The notes under the pieces: generated by a model | The model's database searches: none | What the model saw: only the letters and a program-made list of their open reading frames with translations | What the model was told of the DNA's origin: nothing | Source: Spirulina sp. | GTDB lineage: Bacteria > Cyanobacteriota > Cyanobacteriia > Phormidesmidales > Phormidesmidaceae | Length of the DNA: 64,000 bases | Reading direction: 5' to 3' | Assembly (NCBI GenBank): GCA_044070495.1 | Contig: JBIPSI010000003.1 | Span: 128,001-192,000 of the forward strand | Shown: positions 1 through 64,000 of the stretch, piece after piece | How positions within the stretch are numbered: position 1 is the first letter of the stretch | Layout: every line of letters begins with the position of its first letter | Made by a program: the position numbers and the translations under genes

Positions 1-132
1 ACAAAGGCTTTTCGCGTAAGGGTGATACTCGATCATTGCTTTATAGATTTCGAGTGCCCTGGCCTGCTCCGGGTTATCCAGGTTGAAGCGTAGAGTCTCT
101 TGATGGACATTGCCGCCATTACGAGGGGCCAT
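1..132 (-). CDS. Partial small protein directly downstream of ParM; candidate ParR/StbB-like DNA-binding adaptor
   Basis: ATG at 132, 8 nt after the ParM stop. Open to the window edge: MAPRNGGNVHQETLRFNLDNPEQARALEIYKAMIEYHPYAKSLC. Not in the ORF track. Confidence 0.55.
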   Translation of the reverse strand, partial: MAPRNGGNVHQETLRFNLDNPEQARALEIYKAMIEYHPYAKSLC

Positions 133-140
133 GGCACCCC

Positions 141-1205
141 CTAACCCATCTGGGCCATCAGGACAGCATTGATCAACTGTGGCTCAATTCCAGGAAGCCG
201 GACAACTTGAAACCTACCGCCCGTCGCCTTCTCCAGCGGAGCCAATAGGCCACTCGCCCCACCAACGATATAGACCATACCGAGCTGCCCCCAGACCGAG
301 GCCCAGTTATCCTGCGTGAGCTGGTGCAGCAGATCCCGATTCCACTGCCGTACCACCTCTTCAACCAGTCCCGTGAAGTCATGGGCTTCGCCCGATTGCT
401 CGTAGATGTAGCGCCGATCCTCCGGCGCATTGCCTCCCTGGACACGAATAATGTCCAAGATGCTGGCCCGGTCAGGCGTATGGCCCCGAACCCGGTGGGC
501 AAACCCAGACGCAATCGCCCCCGCTAGTTCCTTCATAGCGGGGGCGACAAAGGACACCTGCCCCGACTTTCCGGCACTGCGAATGATGGTGCCCGACTTA
601 GACCATACCGAGCAGGTCAGGTCGCCCGTCCCGGCATCGATCACCCCGGTCAGGGGATAGCCGCTCAGCGATTGGGGCACCTGTCCCGTTTCCATCGCCC
701 AACTCCACACCGGGTATCCCTCCGTAACCAGTTCCACACTGGCCGTTGGCTGAAAGCGCTCGAAGCCACGCTGAAACAGTCGGGCATGGAAATCGGCAAC
801 GGCGTTGCCAATTTGACTCGCCACCTCCTGCCACTGCACTTTGCTGGAGTCGGGCACCAGCAGACGAACCGTAACGGCCCCCGACCGCACCCCGGCCAGC
901 GCTAGTGCCGCCGCCACCGCAATCGGAGTGTGTTCTACCTTGCCTGCCTCAAATAGTGATCTCCCGCCCAAATCACGGGCCAAATTACCAAACGCATAGG
1001 TCTCTCCCTGGAGGGTCACTAAGACCGACTCTGCATCAGGTCGAGCATCAGCAACCTCTAGCTCACTCAGCCGTTTCACAGACGCGATAAAGGAGACCTG
1101 CCCACCAGCCGTCGCCATCTTGAAATAGCCATTGCCAGCATCAACGCAGACCACCTCCGGCAACCGTACATCGCACTTTCGCTTTGCCCCCGCACTTGCT
1201 ACCAC
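141..1205 (-). CDS. parM: ParM/StbA-family actin-like plasmid segregation ATPase
   Basis: Actin-fold motifs VDAGNGYFK (phosphate 1), TEG (connect), IDAGTGD (phosphate 2), VGGAS (adenosine). Probable GTG start at 1205 after GGAGG (track start 1220). Confidence 0.85.
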   Translation of the reverse strand: MVASAGAKRKCDVRLPEVVCVDAGNGYFKMATAGGQVSFIASVKRLSELEVADARPDAESVLVTLQGETYAFGNLARDLGGRSLFEAGKVEHTPIAVAAALALAGVRSGAVTVRLLVPDSSKVQWQEVASQIGNAVADFHARLFQRGFERFQPTASVELVTEGYPVWSWAMETGQVPQSLSGYPLTGVIDAGTGDLTCSVWSKSGTIIRSAGKSGQVSFVAPAMKELAGAIASGFAHRVRGHTPDRASILDIIRVQGGNAPEDRRYIYEQSGEAHDFTGLVEEVVRQWNRDLLHQLTQDNWASVWGQLGMVYIVGGASGLLAPLEKATGGRFQVVRLPGIEPQLINAVLMAQMG

Positions 1206-1500
1206 AATCCACCTCCCCATTCAGATTGAGTCAAATCTGAGGCAGTTCGCCTCAAGTGCGACTAAACTAACACGATTAAATATAGTTGTCACGCATCAGG
1301 AATACGAATAACTGATGGTGATGATGAATTTGCTGAATGCAGCACTGGAACGGCCTACTGAGCCGTAAACTGCTGACTCGATCCGAGGTAAATCCGACGC
1401 ATAAAGCCAATGATTCGCTCGAAGTTGATCAACTTTGAGGCAGGTTGACTCTGGCCACAGCAATTCCCTCTATCTGCCTGCAATCTGCCTCGCTGTAGAG

Positions 1501-2070
1501 TCACTTTGCCTCAGGATGCGGGGACTTACCGCTGAGAATCTTAAAGTTCGGGTCGCCTACCACCAGTCCACAGGTTGCCATCGCGGAGATGGCTTCTCTG
1601 GCCCAGTCGATTTGCTGGGAGGGGCGGAGGGTCAGTGGTTGCGCCAGACCGTACAGAATCTTTTTGACGTTGAGATCGCGACGGGGCTGAAGTCCTTGGA
1701 GGTCTGCGGTAGCCACAAACAGCACATCATAGGAGTACAGCCCGTCAGCATCAGGCCAGTGACTCGCTAGGGCAATCGTAATTTGGTGGGTATGCCGATT
1801 ACCCTGGTTTGCCATCCCATCTAAGTGATCAATCAGGACATGGCAATCGGGTGCAGTGCAGGCTCCTGTTCTGATCGGCATCCAGATGGCCGTCCCTACA
1901 TCCCTAGGGCAGTGTTCAGGATTGCGACGAACGGATAGCAAAAGACCTGCTCCAGGGACGTGGTGGGCGGTGATTAACTCGTAGGGTCGTCGAGAAACTT
2001 TACCCTCACGCCACCAGACCAGCGCGTTCAGCCACTCTGCGATCGCCGTTAGGATTCTGTTAAGACGCAT
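1501..2070 (-). CDS. Hypothetical protein (189 aa), element-borne orphan
   Basis: ATG-started ORF filling the gap, co-oriented with parM; no recognisable motif. Confidence 0.6.
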   Translation of the reverse strand: MRLNRILTAIAEWLNALVWWREGKVSRRPYELITAHHVPGAGLLLSVRRNPEHCPRDVGTAIWMPIRTGACTAPDCHVLIDHLDGMANQGNRHTHQITIALASHWPDADGLYSYDVLFVATADLQGLQPRRDLNVKKILYGLAQPLTLRPSQQIDWAREAISAMATCGLVVGDPNFKILSGKSPHPEAK

Positions 2071-2171
2071 GTATTGTTATCCCGGACTAGGGATACTGTA
2101 TTTTACAGGCGTACTTCGGGACGGAATTTATTGGAACCCTGGAGCCAGAGGCAAGGCAGCGAGGTAGCACG

Positions 2172-2531
2172 GTGGCAGATGAGCAGAGCCTACAAGAGCA
2201 GATCGAGGTCTTGCATCAAGAGATCATCGTTCTTCGAGATCGGTTGGAGGATCTGGAGCACGGCGTTAAGTCAATTCCGTTCATTATTCCAACTCGGAAA
2301 AGAACTAAGGTCTGGGCCTTTTTGGCTTCAGTGCTAACTACGGCGGCGCTGGTTTTTGCCCTTTCTCCGCACCAGATTCAGGTTGGGAACTGGAGGTATG
2401 ACTCACCGGGCATCAAGCTCGATGTAATCACCAGCGTGGCCGCACTGATCGGTGTATGGGCAACGATTCGGGAACACTTGAGGGATAAGCATGACTATCG
2501 AACCCACGGCGGCGGCTCCAAGCATGGCTGA
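2172..2531 (+). CDS. Small membrane protein with N-terminal coiled coil and two hydrophobic segments
   Basis: GAGG upstream of GTG; heptad LQEQIEVLHQEIIVLRDRLEDLE; hydrophobic VWAFLASVLTTAALVFAL and VITSVAALIGVWA. Confidence 0.7.
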   Translation: MADEQSLQEQIEVLHQEIIVLRDRLEDLEHGVKSIPFIIPTRKRTKVWAFLASVLTTAALVFALSPHQIQVGNWRYDSPGIKLDVITSVAALIGVWATIREHLRDKHDYRTHGGGSKHG

Positions 2532-4113
2532 GCTGTTAACCCTACTGGAGCAAACAGCGGGGCTGCGACTTTTTATCAAAAACACCGAGGGCCAAATTCT
2601 GTGGGCCAATACAGGCGCGGTCAGCGACCTAGATGACGGAAGCCATATCCATGGCCCAGCTAGCCTCGACAGTGCGCTGGCATCGGACATCGATCAGCGG
2701 GGGGATGAGTTAGCCCTTCAGCGTGGACACAGCCAGGGGATTGAACCGTTGGGTGATCGCTTTATCCAAATCTGGAAGACCCGGATCGAGCGAGAGGGAC
2801 AAACCTATATTTTGGGTGGCTACCTCGACTGCACCGAGCGGGTGCTGAGTGAAGAGCGAGAGCTACGCCGCCTGGAGTACGAAGCCACCCACGACAGTCT
2901 CACCGGGCTGTTGAACCGAGGCTCCTTTTACATGCTCCTAGAGTCGGCCTGCCAACAACGTCGTCCAAAGCTGGCGCTGCTCTATCTCGACCTGAATGGT
3001 TTTAAGCGAATCAACGATATCCAGGGCCACCTAGAGGGAGATCGGCTCCTGCGGGTCGTCGCGAACCACCTTACGGCCTCCGTTCGGAGCGGGGATGCCG
3101 TGGCTCGTATGGGCGGTGACGAATTTACCGTGCTGCTACCGGGAGCCTCATCGGTTGAAGCCATGGTTGTCGCGGATCGCATTAGTAAACTCATGCCGAA
3201 GGACGGTCTCACCACGGCGATGGGAATTGCGGCATGGGAGAAGGGCGATACCCCAGACGCCATTGTGGGGCGAGCTGACGAGCTAATGTTCCTCGCCAAG
3301 CGCGATGGGGTACCGTGCCGCACCTCAAGCACTTGTACAACATCCATTGACTTAGTACAGGCACTCGACCAAGCGCTGGAACAGGGTGAGATCGTTCCCT
3401 ACTTCCAGCCGATTGCGGCCAGCCGAAATCGCCGAATCATTGGCTATGAATTGCTAGCCCGCTGGGTGCGTCCTGGGGGGCAGGTGGTGTCCCCCGCTGA
3501 GTTTATGCCGATCCTGGCGGAGGCCCGCTGGATGTCGCGACTAGACTGGTTGATGTTGCGGGCCGGAATGAGGGCGCTGGAGCACTTTTCCGACCAGTGG
3601 CTCTCGATCAACATCTCTGAAGAAACGCTGTTCGATGCCGAGTTCAGTAATCGGCTGGCCAGGGAGCTAGAGTCCCACTTTGCCTCCACAGAATTTCTGC
3701 GCCTGGAAATCTCCGAGTCCATCGCAATTAGCGTGCAGCCCCTGCTCGAAGGGAGAGATGCGATTACTCAACTCAAAAACCTGGCCAGTGCCGATGTAGA
3801 CATTGGCCTCCTGGTGGATGATTATGGCAGCGCCTACGCTCACCTCCTGGCTATTATGCGCCTCTGTGAGGAAGTTCCCAACGTGCGGGCCATCAAGCTG
3901 GTGGGTGATCTGGTGCGAAACATTGACAACACCCCCGCCAAAATCACGATCTGCCGAAACGCGATTGAACTGGCCCACGGCCTGGGCCTGGAAACCATCG
4001 CCGAGGGCGTTGAGACAGAGGCGGAGCTAATGACCTTACGAGGGCTACACTGCGATTCCGTACAGGGATACTACTTGGGTGTCCCTCTCGCCATGGATGA
4101 ATACCTGCCCTGA
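2491..4113 (+). CDS. PAS-like + GGDEF + EAL diguanylate cyclase/phosphodiesterase
   Basis: HDSLTGLLNR, RSGD I-site, GGDEF; EAL domain FQPI, YELLARW, LEISE, DDYG, EGVET, QGYY. Confidence 0.93.
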   Translation: MTIEPTAAAPSMAELLTLLEQTAGLRLFIKNTEGQILWANTGAVSDLDDGSHIHGPASLDSALASDIDQRGDELALQRGHSQGIEPLGDRFIQIWKTRIEREGQTYILGGYLDCTERVLSEERELRRLEYEATHDSLTGLLNRGSFYMLLESACQQRRPKLALLYLDLNGFKRINDIQGHLEGDRLLRVVANHLTASVRSGDAVARMGGDEFTVLLPGASSVEAMVVADRISKLMPKDGLTTAMGIAAWEKGDTPDAIVGRADELMFLAKRDGVPCRTSSTCTTSIDLVQALDQALEQGEIVPYFQPIAASRNRRIIGYELLARWVRPGGQVVSPAEFMPILAEARWMSRLDWLMLRAGMRALEHFSDQWLSINISEETLFDAEFSNRLARELESHFASTEFLRLEISESIAISVQPLLEGRDAITQLKNLASADVDIGLLVDDYGSAYAHLLAIMRLCEEVPNVRAIKLVGDLVRNIDNTPAKITICRNAIELAHGLGLETIAEGVETEAELMTLRGLHCDSVQGYYLGVPLAMDEYLP

Positions 4114-4133
4114 CGACTTTTTCTGCGTATTCA

Positions 4134-4154
4134 TTTTGGGGGCAATTTGGGGAA
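4134..4154. other. Possible integrase arm-type binding sites (TTTGGGG direct repeat)
   Basis: TTTTGGGGGCAATTTGGGGAA about 55 bp inside the att site, a typical position for tyrosine-integrase arm sites. Confidence 0.35.
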
Positions 4155-4206
4155 CGATTCACACCAAGATCGCCAAAATCCTTTTATATCAATACTCTTA
4201 GTCAAG

Positions 4207-4259
4207 AAGGCAGCCGCCTTCTAAGCGGTCGGTCGCTGGTTCGATCCCAGCATGGCCCG
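4207..4259 (+). pseudogene. 3' fragment of tRNA-Arg(TCT) = attR attachment site
   Basis: Anticodon arm GCCGC-CTTCTAA-GCGGT, T arm GCTGG-TTCGATC-CCAGC, acceptor 3' strand ATGGCCC-G; no complementary 5' acceptor strand upstream. Confidence 0.88.
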
Positions 4260-4310
4260 TTACCAGCGTAACCCTTACGCAGAGACACTTTTAACTTAGA
4301 TCCCTGCTTT

Positions 4311-4345
4311 CAGATCCCCGGTTTCTCGCAGAAACCGGGGATCTG
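4311..4345. repeat. Perfect 16-bp-arm palindrome (short dispersed repeat, likely terminator)
   Basis: CAGATCCCCGGTTTCT-CGC-AGAAACCGGGGATCTG between the att site and the mpg stop. Confidence 0.8.
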
Positions 4346-4358
4346 GCCGTGGACAAGC

Positions 4359-5000
4359 TCACCCAGAACCAGCGCGTTTAGACACGGCGGCGGAGTCCTC
4401 GACGTACCAGCGCCAGGGTAATTCCGTGCCCTGGGTGAGGCCGATGCGGGTGGTTTGGATGCGGTTGTCGGAAGGGGCGACTCTCTGCCGCCATTGGGGA
4501 GTGGGCGGGGCCAGCCATAGGCCGCTGTCGGGAATCAAGGGCTGCTCGGTGAGGCGACGGTCGATCTCTAAAAGCTGGCAGGTTTTGCCGGGGCCAGCCC
4601 CCCAGCGGGTGGGTGTTTCCTGGCGCTTGCCGGGACGCTTTTCTTGACGTTCCTGGACTAGCCAGGGGGGAACGGTCTCCAGTTCTACCGCTCGAATCAG
4701 TACCGCACTGGGGATACGGTCTTGGTCGGTGACCACGTTAAAGCAGTGGTAGATGCCGTAGATTAGGTACACATAGCTGTAGCCCGCGGGGCCGAACATC
4801 ACCCGATTGCGTGGGGTTTCGCGACGGTAGGCATGGCAAGCCGGGTCGCCCTCCGTGTAGGCCTCGGTTTCCACAATCACCGCCTCTAGGTGGCGGCCAT
4901 CGGGCCACCGCCGCACCAGCCGACAGCCCAACAAATCCGGGGCCACCTCCAACGCTGGCCGACTCAGCCAATCGGGAGCAATCACCCCATCGCCCTGCAT
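4359..5000 (-). CDS. mpg: DNA-3-methyladenine glycosylase (MPG family)
   Basis: IVETEAY, DPACHA, YVYLIYG, AVLIRA, GPGK, TRIG, PWRW motifs. Confidence 0.93.
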   Translation of the reverse strand: MQGDGVIAPDWLSRPALEVAPDLLGCRLVRRWPDGRHLEAVIVETEAYTEGDPACHAYRRETPRNRVMFGPAGYSYVYLIYGIYHCFNVVTDQDRIPSAVLIRAVELETVPPWLVQERQEKRPGKRQETPTRWGAGPGKTCQLLEIDRRLTEQPLIPDSGLWLAPPTPQWRQRVAPSDNRIQTTRIGLTQGTELPWRWYVEDSAAVSKRAGSG

Positions 5001-5008
5001 CGTGGTGC

Positions 5009-7081
5009 CTAGCCCTGGAACCATTCGTCCTGGGCTTCTTCCTTGGTGTTGGTGCGGCGGTCGGGGGTTTGCCGATCAAAGGTCATGTGGATGGAACGGT
5101 TTTGTTCGCCATCAGCCGCCACAGCCATGATCGGGTAGTCGATGGTGCCGTCTGGGAAGCTAGTGTGGAATCGGAAGGTGCCCTCAGGACTCAACTGAAT
5201 AGGCTGTCCGGCGATGGTGACGGTGGCGTCGGGTTCGGTAGCTCCGTAGACGATCAGCTCGGCATCGGCCACCAGCCAGAATTTGCGGGGCCGGGCCGGG
5301 GGCATGGAGGCCGAGAAACCCACCCCAGACATGGTGAGGCCCGAAATGCCGGACATCGTCAGGCCAGAGACAGTCATGCCTGACATCCCAACGCCCGACA
5401 TCCCCACCCCAGACATCGTCACGCCCATGCCGACCCCAGACATCATGCCCATCCCAGACATCGTGGGCACCGCGCCCCCTGGCCCCGGCATTCCCTGCAA
5501 TAGCCCCGCCCCGGAGGCTCCCCAGGCGTAGGAACTCTCGGCGGCTTGGTAGGGAGCCATCGATCCGGCCACATGCGGTATCGAACCTGGCACCTGCTGA
5601 ATCGATCCGGCCACATGGGACACAGAACCCGGTACGTGGGGCACTGATCCAGGGACGTGCTGCATGGATCCATAGAGGGAGCCATCGACACGATCCGCTT
5701 CTCCGGCCTGGGAAATGGCGTACATTTGCTCGTGCAGGCTACGGGATTTTTGGTTGGGATCCACCAAGGTCATCAGGGTTTTGCCCCGCAGGTCTGCCTC
5801 CCAGGTCACCGTTTTGAAGTGGTCTTCGCTCCAGTCGGAGGGGTAGATGGGGGGAATGCGGATAGTGTTGGATCGGGCCAGCAGCAGCCAGCGGCCATCC
5901 CCTGTGAGATAGCCAATTTCGGCCTGGTAATCGCGGTCGCTGACGGGAATTTGCAGGTACCAATCCCGCGCTAGTTCGTCACAGTCGCACTGCTGCATTC
6001 CGTGGGGAGCTTGGTAGGTGCGATCAATATCGGTAACATCGTAGAGTCGCAGGGCCAGCCGCTCGCCCCCCTGGCGACGCAGGTCTTCCTTGTGGGTGTG
6101 GGGGATATCCCAATAGACGTAGGCCCACTGGGGATCACGGGGCATCAGCACCATACGGCTCTCGCCATAGCCATCGGGCAAGGGTGGCAGGCCATCGTCA
6201 ATGCTGGAGAGGTCGATATCGCCATCGGTGGGTTGGCCCACCACATCAAATTTTCTGGCCTCAATGTCGGTCTGATCTTCGGTGCTAGCCATCGCTGCCG
6301 CTGCTCCTGCGGCCAATCCCACCATCCCCGTCGCCATCGCCATTACCGGAACGGCACTGGGCTGAGGAATGGGGGGCTCTTCTAGGGCTGTCGGTGGCTC
6401 AGGGGTTTCAATGGCAGGTGGGACTTCCTCGACCACAACAGGTTCCTGTATTTCAGAAACCACGGGTTCAGGAATATCAGTCGCACCAGGTTCAGGAATC
6501 TCAGAAATCACAGGTTCAGGAATATCCGAGACCACGGACTCAGCCACCGCAGGGGCCGAATCCAGCCAGGGATCGGTTTCTAACGGTGAGGCGGAGATAG
6601 ATTCTGCGGCTACCGGCGGCGGCGTTACCGCTGAAGGCTCGGTGACTACGGGGTTTGGGGTGGCATTTGCCAGCGAGGAAGGGGATGCGGTTTGGGGTGC
6701 CTCAGGGGCGGGCGCGGGGGGAGCCGCCGCTAATTCCTCTGGAGCCGAAACCTCTGATGCCGTAGATGATGCCGTGGATCCTCGGCGGCTAGCGGCCCAG
6801 CCCAGGGCACCTACCCCAGCGGCAATGGGCAACAGCCACCACCAGGCAAATCCGCCACCTTGGGCGGCAGGCGGGGCGGTGGGGGGAGTCGTCTGCTGCG
6901 CTAGGAGGACTTCCTCGGCAGGCTGGGAAGCAGGAGCCGCTGGCACGTCGTCGGGCACCGGAAACGTCGTTGATGTTTGGGCCACTGGGGCAGACAACGG
7001 CAAGGCTAGAGCCTTCAAGCCAGTTTGCGCCGTACCGAGGAGCAACAGCGCAGCAACGAGGGTTCTGGAGAAATACGGCAT
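5009..7081 (-). CDS. DUF4912-domain protein with signal peptide, TM segment and acidic Pro-rich linker
   Basis: GYGESR(M)VLMPRDPQWAYVYWD, CDELARDWY, RKFWLVADAELIVYGATEPDA; MSG repeats. Confidence 0.88.
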   Translation of the reverse strand: MPYFSRTLVAALLLLGTAQTGLKALALPLSAPVAQTSTTFPVPDDVPAAPASQPAEEVLLAQQTTPPTAPPAAQGGGFAWWWLLPIAAGVGALGWAASRRGSTASSTASEVSAPEELAAAPPAPAPEAPQTASPSSLANATPNPVVTEPSAVTPPPVAAESISASPLETDPWLDSAPAVAESVVSDIPEPVISEIPEPGATDIPEPVVSEIQEPVVVEEVPPAIETPEPPTALEEPPIPQPSAVPVMAMATGMVGLAAGAAAAMASTEDQTDIEARKFDVVGQPTDGDIDLSSIDDGLPPLPDGYGESRMVLMPRDPQWAYVYWDIPHTHKEDLRRQGGERLALRLYDVTDIDRTYQAPHGMQQCDCDELARDWYLQIPVSDRDYQAEIGYLTGDGRWLLLARSNTIRIPPIYPSDWSEDHFKTVTWEADLRGKTLMTLVDPNQKSRSLHEQMYAISQAGEADRVDGSLYGSMQHVPGSVPHVPGSVSHVAGSIQQVPGSIPHVAGSMAPYQAAESSYAWGASGAGLLQGMPGPGGAVPTMSGMGMMSGVGMGVTMSGVGMSGVGMSGMTVSGLTMSGISGLTMSGVGFSASMPPARPRKFWLVADAELIVYGATEPDATVTIAGQPIQLSPEGTFRFHTSFPDGTIDYPIMAVAADGEQNRSIHMTFDRQTPDRRTNTKEEAQDEWFQG

Positions 7082-7216
7082 CGTGACGAGGGAATCAAAG
7101 GGACTCTAACGGCGGCAGTCGTCGTGTCAGGGTAAGCCCAGCCCAGGCAACGGATCCAGAGACACCGATCCAGGGCCAGCATCTAGGGTTCCATCGGGCT
7201 ATGCGGCCCCTAACTC

Positions 7217-7253
7217 GAGCGTAATTCTAGGCTCAGACCCAAGAATTACGCTC
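7217..7253. repeat. Inverted repeat upstream of the DUF4912 gene
   Basis: GAGCGTAATTCT-13 nt-AGAATTACGCTC. Confidence 0.6.
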
Positions 7254-7371
7254 AACTATCGCAGTATTCGTCAGGGGAGTCAATGGGATCTCCTCTCAGG
7301 CGAACCTAGGGCGAAAAACTGGCTAAAAACCCGTTATTCTATGGGTTCTGCCCGCCTAAGGAAATCGAGTG

Positions 7372-7656
7372 CTAGCCCCGGAACCCCCCGGTAAATTCCG
7401 TGTCGAGGTAAATCTCAGCCCGCCATACCCGTTCTTGCAGTTGCCGAAACAGCGCACACTTGGCCGCACTGTAGGCTTGGCCCTTGACCATGGCCGCCAG
7501 AATGGCCTCCGCATCCCAACGGGCCAGATAGCCATCGGCGGTTGCCTGGTCAATCAAGCGCTGGAAGGCCCATAGGTCGCCATAGTCGCTGCCATGGCTA
7601 GCTTCGGTGTTAGGGGGTAGGTTTCCGGGCGGTGCGTTGGTCATCCTCGTCACCAT
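7372..7656 (-). CDS. Conserved cyanobacterial hypothetical protein
   Basis: Helical 94 aa ORF with an IDQATADG..L pattern like small cyanobacterial proteins. Confidence 0.65.
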   Translation of the reverse strand: MVTRMTNAPPGNLPPNTEASHGSDYGDLWAFQRLIDQATADGYLARWDAEAILAAMVKGQAYSAAKCALFRQLQERVWRAEIYLDTEFTGGFRG

Positions 7657-8012
7657 AGGACGTTTTCTCTAGGGTTCAGGGCCATTAATCGGGAATGGCT
7701 ATTTAATTAAACGTCACGTCCACCGTCGCGGTTGTTTAATGGGCTACCCACCGTCGCCGCCCCACGCCAAAAGCCTCTCTACGCCTAGGTATACCTCGAA
7801 TTCTAAAGGGGGGAGGTTTTAGCCCAGGGCGATAATCCCAATCGGATGGCGGGGAACCCTGGCCTGGGGATGAGTGATTAGGGCCTAGGGGGGGCATACT
7901 CAATAGTAAGCAGTTCTTCCCAGAGGGCTGCGCCCATCCAGACCTCCTCCAATCGTCGAGAGGATCTGTGATTTCCCTTGCTTCGTCCCGTTTGATGGGG
8001 GTTCCTTACGCC

Positions 8013-9422
8013 ATGGCTGCATCCGCAATTCGTCCGGCCCGCATTTCCCGCGTATTGCCCGGCTCCATTGCCGAGGAGGTGGGGTTTGAACCCGGTGATG
8101 CCCTCGTTTCCATTAACGATCAGTGCCCCAGGGACTTGATCGATTACCAGTTCCTCTGCGCCGAGGAGGAACTGACCCTAGAGGTGCTAGATCGCGAGGG
8201 CAAAACCCATCGGGTGGAACTGGAAAAAGACATTGATGCCGACCTAGGGCTGGAGTTTGAAACCGCCCTGTTCGACGGGCTAATCCAGTGCAACAATGCC
8301 TGTCCCTTCTGCTTTATCGATCAACAGCCCCCCGGCAAGCGCGACACCCTCTATCTAAAAGACGACGACTACCGCCTCAGCTTCCTCTACGGCAGCTACC
8401 TCACCCTCACCAACCTGCTGCCCCAGGAATGGGAACGCATCGCCCAACTGCGTCTGTCGCCCCTGTATGTGTCGGTTCATGCCACCGAGCCGGAGGTGCG
8501 ATCCCGCCTGCTGAAGAACCCTAGGGCAGGGCAAATCCTAGAGCAACTGGCCTGGTTCCAAGCCCAGCGGCTGCAAATCCATGCCCAGGTGGTGGTCTGC
8601 CCCGGCATCAACGATGGCGCACACCTAGAAACCACCCTGCGGGATCTGGCTCGTTTCCACCAGGGCGAAGTGCCCGCCGTGACCTCCGTGGCGGTGGTGC
8701 CCGTGGGGCTAACCCGGTTCCGCCCCGCCGAAGATGAACTCACCCCGGTAACCGCCGACCAAGCGGCCACGGTGATCGCCCAGGTGGAGGCGCTTCAGGT
8801 GGAGTTTCAGCCCCAGTTTGGCACCCGCTTTGCTTGGCTGGCCGATGAATGGTACCTGCTGGCCAACCGGGAGGTGCCCAGCTCCGACGACTACGAAGAC
8901 TATCCCCAACTCGGCAACGGCGTAGGGTCGATTCGCCAATTCCTCGACCAGTTTGCCCAGTCGGCCAGCGACTATTTACCCGATGCCGTCCACCCACCGC
9001 GCACCCTCACCTGGGTGGTGGGCAATGCCGTAGAACATGCCTTCCAGCCCATTGTGGATCGGCTCAATCAGGTGGAAGACCTCACCGTGCAACTGGCGGC
9101 CCTCGCCAGCGACTATTGGGGCCGAGACTTAACCGTAACGGGCCTGCTCACCGGACAAGACCTGCTCAGCGGGCTGGAGGGCAAACCCCTGGGGGATGCG
9201 GTGCTGCTGCCCACGGTGATGCTCAAACCCAGCGACAGTGGCCAACCCGAAGACACCCTCTTCCTCGATGACATGAGCGTGGCAGAGGTGAGCCAGCGCC
9301 TCAATGTGCCGATTCTACCCATCGACGATACCGACGCCCTGGTGAAGAGTTGCTGCGGCGTCGTGCCGAAGGCCTCCTACACCGATCTCCAGCCTGCGGT
9401 GGGCTATTGGGCACCGTCTTAG
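8013..9422 (+). CDS. TIGR03279-family radical SAM protein (PDZ + DUF512)
   Basis: CNNACPFCFIDQ, KDDDYRLSFLYGSYLTLTN, N-terminal PDZ-like segment. Confidence 0.93.
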   Translation: MAASAIRPARISRVLPGSIAEEVGFEPGDALVSINDQCPRDLIDYQFLCAEEELTLEVLDREGKTHRVELEKDIDADLGLEFETALFDGLIQCNNACPFCFIDQQPPGKRDTLYLKDDDYRLSFLYGSYLTLTNLLPQEWERIAQLRLSPLYVSVHATEPEVRSRLLKNPRAGQILEQLAWFQAQRLQIHAQVVVCPGINDGAHLETTLRDLARFHQGEVPAVTSVAVVPVGLTRFRPAEDELTPVTADQAATVIAQVEALQVEFQPQFGTRFAWLADEWYLLANREVPSSDDYEDYPQLGNGVGSIRQFLDQFAQSASDYLPDAVHPPRTLTWVVGNAVEHAFQPIVDRLNQVEDLTVQLAALASDYWGRDLTVTGLLTGQDLLSGLEGKPLGDAVLLPTVMLKPSDSGQPEDTLFLDDMSVAEVSQRLNVPILPIDDTDALVKSCCGVVPKASYTDLQPAVGYWAPS

Positions 9423-9683
9423 CTTGAACTAAACGGTTTAGTTTGGCACAATGACTATACAGGAGAGATCCAACGGCCCGGTACCTTAAGAACCGGCGCT
9501 GACATGGGATTGCTCCCCTGTTTCTCTACCCTAGGGTAGGGAGTTGGCCCATGGCTTTTATGTCCGGCCAGATGCCGATATGCTAAAACACTGGAGGACT
9601 GGGTCAACACTCTGCGGAGTTGCGATTCAGGGGCCGTTAGCGTTTTCCCTTGGCGTTTTCCATTACTGTGACCTGTGGTGTTT

Positions 9684-11438
9684 ATGCGTGACTTGTGCCG
9701 TCGTCGCTTGATTCTGGCTAGCGTGGGGGCAACGGCCCTCTCTTGGCCCATCCTGCCCGTTGCGGCCCAGCCCTGGCCCCAGACCGTCGCCCTTGCGACT
9801 GCATCGGTGCGGTGGCTGGCCCAGGAAAATACCCAATCCCAGGGGGCAGAGGATGCCTCGGAGCCCGTGACCTCCGAGGCCGATCCGTCCGATCCCGCCG
9901 CCAGCCCCGCCGCCCAGGAACCGACCACCCCTGTAGAACCGGGGGGCGACCCCACCCTGCCGCTTCAGCAGAATAGCGCTGACCCAGGAGAGGACGCTAA
10001 TTCAGAAACCGTCCCAGCCTCGGATACCGAAATGTCCGATCCAGAGATAGCTACCCCAGAAACCCCTGATTCAGAGGCCGCATCAGAGGCCAATCCCTCG
10101 GTAACGGCACCTGGCCTCCCCCCAGAGGTTGACCTAGAGTACCTTCAGCCCCACGCCAACCCGCTGCAATTACAAACCCAGCCCGATGAGGTGGAGATTG
10201 TGGGCACCCAGCCCCTTTCCCTCGAAGCCGCCATTGAGCTGGCCTACCGCAACAGCGAAGAACTGCGCATTGCCCAACTGCAACTGGAACGCAGCCACGA
10301 AGGACTCCGGGCCGAACGCGCACTGCTTTACCCCACCGCCGACCTGAGTGCCACCCTGGAGGTTACCGACCAAACCAACTTTGGCCTAGGACTGGGCGAC
10401 ACCGCCACACGGCTGAATAGCGGCATCCGCGCTGAATATGACCTGGGGGTATCGGGGGAGCGATCCGCCCGCATTCAGGCCGCCGAGGAGCAGGTGCGGC
10501 TAGCGGAGTTGGCCATGGAACGCACCCGCGAGGAACTACGGCTCGACACGACCACGGACTACTATGCCGTGCAGGATGCCAGCGAGCAGATTCGGATTAA
10601 CGAAGCCTTTCTCCGGGAAGCGGAGGAAAACTTGAGAATTACGCGGCTGCGGGAAGAGGTGGGCGTGGGCACTCGGTTTGACGTGTTGCGGGCCGAGGTT
10701 CAGGTGGCCAATGCTCGCCAAAACATTACCCAAGCTCGGAGCCAGCGAGACATTGCCCAGCGCCAACTGTCTCGCCGTTTGAATATCCCCCCCTCTATCA
10801 CCGTGACTACCTTGGCGGTTGAGGTGATGGGCCCCTGGCCCCTAAGCCTGGAGGAGAGTATTGTGCTGGCCTACCAAAATCGGGCCGAGCTAGAGCAGTT
10901 CCTCACCGAGCGCGATCTCAACGAAGCCCAGCGGCAGGCTGCCCTGGCCCGAACTCGGCCTAGCGTGGGGCTGTTTGCCCAATACAACTTCCAGGCTCTC
11001 CTGATTACGCCGGAGGGTGTGCCTACCAGTACCAACGATGGGTTCTCGGTGGGTGCCCAGCTAGCCTGGCGGCTTTTCGATGGCGGCGGCACCCAGGCAC
11101 GGGCGGCCCAGAGTGAACTGGATATCCGCATCGATGAATTTGAGTTTGAGAACGCCCGCAACACCATTCGCACCCAGGTGGAGGAGGCCTACTACACCCT
11201 GCAAGCCAACCTCGCCAATATCGATACGGCCACCCTGGCGGTAACCCAGGCCCAGCAAGCGCTAAGGTTGGCAAACCTGCGCTTTGAGGCGGGGGTGGGT
11301 ACCCAAACCGAGGTGCTGAACGCCACCAGCGAACTCACCCAGGCCGAAGGCAACCTGGTGCGGGCCAAGCTAGACTACAACCGCGCCCTAGCCCGCCTAG
11401 AGCGGGCCGTCAGCAACCTCAGCCCCCTGCCCCGCTAA
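9684..11438 (+). CDS. tolC: TolC-family outer membrane efflux protein
   Basis: Two OEP repeats (GVGTRFDVL, RFEAGVGTQTEVL), signal region and acidic linker. Confidence 0.92.
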   Translation: MRDLCRRRLILASVGATALSWPILPVAAQPWPQTVALATASVRWLAQENTQSQGAEDASEPVTSEADPSDPAASPAAQEPTTPVEPGGDPTLPLQQNSADPGEDANSETVPASDTEMSDPEIATPETPDSEAASEANPSVTAPGLPPEVDLEYLQPHANPLQLQTQPDEVEIVGTQPLSLEAAIELAYRNSEELRIAQLQLERSHEGLRAERALLYPTADLSATLEVTDQTNFGLGLGDTATRLNSGIRAEYDLGVSGERSARIQAAEEQVRLAELAMERTREELRLDTTTDYYAVQDASEQIRINEAFLREAEENLRITRLREEVGVGTRFDVLRAEVQVANARQNITQARSQRDIAQRQLSRRLNIPPSITVTTLAVEVMGPWPLSLEESIVLAYQNRAELEQFLTERDLNEAQRQAALARTRPSVGLFAQYNFQALLITPEGVPTSTNDGFSVGAQLAWRLFDGGGTQARAAQSELDIRIDEFEFENARNTIRTQVEEAYYTLQANLANIDTATLAVTQAQQALRLANLRFEAGVGTQTEVLNATSELTQAEGNLVRAKLDYNRALARLERAVSNLSPLPR

Positions 11439-11789
11439 ACCCCCTTCAAGCAGGCCCTCGGTGGGGGGATGGGCCGCATGATCGGCACAGAGGCGCTCGA
11501 TCACCTGTTCAGCGGTCATCAATCGTTTTAGCACCACCTGGTTAAAGGCGGATTCGCTATCCTGCTCAGGCTTCACCTCCACCATCAGTACCGCCTCCTC
11601 CACCTGGTACAGCCAGAGGGTTTCCCCCTGCTCGTGGATGGCCAAAGTGAGGCGACGGAGGTGGGGTTTGCGCTGCCAAGCCAACTCGTTCCACAGACCG
11701 CCAAATTCCCACACGCGGCCCGTTACCCAACCATCGGAAAGAAAAAAGTATTTCACCGTTCGCTCTGTCACACCATAGTTCTCTGGCAT
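11397..11789 (-). CDS. Conserved cyanobacterial hypothetical protein
   Basis: KYFFLSDGW..GRVWEFGGLWNE; QVVLKRL motif. Confidence 0.8.
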   Translation of the reverse strand: MPENYGVTERTVKYFFLSDGWVTGRVWEFGGLWNELAWQRKPHLRRLTLAIHEQGETLWLYQVEEAVLMVEVKPEQDSESAFNQVVLKRLMTAEQVIERLCADHAAHPPTEGLLEGGLAGQGAEVADGPL

Positions 11790-11916
11790 TATCCACCGTT
11801 AGCCAGCCCTAACCCAAAGATTTTCCTAGGATGGCGATGCCCCAGGCCAGCCAGGGACGCATCTAAGGTGGGGATGGGTATGATAGGGAAAAATTTTGCG
11901 GCAGTGGGAGGTAGCC

Positions 11917-12528
11917 ATGACCCAAGATTCTGACCCGTCGAACGCAGCCCGTGGCAGCGGCCCGTGGAAGTGGGTGGCCCTGGGCTGTGGTGGTTGTCTG
12001 GTGTTTAGCACCGTTGCCCTGGTGGCCCTGGTTTGGCTGATTGGCCGCACCATGCAGTTTGCCATTGGCCCTGAGGGGGTAAACCCTGAACAAGCCCCCT
12101 TTGCCTACACCATCCCAGGACAGAGCGAGGGCGTGTTGTCCATGAATATGTTTGGGATGGAAATCACCCAAATTACCAGCACCGACACGCCACCCTCCGT
12201 GTTGTTAACGATGGGCCGATTGCCCCGCTACTTGCAAAACTCGGCGGATCAGGCCAGCCTGCTGGAATCCTTCCAGGAGGGCATGATTGGGGATGAAACC
12301 TACCAATTTTCCCCGCCCCGCACCGAGGAACGTACCCTCTGCGACACGGCGGTTCCCGTCATTCTACAGACGGGAGACTATCAGGAGAATCAATCCACCT
12401 ACCCAGCCACCAGCTTAATGGCCGCCGTGGACTACAATGGCCGCACCCAATTTGTGTGGATTTTGGCCCACGGTGATGCGGCAACGGCCAACGCCGACCA
12501 GGTGTTTAGCTCCTTGGCCTGTCAGTAG
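11917..12528 (+). CDS. Hypothetical single-pass membrane protein
   Basis: GGAGG RBS; WVALGCGGCL TM segment. Confidence 0.75.
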   Translation: MTQDSDPSNAARGSGPWKWVALGCGGCLVFSTVALVALVWLIGRTMQFAIGPEGVNPEQAPFAYTIPGQSEGVLSMNMFGMEITQITSTDTPPSVLLTMGRLPRYLQNSADQASLLESFQEGMIGDETYQFSPPRTEERTLCDTAVPVILQTGDYQENQSTYPATSLMAAVDYNGRTQFVWILAHGDAATANADQVFSSLACQ

Positions 12529-12547
12529 GGCAGGATTCGTCAGTTCA

Positions 12548-13513
12548 TTACCCGCCGAAGTTCCACATCACCGGGTCGGGATCGACGTGGTCGGTGACGG
12601 TACGACTGATGGCGTCGATGTCTTGTAGGTCTTGGGCGGAGAGGCGAACATCGGCGGCTTTGGCGTTTTCCTGGGCCTGGATTGCGTTGCGTACCCCCAC
12701 GATGGCAGTGGTTTGGGGTTGGGCCAGCAGCCAGGCCAGGGCCAGGTTGCCGATGGTGGTGTGGTGCCGTTGGGCGATGGGGTTTAGCTCGGTGAGGGCG
12801 GCCAGGGCGGTGTCGTAGAGGGGCGGGCGGAACAGCTTATTTTTGCTGCGAATGTCGGCATCGGGGAAGCGGTGATCGGCATCAAATTTGCCCGTCAGCA
12901 AGCCCTGGGCCAGGGAAGAATAGGCCATCACCGTGAGGTTGTGTTCGATGCAGTAGGGCAACTGATCGGTTTCTACCCCGCGCCAAAACAGGGAATAGGG
13001 GGGCTGAAGGCTATCAATGCGGCCATGCTGGGCGGCCTCTTCGAGTTGAACACGGGAAAAGTTGGATACGCCAATGGCCCGGATTTTGCCCTGTTCCTTA
13101 AGCTGATTGAGGGCGGCCATGGTTTCGCCAATGGGGACGATCTCGCTGCCAAAGGAACCCGACGGCCAGTGAATTTGGTAGAGGTCAATCACATCGGTTT
13201 GCAGCCGTCGCAGGGATTGCTCACAGGCTTCGATGACTTGGTTAAACCGCAGATGATTGGCAAATACCTTAGTAGCCAGCACCACCCGATCCCGTCGATC
13301 CGCTAGGGCTTTGCCCACCAGTTCCTCGGAGTAGCCATCGCCGTAGACTTCAGCGGTATCGAAGGTGGTGATGCCCGCTTCTAGGGCCGCCTGCATGGCG
13401 GAGATGACGGTCTGGTCTTCAATGTCCACCCAGCCCTTTTTACCCGCCTGCCAGGTGCCGAGAATGATAGGACTCATCGCAATGCTGGTGTTGCCCAATA
13501 GACGGGTTTCCAT
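12548..13513 (-). CDS. Aldo/keto reductase
   Basis: FDTAEVYG, LATK, DLYQIHWP, GKIRAIGVSN. Confidence 0.95.
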   Translation of the reverse strand: METRLLGNTSIAMSPIILGTWQAGKKGWVDIEDQTVISAMQAALEAGITTFDTAEVYGDGYSEELVGKALADRRDRVVLATKVFANHLRFNQVIEACEQSLRRLQTDVIDLYQIHWPSGSFGSEIVPIGETMAALNQLKEQGKIRAIGVSNFSRVQLEEAAQHGRIDSLQPPYSLFWRGVETDQLPYCIEHNLTVMAYSSLAQGLLTGKFDADHRFPDADIRSKNKLFRPPLYDTALAALTELNPIAQRHHTTIGNLALAWLLAQPQTTAIVGVRNAIQAQENAKAADVRLSAQDLQDIDAISRTVTDHVDPDPVMWNFGG

Positions 13514-13610
13514 GGCTGCGCTCCCTCCAGGACTATCAATACCGTGGGGCCATTATCCCCTGAATCTCGGTGGGTGAGGATTTTGGCGAACGATGGGCCA
13601 GGACGTCACG

Positions 13611-13679
13611 AAACTAGGGCGTCGCTAAAAACTAGAGCGTCACTAAAAACTAGGACATCACCAACTAGGGCGTCACTAA
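13611..13679. repeat. Degenerate 18-bp tandem repeat (about 4 copies) of the L,D-transpeptidase 3' end
   Basis: AAACTAGGGCGTCGCTAA / AAACTAGAGCGTCACTAA / AAACTAGGACATCAC / AACTAGGGCGTCACTAA. Confidence 0.8.
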
Positions 13680-14306
13680 AACCGTCATGCCCATTTGAAC
13701 GTGGTCGAACAAGGCTACCACATCCTCGTTGCGCAGCCGCACACAGCCGTTGGAGGCCGCCTGCCCAATGGAGGACACCGTGGGGGTACCGTGGAAGCCA
13801 ATAATGCCGTTATCGAGGGTGAGAAAGCCGATCCAGCGCAACCCTAGGGCGCTATTGGGGCCAGGTTCGTGGATTGCCCCTGTCCAGGGGCTTTTCCACA
13901 CCGGATCCACAATCATCTGAAAAATTTGGTACTCGCCCACGGGGGTTGGGGTGTCGGGGGCACCAATGGCGACGGGATAGCTATCCAGCACCATTTCGCC
14001 GCCATAAACATAAGCCCGCCGCTCCCCCAAACGTAGGACAACGTGGGTGGCGCGAGGTTTGGGAGATTCTGGCAGGTAGTCTGTGGGTAGGCCCAGGGGT
14101 GGCCCCGCCAGGGCTGGCACCACGGGTTCAGGGGAAACCGCCAGGGGTAAAGCCCCCGGAGAAGCTAGGACGGCACCGGAGGAAATGCCTACGGCCCCCG
14201 TGGCTAGCACGGCAGCCAGCCGACCACACCATCGAAAGCCACGGAACCCAGGCTTCAGCCGGGGCTGGGGGCAAGGGGTGGGTGCTGTCTTGGGGGGTAT
14301 GATCAC
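13665..14306 (-). CDS. L,D-transpeptidase (YkuD family)
   Basis: YPVAIG, TP.G, IGFHGT, SNGCVRL catalytic motif. Confidence 0.93.
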   Translation of the reverse strand: MIIPPKTAPTPCPQPRLKPGFRGFRWCGRLAAVLATGAVGISSGAVLASPGALPLAVSPEPVVPALAGPPLGLPTDYLPESPKPRATHVVLRLGERRAYVYGGEMVLDSYPVAIGAPDTPTPVGEYQIFQMIVDPVWKSPWTGAIHEPGPNSALGLRWIGFLTLDNGIIGFHGTPTVSSIGQAASNGCVRLRNEDVVALFDHVQMGMTVLVTP

Positions 14307-14310
14307 GGTT

Positions 14311-14358
14311 CTTTTATTCGTACATCACTAGGCTTTTATTCGTACATCACTAGGCTTT
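14311..14358. repeat. Perfect 22-bp tandem duplication upstream of the L,D-transpeptidase
   Basis: CTTTTATTCGTACATCACTAGG x2, plus a partial TCGTACATC at about 14370. Confidence 0.85.
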
Positions 14359-14456
14359 ACCTTCCTGGATCGTACATCCCTGGGGTTGCTGGCGAAGCCT
14401 TGGCCCCACCAGCCTAGCTATGCCTCCATCCTTGGGAACGGAGGGCGCAGCGTTCT

Positions 14457-15200
14457 CTACCAGAGTCCTTGAACAGGCTCGGAGGTGGTGGTGGTCGGAG
14501 TAGTGGTGGTGGTCGGGGTGGTGGTCGGGGTTACGACTTCTTCAACCACTTCCTCCTCGACAACGGGTGTGGTTTCCTCGGCTTCCACGGTCTCAGCCTC
14601 AACCATCCGGGCCGTCAGCTTATCCACAAACCCTTCAGGAATCAGCACGGTGTCGATGGCGTGGATGACGCCGTTGCTGGCCTCAACATCTGGAATGATG
14701 ATTTCGGCATCATTAACAAACAATTCATCGCCCATGGAGCTGATGTTAACAGGGCCATTTAGGGTTTCAAGATCGCGGGGGCCACTCAGACCAGAGGAGG
14801 TCACCGTATCGGGCACCACATGGTAGGCCAGCAGTTCCGTGAGCAGATCCTTGTTTTCAGGCAACAGCAGAGCCTCTACCACTTCGTCGGGCAGGGCCTC
14901 AAAGGCCTCGTTGGTGGGGGCAAACACGGTGAAAGGCCCATCGCCAGAGAGGGTGTCTACAAGGTCAGCGGCCTGTACAGCGGTGACGAGGGTGCTGAAG
15001 TTATCGTTGCCAGCGGCCACATCCACAATGGTGTCACCCATTTGGGCGATGTGCATGTCGGCAAGCTCGATGGCCACGGGGTTAGCTACAGCCGAAGTGG
15101 AGCGCAGTTCCTCGGCCAGGGCTGGGGCAGCGGCCAAGATTCCTACACCTGCCACGCTAAAGAGGGCAGAAACAACCTTGGACATGATGGGGTGGGTCAT
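14457..15200 (-). CDS. Fasciclin (FAS1) domain protein
   Basis: GPFTVFAPTNEAF, LAYHVVP, NGVIHAIDTVL; signal peptide; C-terminal PVQGLW. Confidence 0.93.
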   Translation of the reverse strand: MTHPIMSKVVSALFSVAGVGILAAAPALAEELRSTSAVANPVAIELADMHIAQMGDTIVDVAAGNDNFSTLVTAVQAADLVDTLSGDGPFTVFAPTNEAFEALPDEVVEALLLPENKDLLTELLAYHVVPDTVTSSGLSGPRDLETLNGPVNISSMGDELFVNDAEIIIPDVEASNGVIHAIDTVLIPEGFVDKLTARMVEAETVEAEETTPVVEEEVVEEVVTPTTTPTTTTTPTTTTSEPVQGLW

Positions 15201-15314
15201 AGTTCTTGAGTGTAAAGTTTTGCAAACAAAGACACCTGAGATTCTAATACACTTCCACACTCTGCACCGGAACTCCCATGGGCGCATCCTGACATTAGCC
15301 CTACGGAGTTGGCC

Positions 15315-16181
15315 CTAGTGCAAGACGGGGCCAGCCCCCCCAAACAAAAACAGCGACAGGAAAAAATCCACCACAAACAGCCCCACCCAGGTGGTAACCA
15401 CGGCGGCGGTGGCGGATCGGCCCACGGATTGACTACAGGTGGTGGTGAGGCCCCAGGTGCAGCCCGCCAAACCCACCATGGCCCCAAATAGTACAGATTT
15501 CATTAAAACGGCTAGCAAGTCGCTCATCCCCAGCAAGGCCCGCACCGACTCAAGAAACTGTGGCACCGGCACCTGATAGATTTGCTGGGCGATGGCGGCC
15601 CCCGACAGAATCCCTAGTACCAAACCAATCACGGTGAGGGCAGGTAACATCAGGCAGCAGGCCAAAACCCTCGGCACCACCAGGTAGTTGACGGGGCAGG
15701 TTTGCAAGACCTTGAGGGCATCGATCTGATCCGTGACCTTCATACAGCCAATTTCGGCGGCAAAGGCGGTTCCCACCTGCCCCGCCAAAATCGCCGCCGT
15801 TAGCAGGGGGGCCAACTCTCGACAAAAGGCCATGGCGAAGGCTCCACCCAGGGCAAAGATGGCTCCAAACCGATCCAGTTCGCGGGCGGTTTGGATAGTG
15901 AAGATCATGCCAGCGAAGACATTAATCATCACTACGGGCATTAGGGTGCCCGGCCCCACCAGTGCCATTTGTGCCAGGGTGTTCTGGCGATTCACCCGCC
16001 CCTGCAAAACCCGGACGAGCACTTGCCCACCCAGAAAGCAGGCCATGACCACATGGTACAGCCACGACCGTTGACGCAACCCCGCCCCTTGAGGGGCCGC
16101 GAGCCATGGCTGAGGCGACGGTTGCGCCTGGGGTACGGGGGTATTTCCATCCCAGGCATGGGGAAACGGGGCTTTAACCAT
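15315..16181 (-). CDS. mlaE: MlaE-family lipid ABC transporter permease
   Basis: RELAPLLTA, AGQVGTAFAAEIG, QIDAL, LVVPRV. Confidence 0.92.
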   Translation of the reverse strand: MVKAPFPHAWDGNTPVPQAQPSPQPWLAAPQGAGLRQRSWLYHVVMACFLGGQVLVRVLQGRVNRQNTLAQMALVGPGTLMPVVMINVFAGMIFTIQTARELDRFGAIFALGGAFAMAFCRELAPLLTAAILAGQVGTAFAAEIGCMKVTDQIDALKVLQTCPVNYLVVPRVLACCLMLPALTVIGLVLGILSGAAIAQQIYQVPVPQFLESVRALLGMSDLLAVLMKSVLFGAMVGLAGCTWGLTTTCSQSVGRSATAAVVTTWVGLFVVDFFLSLFLFGGAGPVLH

Positions 16182-16349
16182 GGCTAAGGTGACTCGCAAT
16201 CGCTAAGGGGGGCATCAAGGCTGATCTTGATCTTGATCTGATTGACGTTCGACTGACGGGATTGTCGCCCGACTTTTCGCATCTGCCCCCTCGGCGTATC
16301 AATTTTTTTCAGTTTTTCCGATCCAAGGGTTGCCATTTCTAAGTTTTAT

Positions 16350-16378
16350 AGTACATTTGTATTTAGTTCTCTTGTTCT
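16350..16378 (+). promoter_or_regulatory. Two adjacent LexA-like SOS boxes
   Basis: AGTAC-ATTT-GTATT (16350-16363) and AGTTC-TCTT-GTTCT (16365-16378), each one mismatch from the cyanobacterial RGTAC-N4-GTWCB consensus. Confidence 0.6.
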
Positions 16379-16388
16379 AGTACGCGCC

Positions 16389-17309
16389 ATGGATACCCAA
16401 GCTTTGCAGGCCATGCAGGAAAAGCTTCTCCGTCAGCAGCAGACCCTCAGGTCTCAGTCCCCGTTGGAGATCCGGAGTGATTGGCCTGTGCCCCACCATA
16501 TTGGGGTTCACAGTACCGCAGCTCGGGTAGCAGAAACGGTAGACATGCTACAGCGCCGATCTTGGCAGTCGGGGGCAACGGGGGCCACCCCTAGGTCAAG
16601 GTCGGAGGTGGCCCGTAGGGTAGGGGTAGATCGGCCCCGTCGGTTTACCCCCGCCACCTATCAGCGGCAGATGGCCGCCATCGTCAAACGCATTAACGAC
16701 CTCTCGCGTGAGCAAGAGCAGGCCATGGCGGAAATGCAATGGGTGCAGCAACAGCTCGTTTCCTTCGGTGCTGAAGGATCCTCTCCTCCGGCTTGGCCCA
16801 CCATTAACTTCGACCAGGCCGTAACCGCCAGGGCCAGCCTGGATGCTTCTGGTCAAGTTCTGCTCGGCTATGGTTCCGTGCGTCCCCAGCCCGTTCAGGA
16901 GGAGGAAGCCCATGCCCTAGCCCAGCACCTGCGCCAAGCCTACGGGTCGCCCCAAGGGCAGCGTCCCGGTTCGGTAGGGCTGCGGCGAGTATGGCGTCGC
17001 CTGGGGGCATGGATTACCAAAGCCATCCCCAGTAGGGCAATCCATCCCCACCAAGACCGTATCCCTTCCCCAGCGCCCTCGACCACCGAGGCCATGCTGT
17101 GGGCGGGGGCTGGCGTGGGTGGTCGATTTGTGATTCAGGGGCTGATGATGACCATCCCCAGTTTAGGCATAGTCGCTGTTGTGGCCTGCCTTGCCAGCCT
17201 CTCCCTAACCCTGTATCGCGCCATTTTGTCGCCTACGCCCGATGTCAACCTGATGAGTCGAATCGCCCTAGCCCTAGCGGGGCTGTTGATTGGCGGTTAT
17301 CTGGTCTAG
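16389..17309 (+). CDS. Hypothetical protein: coiled-coil N-half, about 3 C-terminal TM helices
   Basis: 306 aa ORF; Q/E-rich helices, hydrophobic C-terminus. Confidence 0.75.
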   Translation: MDTQALQAMQEKLLRQQQTLRSQSPLEIRSDWPVPHHIGVHSTAARVAETVDMLQRRSWQSGATGATPRSRSEVARRVGVDRPRRFTPATYQRQMAAIVKRINDLSREQEQAMAEMQWVQQQLVSFGAEGSSPPAWPTINFDQAVTARASLDASGQVLLGYGSVRPQPVQEEEAHALAQHLRQAYGSPQGQRPGSVGLRRVWRRLGAWITKAIPSRAIHPHQDRIPSPAPSTTEAMLWAGAGVGGRFVIQGLMMTIPSLGIVAVVACLASLSLTLYRAILSPTPDVNLMSRIALALAGLLIGGYLV

Positions 17310-17408
17310 GAACCCTAGCAATCTACCCTCACGGATTCCTTCCCCAATTTCTTCCCAAGCGTCGTTCTCCAGCCATCTCCTGCTCCAGCCATTCCTAAGG
17401 ACTCCCCC

Positions 17409-17822
17409 ATGCTTTCCACTCGCCCCCCCATCGATTCCCCCTCTCCCACCCTGGCAAAGTCCTTGCTGCCTGCGGCGGCCTCGCTCATTGCGGTCGCTGT
17501 CGTTGGCCAAGGTCAAATTCCCAACTTCTGGCGATCCACCTCCACGCCGTCTTCCTCGGAAACCTGTGAAGCCATCATCCGCAGCGATGCCCGCCTTGGT
17601 CGCGAAGAATTGGCCAAGCTGTTGACCATTCCTGAGCGCGACAGCAAAGAAAATGTGCGCAAGGTGGTTTCTGAGCCTTACTGCCGCCTGCCTGCCCTTC
17701 AAATTCGGGCGGGTGTTGAGGCCGAGCGCGAGGTCTATCCCCTCGCCTTCGACCCCTCCACCCACCTCATCCTGCTCTACGAAGGAGACGAGTATGCAGG
17801 GTATCGATTCAAGGTGAACTAG
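17409..17822 (+). CDS. Conserved cyanobacterial hypothetical protein
   Basis: LAKLLTIPER, PYCRLP, EREVYPLAFDP, LYEGDEYAGY. Confidence 0.8.
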   Translation: MLSTRPPIDSPSPTLAKSLLPAAASLIAVAVVGQGQIPNFWRSTSTPSSSETCEAIIRSDARLGREELAKLLTIPERDSKENVRKVVSEPYCRLPALQIRAGVEAEREVYPLAFDPSTHLILLYEGDEYAGYRFKVN

Positions 17823-17830
17823 GCTCGAAT

Positions 17831-17916
17831 GGCGCTGATGTGAGGCTGGTGGGCAGTGCCCACCCTACGGCTACGGCGCTGATGTAAGGCTGGTGGGCAG
17901 TGCCCACCCTACGGCT
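17831..17916. repeat. 44-bp tandem duplication, each unit carrying REP family A (GTAGGGTGGGCACTGCCCACC, minus strand)
   Basis: Units start at 17831 and 17875; REP at 17848-17868 and 17892-17912. Confidence 0.85.
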
Positions 17917-17957
17917 CTCCCTATTTCCCCTAGACTCCCCATCCCCATCCGGTCCCC

Positions 17958-19685
17958 ATGAAACTGCTTCTCTTCCTGTTAACCACCAGTGCCCTGGTGC
18001 TTTGGGTGGGCTTAGCCCCTGCCCAGGCAGAGGATTTCGCCCTCAACTTTGATCCTCCGGCCTTGCCCCAGCCCAGCCCGCCGCCAGAGCCGCCAGAGCC
18101 GCCAGAGCCTACCCCATTCCTGCCCCCAGAACAGCGACCTCTGCCCATTCCTAGCCACGGCACCCGCCCCCCCATGCGCTTTCATTCCCCCAGTCAACTG
18201 CCCAGCGGGGTAAACCGACAGGCGGTGGCGGTGGCCCTCAACGAAGGCCATTCGGCCATGGACGTGCTGCCCCCGGTGCCGCCTAGGATGGAGCCAGATC
18301 CCGCCGTGGTTGAGGCCCCAGCGCCCGATGCGACTCCACCGGATCCCGTAGCGGCTATCCCCCCTGAGCCAGCACCCAAGCCCGACGACGTGATCTTGAG
18401 CTTTGGGGTAGATTCCACCGATGCCTCGGCAACGGTGGCCCAGGCCGAGCCAGAACCCCCTCCGGCGACGCCCCCTCCGGCTCCCGTGCTATCTACCTTG
18501 TTTGAAGGGGGCAATCAGTCTTTGGTGGCCCGTACCGTGGGCAGTGCCGAGGGCACCCGCACCGCCACGGGGGGGTTCACCTCCGCTTACCATGGCCACA
18601 CCGACCCCGGCAACCGGGCCTGGAATATGGGCACCTTCTCCTACCAGCATGGGGCCACCTCGGCGGCGGAGGCGGATCGCAAGCAGCTCAAGCGCCTGCA
18701 ATCTCAGACTGGGGTGCTGGAGCGGCGGGCTTTGAACCGGGGCATGAACCTAACCCTGGAGGAAACCCTCAACGGCATCGACCTGGCTAACCAATCGCCC
18801 CTGGCCTCCATTGGGCGGGTGGGCTACATCGAGCGGCTGTCGGAGGTGAGAACCTGGGGGCTGGAGGGAACCGAGGCCATCGTCGTGGCCCGCACCCGGT
18901 CGTACATCAACCCCAACACGGGCCGCTGGAATGCCCCCGGCCTAGGCAACACCGAAGCCAGCATCACCCGCGACCAACGCCGCCGCACCGATGCCATCGC
19001 CCGCGCCCTAGAAGCCTATCGCCTAGAGTATCCCCACCTAAACTTGGCTCCTACCCTGGTCACCATCGCTCCCCCAGAGGTGCTAGCGGCGGCTCAGCCC
19101 CCCGTCCTGCTCCCCACCCCGGAACCGGAACCGGATACCGTGCCTGTGAAGATGGCAGATTTCTCCGAACCCCCGTCATCGGAAGCTCCCCTGGCTGAAA
19201 CCCCAGCATCGGAAAACTCACTATCTGAAAACTCCCTGGCTGAAACCCCAGCATCGGAAAACTCACCGCCGGAAAACCCCTCGTCTGTAGGCGCATCGTT
19301 GGTAAACGCATCGGACGAACCAGCAAGGACACCCGATCAACATGCAGATACCCTAAACCTTCCCTCCGCAGAACCCGTCAATCCCCCAGAACTCGCTAGT
19401 CAACAGGATGATCAACAGGCTGACGACTTCGCTGTAACGTCCCCAGAAGCGACCGAGTCCGTTGCCACTGTAACGTTCCCAGAAGCGACCGAGTCCGTTG
19501 CCACTGACCCACTGCCCCCAACGCCGCCTGCCCCAGATTCGGCCAATGCAGAGGCAAATCCATCAAACGTTGCCGATTCACCCATCGATCCAGCCGCTGA
19601 AACGATGGAGGTGACGACTCCAGCAACGGCATCCTCTGACGATCAGGACATGGCCCCATCCGCCCCCTCCCCAGCCACGCCATAA
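17958..19685 (+). CDS. Secreted Pro-rich protein with a central conserved domain (possibly lysozyme-like)
   Basis: Signal peptide; VARTVGSAEGT..AY.GH.DPGN..N.GTFSYQHG core; internal 45-bp and 36-bp tandem repeats near 19185-19505. Confidence 0.75.
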   Translation: MKLLLFLLTTSALVLWVGLAPAQAEDFALNFDPPALPQPSPPPEPPEPPEPTPFLPPEQRPLPIPSHGTRPPMRFHSPSQLPSGVNRQAVAVALNEGHSAMDVLPPVPPRMEPDPAVVEAPAPDATPPDPVAAIPPEPAPKPDDVILSFGVDSTDASATVAQAEPEPPPATPPPAPVLSTLFEGGNQSLVARTVGSAEGTRTATGGFTSAYHGHTDPGNRAWNMGTFSYQHGATSAAEADRKQLKRLQSQTGVLERRALNRGMNLTLEETLNGIDLANQSPLASIGRVGYIERLSEVRTWGLEGTEAIVVARTRSYINPNTGRWNAPGLGNTEASITRDQRRRTDAIARALEAYRLEYPHLNLAPTLVTIAPPEVLAAAQPPVLLPTPEPEPDTVPVKMADFSEPPSSEAPLAETPASENSLSENSLAETPASENSPPENPSSVGASLVNASDEPARTPDQHADTLNLPSAEPVNPPELASQQDDQQADDFAVTSPEATESVATVTFPEATESVATDPLPPTPPAPDSANAEANPSNVADSPIDPAAETMEVTTPATASSDDQDMAPSAPSPATP

Positions 19686-19741
19686 CCCGCCCAGGGATAG
19701 TTTTGGTAAAGTGGTACTGAGTACGATTTATACCCTTCACC

Positions 19742-20188
19742 ATGGCTATCCCCGTCTCCCCAACACCGCCCATCACCTCCCTGGAGGACGCGCTAGAGCG
19801 GTGTCAGGCCTTGGGAATGCGCCTCAGCCGCCAGCGGCGCTACATCCTAGAACTGCTTTGGCAGCAGCAGGGGCATCTGTCGGCGCGGGAAATTTACCAT
19901 CGCCTCAACCAGCAGGGGCGGGAGATTGGCCATACCTCGGTGTACCAAAACCTGGATGCCCTCTCGGAGCAGGGCATTATTGAATGCGTGGATCGGGCCG
20001 ATGGGCGGCTCTATGGCCCCACTAGCAGTTCCCATAGCCACGTTAACTGTCTGGATACGGAGGAAATCATCGATGTGGATGTGGTGCTACCAGCGGAACT
20101 GATTCAACACATCGAGGCCCAAACTGGGGTTTCTATTATCGACTACCGGATTGATTTCTTTGGCACCAAAACCGCTGCGGTGGGCTAG
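19742..20188 (+). CDS. furC: Fur-family regulator, FurC/PerR type
   Basis: SLEDALERCQ.LGMR.SRQRR.IL, IGHTSVYQNL, HSHVNCLDT. Confidence 0.85.
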   Translation: MAIPVSPTPPITSLEDALERCQALGMRLSRQRRYILELLWQQQGHLSAREIYHRLNQQGREIGHTSVYQNLDALSEQGIIECVDRADGRLYGPTSSSHSHVNCLDTEEIIDVDVVLPAELIQHIEAQTGVSIIDYRIDFFGTKTAAVG

Positions 20189-20382
20189 CGCTTCGTCCGG
20201 ATTGGGGGCGGATTGGACTGTATGAAAACCTTGGGCATCGGATGAATCGAATTTCCTGGAGTTCTTGGATTCCCTGGATTCCCTGAACCTGAAGAACTAG
20301 ATTCACGCAGATGCCCTAGGCGTCTCGATAGGGCATCTGCCTGGTGTTGTCCTTCCCCGTCCTTTATTACCTGATGTCGCCC

Positions 20383-20766
20383 ATGCAACGGCCCCTCCTT
20401 TCCCTTGGCTTGATGGCTAGCGTCCTGACTCTGGCCCTACCCGCCGCCGCCCGTCCAGAACTCGCCAGTGGTGACCAACTGCTGAATACCGATGTTGCCG
20501 GATGCCTCGCCGCCGCCGATCAGTTTATTCAAGACTTGGGAATTGAGTTTTCCCAGGGCAGCATCGACCGCACGGGCTATTTTGAAGACGGCGTCTTCCG
20601 CATTCTGTGCTACGGAGCCGGAGAAGAGGAAAGCTTGGCGGTGGTGTTTGCCAGCCACGACACCTCGAGCGATGCGGTGGCCGACTTCATCCAACTGGCC
20701 CTCAGCTCCCTCAGTCGCCTTCAGCCGGAGACCCCATCGGCCCAAGGTCTTCCCCAGGAAGACTAG
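20383..20766 (+). CDS. Hypothetical secreted protein
   Basis: Signal peptide ending AAA; two Cys. Confidence 0.7.
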   Translation: MQRPLLSLGLMASVLTLALPAAARPELASGDQLLNTDVAGCLAAADQFIQDLGIEFSQGSIDRTGYFEDGVFRILCYGAGEEESLAVVFASHDTSSDAVADFIQLALSSLSRLQPETPSAQGLPQED

Positions 20767-20995
20767 GCGATCTAGATATTTTGTTAGATTGGAGCGTCTG
20801 GAGCGGTTATTGGCGGTTATCGCTATCGTCACTTGAGCCAGAACATTCAGACAACCTTCAAACCTTGGAACGTTCTAACCTTTAAAGGGGCAATGTCTCA
20901 ACCAGACTGGCTGCGGCTATCGTTATGGGTTATTGGCTGGTTCAAAAGTGCCCCATTGATCGCTACACTACCCCCAACTACGGAGGGGAACGATC

Positions 20996-21919
20996 ATGGA
21001 ATCTAGTGCGTTAACGACCCTTTTTCTGCCCCTAGCCCTGTTTGCCGTCATGCTGGGGATGGGCCTGGGGCTACGGGTTGAAGATTTTAAGCGGGTGGTG
21101 GTCTATCCAAAATTAGTGATTGTGGGGCTGATGGCCCAGTTGGTGATGCTGCCAATGCTAGGGTTTCTCCTAGCTACGGTTTTTCCCCTACAGCCTGAGC
21201 TGGCGGTGGGGATGATTCTGCTAACGGCCTGCCCAGGGGGGCCAACCTCGAACGTGATGACCTATTTGGCGCGAGGCAATGTGGCTCTTTCGATTTCCCT
21301 CACCGCCCTCAGTAGCATGATCACGGTGTTGACCATTCCCCTGGTGATTAACCTGGCCATGGGGCGTTTTTTAGGCGCAACGACGACTCTACAACTACCC
21401 TTCCTGGCTACGGTTCTTCAAATTGCGGTGATTACCATCATTCCGGTGGGGCTGGGAATGATGGTCAACCACTATCGCCCCCGCACCGCCGCCCAAATCG
21501 AACGGGGAGTGAAGTGGCTATCCCTCTTTTTGCTAGGGGTGATTATCGCCGGACTGTTGATTCAACAACGCGCTAACCTGCTCGATTTCTTTGCTCAGGT
21601 GGGGGTTGTCATGCTCGTGCTAAATCTGGTGGCCATGGGGCTAAGCTATGGGATCGCCCGCGCCTGCCGCCTCGATGACCCCAGTAGCACAGCCATCACG
21701 ATAGAGGTGGGCACCCAGAACGGCACCCTCGCCATTGCTCTGGCTAGCTCGCCCCTGTTTCTCAACCAGCCCGACCTCGCCATTCCCGCCGCCATCTACA
21801 GTCTGCTGATGTTTGCCACGGGCCTCGCCTTTGCCACCTGGAAAAGCAAAACCCCCAGGCTTGCCAACATTGAAGCTGCCCCTCATCCCGATGGTGATCC
21901 CATCGGTGGGCGTAAGTAG
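20996..21919 (+). CDS. Bile acid:sodium symporter family transporter
   Basis: CPGGPTSN, GNVALS, EVGTQN; multi-TM. Confidence 0.93.
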   Translation: MESSALTTLFLPLALFAVMLGMGLGLRVEDFKRVVVYPKLVIVGLMAQLVMLPMLGFLLATVFPLQPELAVGMILLTACPGGPTSNVMTYLARGNVALSISLTALSSMITVLTIPLVINLAMGRFLGATTTLQLPFLATVLQIAVITIIPVGLGMMVNHYRPRTAAQIERGVKWLSLFLLGVIIAGLLIQQRANLLDFFAQVGVVMLVLNLVAMGLSYGIARACRLDDPSSTAITIEVGTQNGTLAIALASSPLFLNQPDLAIPAAIYSLLMFATGLAFATWKSKTPRLANIEAAPHPDGDPIGGRK

Positions 21920-21949
21920 TAACCCGTCTGGGCCGCCCCCCTAACCATC

Positions 21950-21970
21950 GTAGGGTGGGCACTGCCCACC
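21950..21970 (+). repeat. REP family A copy
   Basis: GTAGGGTGGGCACTGCCCACC between convergent genes. Confidence 0.8.
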
Positions 21971-22053
21971 ATGAGGGAGAACGTTTTCCAGAAATCTCCT
22001 CAGGGTTGATCCCCTAGGCTGCCGAAGGAAAGGGGCTTTGAGCCTGACTTGGA

Positions 22054-23505
22054 TTAGCCTAGCTGGGGGCGCTGTTTGTGCCAGTCGGTGGATTGCTCGT
22101 AGGCGTAGCCCACCTCAAACAGCAGGTCTTCGCGCAGCACGTTGCCAATCAGTTGCAGGCCGATGGGTAGGCCCAGGTCATCAAAGCCGCAGGGGATACT
22201 CATCCCCGGCAGACCCGCCAGATTCACGGGAATCGTCATCAAGTCAGAGAGGTACATGCTGAGGGGGTCGTCCACCTTGTCACCGGCTTTGAAGGCGGTG
22301 GTGGGGGCGGTGGGGCACACCAGCACATCCACGCTGGCAAAGGCTTTCTCAAAGTCTTGTTTGATTAGGGTACGCACCTTTTGGGCCTTCAGATAGTAGG
22401 CGTCGTAGTAGCCCGCCGACAGGGCGTAGGTGCCGATCATAATCCGCCGCTTCACCTCATCCCCGAAGCCCTCGGCGCGGGTTTTGGTGTACATGGTGAT
22501 CAGGCTGTCGTTGTCCTTGCGGGCACCGTATTTCACACCGTCGTAGCGGGCCAGGTTGGAGGAGGCCTCCGAGGGGGCAATGATGTAGTAGGTGGGCAGA
22601 CCGTAGGGGAACTGAGGGCAGGAGATTTCCTGGATTTCGGCTCCCAGGTCTTTGAGTTGTTGAATCGCTTTTTCCGTGGCGGCTCTCACGGCGGGGTCGA
22701 TGCCCTCGGCGGCAAAGGTTTCGGTGATGATGCCAATTTTGCGGCCCTTCAGGTCGGTTTTGAGGAACTGGGTATAGTCGGGCACGGGCACATCCAAACT
22801 GGTGGAGTCGCGCCGATCATGGCCCGCAATCGCCCCCAGCAGCAGGGCGGCATCCTCCACGGTGGGAGTCAGTGGCCCAATTTGATCCAACGACGAGGCA
22901 TAGGCCACTAGCCCAAACCGAGACACCAGGCCGTAGGTCGGCTTTAGACCCACCACGCCACAGAAGGACGCGGGCTGACGAATAGACCCGCCCGTATCCG
23001 AGCCTAGGGCCACGGCACATTCCCCCGCCGCCACCGCCGCCGCCGATCCGCCAGAGGATCCACCGGGCACCCGCTCCACATCCCAGGGGTTGCCCGTGAG
23101 CTGGTAGGCGGAATTTTCCGTGGAACTGCCCATGGCGAACTCGTCCAGGTTCGTTTTGCCCAAGGCCACCATTCCGGCATCTTTGAGCTTTTGGGTAACG
23201 GTGGATTCGTAGGGGGGCACAAAATTTTCTAGCACCTTAGATCCGCAGGTGGTGCGGATGCCCTCGGTGCAAAGGTTGTCCTTCAGGCCGATGGGAATCC
23301 CCGCCAGGGGGCCAATGTCCTCCCCAGCGGCAAGTTTGGCATCCACCGCTGCCGCCTGGGCCAAGGCCGCATCGGCAGTCACCGTCAGATAGCTGTGCAG
23401 CTTGGGTTCCAGAGCCGTCATCCGGTCGAGGTATCCCTGGGCGATCTCCACCGCAGAGCGCTCTTTGCTGACCAACTGTTGATGCAGTTCGCGGATGACA
23501 GACAT
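22054..23505 (-). CDS. gatA: Asp/Glu-tRNA amidotransferase subunit A
   Basis: [40 protein letters not shown]. Confidence 0.97.
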
Positions 23506-23624
23506 GGAATTCCTCGGATTTGCCACAAACACCAAAGTACCAGTATAGGCGGGTTCTGGCCCAGTCTCTTGGTCGATGGCTGGCATTATTTTCCGAGATT
23601 AGGCTAAACAATTCGTCCCGTCTA

Positions 23625-24164
23625 TCACCAATAGGCAGGATCATTCAAGGCTGGCACACAGGAACAACGCCCAGGAATTGGCTCAATGGCCTCCTGCGTT
23701 AGGGCTTGCCCTAGCCATCCCTCCGGTTGGGAAAGTGCCAGCGGCGCGGCAATGACATTCTGCGACAGCGGGCGGAACCCCACCTTTGAATAGAAGGCCG
23801 GATCCCCGTAGGTGGTGACGACGTTGACCCCTTTGGACTTAAGCTCTTGCAGTCCATGGGTAATCAAAGCTTGCCCGATTCCTTGGCCCTGATAGTCTGT
23901 TTGAACGGCGACGGGAGCCAAAATAAATACATCAATATTTGACGCAAAGGTGAGCCGACTAAAAAATATGGAGCCAACGATGTTCTCGCCATCAACGGCC
24001 ACAAAGCCGTAAAGATTCTGCGGGTCAGTAGTGGACATCAACTGCTGAGCTAGGTGGCCAATTAAGGCTCCTTCCCGCTCTCCTTCCGACTGGGAAAAGA
24101 CGAATATAAAGAGATTTTCTATGGCTGATGCCTCGTTCGGCTGATGGGATCTATACGCTATCAT
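23625..24164 (-). CDS. GNAT N-acetyltransferase (YhbS-like)
   Basis: LAPVAV, QGQGIG, YGDPAFYSKVGF. Confidence 0.88.
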   Translation of the reverse strand: MIAYRSHQPNEASAIENLFIFVFSQSEGEREGALIGHLAQQLMSTTDPQNLYGFVAVDGENIVGSIFFSRLTFASNIDVFILAPVAVQTDYQGQGIGQALITHGLQELKSKGVNVVTTYGDPAFYSKVGFRPLSQNVIAAPLALSQPEGWLGQALTQEAIEPIPGRCSCVPALNDPAYW

Positions 24165-24273
24165 TGGCGTTTCTCTTGTTTGAAATGGCTTGAAGAACCT
24201 GATGCTTGAACCGCTAACCCTCTGATCTCCTGACCTATAGCAGATTGCAGTTGGATGCGGTACGGGCAACGGG

Positions 24274-24293
24274 CAAGGGGCTTAAGCCCCTTG
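24274..24293. repeat. Perfect 20-bp palindrome (short dispersed repeat)
   Basis: CAAGGGGCTTAAGCCCCTTG. Confidence 0.75.
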
Positions 24294-24314
24294 TTATGGG
24301 ACTGATTCTCCAGC

Positions 24315-25400
24315 CTAACGATATCGGTTCTTTTTATGCTTCATGACCGATTTCACCATTTTGCCAAACGCTTTATCTTTTTCCCGTTTTTCAACGTAGG
24401 ACATTTGGTTAAAGTCTGACTCTTTTTTGATTTTTAGGTAGTTTTGATAGCGCTGTTCTGATAGGGTGCCGTCTTCTATAGCGGATAGCACCGCACAACC
24501 CTCTTCATTGGTGTGGGAACAGTTGGAAAATTTGCAGGTTTGGGTAAGCGCTGTGATGTCTGAAAAGGTTTCGTCTAACCCGTCATCAACGGCCATGCTG
24601 CCGAGTTCTCGCATTCCTGGGGTGTCGATGATCATCGCCCCGTTGTCTAGGCAAACGAGCTGACGCTGGGTGGTCGTGTGACGACCTTTGCTCTGGAGTT
24701 TGCTGACGGCTTGAGTATCGTATTTTTCGTAGCCAATCAGGCTGTTAAGTAGCGTTGTTTTACCTACCCCAGAGGAACCTAGTAGACAGTAGGTAAATCC
24801 ACTTTTTAGTAATCCGGTTACCGCATCAACATCATCCTGATTCAAGTTGCTAAACGCCATCACGCAAGCCTGGGGGGCAATGGCAAAAATCTTTTCCTTG
24901 ATGTTTTCTATCTCCTCCCCTGACATTAAATCCGCCTTGCTGAGGAGAATAATTGGCTCAATGCCGCCTTCGTTGACCATCACCAGATAACGTTCTAGCC
25001 TACGCAGATTGAAGTTCTCATTCAACGATTGCATGATAAAAGCGACATCAAGATTGGCCGCAATCAACTGAAAGTCTATCGCCTTCCCAGCGGCCTTTCG
25101 GCGTAGGAGGGTTTTTCTGGGCAACACCCCGTGGATAATCCCATGGCTATCGTTATCAAAACAGTCGGCATAGACCCAATCCCCCGTGGTCGGCAGATCG
25201 CATTCGGATTCGATGCGGTACAGCAAATGCCCCGATAACTCGGCAAAGATCCCGGCCCCTCCCTTCGTGATGGTGTAGCTGTCTTTGTGAACCGACACCA
25301 CACGAGCAACGGCGTGGGCCGCCACCATGGCCTCGTCCACGCGATGGTTAAACCAGTCGTGATACCCCAGGCGTTCTAGACTATCCATTGTCATGGCCAT
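24315..25400 (-). CDS. rsgA: Ribosome small subunit-dependent GTPase A
   Basis: SKAD, GSSGVGKTT, GRHTTT, DTPG, CKFSNCSH..E.GC zinc site. Confidence 0.93.
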   Translation of the reverse strand: MAMTMDSLERLGYHDWFNHRVDEAMVAAHAVARVVSVHKDSYTITKGGAGIFAELSGHLLYRIESECDLPTTGDWVYADCFDNDSHGIIHGVLPRKTLLRRKAAGKAIDFQLIAANLDVAFIMQSLNENFNLRRLERYLVMVNEGGIEPIILLSKADLMSGEEIENIKEKIFAIAPQACVMAFSNLNQDDVDAVTGLLKSGFTYCLLGSSGVGKTTLLNSLIGYEKYDTQAVSKLQSKGRHTTTQRQLVCLDNGAMIIDTPGMRELGSMAVDDGLDETFSDITALTQTCKFSNCSHTNEEGCAVLSAIEDGTLSEQRYQNYLKIKKESDFNQMSYVEKREKDKAFGKMVKSVMKHKKNRYR

Positions 25401-25439
25401 GGTTGCTTGAGTCGGGGGGCAATCCGTTCCGCCTTTACC

Positions 25440-26648
25440 CTAGACCGGAACCGCTTCGGCCTTGATGGCAAAGATGCGTTCGATGGTGTCTTCCACGGAG
25501 CGGTCGGGGGTGGAGGCCCCAGAGGTGACACCCACCACCAGAGGGCCAGCGGGGAGCCAGTTTTCGGTGACGGTCATCTCACCGTGGAGGAGTTTGTGTT
25601 CGATGCGGTTACCGGGGCCAATGCGGCTGGCGCTGTCGATGTGGTAGGAGGGAATGTTGCGCTCCACAGCAATTTCTTGCAGGTGGGTGGTGTTGGAGGA
25701 GTTGTAGCCGCCGATTACTACCATCACATCGAGTTTTTCATCCACCAGCTTGAACATGGCATCTTGGCGTTCTTGGGTGGCATCGCAGATGGTGTTGAAG
25801 CTGAGGAAGTGGTCGTTGAGGGTTTGGGGGCCGTATTTTTTCAGCATGGTGTGCTCAAAAAGTTTGCCGATTTGCTCGGTTTCGCCCTTGAGCATGGTGG
25901 TTTGGTTGGCGATGCCGATGCGGTCTAGGTCGGTGTCTGGATCGAACCCAGCGGAGCAAGCTTTGCCGAATTTGGCCATAAATTCCTCGCGGTTGCCGCC
26001 GTTGAGGATGTAGTTAGCGACGTATTCCGCCTGTTCCAAATTCAGAACAATCAAATACTTGCCCGCAAAGGAACTGGTGGCCACGGTTTCTTCATGGTTA
26101 TATTTGCCGTGGATGATGGAGGTGTGGTCTTTTTTCTTGTGCTTTTCCACGGTGTTCCACACCTTAGAAACCCAGGGGCAGGTGGTATCCACAATGGTGC
26201 AGCCCTTGTCGTTAAGCAACTGCATTTCCTGGACGCTGGCCCCAAAGGCGGGGAGAATCACCACATCGCCTTGACCGACCACCGAGAAATCCTTGTCGCC
26301 GTTGTTCATCTCAATAAAAGCGACTTTCATTTCCTTGAGGCGCTGGTTGACGCTGGGGTTGTGGATGATTTCGTTAGTAATCCAAATTTGCTCGGTGGGG
26401 AAGTGTTGTCGAGTTTCGTAGGCCATGGCCACCGCCCGTTCTACGCCCCAACAAAAGCCGAACGCCTCCGCCAGTTTGATGGTGACCTCACCACGGTTCA
26501 GCGTGTAATTTAGCGCCCGAATTTCCTGAATCAGACCACTGTTGTATTCGGTCTGCATCTGGTCGGCCACCTCATCCCCATGGCCAAAGCCCTTACGGAA
26601 ATAGTTCTCAGAATGGTGCAGGGAGCGCTTAAAGGCCTTGGTATCCAT
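25440..26648 (-). CDS. ispH: 4-hydroxy-3-methylbut-2-enyl diphosphate reductase
   Basis: [31 protein letters not shown]. Confidence 0.97.
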
Positions 26649-26837
26649 CGGTATTTCCCAGAGTGGCGACACGTTACCTAGGATAACGGGTTGTGCACCG
26701 GGTTTTGGTGCCATCAGCCTAGGAAAATCTCTATGGTTAGGGCAAAGGCTGGGCGCTAGGCGGCGGTTTGCCAAAACATTGATGTGACGGGTTGGGGCTG
26801 TCGTTATGATGAAGCCATGCGCTCCTAGGCCATTGCC

Positions 26838-27632
26838 ATGGTACAAGCCGACCTCTACAAAAACCTCCCCACCAGCGACGAGCTGCCCGACTCCGACGAT
26901 ACCCCCGTGGACAACGAAGACCAGAATCTCTTACCCAACTACCTGCTCTTTTTGCTGAAACTGATCTGGGCCGACCGCCAAGACTGGTACTTCGGGGTGG
27001 ATATGGGCATTTACCACACCACAGGGGAGGATCACCGTGTTCCGGTGATTCCCGATGGCTTTTTGGCCCTCGGCGTGCCCCGTCGCAAGCCCGGTCAGCG
27101 CTTCCGCAGAAGCTATGTGCTCTGGGAAGAAGCCGACACTGTGCCAACCATGACCCTAGAAATGGTGTCTTGGAGTCCGGGTGGGGAGTACGTCGAAAAA
27201 ATGGCCATCTACGCCAACCTCGGTGTTCTGTACTACGTCATCTACAACCCCGAATACTGGGGACGCGACAAGCACCAGCCCTTTGAGGTGTACAAACTCA
27301 TCGGTGGGAAATACCAACTGCAACGGGGTGAACCCTACTGGATGCCGGAAGTCGGCCTCGCCATTGGGCGGGCGCAGGGGCTGCTGGGCGGCGAGATTCG
27401 CGAGGTACTCACCTGGTTTGATGCCGAGGGCAACCGCTATCCGTCCGCCGAAGAAAAAGCCCTAGAACTGGAAGCCCAGGCCCAGGAATATCAATCCCAG
27501 GCCCAACAGGAACGTCAGGCCCGTCTAGGGGCTATTCAACCGCTCCATCAACGGGGACTCTCAACGGCGGAAATCGCCGCCATTCTGAGTTTGTCTGTGG
27601 ATGAGGTTGAGCAGGCGCTGAGATCTAGCTAA
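26838..27632 (+). CDS. Uma2-family (PD-(D/E)XK) endonuclease with C-terminal coiled-coil/HTH tail
   Basis: [25 protein letters not shown]. Confidence 0.9.
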
Positions 27633-27815
27633 CCTCAGTTCGGGCTAAGCCAAAAGCTATCATTTTGAGAAACCTGCTTCCAGCCTGAACTTTAGCCCTC
27701 ACCCTAAATCCCTCTCCCCAAGGGAGAGGGACTTTGAGCTTTGCTAGCTCCCCTCTCCTTGTGGGAGAGGGGTTGGGGGTGAGGGCTGCGGGGACTTTGC
27801 GATCTGCTGAGGTTA
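27630..27815. mobile_element. MITE-like repeat related to 60114-60282
   Basis: CCCTCACCCTAAATCCCTCTCCC..GGGAGAGGG hairpins; ends TAACCTCAG..CTGAGGTTA. Confidence 0.7.
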
Positions 27816-29108
27816 AGACTGCTGACGTTTGATCGCCATGGCCAGGGCTTTTTCGGTGGATAGGATGGCCTGCTGAATTTCGTCGGCATTCACGTTCAGG
27901 GGCGGCACAAAGCGCACCACCTGGGGGCCAGCCGGAACGAGCAGCAAGCCTTCGCCCATGGCGGCTTTGACAATATCTACGGATTTAATTGAGCTTTCGG
28001 GTTGCAGCACTAGGCCGTTGATTAGCCCCCAGCCGCGCACCTGCTCTAGCACAGTGGGATACTGCTGAATCATGCGTTGCAGCCCTAGGCGCAGTTGTTC
28101 GCCCCGCTGTTGCACGTTTTCCAACAGGTTTTCCGCCTCCAGGGTTTGGCAAACGGTGAGGCCCACTTTGCAGGCGAAGGGATTGCCGCCAAAGGTGCTG
28201 GCGTGGTCGCCCGGTTCAAACACATCGCAGGAGGCTTTGCAGAGCATGGCCCCAATGGGAATGCCGCCCCCCAAACCCTTGGCCGAGGTGAAGATATCCG
28301 GCTCGATACCGAGGTTTTCGTAGCCCCAGAGGGTGCCCGTGCGGCCCATGCCCACCTGCACCTCGTCCAGAATCAGCAGAATGCCCTTTTCGTCGCAGAT
28401 CTGCCGCACCCGTTGGAAATAGGCCCGATCCCCTGGGCAGACACCCCCTTCCCCCTGAAGCGCCTCTAGCATGATGGCCGCGACCTGGGGTGTTTCGGCG
28501 TCCAGTTCGGCCACCAAGGCTTCCAGGGCGGCAATATCGTTGTAGGGCACATAGGCAAAACCGGGCATCAGCGGGTCGAAGTTCTTCTGATACTTGGGTT
28601 GCCCGGTGGCGGTGATGGTGGCCAGGGTGCGTCCGTGGAAACTGGCCTGGGCGGTGATGATCAGCGGGTTAGTGATGCCCCGTTTGGTGTGGGCATACTT
28701 GCGGGCCAGCTTAATTGCCCCTTCGTTGGCCTCGGCCCCAGAGTTGCAGAAAAACGCCCGATCCGCACAGGAATGCTCCACCAGCCATTGGGCCAGGGCA
28801 CCCTGTTCGGGGATGTAGTAGAGGTTCGACACATGGTGCAGGGTTTGAATCTGCTGGCTGACGGCCTCCACCATAGCGGGGTGGGCATGGCCCAGGGTGC
28901 AGGTAGCAATTCCCGCCACAAAGTCTAGGTAGCGACGGCCCTGGTTATCCCACACAAAACAACCCTTGCCACGGGTGAGGGTGAGGGGAAAGCGCCCGTA
29001 GGTGGTCATCACCGCCGCATCGAACTGGGCCGGGGAGAAACCGTTGTGGCCGTTGCCGCTAAAGGGTAAGGACTTGAGAGACTTTTGGACGAGGGTTTTT
29101 AGGCTCAC
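27813..29108 (-). CDS. argD: Acetylornithine aminotransferase
   Basis: YLDFVAGIA, NSGAEANE, FHGRT, DEVQ.GMGRTG, AKGLGGG. Confidence 0.92.
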   Translation of the reverse strand: MSLKTLVQKSLKSLPFSGNGHNGFSPAQFDAAVMTTYGRFPLTLTRGKGCFVWDNQGRRYLDFVAGIATCTLGHAHPAMVEAVSQQIQTLHHVSNLYYIPEQGALAQWLVEHSCADRAFFCNSGAEANEGAIKLARKYAHTKRGITNPLIITAQASFHGRTLATITATGQPKYQKNFDPLMPGFAYVPYNDIAALEALVAELDAETPQVAAIMLEALQGEGGVCPGDRAYFQRVRQICDEKGILLILDEVQVGMGRTGTLWGYENLGIEPDIFTSAKGLGGGIPIGAMLCKASCDVFEPGDHASTFGGNPFACKVGLTVCQTLEAENLLENVQQRGEQLRLGLQRMIQQYPTVLEQVRGWGLINGLVLQPESSIKSVDIVKAAMGEGLLLVPAGPQVVRFVPPLNVNADEIQQAILSTEKALAMAIKRQQS

Positions 29109-29397
29109 GGTGGCAAGGGGGTGGATAAAGAGTGCGGATAAGCAGGACGGATTGCAGGTCACAGCCCTACCTTGGATCGAGCATAGCGGAAAGCCCTAGA
29201 AAATCCAGCCTAGAAATAGGGGGATTTAATGACATAGCCGATAGGGTGGGGCATAGCAGGGATGACTTTGCCTGAAGATGCCACCGCTGAAATCTTCGAT
29301 GGTGATGGTGATCGTGACCCAGAAGCAAGTTAGGTACAGCCCTCAGTATCATGAAGATAAGGAATCCGCCAAAGCATCCACCTTGGAGAGATACACC

Positions 29398-29652
29398 ATG
29401 GGCAAAGTCATACAAGCGACCTACCACGATGGCAACCTAGTGCTCGATGAAAAGCTAGACATTGCCTTAGAAGGCCGAAAACTCACGCTGATTTTGGTTG
29501 AGGAGACCTCTCCTAGCCACCCAGAGGTTGAGCAAACAGAGAAGGTTCAGGATTTTCTGACATGGGCACAGCAATACTCTGTCAACCTACCACCTGACTA
29601 TAAGTTTGATCGAGAAGAAATCCATGATCGCGACTGTTTTCATCGCTTCTAA
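29398..29652 (+). CDS. Antitoxin-like protein (AF2212/DUF104 type)
   Basis: GGAG RBS; MGKVIQATYHDGNLVL N-terminus and C-terminal FDREEIHDR typical of PIN-associated antitoxins. Confidence 0.65.
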   Translation: MGKVIQATYHDGNLVLDEKLDIALEGRKLTLILVEETSPSHPEVEQTEKVQDFLTWAQQYSVNLPPDYKFDREEIHDRDCFHRF

Positions 29653-29700
29653 TCTTTGAGGCTATGGCTACTAGATCGAGTTGATCCTGATCTTCTCGCT
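29624..29700 (+). pseudogene. Remnant of a PIN/VapC toxin N-terminus
   Basis: Overlapping ATG reads MIATVFIASNL*GY, compared with the PIN consensus ..F(I/V)D(S/T)N(L/I)W(V/I)Y. Confidence 0.5.
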
Positions 29701-29719
29701 TGCAGAGATTTGCTTTCTG

Positions 29720-32056
29720 TTAGGTGTGAGGCATACGCCAGCGCCAGCGGGGACGATTTTGCGAAGGCTGGCTGCGGCGAATGAGTTTCAGTTTTTCGGT
29801 TAAATAGGCGGCATTTTGTTCTTCGCGGCCATAGCGCCAGCGGACGTAGGCATGGGCAATTTCTCCGGCGGCTTGGGCCTGGGTGGCGTGGGTCTTTTGA
29901 TACAGGCGTTGGCTATATTCCAGAGGCGTTTCGCTGGGGCGTTTGGGGTGGCCCTGTTCCTCAAACCAGGCCAGCATTTGTTGATAGAGTTGTTCGGTGG
30001 GGGGCAGTTGCCGCAGTTGCCACTGCCGCCAGCCCAGCCGCAGCCAGATCCAGCCGAGCCAGCCCGCAAAGGCCAGGGCCGTTGCTCCGGCGAGGCCGAG
30101 GACAATGCCCACCCAGCCCAGGCGCATCAACCCACCCAGGGCGCGCACTAAGCTGACTAGAAGGTCTGTGACGAGGAGTCGTACTCCGTCTAAAAATCCC
30201 AGGACGGGGGAAGGCAGCCAGCCTGCGATCCAGTTCCAGAAGCGGCGCACGGTGCTGAAGGTTTCGTATTCGCGCAGGCTGGGGGGTATCAGTTCGTGTC
30301 CGGGGATGGGGTCGAACCCGAACCAGCCGTACTGCGGGAAATAGACCTCCGTGAGGGCGTAGGCATCTACGTTTTGCACCACGTAGAACCCGGTGAAGGG
30401 GTTGAATTGGCCCTCGCCAAAGCCTGCCACCAGTCGGGCCGGAATGCCGATGGATCGCAGCATGATGGTGAGCGTGGTCGGAAAATGGTCGGGGTAACCG
30501 CCCTCGATGATGAAGAGGAAAGCTTCGACTAAATCCTGATCCTCCGCCAAAAAGGGTAGGTCTGTTTCCAGGCTGTAGGGCTGGGTGGGGTCGGGGTAGC
30601 GTTTATAGCGCTGTTTGAGGGTCTGGGCCAGGTACAGGGCTTTTTCGTAGGGATCGGTGAGGGGGGTGGGGGAGGTGGCTAGGAGTTCTTCGGTGCGTTG
30701 GCGGACGCGGTCGCGAATGGCATCGGGCACTTGCAGGTAGTGCTGGCGAATTTCGGCGGGGTATTCCGTGGGGGCTTGGCGCAGCAGGGTGCGATCTCGA
30801 AAGGGCACCCGCGACACCACAGTATAGGTGAGGCCCTGTTCTAGGCCCACGGGAGAACGCAGGCTACCCTCCGGGTCAATCGCCACTTCGCGAGTGGGGA
30901 AGTAGAGTTCTCGCGCTTGGGCGAGGGCCGGAATCAGGTTGGGCAGGTTGCTCACCATGGTGTAGGTCTGCACCACTTCCCGCTGGCGGTTGAGGGTCGG
31001 CTCGATGGGCAGCAGGGTTTGGTTCGAGAACCGCGACCGACTCAGGGTTTGCACCGCTTCGTTGCGAGAGATTTCCCAACCCTGCCCGGTATAACGATCA
31101 AAGGCCAGCACCCGCCAGAACCCTGGAGCCTGGGATCGCACCCGCATCACCACCTCCGGGGTCATCACGCCGCGCAGGTTTTGGTTCATGGTTTGGTTGA
31201 AGCCGTAGTAGGAGGTGTTGTCCACCTGCCCTGGCCCGGTGGTCTGTCCCTGCCCCTGAATGGTGCCGCCGCCTTCCCCAAAGCCCTGATCGCCCTGGCC
31301 ACCATCGTTGATATAGCCTGGATTGATAATGGACTGGCCATCAAAGCCTTCGTCAATGTCAATGGTGGAGCTAACCGGGAAATTTTGAATTTGGTACCCC
31401 GGCAGGCGCGGCAAAAACAGAAAAATGACTAGCCCTAGGGCTACGGTAACGCTCAGCAGGGCCACAAATTGCCGTAGCGTTGGCCCCACCCGCACCTGCC
31501 GCCAAGGCCCTGGCTTTAGCCCCAGGCGCGATTGATAGTCCAGCACCAGCACCGGAATAGCCAGCACCAAAAACAGCAGCAGCATCGGCGCGAAGGAAAA
31601 GGTTTGGCTGATGGTGGCCGCCACCCCCAGCAAAATCAGGCCAATCATCATTGAATAGCCCAGGTCTTTGCGGCGGGGCAGGTCGAAACTGTGGAGCACC
31701 TGGAGCTGGATCAACAACTCCGCCAGGATGATGCGGGTATCTCCCGGTTCTTGCAGCAGCCGCGAGAAAAAGGCCCCCAAGGCTAGCAACATGCCTAGGG
31801 CAATCGCGAACTTCATGGCCGTATTGCGCTTGCGTCGCCGCTGCCAGCTATAGATCGCCCCCACAATGCTGAGGGGAATGGCCAACAGGTTCCACAGGGA
31901 GGTTTGCGTCACCCCTACCGCCGCCACCGCCACCGAGGCGATTCCTACGGTTACCAGCCCCTGCACCAGCACCCGCAGCAGAATCGATTCCTCGACTTCA
32001 GCGGGATCGGTGGGCAGGGCTAAGCGACTCTTGGCAAACCACTGGGCAGGAACCAT
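29720..32056 (-). CDS. Transglutaminase-like membrane protein (TgpA; DUF3488/DUF4129)
   Basis: N-terminal TMs, MLRSIGIPARLVAGF, EVYFP.YGW..FDP, ETPLEY. Confidence 0.9.
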   Translation of the reverse strand: MVPAQWFAKSRLALPTDPAEVEESILLRVLVQGLVTVGIASVAVAAVGVTQTSLWNLLAIPLSIVGAIYSWQRRRKRNTAMKFAIALGMLLALGAFFSRLLQEPGDTRIILAELLIQLQVLHSFDLPRRKDLGYSMMIGLILLGVAATISQTFSFAPMLLLFLVLAIPVLVLDYQSRLGLKPGPWRQVRVGPTLRQFVALLSVTVALGLVIFLFLPRLPGYQIQNFPVSSTIDIDEGFDGQSIINPGYINDGGQGDQGFGEGGGTIQGQGQTTGPGQVDNTSYYGFNQTMNQNLRGVMTPEVVMRVRSQAPGFWRVLAFDRYTGQGWEISRNEAVQTLSRSRFSNQTLLPIEPTLNRQREVVQTYTMVSNLPNLIPALAQARELYFPTREVAIDPEGSLRSPVGLEQGLTYTVVSRVPFRDRTLLRQAPTEYPAEIRQHYLQVPDAIRDRVRQRTEELLATSPTPLTDPYEKALYLAQTLKQRYKRYPDPTQPYSLETDLPFLAEDQDLVEAFLFIIEGGYPDHFPTTLTIMLRSIGIPARLVAGFGEGQFNPFTGFYVVQNVDAYALTEVYFPQYGWFGFDPIPGHELIPPSLREYETFSTVRRFWNWIAGWLPSPVLGFLDGVRLLVTDLLVSLVRALGGLMRLGWVGIVLGLAGATALAFAGWLGWIWLRLGWRQWQLRQLPPTEQLYQQMLAWFEEQGHPKRPSETPLEYSQRLYQKTHATQAQAAGEIAHAYVRWRYGREEQNAAYLTEKLKLIRRSQPSQNRPRWRWRMPHT

Positions 32057-32106
32057 AGGGCATCAAGCACGGGCAACGCCTCCATCCTAGCCCAGTCGCC
32101 CAGGCC

Positions 32107-33801
32107 TTACAGCGTGTACATCAACAGCAGCACTAGCAACCCATAGACCCCCCAGGCCAGGATGGGGGGAACCCCTAGCCCGGTGAGTCCCATCGTTACC
32201 CCCAGGCCCACCAGCCCCAGCACCACCACAATCAGCAGCCACACCAGCCAGCACAGCTTAGACAGGGTGGCGGTCAAGCTATTTTGCTGATCCACCAGAA
32301 TGGGCTGATCCGGGAGGATACGTTCTCCGGTGAGGATGAACTGGGCCAGGGACGGGTGGTTGGCGGCGTTGAGGGCGGCTCCATGGCCCCCGTGAAAGTA
32401 GCGATCAAAGGAGCTTTCCTTGGGCGTATCGTCTTGAAAGCCGTTGTGCCCAGCGGTGCCGAGGTCGGCCCAGTGCAGCAACTCAAACAGACCAGGAAAG
32501 ACGCCCACAATCCAGTCGGCGGAGGCAATGTCATTGCGGATGGCCTGCACCCGCCCCTCTGCCCGCAGCCGATCCCAGGGGTATTGCTTGGGCACCACGC
32601 TGCCCGCAAAGGCGACATGGTAAATGCGGCAGGCCCGATACCGTTCTAGGGCGCTGGCCAGCAGATAGGTGCCATTGCTGTGGCCCACATAGCTGATCTT
32701 GGCGTGGGGATACCGAGCCAGGGCTTCGGTGTAGCGATCCATAAACCAGCGAACGTTGACCTGACGCGCCCCAAAAAACAAAAACCGCAGCATAGGAAAG
32801 TAGCCATAGCCCGCCGTAATCGTTTCTACGGATTGGCCCATCTGCTGGGCGGCGGTTTCAATGGCCTCACTCACTCGAATCGTCCACAGCCCCATATCGC
32901 GAATGCCGTGCATGACAAACACCACATGGTCGATGGTTTGGCCGACATCCTGGCTATTCACCACGCCATCGCCCTCCAGTTGGTCGATGGGGGTGGTCGC
33001 GGCTTGCAGAAACTTGGCCCGACGATAGGGGCCAACCTCCGCCGCCCGAAAGTCGCAGATGGAGGAATGCCCCGTATCGCGGAGCTTGATGTAGCGAAAG
33101 TTGGCATCGGCCAGCACATCAATGTTGTCTTCCTCGGAGACCACATCGTCTAAATCCCCCAGCAGTTGAATCGTGGGCGGAAGCTGAAAATCGGCGGCTT
33201 GGCTGAGGCGAATCCACTGCACCCGCAAATTCGCCACAAAGGGCGATCCCCGCCGCATTTGGGATAATAGCTGGCCCAAACCCAGCCGAGGAATCGTCGC
33301 CCACCCAATCCGCTGAAGCACATACAGGCCCCAGGGGGTTGCTTTGGGCTTGAGATTAGACAATCCACGATTAATCGCCGCCATCAGCACAATGCGCTCG
33401 ACCTTGGTGGCCCAGGGCATGGGTTTGGCCTTGCGCAGCAGAGTTTCATCGTCGCCGTAACCCATGGCAATCAGGTAGGTTTTTCGGATAATCAGCCCAC
33501 CAAGGCTGTAGCCGATCAGGATAATTCGCTCGTACTGTCCTCCATCCCCCCGCTGGGATCGGGCCTGGTCGGCCTCGTGGATGTACTCCACTAGCTGATC
33601 AGCCACCCGCCGAGGATCGACATTCGAGAGCACATCGGCCCGATAGCGGGGCACCATCAAGTCCGCATCGGGTAGCCCCTCCCGTAGGGCATCACACCAA
33701 TCTTCGACCTGCTTGCCCAAGCCGTGCAGAATCACAACCAAGGTGGATGAGGCCCCGTGGGGAGTAGGGGTGGTGGCGGTGAGCAACCGGGAGTTCGCCA
33801 T
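32107..33801 (-). CDS. Tandem alpha/beta-hydrolase with C-terminal membrane anchor
   Basis: Domain 1 ILHGL..GYSLG; domain 2 VMHGI..GHSNG; two C-terminal TMs. Confidence 0.75.
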   Translation of the reverse strand: MANSRLLTATTPTPHGASSTLVVILHGLGKQVEDWCDALREGLPDADLMVPRYRADVLSNVDPRRVADQLVEYIHEADQARSQRGDGGQYERIILIGYSLGGLIIRKTYLIAMGYGDDETLLRKAKPMPWATKVERIVLMAAINRGLSNLKPKATPWGLYVLQRIGWATIPRLGLGQLLSQMRRGSPFVANLRVQWIRLSQAADFQLPPTIQLLGDLDDVVSEEDNIDVLADANFRYIKLRDTGHSSICDFRAAEVGPYRRAKFLQAATTPIDQLEGDGVVNSQDVGQTIDHVVFVMHGIRDMGLWTIRVSEAIETAAQQMGQSVETITAGYGYFPMLRFLFFGARQVNVRWFMDRYTEALARYPHAKISYVGHSNGTYLLASALERYRACRIYHVAFAGSVVPKQYPWDRLRAEGRVQAIRNDIASADWIVGVFPGLFELLHWADLGTAGHNGFQDDTPKESSFDRYFHGGHGAALNAANHPSLAQFILTGERILPDQPILVDQQNSLTATLSKLCWLVWLLIVVVLGLVGLGVTMGLTGLGVPPILAWGVYGLLVLLLMYTL

Positions 33802-34030
33802 GGCAGCAACCAGTCATTATCACCACGAGAATAGCGGTGAATCTGCCTTAGCACCGTTAACTTTTTGTGGTTGAACCCCTGCTATCAAACCAGGCAACCG
33901 TTGCTAAGCTGCCATGAAAGTTTGGGAGGTCAGATCCTCCCCAAAAGCAGAACCCAACCCCCACAGCAGGAATTGGGTTCTGTTTCGTTACACTCAGCCG
34001 ATCAGGCTAGGACAGGGGCGAGGATTTAGC

Positions 34031-35410
<1,380 letters not shown>

Positions 35411-35713
35411 CTACCGAGTTAAAGCCCTGAAATAGCGTACCTTTGGCAACGATTATCCGGTCGAGAGCCGTCCGGTCGAGAGCCTGCTTAGGGGAGACAG
35501 CCCAGATCAGACCTCTGCTCCTTGCCTAGGTGGATAGTACCGGAGATCGTTCCAGGGACAAGGAATGCTTACAATCCCCTAAGGATCGCTGTCCTTGGCG
35601 ATGGCCATCTGCCAACTCAGTCGCCGCCAACAACCCAGGGGCTATTCAGGATTTCCGAGGACAATCCAGGTGGGGATCAAGATTTTTCCGCAATCTCATC
35701 AAGCCCTGACAGA

Positions 35714-36115
35714 TCATCCCTGGGCTGTCGCCGAGAGAATACCCTGGCACTGGGGACAAAGGCCGAAAAATTCTAGGGTGTGGTAGAAAATTTTGAACTG
35801 GTGAGTCTGGTGAAGCTGCTGCTCTAGGGCGTGGACGGGGCATTCATCAATGGCGATGGAAATACCGCACTGCAAACAGGTGAGGTGGTGGCGATCCTCC
35901 TGGGGCAGGCTGTAGAGGGCTTCCCCGGAGGGTAGGGTACGCATTTGTACAGCCCCCTCCAGTTTTAGGGCATCCAGGGCACGATAAATCGTGGCTAAAC
36001 CCATGGTGGCCCCCTCCTGCCGCATTTCGATATAAAGGGATTGGGCGGAGATCGGCTGGCTCACGCCCTTGAGGGTCGATAGAATTTTTTCTTGACTGCG
36101 GGTGCGTCGCGCCAT
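35714..36115 (-). CDS. zur: Zinc uptake regulator (FurB/Zur)
   Basis: TRSQE.IL, GLAT.YR.L.ALKLEG, HHLTCLQC, FFGLC..C. Confidence 0.88.
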   Translation of the reverse strand: MARRTRSQEKILSTLKGVSQPISAQSLYIEMRQEGATMGLATIYRALDALKLEGAVQMRTLPSGEALYSLPQEDRHHLTCLQCGISIAIDECPVHALEQQLHQTHQFKIFYHTLEFFGLCPQCQGILSATAQG

Positions 36116-36260
36116 GCTTGCTCGTTCGTGCTGCCTCTATTCTACCAACCCACGGGATGGGGTAGGATGGGGCTGGTTCGCGATTGATCCGGTAACCGTT
36201 GGTTCGGTTGCGACGGAGTTGGTTGCGATGTTTCCAGTTCAGTCCGTGGCGGAGTCGGCC

Positions 36261-36527
36261 ATGCCTCAGTATAGCGCTCGTATTTATGTCACCCTACGTC
36301 CGTCGGTGCTCGATCCGGCGGGTACAGCCGTGCAGTCTGGGTTGGCCCATATGGGCTACACCAATGTCGATTCTATCCGCATCGGCAAGTACATCGAACT
36401 TTCCCTAGAAGCCACCGACGAAGCTGCCGCCAATCAGCAGATCGACCGCATGTGCGATCAGCTTTTGGCCAACCCCGTTATTGAGAATTATCGTTTTGAG
36501 TTGGAAACCCTGGCGGTTCCGGTATAG
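36261..36527 (+). CDS. purS: FGAM synthase subunit PurS
   Basis: VLDPAG, GKYIE, LLANPVIENY. Confidence 0.95.
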   Translation: MPQYSARIYVTLRPSVLDPAGTAVQSGLAHMGYTNVDSIRIGKYIELSLEATDEAAANQQIDRMCDQLLANPVIENYRFELETLAVPV

Positions 36528-36544
36528 GACGGCTGGCGTTTGGA

Positions 36545-36573
36545 ATTCAAAGTTCAAAATTCAAAGTTCAAAG
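36545..36573. repeat. Heptamer short tandem repeat (STRR-like)
   Basis: AATTCAA-AGTTCAA-AATTCAA-AGTTCAA. Confidence 0.7.
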
Positions 36574-36607
36574 TCCCTAGGACATCACACCTTACCCCTG
36601 CACCCCG

Positions 36608-37309
36608 ATGAAATTTGGCGTAATTGTTTTTCCTGGGGCCAACTGCGACCGCGATGTGGCCTACGTTACCCGCGATTTGCTGGGTCAACCAACGCGCATG
36701 GTTTGGCACGAAGACAGCGACCTCAGCGACCTAGATGTGGTGGTGGTGCCGGGGGGCTTTAGCTACGGCGACTATCTACGCTGTGGGGCGATTGCTCGAT
36801 TCTCTCCGGCCATGCAGGCCACCGTGGCCCACGCCAACCAGGGGAAATGGGTGCTGGGCATCTGCAACGGGTTTCAAATTTTGACCGAAGTGGGTCTACT
36901 GCCCGGTGCCCTGGTGCGAAATCGGGATATGCAGTTTATCTGTGATCGGGTGCCCCTGCGGATTGAGCGTACGACATTGCCCTTTACCGAAGGCTACAGC
37001 CAGGGCCAAGTCATCACCCTACCCATTGCCCACGGCGAAGGCAGCTACTACGCCGATGCCGCTACCCTGGCGGAACTGGAGGAACATCAGCAGGTGGTCT
37101 TGCGCTACTGCGATACCCAGGGCAACATCACCGACGGGGCCAACCCCAACGGGTCGCTGAACAACATTGCCGGAATCTGCAACCGCCAGGGCAACGTCTT
37201 GGGCCTGATGCCCCACCCCGAACGGGCGTCTGACTCTCTGCTGGGCAGTACCGACGGTTTGGCCATGTTCCAAAGCCTGCTTCAGGCCAAGGTTGCCGTT
37301 ACCGCCTAG
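36608..37309 (+). CDS. purQ: FGAM synthase subunit PurQ
   Basis: [24 protein letters not shown]. Confidence 0.97.
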
Positions 37310-37399
37310 TCTGCCCCTGGCTACCTGATTCCAACGACGCGCTATTCCGATTCCGACGCCTTCAAGCATGATCTCTGCCCTTAATCGCTTGGTCTTGCC

Positions 37400-37849
37400 A
37401 TGATAGTGCTAGAAGCCCGTCCCCTCGGCTTGTTTCTCAACTGCGGCTACGGAATCTATCAAGGTTCGCAACGCGTGGCTAAGGTGAAATTTAGTGCCTG
37501 GGGATCCGGGGGAAGGGTGATCACTCCTTCGGGCCGCTACCGGGTAAGGCTGCGGGGGCATCTGCTCAAAAACACCACCTGCCTTATGCAGGGGAAGACG
37601 ACCGTGGCCGAGGCCAAATCTCCCCTGGTGCCGCCTGTAATTCGCCTTATTTATGGGGAGCGCACCTATGAAGTCAATATGCTGAACAATACCCTTGCGG
37701 TGGAGGAGGAGGTCGTCATCAACGCCTTTCACACCCAAGTACCACCCTGGTATCGGCGGCGGGAGCAGTTTACCTTACCCGATGCCCTGCCGCAGACCCA
37801 CCAACTTCTCCTCGTGTGGATGGCGCTGGAGGGAAAGCTATCGGACTAA
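37400..37849 (+). CDS. Hypothetical protein (beta-rich)
   Basis: ORF fills the gap between purQ and convergent purH. Confidence 0.6.
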   Translation: MIVLEARPLGLFLNCGYGIYQGSQRVAKVKFSAWGSGGRVITPSGRYRVRLRGHLLKNTTCLMQGKTTVAEAKSPLVPPVIRLIYGERTYEVNMLNNTLAVEEEVVINAFHTQVPPWYRRREQFTLPDALPQTHQLLLVWMALEGKLSD

Positions 37850-37924
37850 CTCTAGCTTTTACCTTGATTCAGGACATCTGGCTGGGCAGTGCCACACCCA
37901 GCTAGATGTCCCAGGGGCATGAAC

Positions 37925-39472
37925 TTAGTGCAGGAAATGCCGCACCCCCGTGAGGGCCATGATAATCCCCAGTTCGTTGGCGGCTTTGATGGAGTCTTCA
38001 TCCCGGCGGCTGCCCCCCGGTTGCACAATGGCGCGAATGCCAGCGGCGGCGGCGGTGCGGACGGAATCATCGAAGGGGAAGAAGCCATCGCTGGCCAGGA
38101 TGGCACCCTGGGCCTTGTCTCCGGCCTGGGTGAGGGCGATGCCAACGGAGCCAACTCGGTTCATTTGGCCAGCGCCCACGCCGAGGGTTTGGTGTTGACT
38201 GGTGACCACAATGGCGTTGGATTTGACGTGCTTCACCACCCGCCAAGCAAAGAGTAATTCCGACAGATCCGCCTCGGTGGGTTTGGCTTCGGTGACGATC
38301 TGCCAGGTGGCGGGGTCGTCGCGGAGGGTGTCGGGGTTTTGCAGCAAAAAGCCCCCAGCAATGGCCATCACCGCCTGCTTTGGCCCGGTCAGCAGGTCTT
38401 CTAGCACCAGCACACGCAGGTTTTGCTTTTTGGCTAGGATGTCCCGCGCCGCCGCATCGCAACCGGGGGCGACAATGCATTCCAAGAACGTGCCCGTGAG
38501 TTGTTGGGCGGTGTCGGCATCGATGGCCCGATTCAGCACCACAATGCCCCCAAAGGCGGAGGTGGAATCGGCATCGTAGGCCCGCTGGTAGGCGGTGGCG
38601 AGGGTGTCGCCCATGGCCACGCCGCAGGGGTTGGTGTGCTTGAGCACGGCGGCGGCGGGCTGGTCGTCGGGAAATTCGGCAATGATGCGGCGGGCGGCTT
38701 CGAGATCCACCAGGTTGTTGTAGCTCAGTTCTTTGCCCTGGAGTTGTTCGGCTCCGGCCCAGCCCGTGGCCGTAGCCCCTGTGCGGTACCAGGCGGCGCT
38801 TTGGTGGGGGTTTTCGCCGTAGCGCAGGGTGGCGTGTTGCTGGCCGATCATGGCCCACTGGGGGGGCATTCCTTCACCGTCGCTATTCGCCTGGGTGAGG
38901 TAGGTGGCGATGGCTTGGTCGTAATTCGCCGTGTGCCAGAAGGCTGCCTGGGCGCAGGCTTGACGGAAGCTCAGCGGCACCTGGCCCTGGTTAGCCCGCA
39001 GAGCTTCTAGATAATCGGCATACTGGCTGGGCTGGCAGAGAATGGTGAGATAGGCGTGGTTTTTGGCCGCCGCCCTTACCATGGTGGGGCCACCGATGTC
39101 GATTTGCTCGATGGCCTCTGGCAGGGTAACGCCTGCCTTGGCAATGGTTTGCTCGAAGGGGTAGAGGTTGACCACCACCAGGTCGAAGGGGCGAATGTTG
39201 TTGGCGGCCAGATCAGCCTCATCCTGGGCCATGTCGGGCCTCGCCAAAATGCCGCCGTGGATGCGGGGATGCAGCGTTTTCACCCGTCCACCCAAAATTT
39301 CTGGCGATCCCGTATAGTCCGAAACCTTGGTCACGGGTAGCCCCGCTTCCGCCAAGGTGCGAGCCGTGCCGCCGCTGCTGACAATCTCAAATCCAAATTC
39401 GCTAACGAGCGCCTGGGCCAATTCCACTAGGCCCGTTTTGTCCGATACGCTCAGCAGTGCCAGCCGTGCCAT
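37925..39472 (-). CDS. purH: Bifunctional AICAR transformylase/IMP cyclohydrolase
   Basis: LSVSDKTG, RVKTLHP, YGENPHQ, KHTNPCG, SDGFFPF. Confidence 0.97.
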   Translation of the reverse strand: MARLALLSVSDKTGLVELAQALVSEFGFEIVSSGGTARTLAEAGLPVTKVSDYTGSPEILGGRVKTLHPRIHGGILARPDMAQDEADLAANNIRPFDLVVVNLYPFEQTIAKAGVTLPEAIEQIDIGGPTMVRAAAKNHAYLTILCQPSQYADYLEALRANQGQVPLSFRQACAQAAFWHTANYDQAIATYLTQANSDGEGMPPQWAMIGQQHATLRYGENPHQSAAWYRTGATATGWAGAEQLQGKELSYNNLVDLEAARRIIAEFPDDQPAAAVLKHTNPCGVAMGDTLATAYQRAYDADSTSAFGGIVVLNRAIDADTAQQLTGTFLECIVAPGCDAAARDILAKKQNLRVLVLEDLLTGPKQAVMAIAGGFLLQNPDTLRDDPATWQIVTEAKPTEADLSELLFAWRVVKHVKSNAIVVTSQHQTLGVGAGQMNRVGSVGIALTQAGDKAQGAILASDGFFPFDDSVRTAAAAGIRAIVQPGGSRRDEDSIKAANELGIIMALTGVRHFLH

Positions 39473-39632
39473 AATCCTTACCCTATCGTTTCTGCAAGCC
39501 CTTACTATATCGAAAAAGGTAGGCCAAACCACCCCAGCAACCCGCCATGGGAGGGTCTAGCAGGGTGGTTACAGCCTTCAGAACGCAAGAATTGACCTGG
39601 CTGCCTGACCCATCTCCCAAGTAGGTTGGGTA

Positions 39633-39717
39633 GTAGGTTGGGTGCAGCGAAGCGGAACCCAACACTCGCCGAGGATTTCGGACTTGTTGGGTTCTGCTAT
39701 CGCGCCACCCAACCTAC
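39633..39717. repeat. REPIN (inverted doublet of GTAG-type REPs, family C)
   Basis: GTAGGTTGGGTG..AACCCAACA..TGTTGGGTT..CACCCAACCTAC; extra 12-bp GTAGGTTGGGTA copy at 39621. Confidence 0.8.
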
Positions 39718-39762
39718 GAGAGATCAAGGCTTTTCGGCGTTGTGTCAGTCAGGAGATTGACT

Positions 39763-40245
39763 TTAAATGGCTAGGCCCAACTGCACCCCCAGGAAGGCAT
39801 GGATGAACATCACCCCCAGGGCCACGGTGCCCAAGTAGGCGTGAACGGTGCGTAGAACGGGCTGCCCCCCGCCGAATTTGGTGATGGAAATGGCTCCGTT
39901 GGTGGCGAGTAGGCCGATAACTAGGGTTCCCGTCCAAAAGTGGGCGCTTTCAAACAGGGGTTGGCCCTGCATTACCAAGGACAGCACGCCGCCGGTGTAG
40001 CCCAGGGTAATAAACGTGAACATCCACAGGGCCAGGCGCTTGTGCATGGTGCGTTTCTCGGCCATTTTCTCGGCATCGCTGCCCAACCGCCCCTGCCAGC
40101 CCGCCCAGGCGGTGTAGGAACCCATCACAAAAACCACAATTCCCATCATCAGGGGATGCCCCCAGTGAACGATGGGTTCGGGGGTGCCAAAGCCCGCAAA
40201 CCAGTCGGCAATGAGCTGCAAAAAGCCGCGAATCGTTTCAACCAT
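39763..40245 (-). CDS. DUF4079 membrane protein
   Basis: HWGHPLMM, ESAHFWTG, HAYLG. Confidence 0.88.
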   Translation of the reverse strand: MVETIRGFLQLIADWFAGFGTPEPIVHWGHPLMMGIVVFVMGSYTAWAGWQGRLGSDAEKMAEKRTMHKRLALWMFTFITLGYTGGVLSLVMQGQPLFESAHFWTGTLVIGLLATNGAISITKFGGGQPVLRTVHAYLGTVALGVMFIHAFLGVQLGLAI

Positions 40246-40321
40246 AATGTCCTCCTAAAGACTCTCTCCTAAACTCCGTCGATCACAACGTCCCTACTAA
40301 CCCACCCTTACGGGAAGCAAG

Positions 40322-40635
40322 CTACACCCCCAGACCCTCTCCCAGGGAGGCTACAGCCCATACACATCTTGTTTTTAGGCCGCAAGTCCTTGGAGCTCCC
40401 CCTAAAGCCCTCTTGGGAAGGGGGACTTTGGATTCAGTTTCCCCTTTTGAAGGGGGACTTTGAATCCAGTTCCCCCCTTGAGAAGGGGGGCTAGGGGGGA
40501 TCAACCCCAGGAACCAAGCCCAATAGAGACTGATGTATGAGCGGTAGCCCAACCTAGGAGAAGGTCTTTGATGCGTTTCCGGCTCCCCTCGCCCCCTGGG
40601 AGAGGGGTTGGGGTGAGGGCCGCAAGGACTTTGTT
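40322..40635. repeat. Composite cluster of CCCC/GGGG hairpin repeats (nested MITE-like elements)
   Basis: Repeated AAGGGGGACTTTG, CCCCCCTT..AAGGGGGGCTAGGGGGGATC and GGGAGAGGGGTTGGGGTGAGGG, shared with copies near 27700, 56600 and 60150. Confidence 0.75.
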
Positions 40636-40830
40636 CTCTGTTGATCCTAGATGTGCAATCTACTGCAACAGCGTTCAGCGCGTTTGTTGCCGCGAACTCT
40701 CCTACCGTGCCATATTTTCTGGCCCCTAGGGGTTATTTTGCAGCGGTGATTGATGACAATCTTGATCCCAGGGTCATCGGGGTGGGGCAGCGGTTTGATA
40801 GAGTCGATACAGGCATTCCCCGATACTTTT

Positions 40831-41736
40831 ATGGCTGGTTCCAACACGCATTCTTTGGCTCCGGGTGTGCTGTGGAGCAAAATTCAGCACCAGACCCGCC
40901 ATGCCCTGGCCTGTGGGGCACTCCAGCCCATTAAAACCGAGTATGAGTTTGTAGAACAGGGAGGAATGCGGTTTTTGGTGCGTATTTTGGCCAATCTAGA
41001 GCGCAAAGAGCAGTACAACCGCAACCAGGCCGCTCAGCAAAAGCTCGGAAAACCCGTTAATCCCTTCCTGCCCTACGATCCCAACCTGTTTGTGGCAGAT
41101 TTATCCGACAGCCACCTGTGCCTGCTGAATAAGTACAACGTGGTGGATCACCACATTTTGATCGTGACCCGCGCCTTTGAGGAGCAAGATACCTGGCTCA
41201 CCCTGGCGGACTTTGAGGCCCTGGCCCTGGGGATGGCGGAGATTGACGGCCTCGCCTTTTATAATGGCGGACGCCTCGCCGGAGCCAGCCAACCCCACAA
41301 GCACCTGCAACTGGTGCCGCCGCCCCTCTGCCCCGATGGCAGCCCCCTGCCGGTGGATCAGGCTATTCGTCAATTGTCCCTAGCATCCGTCGATGCCTCG
41401 GTTCAGGTGCACCAGCATCCCCAGTTTCCCTTTCACCACGCCATTGCGAGTCTGGGCGGAGACCCCCCTGCCGCCGAAGCGTTACTGGCCACCTACCACA
41501 CCCTGCTGGATTCCCTCGGAGCCGACCGCAGCGCCCCCGCCACTGAATTTCCCTACAACCTGCTAGCCACCCGCCGCTGGATGATGGTAGTGAGCCGCCG
41601 CCAGGAGCATTACCAATCGATTCCGGTGAACTCCCTAGGTTTTGCGGGGTCGCTGCTGGTGAAAAACCACGACCAACTGGCCCTCCTGAAATCCCTTGGC
41701 CCCATGGCCATTTTGCAGGGGGTAGCCCAGGGGTAG
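40831..41736 (+). CDS. ATP adenylyltransferase / Ap4A phosphorylase
   Basis: NPFLPYD, LLNKYNV, AGASQPHKHLQ, NSLGFAG. Confidence 0.92.
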   Translation: MAGSNTHSLAPGVLWSKIQHQTRHALACGALQPIKTEYEFVEQGGMRFLVRILANLERKEQYNRNQAAQQKLGKPVNPFLPYDPNLFVADLSDSHLCLLNKYNVVDHHILIVTRAFEEQDTWLTLADFEALALGMAEIDGLAFYNGGRLAGASQPHKHLQLVPPPLCPDGSPLPVDQAIRQLSLASVDASVQVHQHPQFPFHHAIASLGGDPPAAEALLATYHTLLDSLGADRSAPATEFPYNLLATRRWMMVVSRRQEHYQSIPVNSLGFAGSLLVKNHDQLALLKSLGPMAILQGVAQG

Positions 41737-41739
41737 GCT

Positions 41740-41763
41740 GGGGCGAGGAGACCGCGCCCCTAC
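41740..41763 (-). repeat. REP family B (other copies at 44001-44024 and 58516-58538)
   Basis: GGGGCGAGGAGACCGCGCCCCTAC, a hairpin with GTAG on the minus strand. Confidence 0.75.
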
Positions 41764-41818
41764 GGATTGACGGGCTAGAACTTAGGTCGATGGAATTTGC
41801 ATTAGGTGTAGCCTGACC

Positions 41819-42694
41819 CTAGCGATACTTTTGCAACAGCAGGCTGAGTTTATCGAGGGTAGCCTGGGGGGCTTTGTCTAGGGGCGTGATGATGGCGTAT
41901 TTGAGGGCCGAGTGGGCCTCGGAGGCGGGCGGGTTGGCGGCGATGCGGTTCACCACGTCGCGGATCACTCGCTGGGCGTTGGCGGCATTTTTTTGCAGAT
42001 TGCCAATCACCATCTCCACGGTGACACTGTCGTGGTCGGGGTGCCAGCAGTCATAGTCGGTCACTAGGGCCAGGGTGGCGTAGGCCATTTCGGCTTCGCG
42101 GGCCAGCTTGGCTTCGGGCAGGTTGGTCATGCCGATGACGGTGGCCCCCCAACTGCGGTACAGGTTCGATTCGGCCTTGGTGGAAAAGGCGGGGCCTTCC
42201 ATACACACGTAGGTGCCGCCCCGGTGTAGGGTGACGTTGGGCAAATCGAGACTCTCCACCGCATCGGCCACCAGCTTAGCCAGGGCAGGGCACACCGGAT
42301 CGCCAAAGGAAATGTGGGCCACCAGTCCTTCGCCAAAGAAGCTGGAAATCCGGTTGCGGGTGCGGTCAATAAATTGGTCGGGCACCACCATATCCAACGG
42401 TTTTGCCGCTTCCTTGAGAGAACCCACCGCCGAAGCCGAGATCAGGTATTCCACCCCCAGGGATTTCATGGCGTAGATATTGGCCCGGAAAGGTAATTCC
42501 GTGGGCATCAGGGTATGGCCGCGACCGTGACGGGCCAAAAAGGCCACCCGAACGCCATCTAGGGTGCCGAGGATAATCGCATCCGAGGGTTCTCCAAAGG
42601 GCGTGTCTACCCGCATCTCTTGGATATCCGTGAGGGCCTCCATTTGATACAGCCCGCTGCCGCCAATGATGCCGATCTGCGCCTGTGCCGCCAT
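41819..42694 (-). CDS. mtnP: S-methyl-5'-thioadenosine phosphorylase
   Basis: [31 protein letters not shown]. Confidence 0.95.
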
Positions 42695-42744
42695 AGTTCC
42701 ACCCAGTCCTGCCAATACACCGCCCCCATCATATAGCGGTAGGT

Positions 42745-43389
42745 CTAGGCTTTATTGTTTTCGATGGCCCAGCGGGCGAGTTCGGTGCGGTTGTGCAGTC
42801 CGGTTTTGCCCAGCATATTGCTGACGTGGCTCTCGATGGTGCGCTGACTGACTTGCAGTTCCTCAGCAATCTCCCGGTTGGCCATGCCTCGGGCCACAAA
42901 TTGCACCACCCGCAGCTCGGTGGGGGTGAGTTCTACATCAAAGGGAACCTGGATGGCGGGGCCACCGCCGGCCTTCACCTGCTGCTTAATCAGTCGGGAA
43001 GCCTGCTTCAGGGAAGATTCGACCTGGGCCACCAGTTCCTCCGGCTCGAAGGGCTTGACCATGTAAACATCGGCCCCGGTATTCAGCCCCTTCACCCGAT
43101 CCTGGCTCTGCCCCTTGGCGGAGAGAAAAAGAATGGGAATCCACTCGGTGGATGGATTTTCTCGCACATGTTTAACGAAGGTGTGACCGTCCATTTCTGG
43201 CATCATCACATCGCAAATAATCATGTCCGGCAAATTGTCGTCGAGCAACTCCAACGCTTCACGACCGTTGCCAGCGGTTTTGACGTCGTAGCCACGAAAC
43301 TCAAGGTAATCTTTGACGAGCAAAATGAGGTTGGGGTCGTCGTCAATAAGCAATAGTTGCTTTTGGTCGCCTACGGTGGAATCCTTCAT
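42745..43389 (-). CDS. NarL/LuxR-family response regulator (probably Rre1/OrrA-like)
   Basis: REC domain (DDDP, DVMMP, KPF) plus LuxR HTH (LTPTE..NREIA). Confidence 0.92.
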
Positions 43390-43677
43390 GCGCTGACAGT
43401 GAATGCAATAGCTCTATTTATCATTCCCGATTGACGGGGCTAGCGTACACTAAACGGCTACGAATTCTTGAGGCTAGCCATGTCAACCCACCAAAACAGG
43501 CTGAACTAGCCGTTATTGCTAGATGATACTCTAAGTCGCAGGTTTCGGCGTAATTCCAAGACAGGGATTTCCCGTAGACGACAGTCAGTTCTTTTAATTC
43601 TGGTTAATAGTCTTCCAGAACGGAGAGACGCTTCGTTAGGCTAGAGCTAACTTCTATCGAAACCGGACGCTGCTGTT

Positions 43678-43983
43678 GTGACGCTTCCAGGAGATCCCTT
43701 TAGCCGCGCCAATGCCCGATGCCACCGTCGCGCCTATGAGCAGTGGCATCGGGTGCAGAGTAAGCAGCATATCCTGCGTTCTCAGGTGGGGTTTGCGGCT
43801 CCTACGTCCTCGCGCCCAGCCCCCTGTCGTCACTGCGCCAACTACCACGGTGTGGCCTACGGCACCTCCCGCGCCCGTCGCCAAACGCTAATCTGCGCCA
43901 TGCACCCCTACGGCTGGCTGAGCGACGATCCTTGCCCCGACTGGCAGGCCGAATCCGATGGATCGGGTGGGCCGTTCTCTTAA
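43678..43983 (+). CDS. Conserved Cys-rich hypothetical protein
   Basis: C..C.NYHG..YG, LICAMHPYG, CPDW. Confidence 0.75.
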   Translation: MTLPGDPFSRANARCHRRAYEQWHRVQSKQHILRSQVGFAAPTSSRPAPCRHCANYHGVAYGTSRARRQTLICAMHPYGWLSDDPCPDWQAESDGSGGPFS

Positions 43984-44086
43984 CAGTTGAGGCAACTAGA
44001 AGGTCGAGGAAACCTCGCCCCTACCGTTTGGCGGGTTGGGAGGCGAGGGTACGGAATTTGAGTGTGTATTCTTCAGTTGGCCCGAA

Positions 44087-44881
44087 TTACCGGATGGCGG
44101 CTTTCAGGGTGCGGCAAAATTCCGCTACATCCTGGAGAGCGGTTTGGGGATTTTCGGTGTCCAACCGCTTGACGAAGGCGCTGCCCACGATCACACCATC
44201 GGCCCCCCATTGGTGCAGTTGGGTGGCTTGGTCTGGCCCAGATACGCCAAAACCGACTCCTATGGCCTTGTCGGTGGTTTGCTTGAGGCTGTCGAGCAGA
44301 TCCTTCACCCGCCCTTGGATCTCCTGGCGCATTCCGGTTACCCCGGTGACGCTGACCAGGTAGACAAACCCTTGGGCCTGGGCGGCAATGGCCTGTATCC
44401 GCTCTAGGGGCGAGGTGGGGGCCACCAGCAGGGTGACATCAATACCAGCGGCGGCGGCGGCTTGGAGCACCGCGTCTACTTCCTCTAGGGGCAGATCGGG
44501 CACCACTAGCCCAGCGGCCCCGGCGGCGGCAATATCGGCCATGAAGGTCTCGATGCCACGATTGAGAATCGGGTTGTAGTAGGTGAATAAAATAATCGGA
44601 GCCTGGAGGCTGGGGCTGAGGGTTTTGACCAAATCCAACACCTGATCCAGCGTCACGCCCTTGGCCAGGGCACGGGTGGCGGCGGCTTGAATCACCGGGC
44701 CATCGGCGAGGGGATCGGAGTAGGGCACCCCCAGCTCGATCAGGTCGGCTCCGTTGTCGTCCAGGATTTTTAGGGCCGCTGCCGTGGTCTCCAGGTCAGG
44801 ATCTCCCGCCGTGATGAAGGGAATCAGGGCGCATTCACCCCGTGCTTTGAGGGCCTGAAAATGTTCTGCAACGCGAGCCAT
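44087..44881 (-). CDS. trpA: Tryptophan synthase alpha chain
   Basis: [26 protein letters not shown]. Confidence 0.97.
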
Positions 44882-44990
44882 AGGGAGGGGCCAATAACTG
44901 TCCAATAGAGAACTCTAACCCAAGACGAGTACCGCGTCCATCTTCAGTTCCACCCGCTTCGGCCAAGCCATAGCTAAGGTAAAGACGGGT

Positions 44991-45287
44991 CTATTTTTCG
45001 TCTAGCTTGGCTTGCAGGGCCGCTAGTTCCTCTGGGCTGAGTTCCTCTAGGCGCTTTTGCAGCACGGCGGTTTCGTAGTCGTCGAGCTGCTGGTTGAGGG
45101 TCATCTTGTGGCTAACCACCCGAAACAGGTAGGTCAGCAGCCAACCCACGATGCCGCCCACCATCACGGTCTGGCTCCAAATGCCCGCCGAAATCCCATC
45201 TAGCCCCAACAGCCGGAAAGCTAGGAAAAGCCCGCCCCCCGCTAGGAACACACCGAGGCCAATACCAAAAACGTCAATCCGTCGCAT
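44991..45287 (-). CDS. DUF3007 family protein
   Basis: MRRID, LQKRLEEL; conserved ndhL-DUF3007-trpA order. Confidence 0.9.
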   Translation of the reverse strand: MRRIDVFGIGLGVFLAGGGLFLAFRLLGLDGISAGIWSQTVMVGGIVGWLLTYLFRVVSHKMTLNQQLDDYETAVLQKRLEELSPEELAALQAKLDEK

Positions 45288-45290
45288 GGG

Positions 45291-45533
45291 TTAGCTCAGC
45301 TTGCGGGCTTGGGGCCGAAAATTTAGGAAAGGACTAAACAACAGCATCCCCGGAAAGAAAACAAACATCATGCCGTAGAGCAGGGTGCGTTCTACGGATC
45401 CTGCTTGGTGCCAACGTTCCTTGAGGTAGAACAGGATGGCCAAGGGCAGCACCACCAGATACACCCCAGCCAGCCCACCGTAGAGGGCAAGGGTAATCAA
45501 CAAATCCTGAGACAGGGTGAAATCGGCAAGCAT
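45291..45533 (-). CDS. ndhL: NAD(P)H-quinone oxidoreductase subunit L
   Basis: RW..AGSVER, FFPG.LL.SPFLNFRP. Confidence 0.92.
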   Translation of the reverse strand: MLADFTLSQDLLITLALYGGLAGVYLVVLPLAILFYLKERWHQAGSVERTLLYGMMFVFFPGMLLFSPFLNFRPQARKLS

Positions 45534-45925
45534 AGCGTCCAAACCATCGACGGATAGGGGGCTGGGGTTGCGGATGGCGACGAAAACGCCTCTGACCGAC
45601 AACCCTCTCGTTATTCTAAGGCGAGGATGCGGTTCCTCGACAAGCCTTTTTCACGCCACTGCGCCTAGATGCCACCATGATGCCGCAATTCTGATGGTGG
45701 GGGCTGCCTTGGCCTAGCCTCAACCAATCGACAGGATCGCCCTCGGTATTGGCTTGGCCCTCGATCCAAACGCCTCTCTCCAGGGGTGCGGCGTTTGTTT
45801 TATGTGCCCTGATGGCGTGAGGGCACCCCCTGTAAACAATCTAAAGCGGTGGTTGCAATTGGCTCCAGTTGGTGATGGAATAATACTCGACATGGTTCTA
45901 GGGTTAGCCTTGGGGTCAATGTTAT

Positions 45926-46316
45926 GGGGGCGTGGCGGAATGGTAGACGCTACGGACTTAGAAAACTGGGCCTTAGCGAAGAAATTTGCTAAGTGAAGGC
46001 TCTCAAACTCAGGGAAACCTAACTTCGAGGGTTTAGACAGTCCTAGAGCTTGTCTGAATCTGGGAACATGGCAATCCTGAGCCAAGCCAGACGGTGGTAG
46101 TGCGCCTACCCAAGGTAGGGTGACCACCCAAAGCCGCCTGGAAGGTGCAGAGGCCCGACGGGAGCTACCCTAACGTATAGCCGAGGGTAAAGGGAGGGTC
46201 CAATTCTCAACGCTGGTTGCTAGTCCATGGCTGGAACCTGGCGGTCGCGAAAGCGGCGGGAGGATGAAAATCCGTTGACCATTGCGGTCGTGAGGGTTCG
46301 AGTCCCTCCGCCCCCA
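45926..46316 (+). tRNA. trnL: tRNA-Leu(UAA), intron-split (exons 45926-45959 and 46267-46316)
   Basis: GGGGGCGTGGCGGAATGGTAGACGCTACGGACTT | AAAATCCGT..GGTTCGAGTCC..CGCCCCCA. Confidence 0.96.
45960..46266 (+). ncRNA. Group I intron (IC3, trnL type), 307 nt
   Basis: Inserted after U34 and ends in G; core elements CTCTCAAACTCAGGGAAACCTAA, GGCAATCCTGAGCCAA, GTGCAGAG..CGACGGGAGCTAC, GAGGGTCCA. Confidence 0.95.
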
Positions 46317-46488
46317 TTATCTATCACCGTGAACGAGTCTAAACAGTGAGTGCGGTTAATCCTGGGACGGCGGGCTAGGTAATCTATGGCCTGTCCCACG
46401 CTGGGCTAGCCTTCCTCGGCTAGGATATTTCCCTGGCTACAATAATTTGTTGGCCACGATAATTCAGAGTTTCGGTGCAGTATTTCCC

Positions 46489-47556
46489 ATGCAGGCTCAA
46501 ATCCCCAGTTCCGCCAACCGCCCCACGGCTATCCCTTCAGAACTGGCGGTGTACCGCATTTTGGATGCCAACCTAGACCGTGCCAGGGAGGGTTTGCGCA
46601 TTGTTGAGGAATGGTGTCGGTTTGGCTTAAACGACGCTGACAAAACGGATCAGATTAAGCACCTGCGCCAAATCCTAGCCCAGTGGCACGATCCGATTCT
46701 GCGTCAGGCCCGCGATACCCCTGGCGATCCGGGGACGGCCCTGACCCATCCCCAGGAGGCGGAACGGGGGGATGTGGCGGCGGTGCTGTTGGCTAACCTG
46801 TGCCGGGTGCAGGAGGCGTTGCGGGTGCTGGAGGAATACGGCAAGCTCTACCGCAGCGACTTTGCCGCCGCCTGCAAAACCATGCGCTACCAGGTCTACA
46901 CCCTAGAGAGCGAGCTGCTGGGGGGGGATCGGCTGCATCGGCTGCGTCAGGCTCCGGTGTACCTGGTGACCTCACCCCAGGAGAACCTAATCGCCACCGT
47001 GGAAGCGGCCCTGAAGGGGGGCATTACCCTGGTGCAATACCGAGACAAAAATACCGAGGACGAGGTGCGCTTCCAGCGCGCCCAGCAGTTGCGGGATCTC
47101 TGCCACCAATACCGGGCGATTTTTTTGGTCAACGACCGGGTGGATTTGGCCCTGGCGGTGGGAGCCGATGGGGTTCACCTGGGCCAAACCGATCTACCCG
47201 TTGCCGTTGCCCGTCGGCTGCTTGGCCCCCAGGCGATCATTGGTCGATCCACCACCAACCCCGAAGAAATGAACCGCGCCCTCAGCGAAGGAGCCGACTA
47301 CATTGGGGTTGGCCCCGTGTATAGCACTCCCACCAAGCCCGGAAAAGCCGCCGCCGGGCTAGACTACGTGCGCTACGCCGCCGCCCAGGCTCCGGTGCCT
47401 TGGTTTGCCATTGGCGGCATTGATGGGGAGAATATCGGGGACGTTTTGCAAGCCGGAGCCCAGCAGGTGGCCATTGTACGGGCGGTGATGGAGGCCGAAA
47501 ACCCCACTCAAGCGGCCCAAACCATCCTGAACCAAGTCCGTCAATCCCGCCCCTAG
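46489..47556 (+). CDS. thiE: Thiamine-phosphate synthase (cyanobacterial long form)
   Basis: RILDANLDRAREGLR N-domain, VQYRDK, GVHLGQ, AIGGI. Confidence 0.95.
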   Translation: MQAQIPSSANRPTAIPSELAVYRILDANLDRAREGLRIVEEWCRFGLNDADKTDQIKHLRQILAQWHDPILRQARDTPGDPGTALTHPQEAERGDVAAVLLANLCRVQEALRVLEEYGKLYRSDFAAACKTMRYQVYTLESELLGGDRLHRLRQAPVYLVTSPQENLIATVEAALKGGITLVQYRDKNTEDEVRFQRAQQLRDLCHQYRAIFLVNDRVDLALAVGADGVHLGQTDLPVAVARRLLGPQAIIGRSTTNPEEMNRALSEGADYIGVGPVYSTPTKPGKAAAGLDYVRYAAAQAPVPWFAIGGIDGENIGDVLQAGAQQVAIVRAVMEAENPTQAAQTILNQVRQSRP

Positions 47557-47665
47557 CGCCTCAACCAGAATCCTTACAATTTCCCTGATTGCGTCGGTAG
47601 GGCGACTGGAATGCCAGACCACGGATCCAAGTTCTGCCGATCAGTCTGAGCCGCCTGATCAGCTC

Positions 47666-48445
47666 CTAAAACTGGCGACGGGAGAAGACCACCGTGGCCA
47701 CCGTGAGCAGTAGGGCACTGTAGATCAGGGCATAGGCCACGTGGGTGACCAGGGTGAGGGGGTCGGGCAGCAGTTCTAGTCCGTAGACGGCTAGGTTGCG
47801 TAGGTTGAGGCGTTCGAGGTCGGGCAGGAAGAGGTATAGCCCATTGGTGAGACGCTGGATGCCTGGATTGTCACTGAGTTGGGTGAAGGCGACCAGATCC
47901 TGGGTGAGGTGGCCCATCAGGTACACGGCAAAGGTCAGCAGGGTGGCCAGCAGGGAACTGGTAAACACACCAAACAGAATCGCCACCGCCGTGAGCAGCA
48001 TGGCCTCTAGCAGCATAAAGCCCGTGGCCAGGGCCAAACTGGCGAAGGAGAAGGGCACTCCGATGATGGCCAGCATGGCGGCGAACATCAGCCCTAGGCC
48101 CCCCAGCAGCACCGCTAGCACCGCCGACAGCCCCAGGTGCTTCCCCACAATAAATTCGCCATGGCTGACGGGCTTGGCCAACAACACCAGCACCGTGCGC
48201 TTCTCGATCTCTTTATTCACCAGGCCCGTACCCACAAACACCGCAATGATCACGCTGAGTAGGTGCATGGCGGCTAGGCCCAGGTCGAGGATAATTTTTT
48301 GCTCCGTGCCTGCCGACACCGGGGGGAGCAACAGGGCCGCCGCCACCATCAGCAGGGCAAACAGGGCCATCAGGTAGAGGATGCGATCCCGGATCACCTC
48401 TAGGAACACATTACGAGCAATGACCACGATGCGAGACAACACCAT
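47666..48445 (-). CDS. fraE: ABC-type permease FraE
   Basis: EVIRDRILY, KEIEKRT, GKHLGL; third gene after fraC and fraD. Confidence 0.82.
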   Translation of the reverse strand: MVLSRIVVIARNVFLEVIRDRILYLMALFALLMVAAALLLPPVSAGTEQKIILDLGLAAMHLLSVIIAVFVGTGLVNKEIEKRTVLVLLAKPVSHGEFIVGKHLGLSAVLAVLLGGLGLMFAAMLAIIGVPFSFASLALATGFMLLEAMLLTAVAILFGVFTSSLLATLLTFAVYLMGHLTQDLVAFTQLSDNPGIQRLTNGLYLFLPDLERLNLRNLAVYGLELLPDPLTLVTHVAYALIYSALLLTVATVVFSRRQF

Positions 48446-48490
48446 AGGTTACGACCATCCTCCTGCTTTGCCTTTGCTAGTGTACGGGGT

Positions 48491-49483
48491 TTAGGGCCGT
48501 CCGTAGCGTAGCGGGGTTTCCAACTGGCAGCGCACCTGCGTCCATTGGGTGGTGGTGGCCAAGGCGGCATCCCTGCCGCTTTCCATGGCATTGGCGACGG
48601 GTTGGGTGATGGGCATGATTTCACAGGCCTTTTCAAAGTAGTAGCCCTCGCCGTTGGCACTGGGGCCAAGCCATAGGGCGTACAGCATCAAGGTATAGCC
48701 GTTGCCGTTGGTGGCGGTTTTTAGGCTGAGGTTCCAGAGTTTATCCTCTGGGCTGGGGGGCTGGTTGGTTTGCACTTGGCGCTGGAGTTCCTGCTGATGG
48801 CCTTCTAGGTTGAGCAACCAGCGTTCTACCCAAGACCAGGGTTTGTTGTCAATTTGATCTTTAATGAGTCGTTCGGCCTGGGTGAGGTGGCTAACCCCCG
48901 CCGAGAGGGGCATGGTTTGGCCGGGAATGCGGTAGACAAAGGCGCTGTGGTCAAACTGGTCGGCAATTAGGCTGGGGTAGTCGCGCAGCCAGGTTTGAAT
49001 GCGAAAGTAAAACTGAAACCAACTGCTGAGCAGCAGGCTAAACCCTAGCAGCAGGGCCAAGCTTTGGCGCATGGCGGGGGCGGGCCGCTTGGGGCGAAAC
49101 TCCCAGCTCAGCAGGTTGGGCACGGCCACCACCAAAAACGACATCAGCGGCCAGGTAATCAGCGCTGGTTGCAGCCAAGCCCCTCCCCAGGAACCAAACA
49201 GAAATAGGCACAAAATCCCCCCCGACACCCAGGGCGCAATGGACAGGCCAAAGGGTCTGATTTTCTTCGCCTCAAAGGCCCAGCCCACCCCTAGCGCCAG
49301 AAAAATCCAGGCCAAGGTGGCCATCAGCCCCACAGTAAAGGGACTCGCTTTCAGCCAGCGACTAATGCCTGACATCAGCCAGGAAATTAGGCTCATATAA
49401 ATGACGGTGAGCCAGGAAAAGGCCGACTTCGGCCAGAGGGTGGTTTTGAGGCTGGTGACGTAGGAGGGGAGGGGCGGCATCAT
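48491..49483 (-). CDS. fraD: Septal junction protein FraD (DUF5357)
   Basis: About 5 N-terminal TMs, WFQF.F.IQ.WL..YPS, FDHSAFV; position in operon. Confidence 0.85.
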   Translation of the reverse strand: MMPPLPSYVTSLKTTLWPKSAFSWLTVIYMSLISWLMSGISRWLKASPFTVGLMATLAWIFLALGVGWAFEAKKIRPFGLSIAPWVSGGILCLFLFGSWGGAWLQPALITWPLMSFLVVAVPNLLSWEFRPKRPAPAMRQSLALLLGFSLLLSSWFQFYFRIQTWLRDYPSLIADQFDHSAFVYRIPGQTMPLSAGVSHLTQAERLIKDQIDNKPWSWVERWLLNLEGHQQELQRQVQTNQPPSPEDKLWNLSLKTATNGNGYTLMLYALWLGPSANGEGYYFEKACEIMPITQPVANAMESGRDAALATTTQWTQVRCQLETPLRYGRP

Positions 49484-50061
49484 GGCAGCACGACCTGAAG
49501 CTGGAGGAAAAGTAGGAGGACAATCACGGTGAAGCTGAGGGCGTTGGCCTGAAGGACGGCTACGGTGTAGGTAGCGGTGCGGGAACGGGCGGAGGAGGGC
49601 GCACCTCGGCGAGAGGAACGGTTCCGGCCAGCTCGATCTGAAAGGCCGGGAGCCTCCAAAACAGGAGCCTTACCTAGCAGCGCCACCAGGGCACTCAGAC
49701 TTTGGAGCTTGACCCAGTAGGTGGCAAAAAACACCACAATGGCCACCATTACCATCATCACGGGCAGGGCCTCCAGCCAATCATTAGGGAAAAATCGGCT
49801 GAACAGCACATAGCTCATGATTTGCTGGCGTAGAGCCGTGGGCAACACCGCCTCTAGGCTGAGGAAGGCAATCCAGCCCAAGCTGGTGGCCAGTAGGTTG
49901 ATGGTGGCGGCATACTGCACGCTGGTTTGGTAGCCCAGGCGCAGATGTTGGCGTAGCACCATGGCCTCTAGGGCAATGGCCACCATCAACAGCATGGACT
50001 GAAACACAATGGCCTTCAGCGGCAGTAATCCAAGATCGGCCAAGACATCCGTGGGGGACAT
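49480..50061 (-). CDS. fraC: Filament integrity protein FraC
   Basis: LPLKAIVFQ..L.VAIALEA, TSVQYAA.INL; ATGA overlap with fraD. Confidence 0.88.
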   Translation of the reverse strand: MSPTDVLADLGLLPLKAIVFQSMLLMVAIALEAMVLRQHLRLGYQTSVQYAATINLLATSLGWIAFLSLEAVLPTALRQQIMSYVLFSRFFPNDWLEALPVMMVMVAIVVFFATYWVKLQSLSALVALLGKAPVLEAPGLSDRAGRNRSSRRGAPSSARSRTATYTVAVLQANALSFTVIVLLLFLQLQVVLP

Positions 50062-50172
50062 GTCAGAATTGGGATAGCAAGTGGTCTTAAGGATACTGCT
50101 GAGTGACAAATTGGGCGTAGGGGGTCTTACGCTTTCGCTAAAATTAACCTTGCCCTCACCCCCAACATCCCT

Positions 50173-51303
50173 ATGGTTAGAACTGGCATTGGTATTCGCA
50201 CGGCCCAACAAACCAACGAACGGATAACGGGGCAGGTGCATGTCTACGACGGCGAGGGCAAGGGTAAGTCCCAGGTGGCCTTGGGGGTGGTGCTGCGTTC
50301 CATTGGGCTGGGCATTCAAAACTTTATGGAAAGTCGGGTGCTGCTGCTGCGCTTCCTCAAAGGCCCAGGCCGCACCTACGACGAAGACGCTGCCATCGAG
50401 GCCCTCCAGCGCGGCTTCCCCCACCTGATCGACCAGGTGCGCACTGGACGCTCGGAGTTCTTTGGCCCCGAAGACATCACCAAATTCGACAAACAGGAGG
50501 CTCAGCGGGGCTGGGATGTAGCGAAGGGAGCGATTGCCTCTGGGCTGTATTCCGTGGTGGTGCTAGATGAAATCAATCCGGTGCTGGACTTGGGTCTGTT
50601 ATCCGTCGATGAGGTGGTGAGAACCCTGCGCCGCAAGCCCGACCACCTGGAAATCATCGCCACCGGACGCGCCGCCCCTCGCCCCCTGCTCGATATCGCC
50701 GACCTGCACTCCGAGATGAAGCCCCAACTCCACACCTCCAATATTCCAGGGCTAGAGGGCATCGAAATCTACACCGGGGCGGGCAAGGGCAAATCCACCA
50801 GCGCCCTGGGCAAAGCCCTGCAAGCCATCGGGCGTGGCATTAGCCAAGACCTCTCCCACCGGGTGCTGATTATCCAGTGGCTAAAGGGCGGTAACGGCTA
50901 CACCGAAGACGCCGCCATCGCCGCCCTACGCAAGATTTACCCCAACCTGGTAGACCACCAGCGCTGTGGCCGCGATGCCATCGTCTGGCGCGGCCAACAG
51001 CAGGACATCGACTACGTGGAAGCAGAACGGGGCTGGGAAATTGCCCGTACTGCCATCGCCTCCGGGCTGTACAAAACCATCATTTTGGACGAACTCAACC
51101 CTACGGTGGATCTCGAACTGCTGCCCGAAGAACCCATCGTTCAAGCCCTGCTACGCAAGCCCAAGGACACCGCCGTGATCATCACCGGGCGCTGCAAAAA
51201 CCAGCCCACCTACTTTGAGTTGGCCAGCACCCACTCCGAAGTGTTTAACCACAAGCACTATGCCGAAAAAGGCATCGACCTCAAACGCGGCGTGGATTTC
51301 TAG
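50173..51303 (+). CDS. cobO: Cob(I)alamin adenosyltransferase (duplicated-domain cyanobacterial form)
   Basis: Two GxGKGKS P-loops, LDE.N, ITGR, GVDF. Confidence 0.93.
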   Translation: MVRTGIGIRTAQQTNERITGQVHVYDGEGKGKSQVALGVVLRSIGLGIQNFMESRVLLLRFLKGPGRTYDEDAAIEALQRGFPHLIDQVRTGRSEFFGPEDITKFDKQEAQRGWDVAKGAIASGLYSVVVLDEINPVLDLGLLSVDEVVRTLRRKPDHLEIIATGRAAPRPLLDIADLHSEMKPQLHTSNIPGLEGIEIYTGAGKGKSTSALGKALQAIGRGISQDLSHRVLIIQWLKGGNGYTEDAAIAALRKIYPNLVDHQRCGRDAIVWRGQQQDIDYVEAERGWEIARTAIASGLYKTIILDELNPTVDLELLPEEPIVQALLRKPKDTAVIITGRCKNQPTYFELASTHSEVFNHKHYAEKGIDLKRGVDF

Positions 51304-51315
51304 GATGCCTTGAGG

Positions 51316-52506
51316 TTAGTTGAGGGTGGTGGCCAGGGAAGGCAGGGTGGCGGGGTCGCCCACGTAGATGCCGAGGGATCGGGCGACTTTAACCATGGTG
51401 CCGTCAACTTCCACGGGGCCAGGGCAGACGTTGCGTTCATGGCAGTCGCGAACAATGGCGATGGCCTCGCCCAAATCCTTGGATCGTACCCGTCCCGCTT
51501 CCCACACCACCAGGCGTCCATAGCGCTCATCGGCAATTAAGTCGGTAGCTTTGCGGCCAAAGGCGGCGGCTAGCAGGCGATCCGAGGCGGTGGGGGTGCC
51601 GCTACGCTGGATGTGCCCTAGCACCGTGGCGCGGGTTTCCACGGCATCCATATCGCAGTAATCTACATCCCCGCTGGCGCAGAGGATATGGCTACGGCTG
51701 GCGATTTCCTTAGCCAAAAATTCGCCGATGGCCTTCATGCGGTGGCCGTCTTCGCCCCGCACCCCTTCCGCCACCACCACCAGGGCAAACTTGCGGCCTC
51801 GGTGGCGCAGTTCCGCCAGCTTATGGCACACCTGGTCAATGATGGTGCCACTGAGAGCCGTCACCAGTTCGGGAATCAAAATCACATCGGCCCCCCCGGC
51901 AATGCCCCCGTGCAGGGCCAGGTGTCCGGCATCGCGGCCCATCACCTCTACGACCATCACCCGGTCGTGGCTGGCGGCGGTGAAGGTGAGGTCGTAGAGG
52001 GCCGTGTTCACCGTTTGTACGGCGGTGTCAAAGCCGATGGATCGCTCGGTGAAGGGCACATCGTTGTCGATGGTTTTGGGAATGCCAATTAAGTTCCAGC
52101 CGCCCTTGAGGGAAATTTCGTAGATGATATCCAAGCTGCCGTCGCCGCCGATGGCGATGAGGGCATCTAAGCCCAGCAGTTCGTAGCCCTTGAGAATCTT
52201 GGCCAGCACCTCTGGGTTGCGGGAATCGCCCTTGTTAATAGAACCGAGGATTGACCCGCTGAGAAATTGCAGCACATCAATGCCCTGGAGCATCCCTGGA
52301 ATGTCGTAGCCGTGCTCTGGGATGATCAAATCATCGGGGTTGTAGGCTCCCTCCGCCACCCGCATCATGCCATCGGTGCCGTAGGGAATCCCCAGCACAT
52401 GCCACCCCCGCCGACTGGCGCACTTCACCACCGCACGAATCACCGCATTTAGGCCAGGGCAATCGCCGCCGCTAGTGAGGATACCAATGCGCTTAGGGCT
52501 CGCCAT
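51316..52506 (-). CDS. pfkA: 6-phosphofructokinase (PFK-A)
   Basis: TSGGDCPGLN, GGDGS, PKTIDND, EVMGR, LGHIQR. Confidence 0.95.
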   Translation of the reverse strand: MASPKRIGILTSGGDCPGLNAVIRAVVKCASRRGWHVLGIPYGTDGMMRVAEGAYNPDDLIIPEHGYDIPGMLQGIDVLQFLSGSILGSINKGDSRNPEVLAKILKGYELLGLDALIAIGGDGSLDIIYEISLKGGWNLIGIPKTIDNDVPFTERSIGFDTAVQTVNTALYDLTFTAASHDRVMVVEVMGRDAGHLALHGGIAGGADVILIPELVTALSGTIIDQVCHKLAELRHRGRKFALVVVAEGVRGEDGHRMKAIGEFLAKEIASRSHILCASGDVDYCDMDAVETRATVLGHIQRSGTPTASDRLLAAAFGRKATDLIADERYGRLVVWEAGRVRSKDLGEAIAIVRDCHERNVCPGPVEVDGTMVKVARSLGIYVGDPATLPSLATTLN

Positions 52507-52771
52507 GGGACAGTCTCCTTTGTGAATCGAGGTAGGTACCTAGAAATAGACGCACAGCGCCTAGGCTGGGCGACACGTGGCATTTCTTCTAGAGAGAATA
52601 TCAGCACCGTTCTGGATTCTAGAGAAGCTTCCGAATGTTTTCTAGAAGTCCCCTAGCGGGCTAAAAGTTCATTCCCATTGAAGGGAGGCAGGAGACGCTC
52701 AAAGCCCTTCTCCCGGAATTGGAAGAGGGGTTTGGGATGAGGGTGATCTACAGCGTTGTGATGGACGGAAT

Positions 52772-53734
52772 CTAGTTGACCGTGAGGGGGGCCATCAGTT
52801 CGGGATCTTGGAACAGCGGGGTGCTGAGGTAGCGTTCGCCAAAGCTGGGCTGGATGACGACGATCAGCTTGCCCTCATTTTCGGGGCGGCGGCCAATCTC
52901 AACGGCGGCCTTAACGGCGGCCCCGGTGGAAATGCCGGACAATAGCCCCTCCTCGCGGGCCATGCGCCGACCGTAGGCGATGGCATCCTCATCGGCCACC
53001 TGCACCACTTCGTCAATCAGATCGACCTTGAGCACCTCTGGGATGAAGCCAGCCCCAATGCCCTGAATTTTGTGGGAACCAGGCCGTCCCCCAGACAGCA
53101 CCGGGCTATTGACGGGTTCCACCGCAACGGCTTTGAACCCAGGCTTGCGCTGCTTGAGGACATCGGCCACCCCGGTAATGGTGCCCCCGGTGCCCACCCC
53201 GGCCACCAGAATGTCGATTTGCCCCTCGGTGTCGGCCCAAATTTCTTCGGCGGTGGTGCGGCGGTGAATATCGGGGTTCGCCGGGTTACTAAACTGTTGC
53301 AGCATGTAGGCATCGGGCAAGGAATCCAAAATTTCCTGTGCCCGCTGAATGCAGCCCGACATTCCCGCCATGCCGGGAGTCAGCTCTAGCTCGGCCCCGT
53401 AGGCCCGCAGCATAGCTCGCCGTTCGGAACTCATGGTTTCGGGCATAGTGAGGATGAGCCGATAGCCCTTCGCCGCCGCCGCCATGGCCAAGGCAATGCC
53501 CGTATTGCCAGAGGTGGGTTCCACCAGGGTGGTTTTGCCGGGAGTAATCAGCCCCTCCGCCTCCGCCGCTTCAATCATATTGATGCCGATGCGGTCTTTC
53601 ACCGACGCCGAGGGGTTCATCCCCTCCAGTTTGATCACCAATTGGGCCAGACAGCCATCGGCCTGGGGAATGCGGTTTAGCCGAACCAGGGGCGTCCGAC
53701 CAATCAGTTGGGTCACATTGTCTGCAATACGCAT
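52772..53734 (-). CDS. cysK: Cysteine synthase A
   Basis: SVKDRI, PTSGNTG, GTGGT, GERYLST. Confidence 0.97.
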
Positions 53735-53743
53735 GGGTCTGGC

Positions 53744-54178
53744 CTAGATGTAATACATGATGTCGATCTGTTGTTTGGCGTTGCGTTGTTCCAGCAGGTC
53801 TTGCAAGGTATAGCGTTGCAGCACCGTCTCCGCCGCCTGACGCACCTCCCCCCACACATCCTGAATCACCACCGCCTCTAGAGTTTCGGGGGATTTGTCC
53901 GCATCGGGCTGGCCATCAAACCCTTCGATGCAGCTCATCACATCGTAGAGACTGACTTTCCACGGCTCACGGGCCAGCAAATAGCCCCCCCGCGCCCCCC
54001 GCTGGCTTTTGACCAATCCGGCTCGACGCAGCGTCGCCAACAGTTGCTCTAAGTATCGGTCAGGGATGCTTTGCTTAGCGGAAATTTGACGAATTTGTAA
54101 GGGTTCGCCGCTGGCATGGTGGGCGCTGAGTTCAATTAAAGCCAGCAGGGCGTATTCACTTTTGCAAGACAAATCCAC
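53744..54178 (-). CDS. Rrf2-family transcriptional regulator (CymR-like)
   Basis: EYALLAL, YLEQL, SQRGARGGY; upstream of cysK. Confidence 0.92.
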   Translation of the reverse strand: MDLSCKSEYALLALIELSAHHASGEPLQIRQISAKQSIPDRYLEQLLATLRRAGLVKSQRGARGGYLLAREPWKVSLYDVMSCIEGFDGQPDADKSPETLEAVVIQDVWGEVRQAAETVLQRYTLQDLLEQRNAKQQIDIMYYI

Positions 54179-54212
54179 GGCAGGGAGGCAGCTAAAGGGC
54201 GACACCCCTAGT

Positions 54213-54237
54213 ATACTCCGGTTCTCCACTGGGGTTT
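54213..54237. promoter_or_regulatory. Putative Rrf2 operator
   Basis: Imperfect 10-5-10 palindrome ATACTCCGGT-TCTCC-ACTGGGGTTT upstream of rrf2-cysK. Confidence 0.45.
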
Positions 54238-54259
54238 GCAGGATTTATAAGGCTAGGGG

Positions 54260-54784
54260 TCAACTCAGCCAGAACAGTCCCCCTAGAACTATCCCAACCA
54301 ATCCCAGCGCTATCCACAGAAAGCCATTATCACCAGTGTTCACTTGGCTCAGATCCAGCGGTTCCGGCTCTGGTTTGGGCGAACGCCTCGGCCTCGAACG
54401 CAGTTGTACCGTGGAAAGGCCACCGCCGGAGGGGTTGCCCTCCTCCAAACTCCCCAGGTCGGGAATTTGGCTCATCCAGTTGCCCGGTCGTCGTAGCTGG
54501 GGGGCTTGCAGAATGTACAGCAAATTCTTGGCCTGTTTACGCACCTCCAAATCAGGGTGGCGGGTGAGGGTTTCGCAGAGGGCCTCGGCCTCGCGACCCT
54601 GGCCCACGGCATTGTAGGCATTCACCAGCCAGATCTGAATTTCTCCACCCAGGGGAGTGGTCGCCCTAGCCAGCTTCACCCCCGCCTCAAAATGGGTCAT
54701 CGCCTGCCGGTAGTTGCCATGCTCAAAGGCGGCTTGGCCCTGGGCGTATTCGGTCTGGGCTTGGGAGCGAGGATCGGTGGTCAT
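54260..54784 (-). CDS. TPR-like protein with C-terminal TM
   Basis: AFEHGNYRQA, LLYILQAPQL, hydrophobic C-terminus. Confidence 0.85.
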   Translation of the reverse strand: MTTDPRSQAQTEYAQGQAAFEHGNYRQAMTHFEAGVKLARATTPLGGEIQIWLVNAYNAVGQGREAEALCETLTRHPDLEVRKQAKNLLYILQAPQLRRPGNWMSQIPDLGSLEEGNPSGGGLSTVQLRSRPRRSPKPEPEPLDLSQVNTGDNGFLWIALGLVGIVLGGLFWLS

Positions 54785-54818
54785 GGTCGTGAAAGGGGCG
54801 TAGAAGGGGTGGGGATAA

Positions 54819-55628
54819 CTAGCGGAGGGACTGGATGGTCTGAGCGGTCAGTTGGGTGATGGCATCGACCACCACCGCAGCCCCGGCTTGGGTGAGGCTG
54901 TCGCGGTAGGACTGGCTATAGTCGCCCCCGATGGCGGTGACATGGGGTGGAAGGATACCAACCCCGATCCAGGGGCGTTGGGGACGCTGTGTTTCGGCAT
55001 GGCCCAGGGTTTGCATATCCGCAACAGTATCCCCAGCGTAGAGCACGGGTAAATTAGGGGAAAGCTGGTGCTGTTTTGTCAGGTGATCCACGACCTCAAA
55101 CAATCCAGTCGGATCGGGCTTACCAGGGGCATCCTCCATGGCAATCAGCACCGGGGAAGACAACCCAATCCGCCGCTCCAGCACATAGCGGGCCGACCCA
55201 CGGGTGGCCCCGCTGAAAAAGCCCCAGGGAACGCCATCGGCGCTGAGTTGGTCAAAATACGCTTTATCCACCAGCAGCGGCTCCTGGGTAATGTAGCCCG
55301 TCCATTGGTCGTTTTCCCCTTGATTAGGGCCACGGTAGCGGCTTTGGAAAAAGGCCACAATCTCGTCGTAGGTAATAGGGACTTGGTTGCGGGATTTCCC
55401 CTGACGCTCAAAATATCTCAGGATCAATTCCTGCGACCCTTCCCAGTCGTTATTCCAAATCCCTTCCCCCTTGAGGGTGTCGATGTCCTCTGGGGTGGGT
55501 CGATAGCCGCCCTGGGTAAATTGCTCCACGGTATCGGCTAGGGCACGGCGATAGGAGTTGCCCACATCGCGCAGTACACCGTCGATATCAAAGACGAGAA
55601 TGGCTGTGGGGTGAGGAAATGCAGTCAT
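54819..55628 (-). CDS. TIGR01548-family HAD hydrolase
   Basis: FDIDGV, WNNDW, KPDP, GDTVAD. Confidence 0.9.
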   Translation of the reverse strand: MTAFPHPTAILVFDIDGVLRDVGNSYRRALADTVEQFTQGGYRPTPEDIDTLKGEGIWNNDWEGSQELILRYFERQGKSRNQVPITYDEIVAFFQSRYRGPNQGENDQWTGYITQEPLLVDKAYFDQLSADGVPWGFFSGATRGSARYVLERRIGLSSPVLIAMEDAPGKPDPTGLFEVVDHLTKQHQLSPNLPVLYAGDTVADMQTLGHAETQRPQRPWIGVGILPPHVTAIGGDYSQSYRDSLTQAGAAVVVDAITQLTAQTIQSLR

Positions 55629-55712
55629 AACCGGGGCAGATTTGTCTAGAGGTCAGGGTTAAAGTGGTAAGATTATAGACTGTAGTATTTTTCAGTTGCG
55701 GCGGAGGTCTAG

Positions 55713-56012
55713 TTGTCCAGATTTGTCTTAAAAGTACTCTGGCTCGAAAATGACGTGGCGCTAGCGGTTGATCAGGTTGTGGGTAAGGGCACCAGTCCGC
55801 TTACGTCCTACTTCTTCTGGCCGCGCAACGATGCCTGGGAACAAATGAAAACCGAACTGGAAAGTAAGCCCTGGATTGAAGAAGAAGAACGGGTTGAAAT
55901 CCTCAACAAAGCCACGGAAATCATCAACTATTGGCAGGAAGAGGGCAAGGGTAAATCCCTAACCGATGCCCAAGTCCGCTTCCCCGAAATTACCTTCACC
56001 GGTAGTTCGTGA
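55713..56012 (+). CDS. ycf65: 30S ribosomal protein PSRP-3 / Ycf65
   Basis: [26 protein letters not shown] start. Confidence 0.93.
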
Positions 56013-56053
56013 TTTGGGATGATTGACGCTCGGCGTTGATTCCCATCAAGCTC

Positions 56054-56090
56054 TAAAAAAGAACCCCATCATAGATGAGGTTCTTTTTTA
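56054..56090. terminator. Bidirectional intrinsic terminator
   Basis: TAAAAAAGAACCCCATC-ATA-GATGAGGTTCTTTTTTA between convergent ycf65 and atpC. Confidence 0.85.
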
Positions 56091-56130
56091 TTGAGTATTG
56101 GGCGAGTTTCACCTTCAGAAAAACCGCCGC

Positions 56131-56538
56131 CTACTTGATACCTTCAGCGGCCTGAAGTTTGGCACGGGCACGTTTTACAGCTTGGCGGGCTTGGATGACG
56201 GCTTGCTTGTCGTCTTCCTTTACTTGGCCAAGGCGAGCTTCGGCCTCTTCAAAGGCGGTACGGGCCGCAGCGGGATCGATGTTCTCGCCACGCTCAGCTC
56301 CGTTCACCAGAATGGTGACTTCGTTGGTATCAACCTCGGCAAACCCACCCATGAGAGCAATGGGAATCCAGGTTTTATCAGATCGCACCCGCATCACGCC
56401 GATATCCAGCGCGGTCATTAGGGGGGCGTGGCCAGCCAGAATACCGAGCTGACCCGTGGTGCTGGGTAGGATGACCTCCTCAGCTTCGGAATCCCAGACG
56501 GTTTTGTCTGGGGCAATCACGCGAACGGTTAAGGCCAT
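56131..56538 (-). CDS. atpC: ATP synthase F1 epsilon subunit
   Basis: [21 protein letters not shown]. Confidence 0.96.
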
Positions 56539-56592
56539 AGCAATACTGCAAATGAGGTGGATGGTCGAGAAAGAAGGTGACAGACGTGGTTG

Positions 56593-56700
56593 GCCCTTAC
56601 CCTAAATCCTTCTCCGAGGGGAGATCCCCCTAAATCCCCCTTAAAAAGGGTGACTTTGAATTCGGTTCCCCCTTCATAAGGGGGGCTAGGGGGGATCAAC
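56593..56700. repeat. Nested hairpin repeats between atpD and atpC
   Basis: GATCCCCCTAAATCCCCC..GGGGGCTAGGGGGGATC adjoining a CCCTTACCCTAAATCC repeat. Confidence 0.75.
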
Positions 56701-56758
56701 CCTTGGGGCAAGACGGATCACATAGACGGTGAGGGTAACCTGCCTTCAGGGAGAGGGT

Positions 56759-58231
<1,473 letters not shown>

Positions 58232-58580
58232 TCAGCTAGTTTGGCGGCTTCTATGTCACTGTTACATTCCAAAGCGCCATCATTCAGATTATCACTAGAG
58301 TGCAACGCCCCACGATGATTCTACGGACTTTGTGGAGCGGATCGACCAAATCCTTCTGTCAACTGGGTTACGGTCTAATTCAGTAGAGAGCGTTGCTAGA
58401 CGTTCACTGGATTGTCCAGAAAGCTAGCGTTGAGCCAAGGCTTACCGTTTCTTCCTACCTCTTGGCCGAGGATCGATTTCCGACTCAACCTGGCCTGCTC
58501 ACCCCCAGTATCAGCGGGCGAGGAGACCTCTCCCCTACGGATTGTCGGGCTGGGAAGCGAGGTTTTCCAATTCAGACTTT

Positions 58581-59207
58581 CTATCCTTCCACTCCAAGGA
58601 TGGCTTGGGCCGTTAGGTTTAGGCTGGGAAAGATAGACGACGTAATGCGTTGATCGCCGCGCAGGAGTTGCCGATCATAACGTCCCTCTGCGTTCAATAG
58701 GCAGACGGTTAGCGTGGGTTGTTTGGGCCGACCAATGAAGAACTCGCCGCCAAGACCTTGATAGTCGGCAATCCAGTATTCTGGGATGCCCAGCAGAGCG
58801 TAGTCTTCGAGCTTACGGGCATAGTCGTTTTGCCAATTGCTGCTGACGACCTCTGCCACAAATTTGATCGTGTTGCCAAGGGTGACGACGGGTTGGCTGG
58901 CCCACAGCGGCTCTTCGGCCAAGGCGGCGCGGTCTAGGACGATCACATCAGGCCGAAACCCAGTCTGGTTGGCGAGGGGTTTGATCAAGCAGCGATGAGG
59001 GATGAAGTAATCGGCCCCCTGCTGGACGATGTCGTAATTAAGCCAGCGGGCGATGGTCGCCGCCACTTCTTCATGGGGGCCAGTTGGTTCCAAGTCAAAT
59101 AGCTCTCCGTCAATGAGTTCGTAGCGGCTGTCGTCACCATACCGAGCCAGGAAATCCTCAAAGCTCAGGGCAATGGGTTGGATGGGGAGATCGCTTGCGA
59201 GTGCCAT
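58581..59207 (-). CDS. Uma2-family endonuclease
   Basis: YELIDG, RPDV, EVVSSNWQNDY, GIPEYWI. Confidence 0.92.
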   Translation of the reverse strand: MALASDLPIQPIALSFEDFLARYGDDSRYELIDGELFDLEPTGPHEEVAATIARWLNYDIVQQGADYFIPHRCLIKPLANQTGFRPDVIVLDRAALAEEPLWASQPVVTLGNTIKFVAEVVSSNWQNDYARKLEDYALLGIPEYWIADYQGLGGEFFIGRPKQPTLTVCLLNAEGRYDRQLLRGDQRITSSIFPSLNLTAQAILGVEG

Positions 59208-59451
59208 GGTTGCTCTGACGGCCCTGGGGGTGCTATGGGCGAACGGTAAGCTCTGTATCAGTTTATCGTGATCGCCTCAGGCTAGGCGATCTCCTCGCCA
59301 GCGCCGTCATCCCTGCGGCAACTGTGCCAACATGTTCTTGGGAGACCGAATAAACCGACAGCTTTGCCGTGCGCCCTGCCGCCACGGATGGGCCAGGTAT
59401 GATGAGTCTTAAGGTTGCCGAATTCTGGGCCTACTGGCCAGGTGTGCTGCA

Positions 59452-60006
59452 ATGACTGTGACGATTGCCCGCTGGACTCTGGCTGACTACCACCACCTGG
59501 TGCAAGCTGGCCTGTTGGAAGGTCGGTCGCTTGAATTGCTGAACGGGTTGATTGTCGAAATGCCGCCAGAAGGGCCAGAACATGCCGATGCCTCAACTCG
59601 CTTGATGCCGCTACTCTGGGGGGTGGCCCAGGGGCGTTATCAGGTGAGGGCGGCTAAGCCCATCAGTATCCCCTCCAGCGATAGCGAACCGGAACCCGAT
59701 ATTGCCCTGGTGCGTGATCGCTCATACCGAAGCGCCCACCCACACCCTGAGGAGATTTTTCTAGTCATTGAATTTTCTAACACGAGTCTGGCTAAAGACA
59801 CTGAAGATAAACCGCTGGTTTACGCCCAGGCCGGGATTGCAGACTACTGGGTGGTGAATTTACGAGATCGCTGTGTCATGCTCTACCGCCGCCCTGCCGA
59901 AGGTCGTTATCAATCTGAGCAAACACTGTTCTCCGGAGAAATTGCTCCGCTGGCATTTCCCGATGTCACGGTCAATATAGCCCGCTTGCTGGCTCACGAG
60001 TCCTGA
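59452..60006 (+). CDS. Uma2-family endonuclease
   Basis: ELLNG, SEPEPDI, VIEFS, YAQAGIADYW. Confidence 0.92.
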   Translation: MTVTIARWTLADYHHLVQAGLLEGRSLELLNGLIVEMPPEGPEHADASTRLMPLLWGVAQGRYQVRAAKPISIPSSDSEPEPDIALVRDRSYRSAHPHPEEIFLVIEFSNTSLAKDTEDKPLVYAQAGIADYWVVNLRDRCVMLYRRPAEGRYQSEQTLFSGEIAPLAFPDVTVNIARLLAHES

Positions 60007-60113
60007 CCTGGGGCTATACCGCTTGCAAGTGCCCTGGTTGCTCTGGCGGCCCTGGAGAATGGGATAGCCTGGGATAGGCAAAGACTAGCGTTGCTTCGTC
60101 GCTTACTCAGTCT

Positions 60114-60282
60114 CAGTAGATCACAAAGTCAGATCACAAAGTCCCCCTAACCCTCACCCCCAGCCCCTCTCCCAGGAGGGAGAGGGGAGCTAGAACGCCC
60201 CTCAAAGTCCCTCTCCCACGTTGGGAGAGGGATTTAGGGTGAGGGCCAGATCCGCGCAATCGAGCAAGTTTGTGATCTACTG
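60114..60282. mobile_element. MITE, 169 bp, 14-bp TIRs, 5-bp TSD
   Basis: CAGTAGATCACAAA..TTTGTGATCTACTG flanked by AGTCT at 60109-60113 and 60283-60287. Confidence 0.8.
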
Positions 60283-60470
60283 AGTCTATCGTGATCGCCG
60301 CATGGCCCCAGCCACCGCCCCAGTTCGCGCTAGGGTCATGGTGCGTTAGCTATCTGAGGGAGGGAATGAAGCGTGAAGAATGGGACGATGGCGACCAATT
60401 TGGGAACGCTACAGGAATCAGCCGCCAGGGCTGTGTAGGGTCTCCTAAGTCGTTTTGGTCAACCCCAGCC

Positions 60471-61217
60471 ATGATGCAACGTCTTCAGCATTTAACCAAT
60501 ACCTTGCAAACCCAATGGTCTTACAACTCCAGCGCCCGTGGCACCGCCAAAATGGCCGCTGGGGCTATCTTAATCGCCGAAGGGGTGTTTGGCGTTAGCC
60601 GATCCCTCATCAGGGGACGACGCCCTAGTAACGGTGGTAGTGGCCTGTTTGGCAGTGCCGTCGGAGTTGTTGCGGGAGGCTTTTTCATGGGGGTCGGTTT
60701 GATGATCGCTCCCCGCCCCTTTGCGGATGAAATCGTCATCACCGGGGAAATTGTGCAGGTAGACCGGGTCACCGACAGCGACGGCGACACCCTCTACCGC
60801 CCCGTGTATGGCTATACCGTCAACGATCAGACCTATCAGTTCAACTCATCGGTGCGATCCAGCCATCGGCCTAGCATTGGCTATCCGGTCACCATCGGCT
60901 ACTCGGAGTCGGCCCCGGACAATGCCCGCCGTCTGGATGGGATGGATGGCCACTTCCATCTGATTTTTGTCGGAATCGGGGGCCTAGTGATGGTGTTTTC
61001 TCTAGTCAGCCTGGGCGTTAGCATCGTGCTGATTGTAGTCGGTGTCCGGTTGATCATGGCCGGACGGCAGGATCGCCAAATTGCAGGCCACAATACCAGC
61101 CTGATGGAGGATATCTTCTCTCTGACCCAGCGGGCCAACAACGGCGAGATCGACATTCACCACACTGCCGCTGGCCAAACCGGACAGAACCAGGGCGACT
61201 TTGAATGGAAAGCCTGA
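60471..61217 (+). CDS. DUF3592-like membrane protein
   Basis: TM - G.IV..DSDG.TLYRPVY.Y...V.IGY...P..AR - TM pattern. Confidence 0.75.
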   Translation: MMQRLQHLTNTLQTQWSYNSSARGTAKMAAGAILIAEGVFGVSRSLIRGRRPSNGGSGLFGSAVGVVAGGFFMGVGLMIAPRPFADEIVITGEIVQVDRVTDSDGDTLYRPVYGYTVNDQTYQFNSSVRSSHRPSIGYPVTIGYSESAPDNARRLDGMDGHFHLIFVGIGGLVMVFSLVSLGVSIVLIVVGVRLIMAGRQDRQIAGHNTSLMEDIFSLTQRANNGEIDIHHTAAGQTGQNQGDFEWKA

Positions 61218-61288
61218 TGCGCCTTGCCCTTAACCTAGTGTTTAGGTTGGGAAGATAGAATGCAGGCATCGGTTCGATTAGGCAGGCA

Positions 61289-63472
61289 ATGGCGAAGGCA
61301 AAGGCAAAGGACAGCGAGGTCAAGGCAGAGGAATCCTCGGCGGCGGCCATCAATTTGGCGGATCCTCAGTACTACGTTAACCGCGAGCTGAGCTGGCTAG
61401 ATTTTAACGAGCGGGTGCTAAACGAAGCCCTGGATCCGCGCACGCCGCTGATCGAGCGGCTGAAGTTTTTGGCTATTTACAGCTCCAACCTAGACGAATT
61501 TTTCATGGTGCGTATTTCCGGCGTCATGGAACAGATTGATGCCGATGTGCATCCCAAAACCCCCGATGGCCTGTCGCCCAAAAAGCAGTTGGTGGCCATG
61601 CGGGCGCATTTATTGGAAAAAGTCGCCCTTCAGCACCGCACCTTCGAGCAGGAACTCCGCCCCGCCCTCACCCAGCACGGGGTGCATCTGCTGAACTATG
61701 CCGATCTCAGCGCGGATCAGCAGCAGTTTTTGCGAGATTACTTTGAAAAACGCATTTTTCCGGTGCTGACTCCCCTCAGCGTGGATCCGGCCCATCCCTT
61801 CCCCCGCATGTCGAACCTGAGCCTGAATTTGGCGGTGCGAGTGGTCAATCCCGAAAATGGCCAAGAGCGATTTGCACGGGTGAAGGTGCCTAGCAACCTA
61901 CCTCGGTTTGTGGGGATGCCAGAGGCCCTTTGCCATTACCAGGGCAAAGATTGCGTATGGGTTGGCGTCCCCCTAGAGCAGATTATTTCTGAGAATTTAG
62001 ATGCTCTCTTTCCGGGCATGAGCATCGGCGGACACCACGCCTTTCGCATTACCCGCGATGCCGATTTTCCGGTGCTGGAAGAAGAGGCCGACGACCTACT
62101 CATTGCCATTGAACAGGAAATTAGCAAGCGACGCCTGGAAGGATTTATCTGCCGCCTAGAGATCGAGCAAAGTATGCCCGAAGATCTGCGCCAGGGGATT
62201 ATGCGCGAGCTGGCCGTGAGTGATGATCGGGTGTACGACATTGATGGCATGTTAAGCCTCAAGGATCTCTTCTTCTTCCTTTCCTTACCCCTGCCAGAAC
62301 TGAAGGATACCCCTTGGTCTGCCCTCACGCCGCCCCGCCTGAAGCCCGTCATCGAAGTAGAAGAAGATGGCTATGCAGAGCAGGCTCCCGATATTTTTGC
62401 GGCCATTCGTCAGGGCGATATCTTAGTGCATCATCCCTACGAATCTTTCAAGGCATCCGTCCAGGAATTTATTACCCAGGCGGCGAATGATCCGAAGGTT
62501 CTCGCCATTAAAATTACCCTCTATCGCACCTCCGGGGATTCCCCAATTGTGAAGGCGCTGATCAACGCTGCGGCTAACCGTAAACAGGTGGTGGCTTTAG
62601 TCGAACTGAAAGCCCGCTTTGATGAGGCCAACAATATTGTCTGGGCCAAGCGCCTAGAGGATGCCGGAGTGCATGTGGTCTACGGCGTGGTGGGGCTAAA
62701 AACCCACACCAAAACCACCCTAGTGGTGCGGGAGGAGGGCGATGAAATTCGCCGCTATGTCCACATTGGCACCGGAAACTATAACCCCAAAACCTCCAGC
62801 CTCTATACCGATTTGGGGCTGTTTAGCTGTCGGGAAGATCTAGGTGCTGACCTCACAGATCTATTCAATTTCCTCACCGGATACTCCCGTCAGCAAGCCT
62901 ACCGCAAGCTGTTAGTGGCACCCCTGACTCTGCGGGATCGCATGGAAGGACTCATTCGCCGGGAAATTGACCTGGCCCACAGTGGCAAACCAGGAAAGAT
63001 GATTGCCAAAATGAATTCCCTCGTAGACGGCAGAATCATTCGGTTGCTCTACGAAGCCTCCCAGGCAGGGGTCGAAATTGATCTGATTATTCGCGGCATT
63101 TGTTGTCTGCGTCCTGGTGTTCCTGGGGTCAGCGAAAATATTCGAGTGATCAGCGTCATCGGGCGCTTTTTGGAACATTCGCGCATCTTCTATTTCTATA
63201 ACGACGGACAGCCCGAATACTACATTGGCAGCGCCGACTGGATGACCCGTAACCTGGATCGTCGGGTGGAGGCCATTACCCCCGTGGAAGACCCGGCGCT
63301 GGTGAAGGAATTGCAGAACATTTTGCAGATTGCCCTGGCCGACAATCGCCAAGCCTGGGACATGGCCGCCGATGGCACCTTTACCCAACGCCGCCCCGCC
63401 GAAGGTGAGGAAGAACGCGGCACCCACAACACCCTCATGGCCCTGGCCCTGAAGCGGGATCGGTCTTGCTAG
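61289..63472 (+). CDS. ppk1: Polyphosphate kinase 1
   Basis: NRELSWL.FN, HHPYESF, ELKARFDE, GRFLEHSR, SADWM.RNL. Confidence 0.97.
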   Translation: MAKAKAKDSEVKAEESSAAAINLADPQYYVNRELSWLDFNERVLNEALDPRTPLIERLKFLAIYSSNLDEFFMVRISGVMEQIDADVHPKTPDGLSPKKQLVAMRAHLLEKVALQHRTFEQELRPALTQHGVHLLNYADLSADQQQFLRDYFEKRIFPVLTPLSVDPAHPFPRMSNLSLNLAVRVVNPENGQERFARVKVPSNLPRFVGMPEALCHYQGKDCVWVGVPLEQIISENLDALFPGMSIGGHHAFRITRDADFPVLEEEADDLLIAIEQEISKRRLEGFICRLEIEQSMPEDLRQGIMRELAVSDDRVYDIDGMLSLKDLFFFLSLPLPELKDTPWSALTPPRLKPVIEVEEDGYAEQAPDIFAAIRQGDILVHHPYESFKASVQEFITQAANDPKVLAIKITLYRTSGDSPIVKALINAAANRKQVVALVELKARFDEANNIVWAKRLEDAGVHVVYGVVGLKTHTKTTLVVREEGDEIRRYVHIGTGNYNPKTSSLYTDLGLFSCREDLGADLTDLFNFLTGYSRQQAYRKLLVAPLTLRDRMEGLIRREIDLAHSGKPGKMIAKMNSLVDGRIIRLLYEASQAGVEIDLIIRGICCLRPGVPGVSENIRVISVIGRFLEHSRIFYFYNDGQPEYYIGSADWMTRNLDRRVEAITPVEDPALVKELQNILQIALADNRQAWDMAADGTFTQRRPAEGEEERGTHNTLMALALKRDRSC

Positions 63473-63656
63473 GTAGAGGCTTTTGTCTGGGTTGACGCTT
63501 CCGCCATTCGGGGCAAACCCCGCTAAGAGGGCGTTTGAAAAGGGTTGCCTCAGGTGCGATTGGTCGCTAGATCGGTGCAAATCTACGGGATTTTTGACGA
63601 CTGAGGCTGACCTCATCGGTATAACTTGGGACGAGCTTCAGCTTTTCAAACGGCCT

Positions 63657-63998
63657 CTAAGACAGGAAAAGGCCACTTTCCGAGCAAATCCCCCGCAGGG
63701 GCCGATCCCACACATCCCTAGGCAGGCTGGGCAGACGTGCATACTCAAACACAATGCCCACCGTGGGCACATTGCGCCAGGTCGGTTGGCTCAGCATTCG
63801 GTCGTAGTATCCAGCTCCATAGCCTAGCCGATAGCCCTTCACATCGCAGGCCACCGCAGGCACCAAAATCAAATCCACTAGGCTGGCCTCCACTAGGGGC
63901 GATTCTGGGTGAGGTTCCAAAATGCCGTAGGCTCCCTTGGTGAGGGGCCAATGTCCCTGGGGTGTCCAGAGGTGCCAGGACAGAGTTTTGCCCACACA
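63657..63998 (-). CDS. 5-formyltetrahydrofolate cyclo-ligase (partial, 5' end outside window)
   Basis: YGILEP, LVPAVA, RLGYGAGYYDR. Confidence 0.92.
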   Translation of the reverse strand, partial: CVGKTLSWHLWTPQGHWPLTKGAYGILEPHPESPLVEASLVDLILVPAVACDVKGYRLGYGAGYYDRMLSQPTWRNVPTVGIVFEYARLPSLPRDVWDRPLRGICSESGLFLS

Positions 63999-64000
63999 GC

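Follow-up and report, generated by a model that had tools for sequence, protein, structure and literature searches.

A ParM-type actin gene and a candidate ParMRC-like module in the right arm of a tailed prophage of Spirulina sp.

The Spirulina sp. genome studied here (G000) carries a prophage whose right arm encodes a ParM-type actin, a candidate ParR-like adaptor and a set of upstream repeats. The stretch of DNA analysed (the window) is 64,000 nucleotides long and begins at position 128001 of contig JBIPSI010000003.1 (designated as C3), so that window position 1 is C3:128001. Sequence evidence shows that a 92.6 kb tailed, temperate, myovirus-like prophage (C3:39579-132260) has its right end in the first 4.2 kb of the window. 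We propose, with about even confidence, that this arm carries a type II (ParMRC-like) module that positions the phage DNA after excision.

Borders and content of the prophage

A previous reading of the window (the sequence-only reading) had taken an orphan tRNA-Arg(TCT) fragment as an att site, and this was borne out by an exact 47-nt repeat, an intact tRNA and an integrase upstream. In a BLAST search against the whole assembly, all 47 nt of window 4214-4260 (C3:132214-132260) matched C3:39579-39625 with 100% identity; the latter stretch is the 3' part of tRNA-Arg(TCT) plus one base. The fragment had been placed at 4207-4259; its presence stands, and its bounds shift by a few bases. The intact tRNA-Arg(TCT) (C3:39552-39624, plus strand) is the only one in the genome; it shares contig and strand with the fragment, from which it is 92.6 kb upstream. 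BLAST found two copies of the repeat and no third in the assembly, and an exact direct repeat of this length within 5.3 Mb is far beyond what chance would be expected to produce. The Rfam tRNA model gives a match overlapping the core with 33.5 bits (E 4.8e-4; gathering threshold, 29) that covers positions 7-64 of the 71 in the model, and ARAGORN returned no tRNA over the window. The features at this end of the prophage are as follows.

1501-2070, minus strand: 189-aa protein, the conserved neighbour upstream of ParM, with orthologues of 51-58% identity beside ParM in loci L038, L040 and L047
2172-2531, plus strand: 119-aa protein with a coiled-coil start and hydrophobic segments, kept in L038 and L040
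2491-4113, plus strand: GGDEF-EAL protein of c-di-GMP turnover, cargo at the prophage end (EAL, 8.9e-52; GGDEF, 4.9e-33)
4214-4260, plus strand: attR core, the exact 47-nt copy of the tRNA-Arg(TCT) 3' part (Rfam tRNA match at 4198-4252)
4359-5024, minus strand: methylpurine-DNA glycosylase gene (mpg), host flank outside the element (Pfam, 1.4e-57)

The integrase ORF (C3:39754-40878) starts 129 nt past the intact tRNA-Arg(TCT). It gave no match in local Pfam, PHROGs, NCBIfam or PDB sequence searches and has 84 homologues, among them Anabaena XisA and named site-specific integrases, some with PF00589. R228, K249, R308, H309, H332 and Y341 are the same in all 15 sequences that were aligned. XisA excises the nifD element. 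The prophage enzyme aligns with XisA over its full length, and both have the invariant R, K, R-H, H and Y, whereas identity is 27-28% and the prophage integrase serves a phage at a tRNA gene. On sequence evidence, a XisA-family tyrosine integrase inserted the prophage at the 3' end of tRNA-Arg(TCT).

All 24 genomes of the genus that were searched contained the genes at the host borders, mpg and DUF7469. Relatives had been expected to carry the intact tRNA beside mpg; among 16 loci fetched, none had mpg directly after the tRNA, which adjoins DUF7469 in all seven relatives. This missing adjacency carries little weight because synteny is scrambled in the genus. The DNA past the tRNA differs in each of the nearest species. 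The two bases after the tRNA are TT in the seven relatives and in attR, and TA in attL.

Between the repeats, Pfam and PHROGs identified genes for Mu F, major head, neck, sheath, tube, tape measure, gpU, X, baseplate V, J, I and fibres. The sheath is 36-37% identical to those of BcepMu/P2-like phages, and an NlpC/P60 hydrolase counts among the lysis genes. An IMG/VR contig is colinear with the prophage from the tape measure through the 189-aa gene. A low-GC insert holds a complete class 1 DISARM system, all five genes in one cluster (PADLOC: DrmC, 1.7e-100; DrmB, 1.1e-86; DrmA, 3.2e-304; DrmMI and DrmD, both E 0). The prophage also encodes a ParB-like protein. At the right end, partial homologues of the GGDEF-EAL protein adjoin ParM in L039 and L040. 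Pfam matches of the 119-aa protein were all sub-threshold, and the 189-aa protein had no matches in Pfam, PHROGs, NCBIfam, PADLOC or Atlas.

The search of the upstream DNA that had been proposed yielded an integrase and phage genes, and no recognisable rep or conjugation genes. The suggestion of an ICE was not sustained: the element is a tailed prophage with virion genes, and none of 97 ORFs matched a relaxase or type IV secretion family in Pfam. Nor was a plasmid replication initiator recognised in 97 ORFs by Pfam, 66 by PHROGs and 14 by NCBIfam, many ORFs having no family at all. Both junctions are assembled as integrated, and element DNA is on no separate contig; the assembly holds the integrated form only, in which a minority circle would be invisible. 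Only two metagenome runs matched at a 0.07 share of the words. The view that the element both integrates and persists as an actively segregated episome therefore stands for integration; its second half was not upheld and is one among several readings, given that neither an initiator nor a separate contig was recognised.

ParM, the candidate adaptor and the upstream repeats

The module reads from the minus strand, and its parts within the window are as follows.

1-132, minus strand: first 44 codons of the ParR-like adaptor (123 aa, C3:127761-128132), which starts 8 nt past the ParM stop
141-1220, minus strand: ParM-type actin-like ATPase, 359 aa (ALP_N, PHROG 691 and fold)
1238-1254, no strand assigned: proximal palindrome TGAGGCA-N3-(T/C)GCCTCA immediately before the ParM start, conserved in five orthologous loci and a candidate ParR operator or centromere site
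1255-1292, minus strand: conserved block GTGACA...TTAATCGTG.TAGTTT, promoter-like candidate (invariant columns in alignment A5 of five loci)
1436-1492, no strand assigned: distal half-site cluster (1436-1442, degenerate 1476-1482, 1486-1492), candidate parC-like repeats

The ORF at 141-1220 matched Pfam ALP_N weakly (E 1.1e-4, 22.9 bits against a cut-off of 26.3) and PHROG 691, 'partition protein', with E 2.2e-9. Its AlphaFold model (pLDDT 87.2) had ParM, CorM, Ta0583 and Alp7A as top Foldseek matches; 8x1i (3.6e-16), 6izr, 9rmi (CorM), 2fsj, 5ec0 and 1mwk all ranked before MreB and Hsp70. By predicted fold the protein is thus assigned as a ParM-type actin, and the ParM-like ATPase of the sequence-only reading is upheld, with ParM structures first. 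The motifs DxGNGxxK, DxGxGxxT and VGGA are invariant across nine ParM family members, as are D27, G29, G31, K34, E167, D195, G197, G199, T202, G320 and G321; we take these residues to map onto the phosphate and adenosine motifs of the actin fold. Close orthologues occur in 4 of 173 genomes of the family including G000, that is, in 3 of the 172 others, in agreement with the expectation that relatives would not commonly share this block.

The best PDB sequence match of ParM was CorM (E 0.014) and the best NCBIfam match was FcmB (E 1e-4). The score of 21.3 bits lies far under the FcmB cut-off of 300, which speaks against membership in the CorM/FcmB cell-shape actins. ParM/StbA genes on eight cyanobacterial plasmids encode proteins 25-28% identical to the prophage ParM, and a distant relative in another genome (G021) adjoins DNA polymerase A and a primase-helicase module.

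The 123-aa protein is a candidate ParR by gene position and three-part architecture: in four orthologues, conserved N-terminal and C-terminal (GGxIEVDLSxL) parts flank a Pro-rich linker that varies. It showed no sequence similarity to PDB entries or plasmid ParR candidates. Prediction of a ParM-adaptor complex gave a score of 0.57, in the weak band (best of three controls, 0.00), with runs sharing at least 47% of contacts and a partner pLDDT of at least 61. Of 157 solved complexes, 116 reach the complex-score mark, as do 2 of 215 mismatched pairs; at scores up to 0.60 it is reached by only 18 of the 157 and by both passing mismatches. Since ParM-ParR peptide complexes have already been solved, the score may express likeness only.

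A stretch of 280 nt upstream of ParM contains GAGGCA/TGCCTC three times, where 0.11 occurrences would be expected from the genome. The half-site is enriched, with a spacing of 10 nt, in four of five orthologous upstream regions, and the fifth has a compensatory change: in G044 the palindrome has become TGACTC...GAGTCA. G000 itself has only two exact and two to three degenerate half-sites, and a simple sigma-70 scan left the block at 1255-1292 unflagged. The TGAGGCA repeats are a candidate centromere or operator of the ParM module. A palindrome over a promoter would equally be expected to persist in an operon that is merely autoregulated and has no centromere.

The five-gene cassette and known systems

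On the minus strand, the TGAGGCA repeats are followed by ParM, the ParR-like adaptor, two small membrane proteins and a membrane-anchored FtsK/TcpA-like ATPase. This 418-aa ATPase (C3:125375-126631) consists of N-terminal membrane helices and a motor domain whose fold is nearest to TcpA (Z 17.3, rmsd 3.1 over 209 residues), followed by FtsK (Z 16-16.6) and by HerA, EssC and VirB4 (Z 13-15). It resembles the FtsK/SpoIIIE-TcpA DNA translocases in its helices and motor fold; however, it gave no Pfam FtsK_SpoIIIE match, and comparison of its profile with that of a true FtsK-family neighbour of a related ParM was not significant (hhalign probability, 0.5%). In another genus, ParM is linked to an ATPase in three of five genomes examined, there with a true Pfam FtsK_SpoIIIE protein, in chromosomal islands beside transposases, a serine recombinase or defence-like genes. 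Other cyanobacterial elements, including non-phage ones, thus also carry the cassette, and because the same kind of cassette occurs outside prophages, its role is not specific to phage replication. A literature search gave, among the matches listed, no description of a link between a ParM-type actin and an FtsK-like ATPase; we regard the conserved five-gene cassette from ParM/ParR to the FtsK/TcpA-like ATPase as new, and its function we infer.

Like ParMRC of plasmid R1 and other type II systems, the module has an actin fold (1mwk, 4.7e-14; 4a61, 1.0e-13), parM followed by a small adaptor gene, and repeats upstream around the promoter. It differs in that identity in structure alignments is 13-19%, the module lies in an integrated prophage, the operon is extended and no sequence similarity between the adaptor and other ParR candidates was detected. 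The nearest annotated relatives are plasmid ParM/StbA genes, for example on pNPUN05 of Nostoc punctiforme and pMIC7113.06 of Allocoleopsis. Their products are 25-28% identical across 90-94% of the protein, and an ORF of about 90 aa follows each gene; unlike the prophage gene, they are on plasmids, and no FtsK-like ATPase is annotated within the 2.5 kb shown downstream.

The closest precedent is AlpA/AlpC of the Corynebacterium glutamicum prophage CGP3. There, too, an integrated prophage encodes an actin-like protein. Its co-transcribed adaptor attaches to sites in front of the operon and connects circular phage DNA with the filaments; the system acts on excised phage DNA and is needed for efficient phage replication (PMC4446434, PMC5539076). 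The candidate adaptor and repeats of the present prophage would correspond to these. The host phylum differs, and the cyanobacterial operon continues with two membrane proteins and the FtsK-like ATPase. The CorMR/FcmBC systems of filamentous cyanobacteria are described as chromosomal, vertically inherited and shaping cells (bioRxiv 10.1101/2025.06.27.661541; PMC12645912). They share with the prophage module a ParM-derived actin, the phylum and a downstream adaptor; the prophage ParM differs in its low FcmB score, its patchy distribution and its prophage location.

Possible roles of the module

If the module positions excised phage DNA, ParR would bind the repeats on the circular phage DNA, and ParM filaments would then move or position that DNA, probably toward a membrane complex holding the ATPase. 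Such positioning would support replication or distribution of the phage genome, as with AlpA/AlpC in CGP3. We rate a transient role after induction as more likely than a stable plasmid-like lysogeny: in the assembly the element is present in integrated form only, and its ORFs included no recognised replication initiator. These same observations, among them both integrated junctions, weigh against a dual lifestyle in which the integrated state alternates with a low-copy plasmid-like episome that ParMR and the repeats segregate at division. Low-copy plasmids do use exactly such a ParMRC-like set with upstream repeats, the nearest named ParM relatives are plasmid genes, the prophage has a ParB-like protein, and the G021 relative adjoins replication genes; however, an integrated prophage with an actin-like system active only after induction is already known (PMC4446434), and we consider the dual lifestyle unlikely.

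Somewhat less probable still is that the cassette is host-acting cargo near the att site, either a CorMR/FcmBC-like cell-shape system or a defence or exclusion system around the FtsK/HerA-like ATPase. The sequence matches of ParM to CorM and FcmB point that way, as do the neighbouring GGDEF-EAL gene, the cassette relatives among transposases and defence-like genes, the HerA/FtsK-like ATPases of defence complexes among the fold matches and a weak PADLOC match to mad8 (5.4e-6). That G000 has no FcmB gene also counts in favour; however, the two closest relatives lack FcmB and also lack the prophage ParM, and the absence is therefore a lineage trait. The FcmB score, the synteny of the cassette across the phage lineage and the covariation of the repeats with the adaptor, as for a DNA-bound adaptor, also argue against host-acting cargo.

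TraB and Spd proteins move double-stranded DNA into neighbouring cells in Streptomyces. A comparable transfer here, in which ParM brings repeat-tagged element DNA to a septal FtsK/TcpA-like pump and dsDNA enters the neighbouring cell of the filament with the help of the membrane proteins and a membrane-anchored NlpC/P60-transglycosylase, seems improbable to us. The motor is nearest to the conjugation coupling protein TcpA and to FtsK, the ParM-ATPase linkage recurs in the other genus, and the wall hydrolase lies downstream on the same strand. However, the element has a full virion gene set and no known transfer origin or relaxase, the hydrolase and a 71-aa membrane protein are readable as endolysin and holin, and the Z scores of FtsK, HerA, EssC and VirB4 lie near one another. 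We give equally little credence to a broader idea, that the five genes form a machine of cyanobacterial mobile elements in which an actin-like filament passes repeat-tagged dsDNA to a membrane pump; as a TraB-like counterpart, it could spread the excised prophage along the trichome without virions.

Positioning of excised phage DNA thus remains our preferred reading. Few temperate phages of filamentous cyanobacteria have been characterised. This prophage looks complete, its att sites are defined, and it encodes both a DISARM system and a c-di-GMP enzyme. Among integrated prophages, actin-like systems have so far been known mainly from CGP3; a further, apparently unrelated case from a different phylum would mean that phages have recruited ParMRC repeatedly. 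The link between ParM and an FtsK-like ATPase offers a concrete cassette for how mobile DNA is positioned, kept or moved in polyploid multicellular bacteria.

Borders and content of the integrated element

Window positions 4214–4260 repeat C3:39579–39625 with 100% identity over 47 nt (BLAST), on the same contig of the 5.31-Mb, 74-contig assembly from which the window (C3:128001–192000) is taken. Because this stretch exactly repeats the 3' part of an intact tRNA-Arg(TCT), the orphan tRNA-Arg 3' fragment noticed in the sequence-only reading is real, although offset by a few bases from the coordinates first assigned to it. The intact copy predicted to lie upstream is present 92.6 kb away on the same strand and is the single tRNA-Arg(TCT) gene of the studied genome, G000 (C3:39552–39624, +). 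No third copy of the repeat was found by BLAST. ARAGORN called no tRNA in the 64-kb window; the Rfam tRNA model matches window 4198–4252 (+) with 33.5 bits (gathering score, 29). A Twister-P5 match at window 8509–8567 was taken as chance (22.8 bits versus a gathering score of 37.6).

Of the 104 ORFs called over C3:30000–140000, 97 were searched with Pfam and 66 with PHROGs. The contents demonstrate that the element is a tailed prophage integrated in the tRNA gene.

Prophage genes
C3:39754–40878, XisA-family tyrosine integrase ORF, first ORF after the tRNA, recognised only through homologues
Between the repeats, early region: Gp3-like, Dam-like methylases, ParB-like, RadC, DUF3560/primase-like proteins
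Between the repeats, head genes: Mu F-like, major head protein
Between the repeats, neck, sheath and tube genes
Between the repeats, tail genes: tape measure, gpU, X, tail protein (PHROG 52)
Between the repeats, baseplate V, J and I and four large fibre proteins
Between the repeats, membrane-anchored NlpC/P60 hydrolase

An integrase had been expected upstream, and the ORF directly after the intact tRNA answers to it. It has no match in the local Pfam, PHROGs and NCBIfam copies or among PDB sequences; its 84 homologues include Anabaena XisA and named site-specific integrases, several with PF00589, and all 15 aligned sequences keep R228, K249, R308, H309, H332 and Y341. The sheath is 36–37% identical to those of BcepMu- and P2-like phages, and the terminase-like protein has no match among cultured phages. 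Provirus G189 lacks ParM; the integrase (79%) and the small gene beside it are all that it has in common with the prophage. G000 encodes a second XisA-family integrase at C47:16109–17230, a paralogue with 30% identity to that of the prophage. The matching sequencing runs were two DNA sets, bioreactor metagenomes with a 0.07 share of the words; no RNA run was among those listed.

For an empty-site comparison, the positions of the right-flank gene mpg and the left-flank DUF7469 gene were determined in 40 relatives, and the sequences of 16 loci were compared; each gene is present in all 24 genus genomes searched. As in G000, the tRNA adjoins DUF7469 in 7/7 relatives. The expectation that relatives would carry the intact tRNA next to mpg was borne out in none, and synteny was too scrambled to decide the matter: the test failed because the DNA past the tRNA 3' end is different in each relative species, and mpg was never there in these seven. 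G019 and G005 are the two closest relatives; in both, the sequence past mpg corresponds to contig C14 of G000, and each has different DNA past the tRNA. The two bases after the tRNA are TT in 7/7 relatives and at the right border (attR) versus TA at the left border (attL), a one-base difference hinting that the native flank is that of attR. In a more distant genome of the genus (G014:C173), the order is tRNA-Arg(TCT), DUF7469, mpg, with mpg adjoining DUF7469 on the side facing away from the tRNA.

Defence block and other cargo

The prophage carries a complete class 1 DISARM system (DrmC, DrmB, DrmA, DrmMI and DrmD; C3:85841–99405). The block that contains it (C3:79701–105400; 25.7 kb) is an insertion separating the tail tube/chaperone genes from the tape measure gene; it has 50.3% GC versus 57–59% in the remaining prophage and also encodes EVE-domain, LexA-like, NERD-UvrD helicase, WD40 and pentapeptide proteins; no direct repeats were found at its borders. 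MITE-like short interspersed repeats of ~100 nt occur in many copies genome-wide and in relatives, with one copy at window 58483–58579 and two families at the right border of the block (C3:105150–105340).

The last gene before attR (window 2491–4113) encodes a GGDEF-EAL protein in which the GGDEF motif is intact and EAL takes the variant form ELL; the protein is likely lysogenic-conversion cargo acting on c-di-GMP, and partial homologues adjoin ParM in two related elements. A 398-aa protein (C3:123765–125158) combines an NlpC/P60 domain with a Gly/Ala-rich membrane segment and, judged by eye, a transglycosylase-like C-terminal motif, and is preceded by a 71-aa membrane protein. The pair may be a holin and a signal-anchored endolysin, or the 398-aa protein may be a wall-opening enzyme of the ParM cassette. 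In the early region, a repeat of ~80–89 nt recurs in four copies, 91–95% alike, at or near gene borders, and may be regulatory.

Early-region repeat copies (L001 and L002, stretches of C3)
L001:12498–12586
L002:3901–3979
L002:6814–6902
L002:8664–8746

A five-gene ParM cassette

Cassette genes, in order
Window 141–1220, (−), ParM, 359 aa, rare family
Starting 8 bases downstream of ParM, ParR-like adaptor gene, 123 aa
Gene 3, 111-aa protein with hydrophobic segments
Gene 4, 260-aa protein with a hydrophobic segment at the N terminus
Gene 5, 418-aa P-loop protein

The ParM-like ATPase recognised in the sequence-only reading retains that assignment by predicted fold: the model (pLDDT 87.2) matched ParM-type structures first (Dh-cParM1, pCBH ParM, CorM, Ta0583, Alp7A and R1 ParM), with MreB and Hsp70 ranking lower. 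The family comprises 9 clusters in a word search and, among 1.84 billion proteins, 197 representatives at E ≤ 0.001 and 21 at E ≤ 1e-30. Close orthologues occur in only 4 of 173 family genomes, G000 included, and the block is not common to relatives. The closest annotated relatives are ParM/StbA of eight cyanobacterial plasmids (25–28% identity); there was no match among cultured phages. Orthology to FcmB/CorM was ruled out (21 bits versus a cut-off of 300). The cell-shape actin FcmB itself exceeds the cut-off in 16/53 genus genomes and was not found in G000, G019 or G005. The neighbouring 189-aa protein had no usable match in Protein Atlas.

By sequence, the 123-aa product has the three-part layout of a ParR adaptor: across four orthologues, the N-terminal part and a C-terminal GGxIEVDLSxL are conserved, and the Pro-rich linker is variable. 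Its profile matched nothing below E 1 among PDB sequences, and hhalign comparisons with the ORFs that follow ParM on plasmids yielded 1.5% and 1.0% probability. Complex prediction with ParM gave weak support, with a score of 0.57 (best of three controls, 0.00), at least 47% of contacts common to the runs and partner pLDDT of at least 61. The mark for this score was reached by 116/157 solved complexes and 2/215 mismatched pairs, and at scores ≤0.60 by only 18 of the 157 together with both passing mismatches. ParM–ParR peptide complexes have been solved previously, and the prediction may therefore show likeness only.

The half-site TGAGGCA recurs in the region upstream of parM, as a palindrome at window 1238–1254 and as a distal cluster at 1436–1492; within 280 nt its core GAGGCA was counted 3 times versus 0.11 expected. 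Enrichment of the core extends to 3/4 other orthologous loci, where the half-sites are spaced by 10 nt, and in the fifth, most diverged locus the palindrome is TGACTC...GAGTCA, both arms having changed. A simple promoter scan found no promoter upstream of parM. These data show a module resembling ParMRC, in which the repeats are candidate centromere sites.

The three further genes lie beyond the ParR-like gene in the same orientation, none separated from the preceding gene by more than 9 nt. The 418-aa protein was modelled at a pLDDT of 78.3, with long helices at the N terminus; its motor domain (residues 106–354) aligns best with TcpA, a conjugation coupling protein (Z 17.3; rmsd 3.1 Å over 209 residues), and with FtsK (Z 16–16.6), ahead of HerA, EssC and VirB4 (Z 13–15). 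An IMG/VR contig keeps the whole order: 189-aa gene, ParM, ParR, two small proteins, ATPase and fibres.

Role of the cassette

The integrated prophage CGP3 also has an actin-like system, AlpAC, in which the adaptor binds sites upstream and efficient phage replication depends on both proteins (PMC4446434). By analogy, we favour a function on the excised circular prophage genome, where the ParM module would act after excision. The cassette may instead serve a stable plasmid-like lysogeny, akin to the segregated episome, a phage-plasmid or ICE, envisaged in the sequence-only reading; no replication initiator, relaxase or type IV secretion protein was recognised among the ORFs between the repeats in the Pfam and PHROGs scans, and no element DNA was found on any other contig of the assembly. 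Cell-to-cell DNA transfer through the FtsK-like pump and a host-directed cargo role may also be considered. Among the matches listed in the literature, a cyanobacterial prophage ParM or ParM–FtsK cassette is nowhere described; excerpts of the CorMR preprint (bioRxiv 10.1101/2025.06.27.661541) and the FcmBC paper (PMC12645912) leave phages unmentioned.

More distantly related ParM proteins are linked to such an ATPase in a similar way. In another genus of the family, ParM is followed 2–5 kb on by a true Pfam FtsK_SpoIIIE gene on the same strand in 3/5 genomes examined.

Cassette loci of the other genus
G089, L060:8345–12608, three small ORFs between ParM and the FtsK_SpoIIIE gene
G079, L061:94–3844, three small ORFs between them
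G072, L043:13983 to L044, a serine recombinase and two small ORFs between them

This cassette encodes a 336-aa ParM, 89-aa and 164-aa ORFs, a 179-aa membrane protein and a 553-aa FtsK_SpoIIIE protein, with GATGTAA repeats upstream of ParM. In a further genome, G021, four small ORFs and a 579-aa protein come after ParM, in a locus neighbouring polymerase A and primase-helicase; around its P-loop this protein resembles the family of the 418-aa ATPase (hhalign probability 81%). None of these four loci is a prophage, their neighbours being defence-like genes, transposases and a serine recombinase. That the cassette also occurs outside phages argues for a general role in mobile DNA and against one confined to lytic replication.
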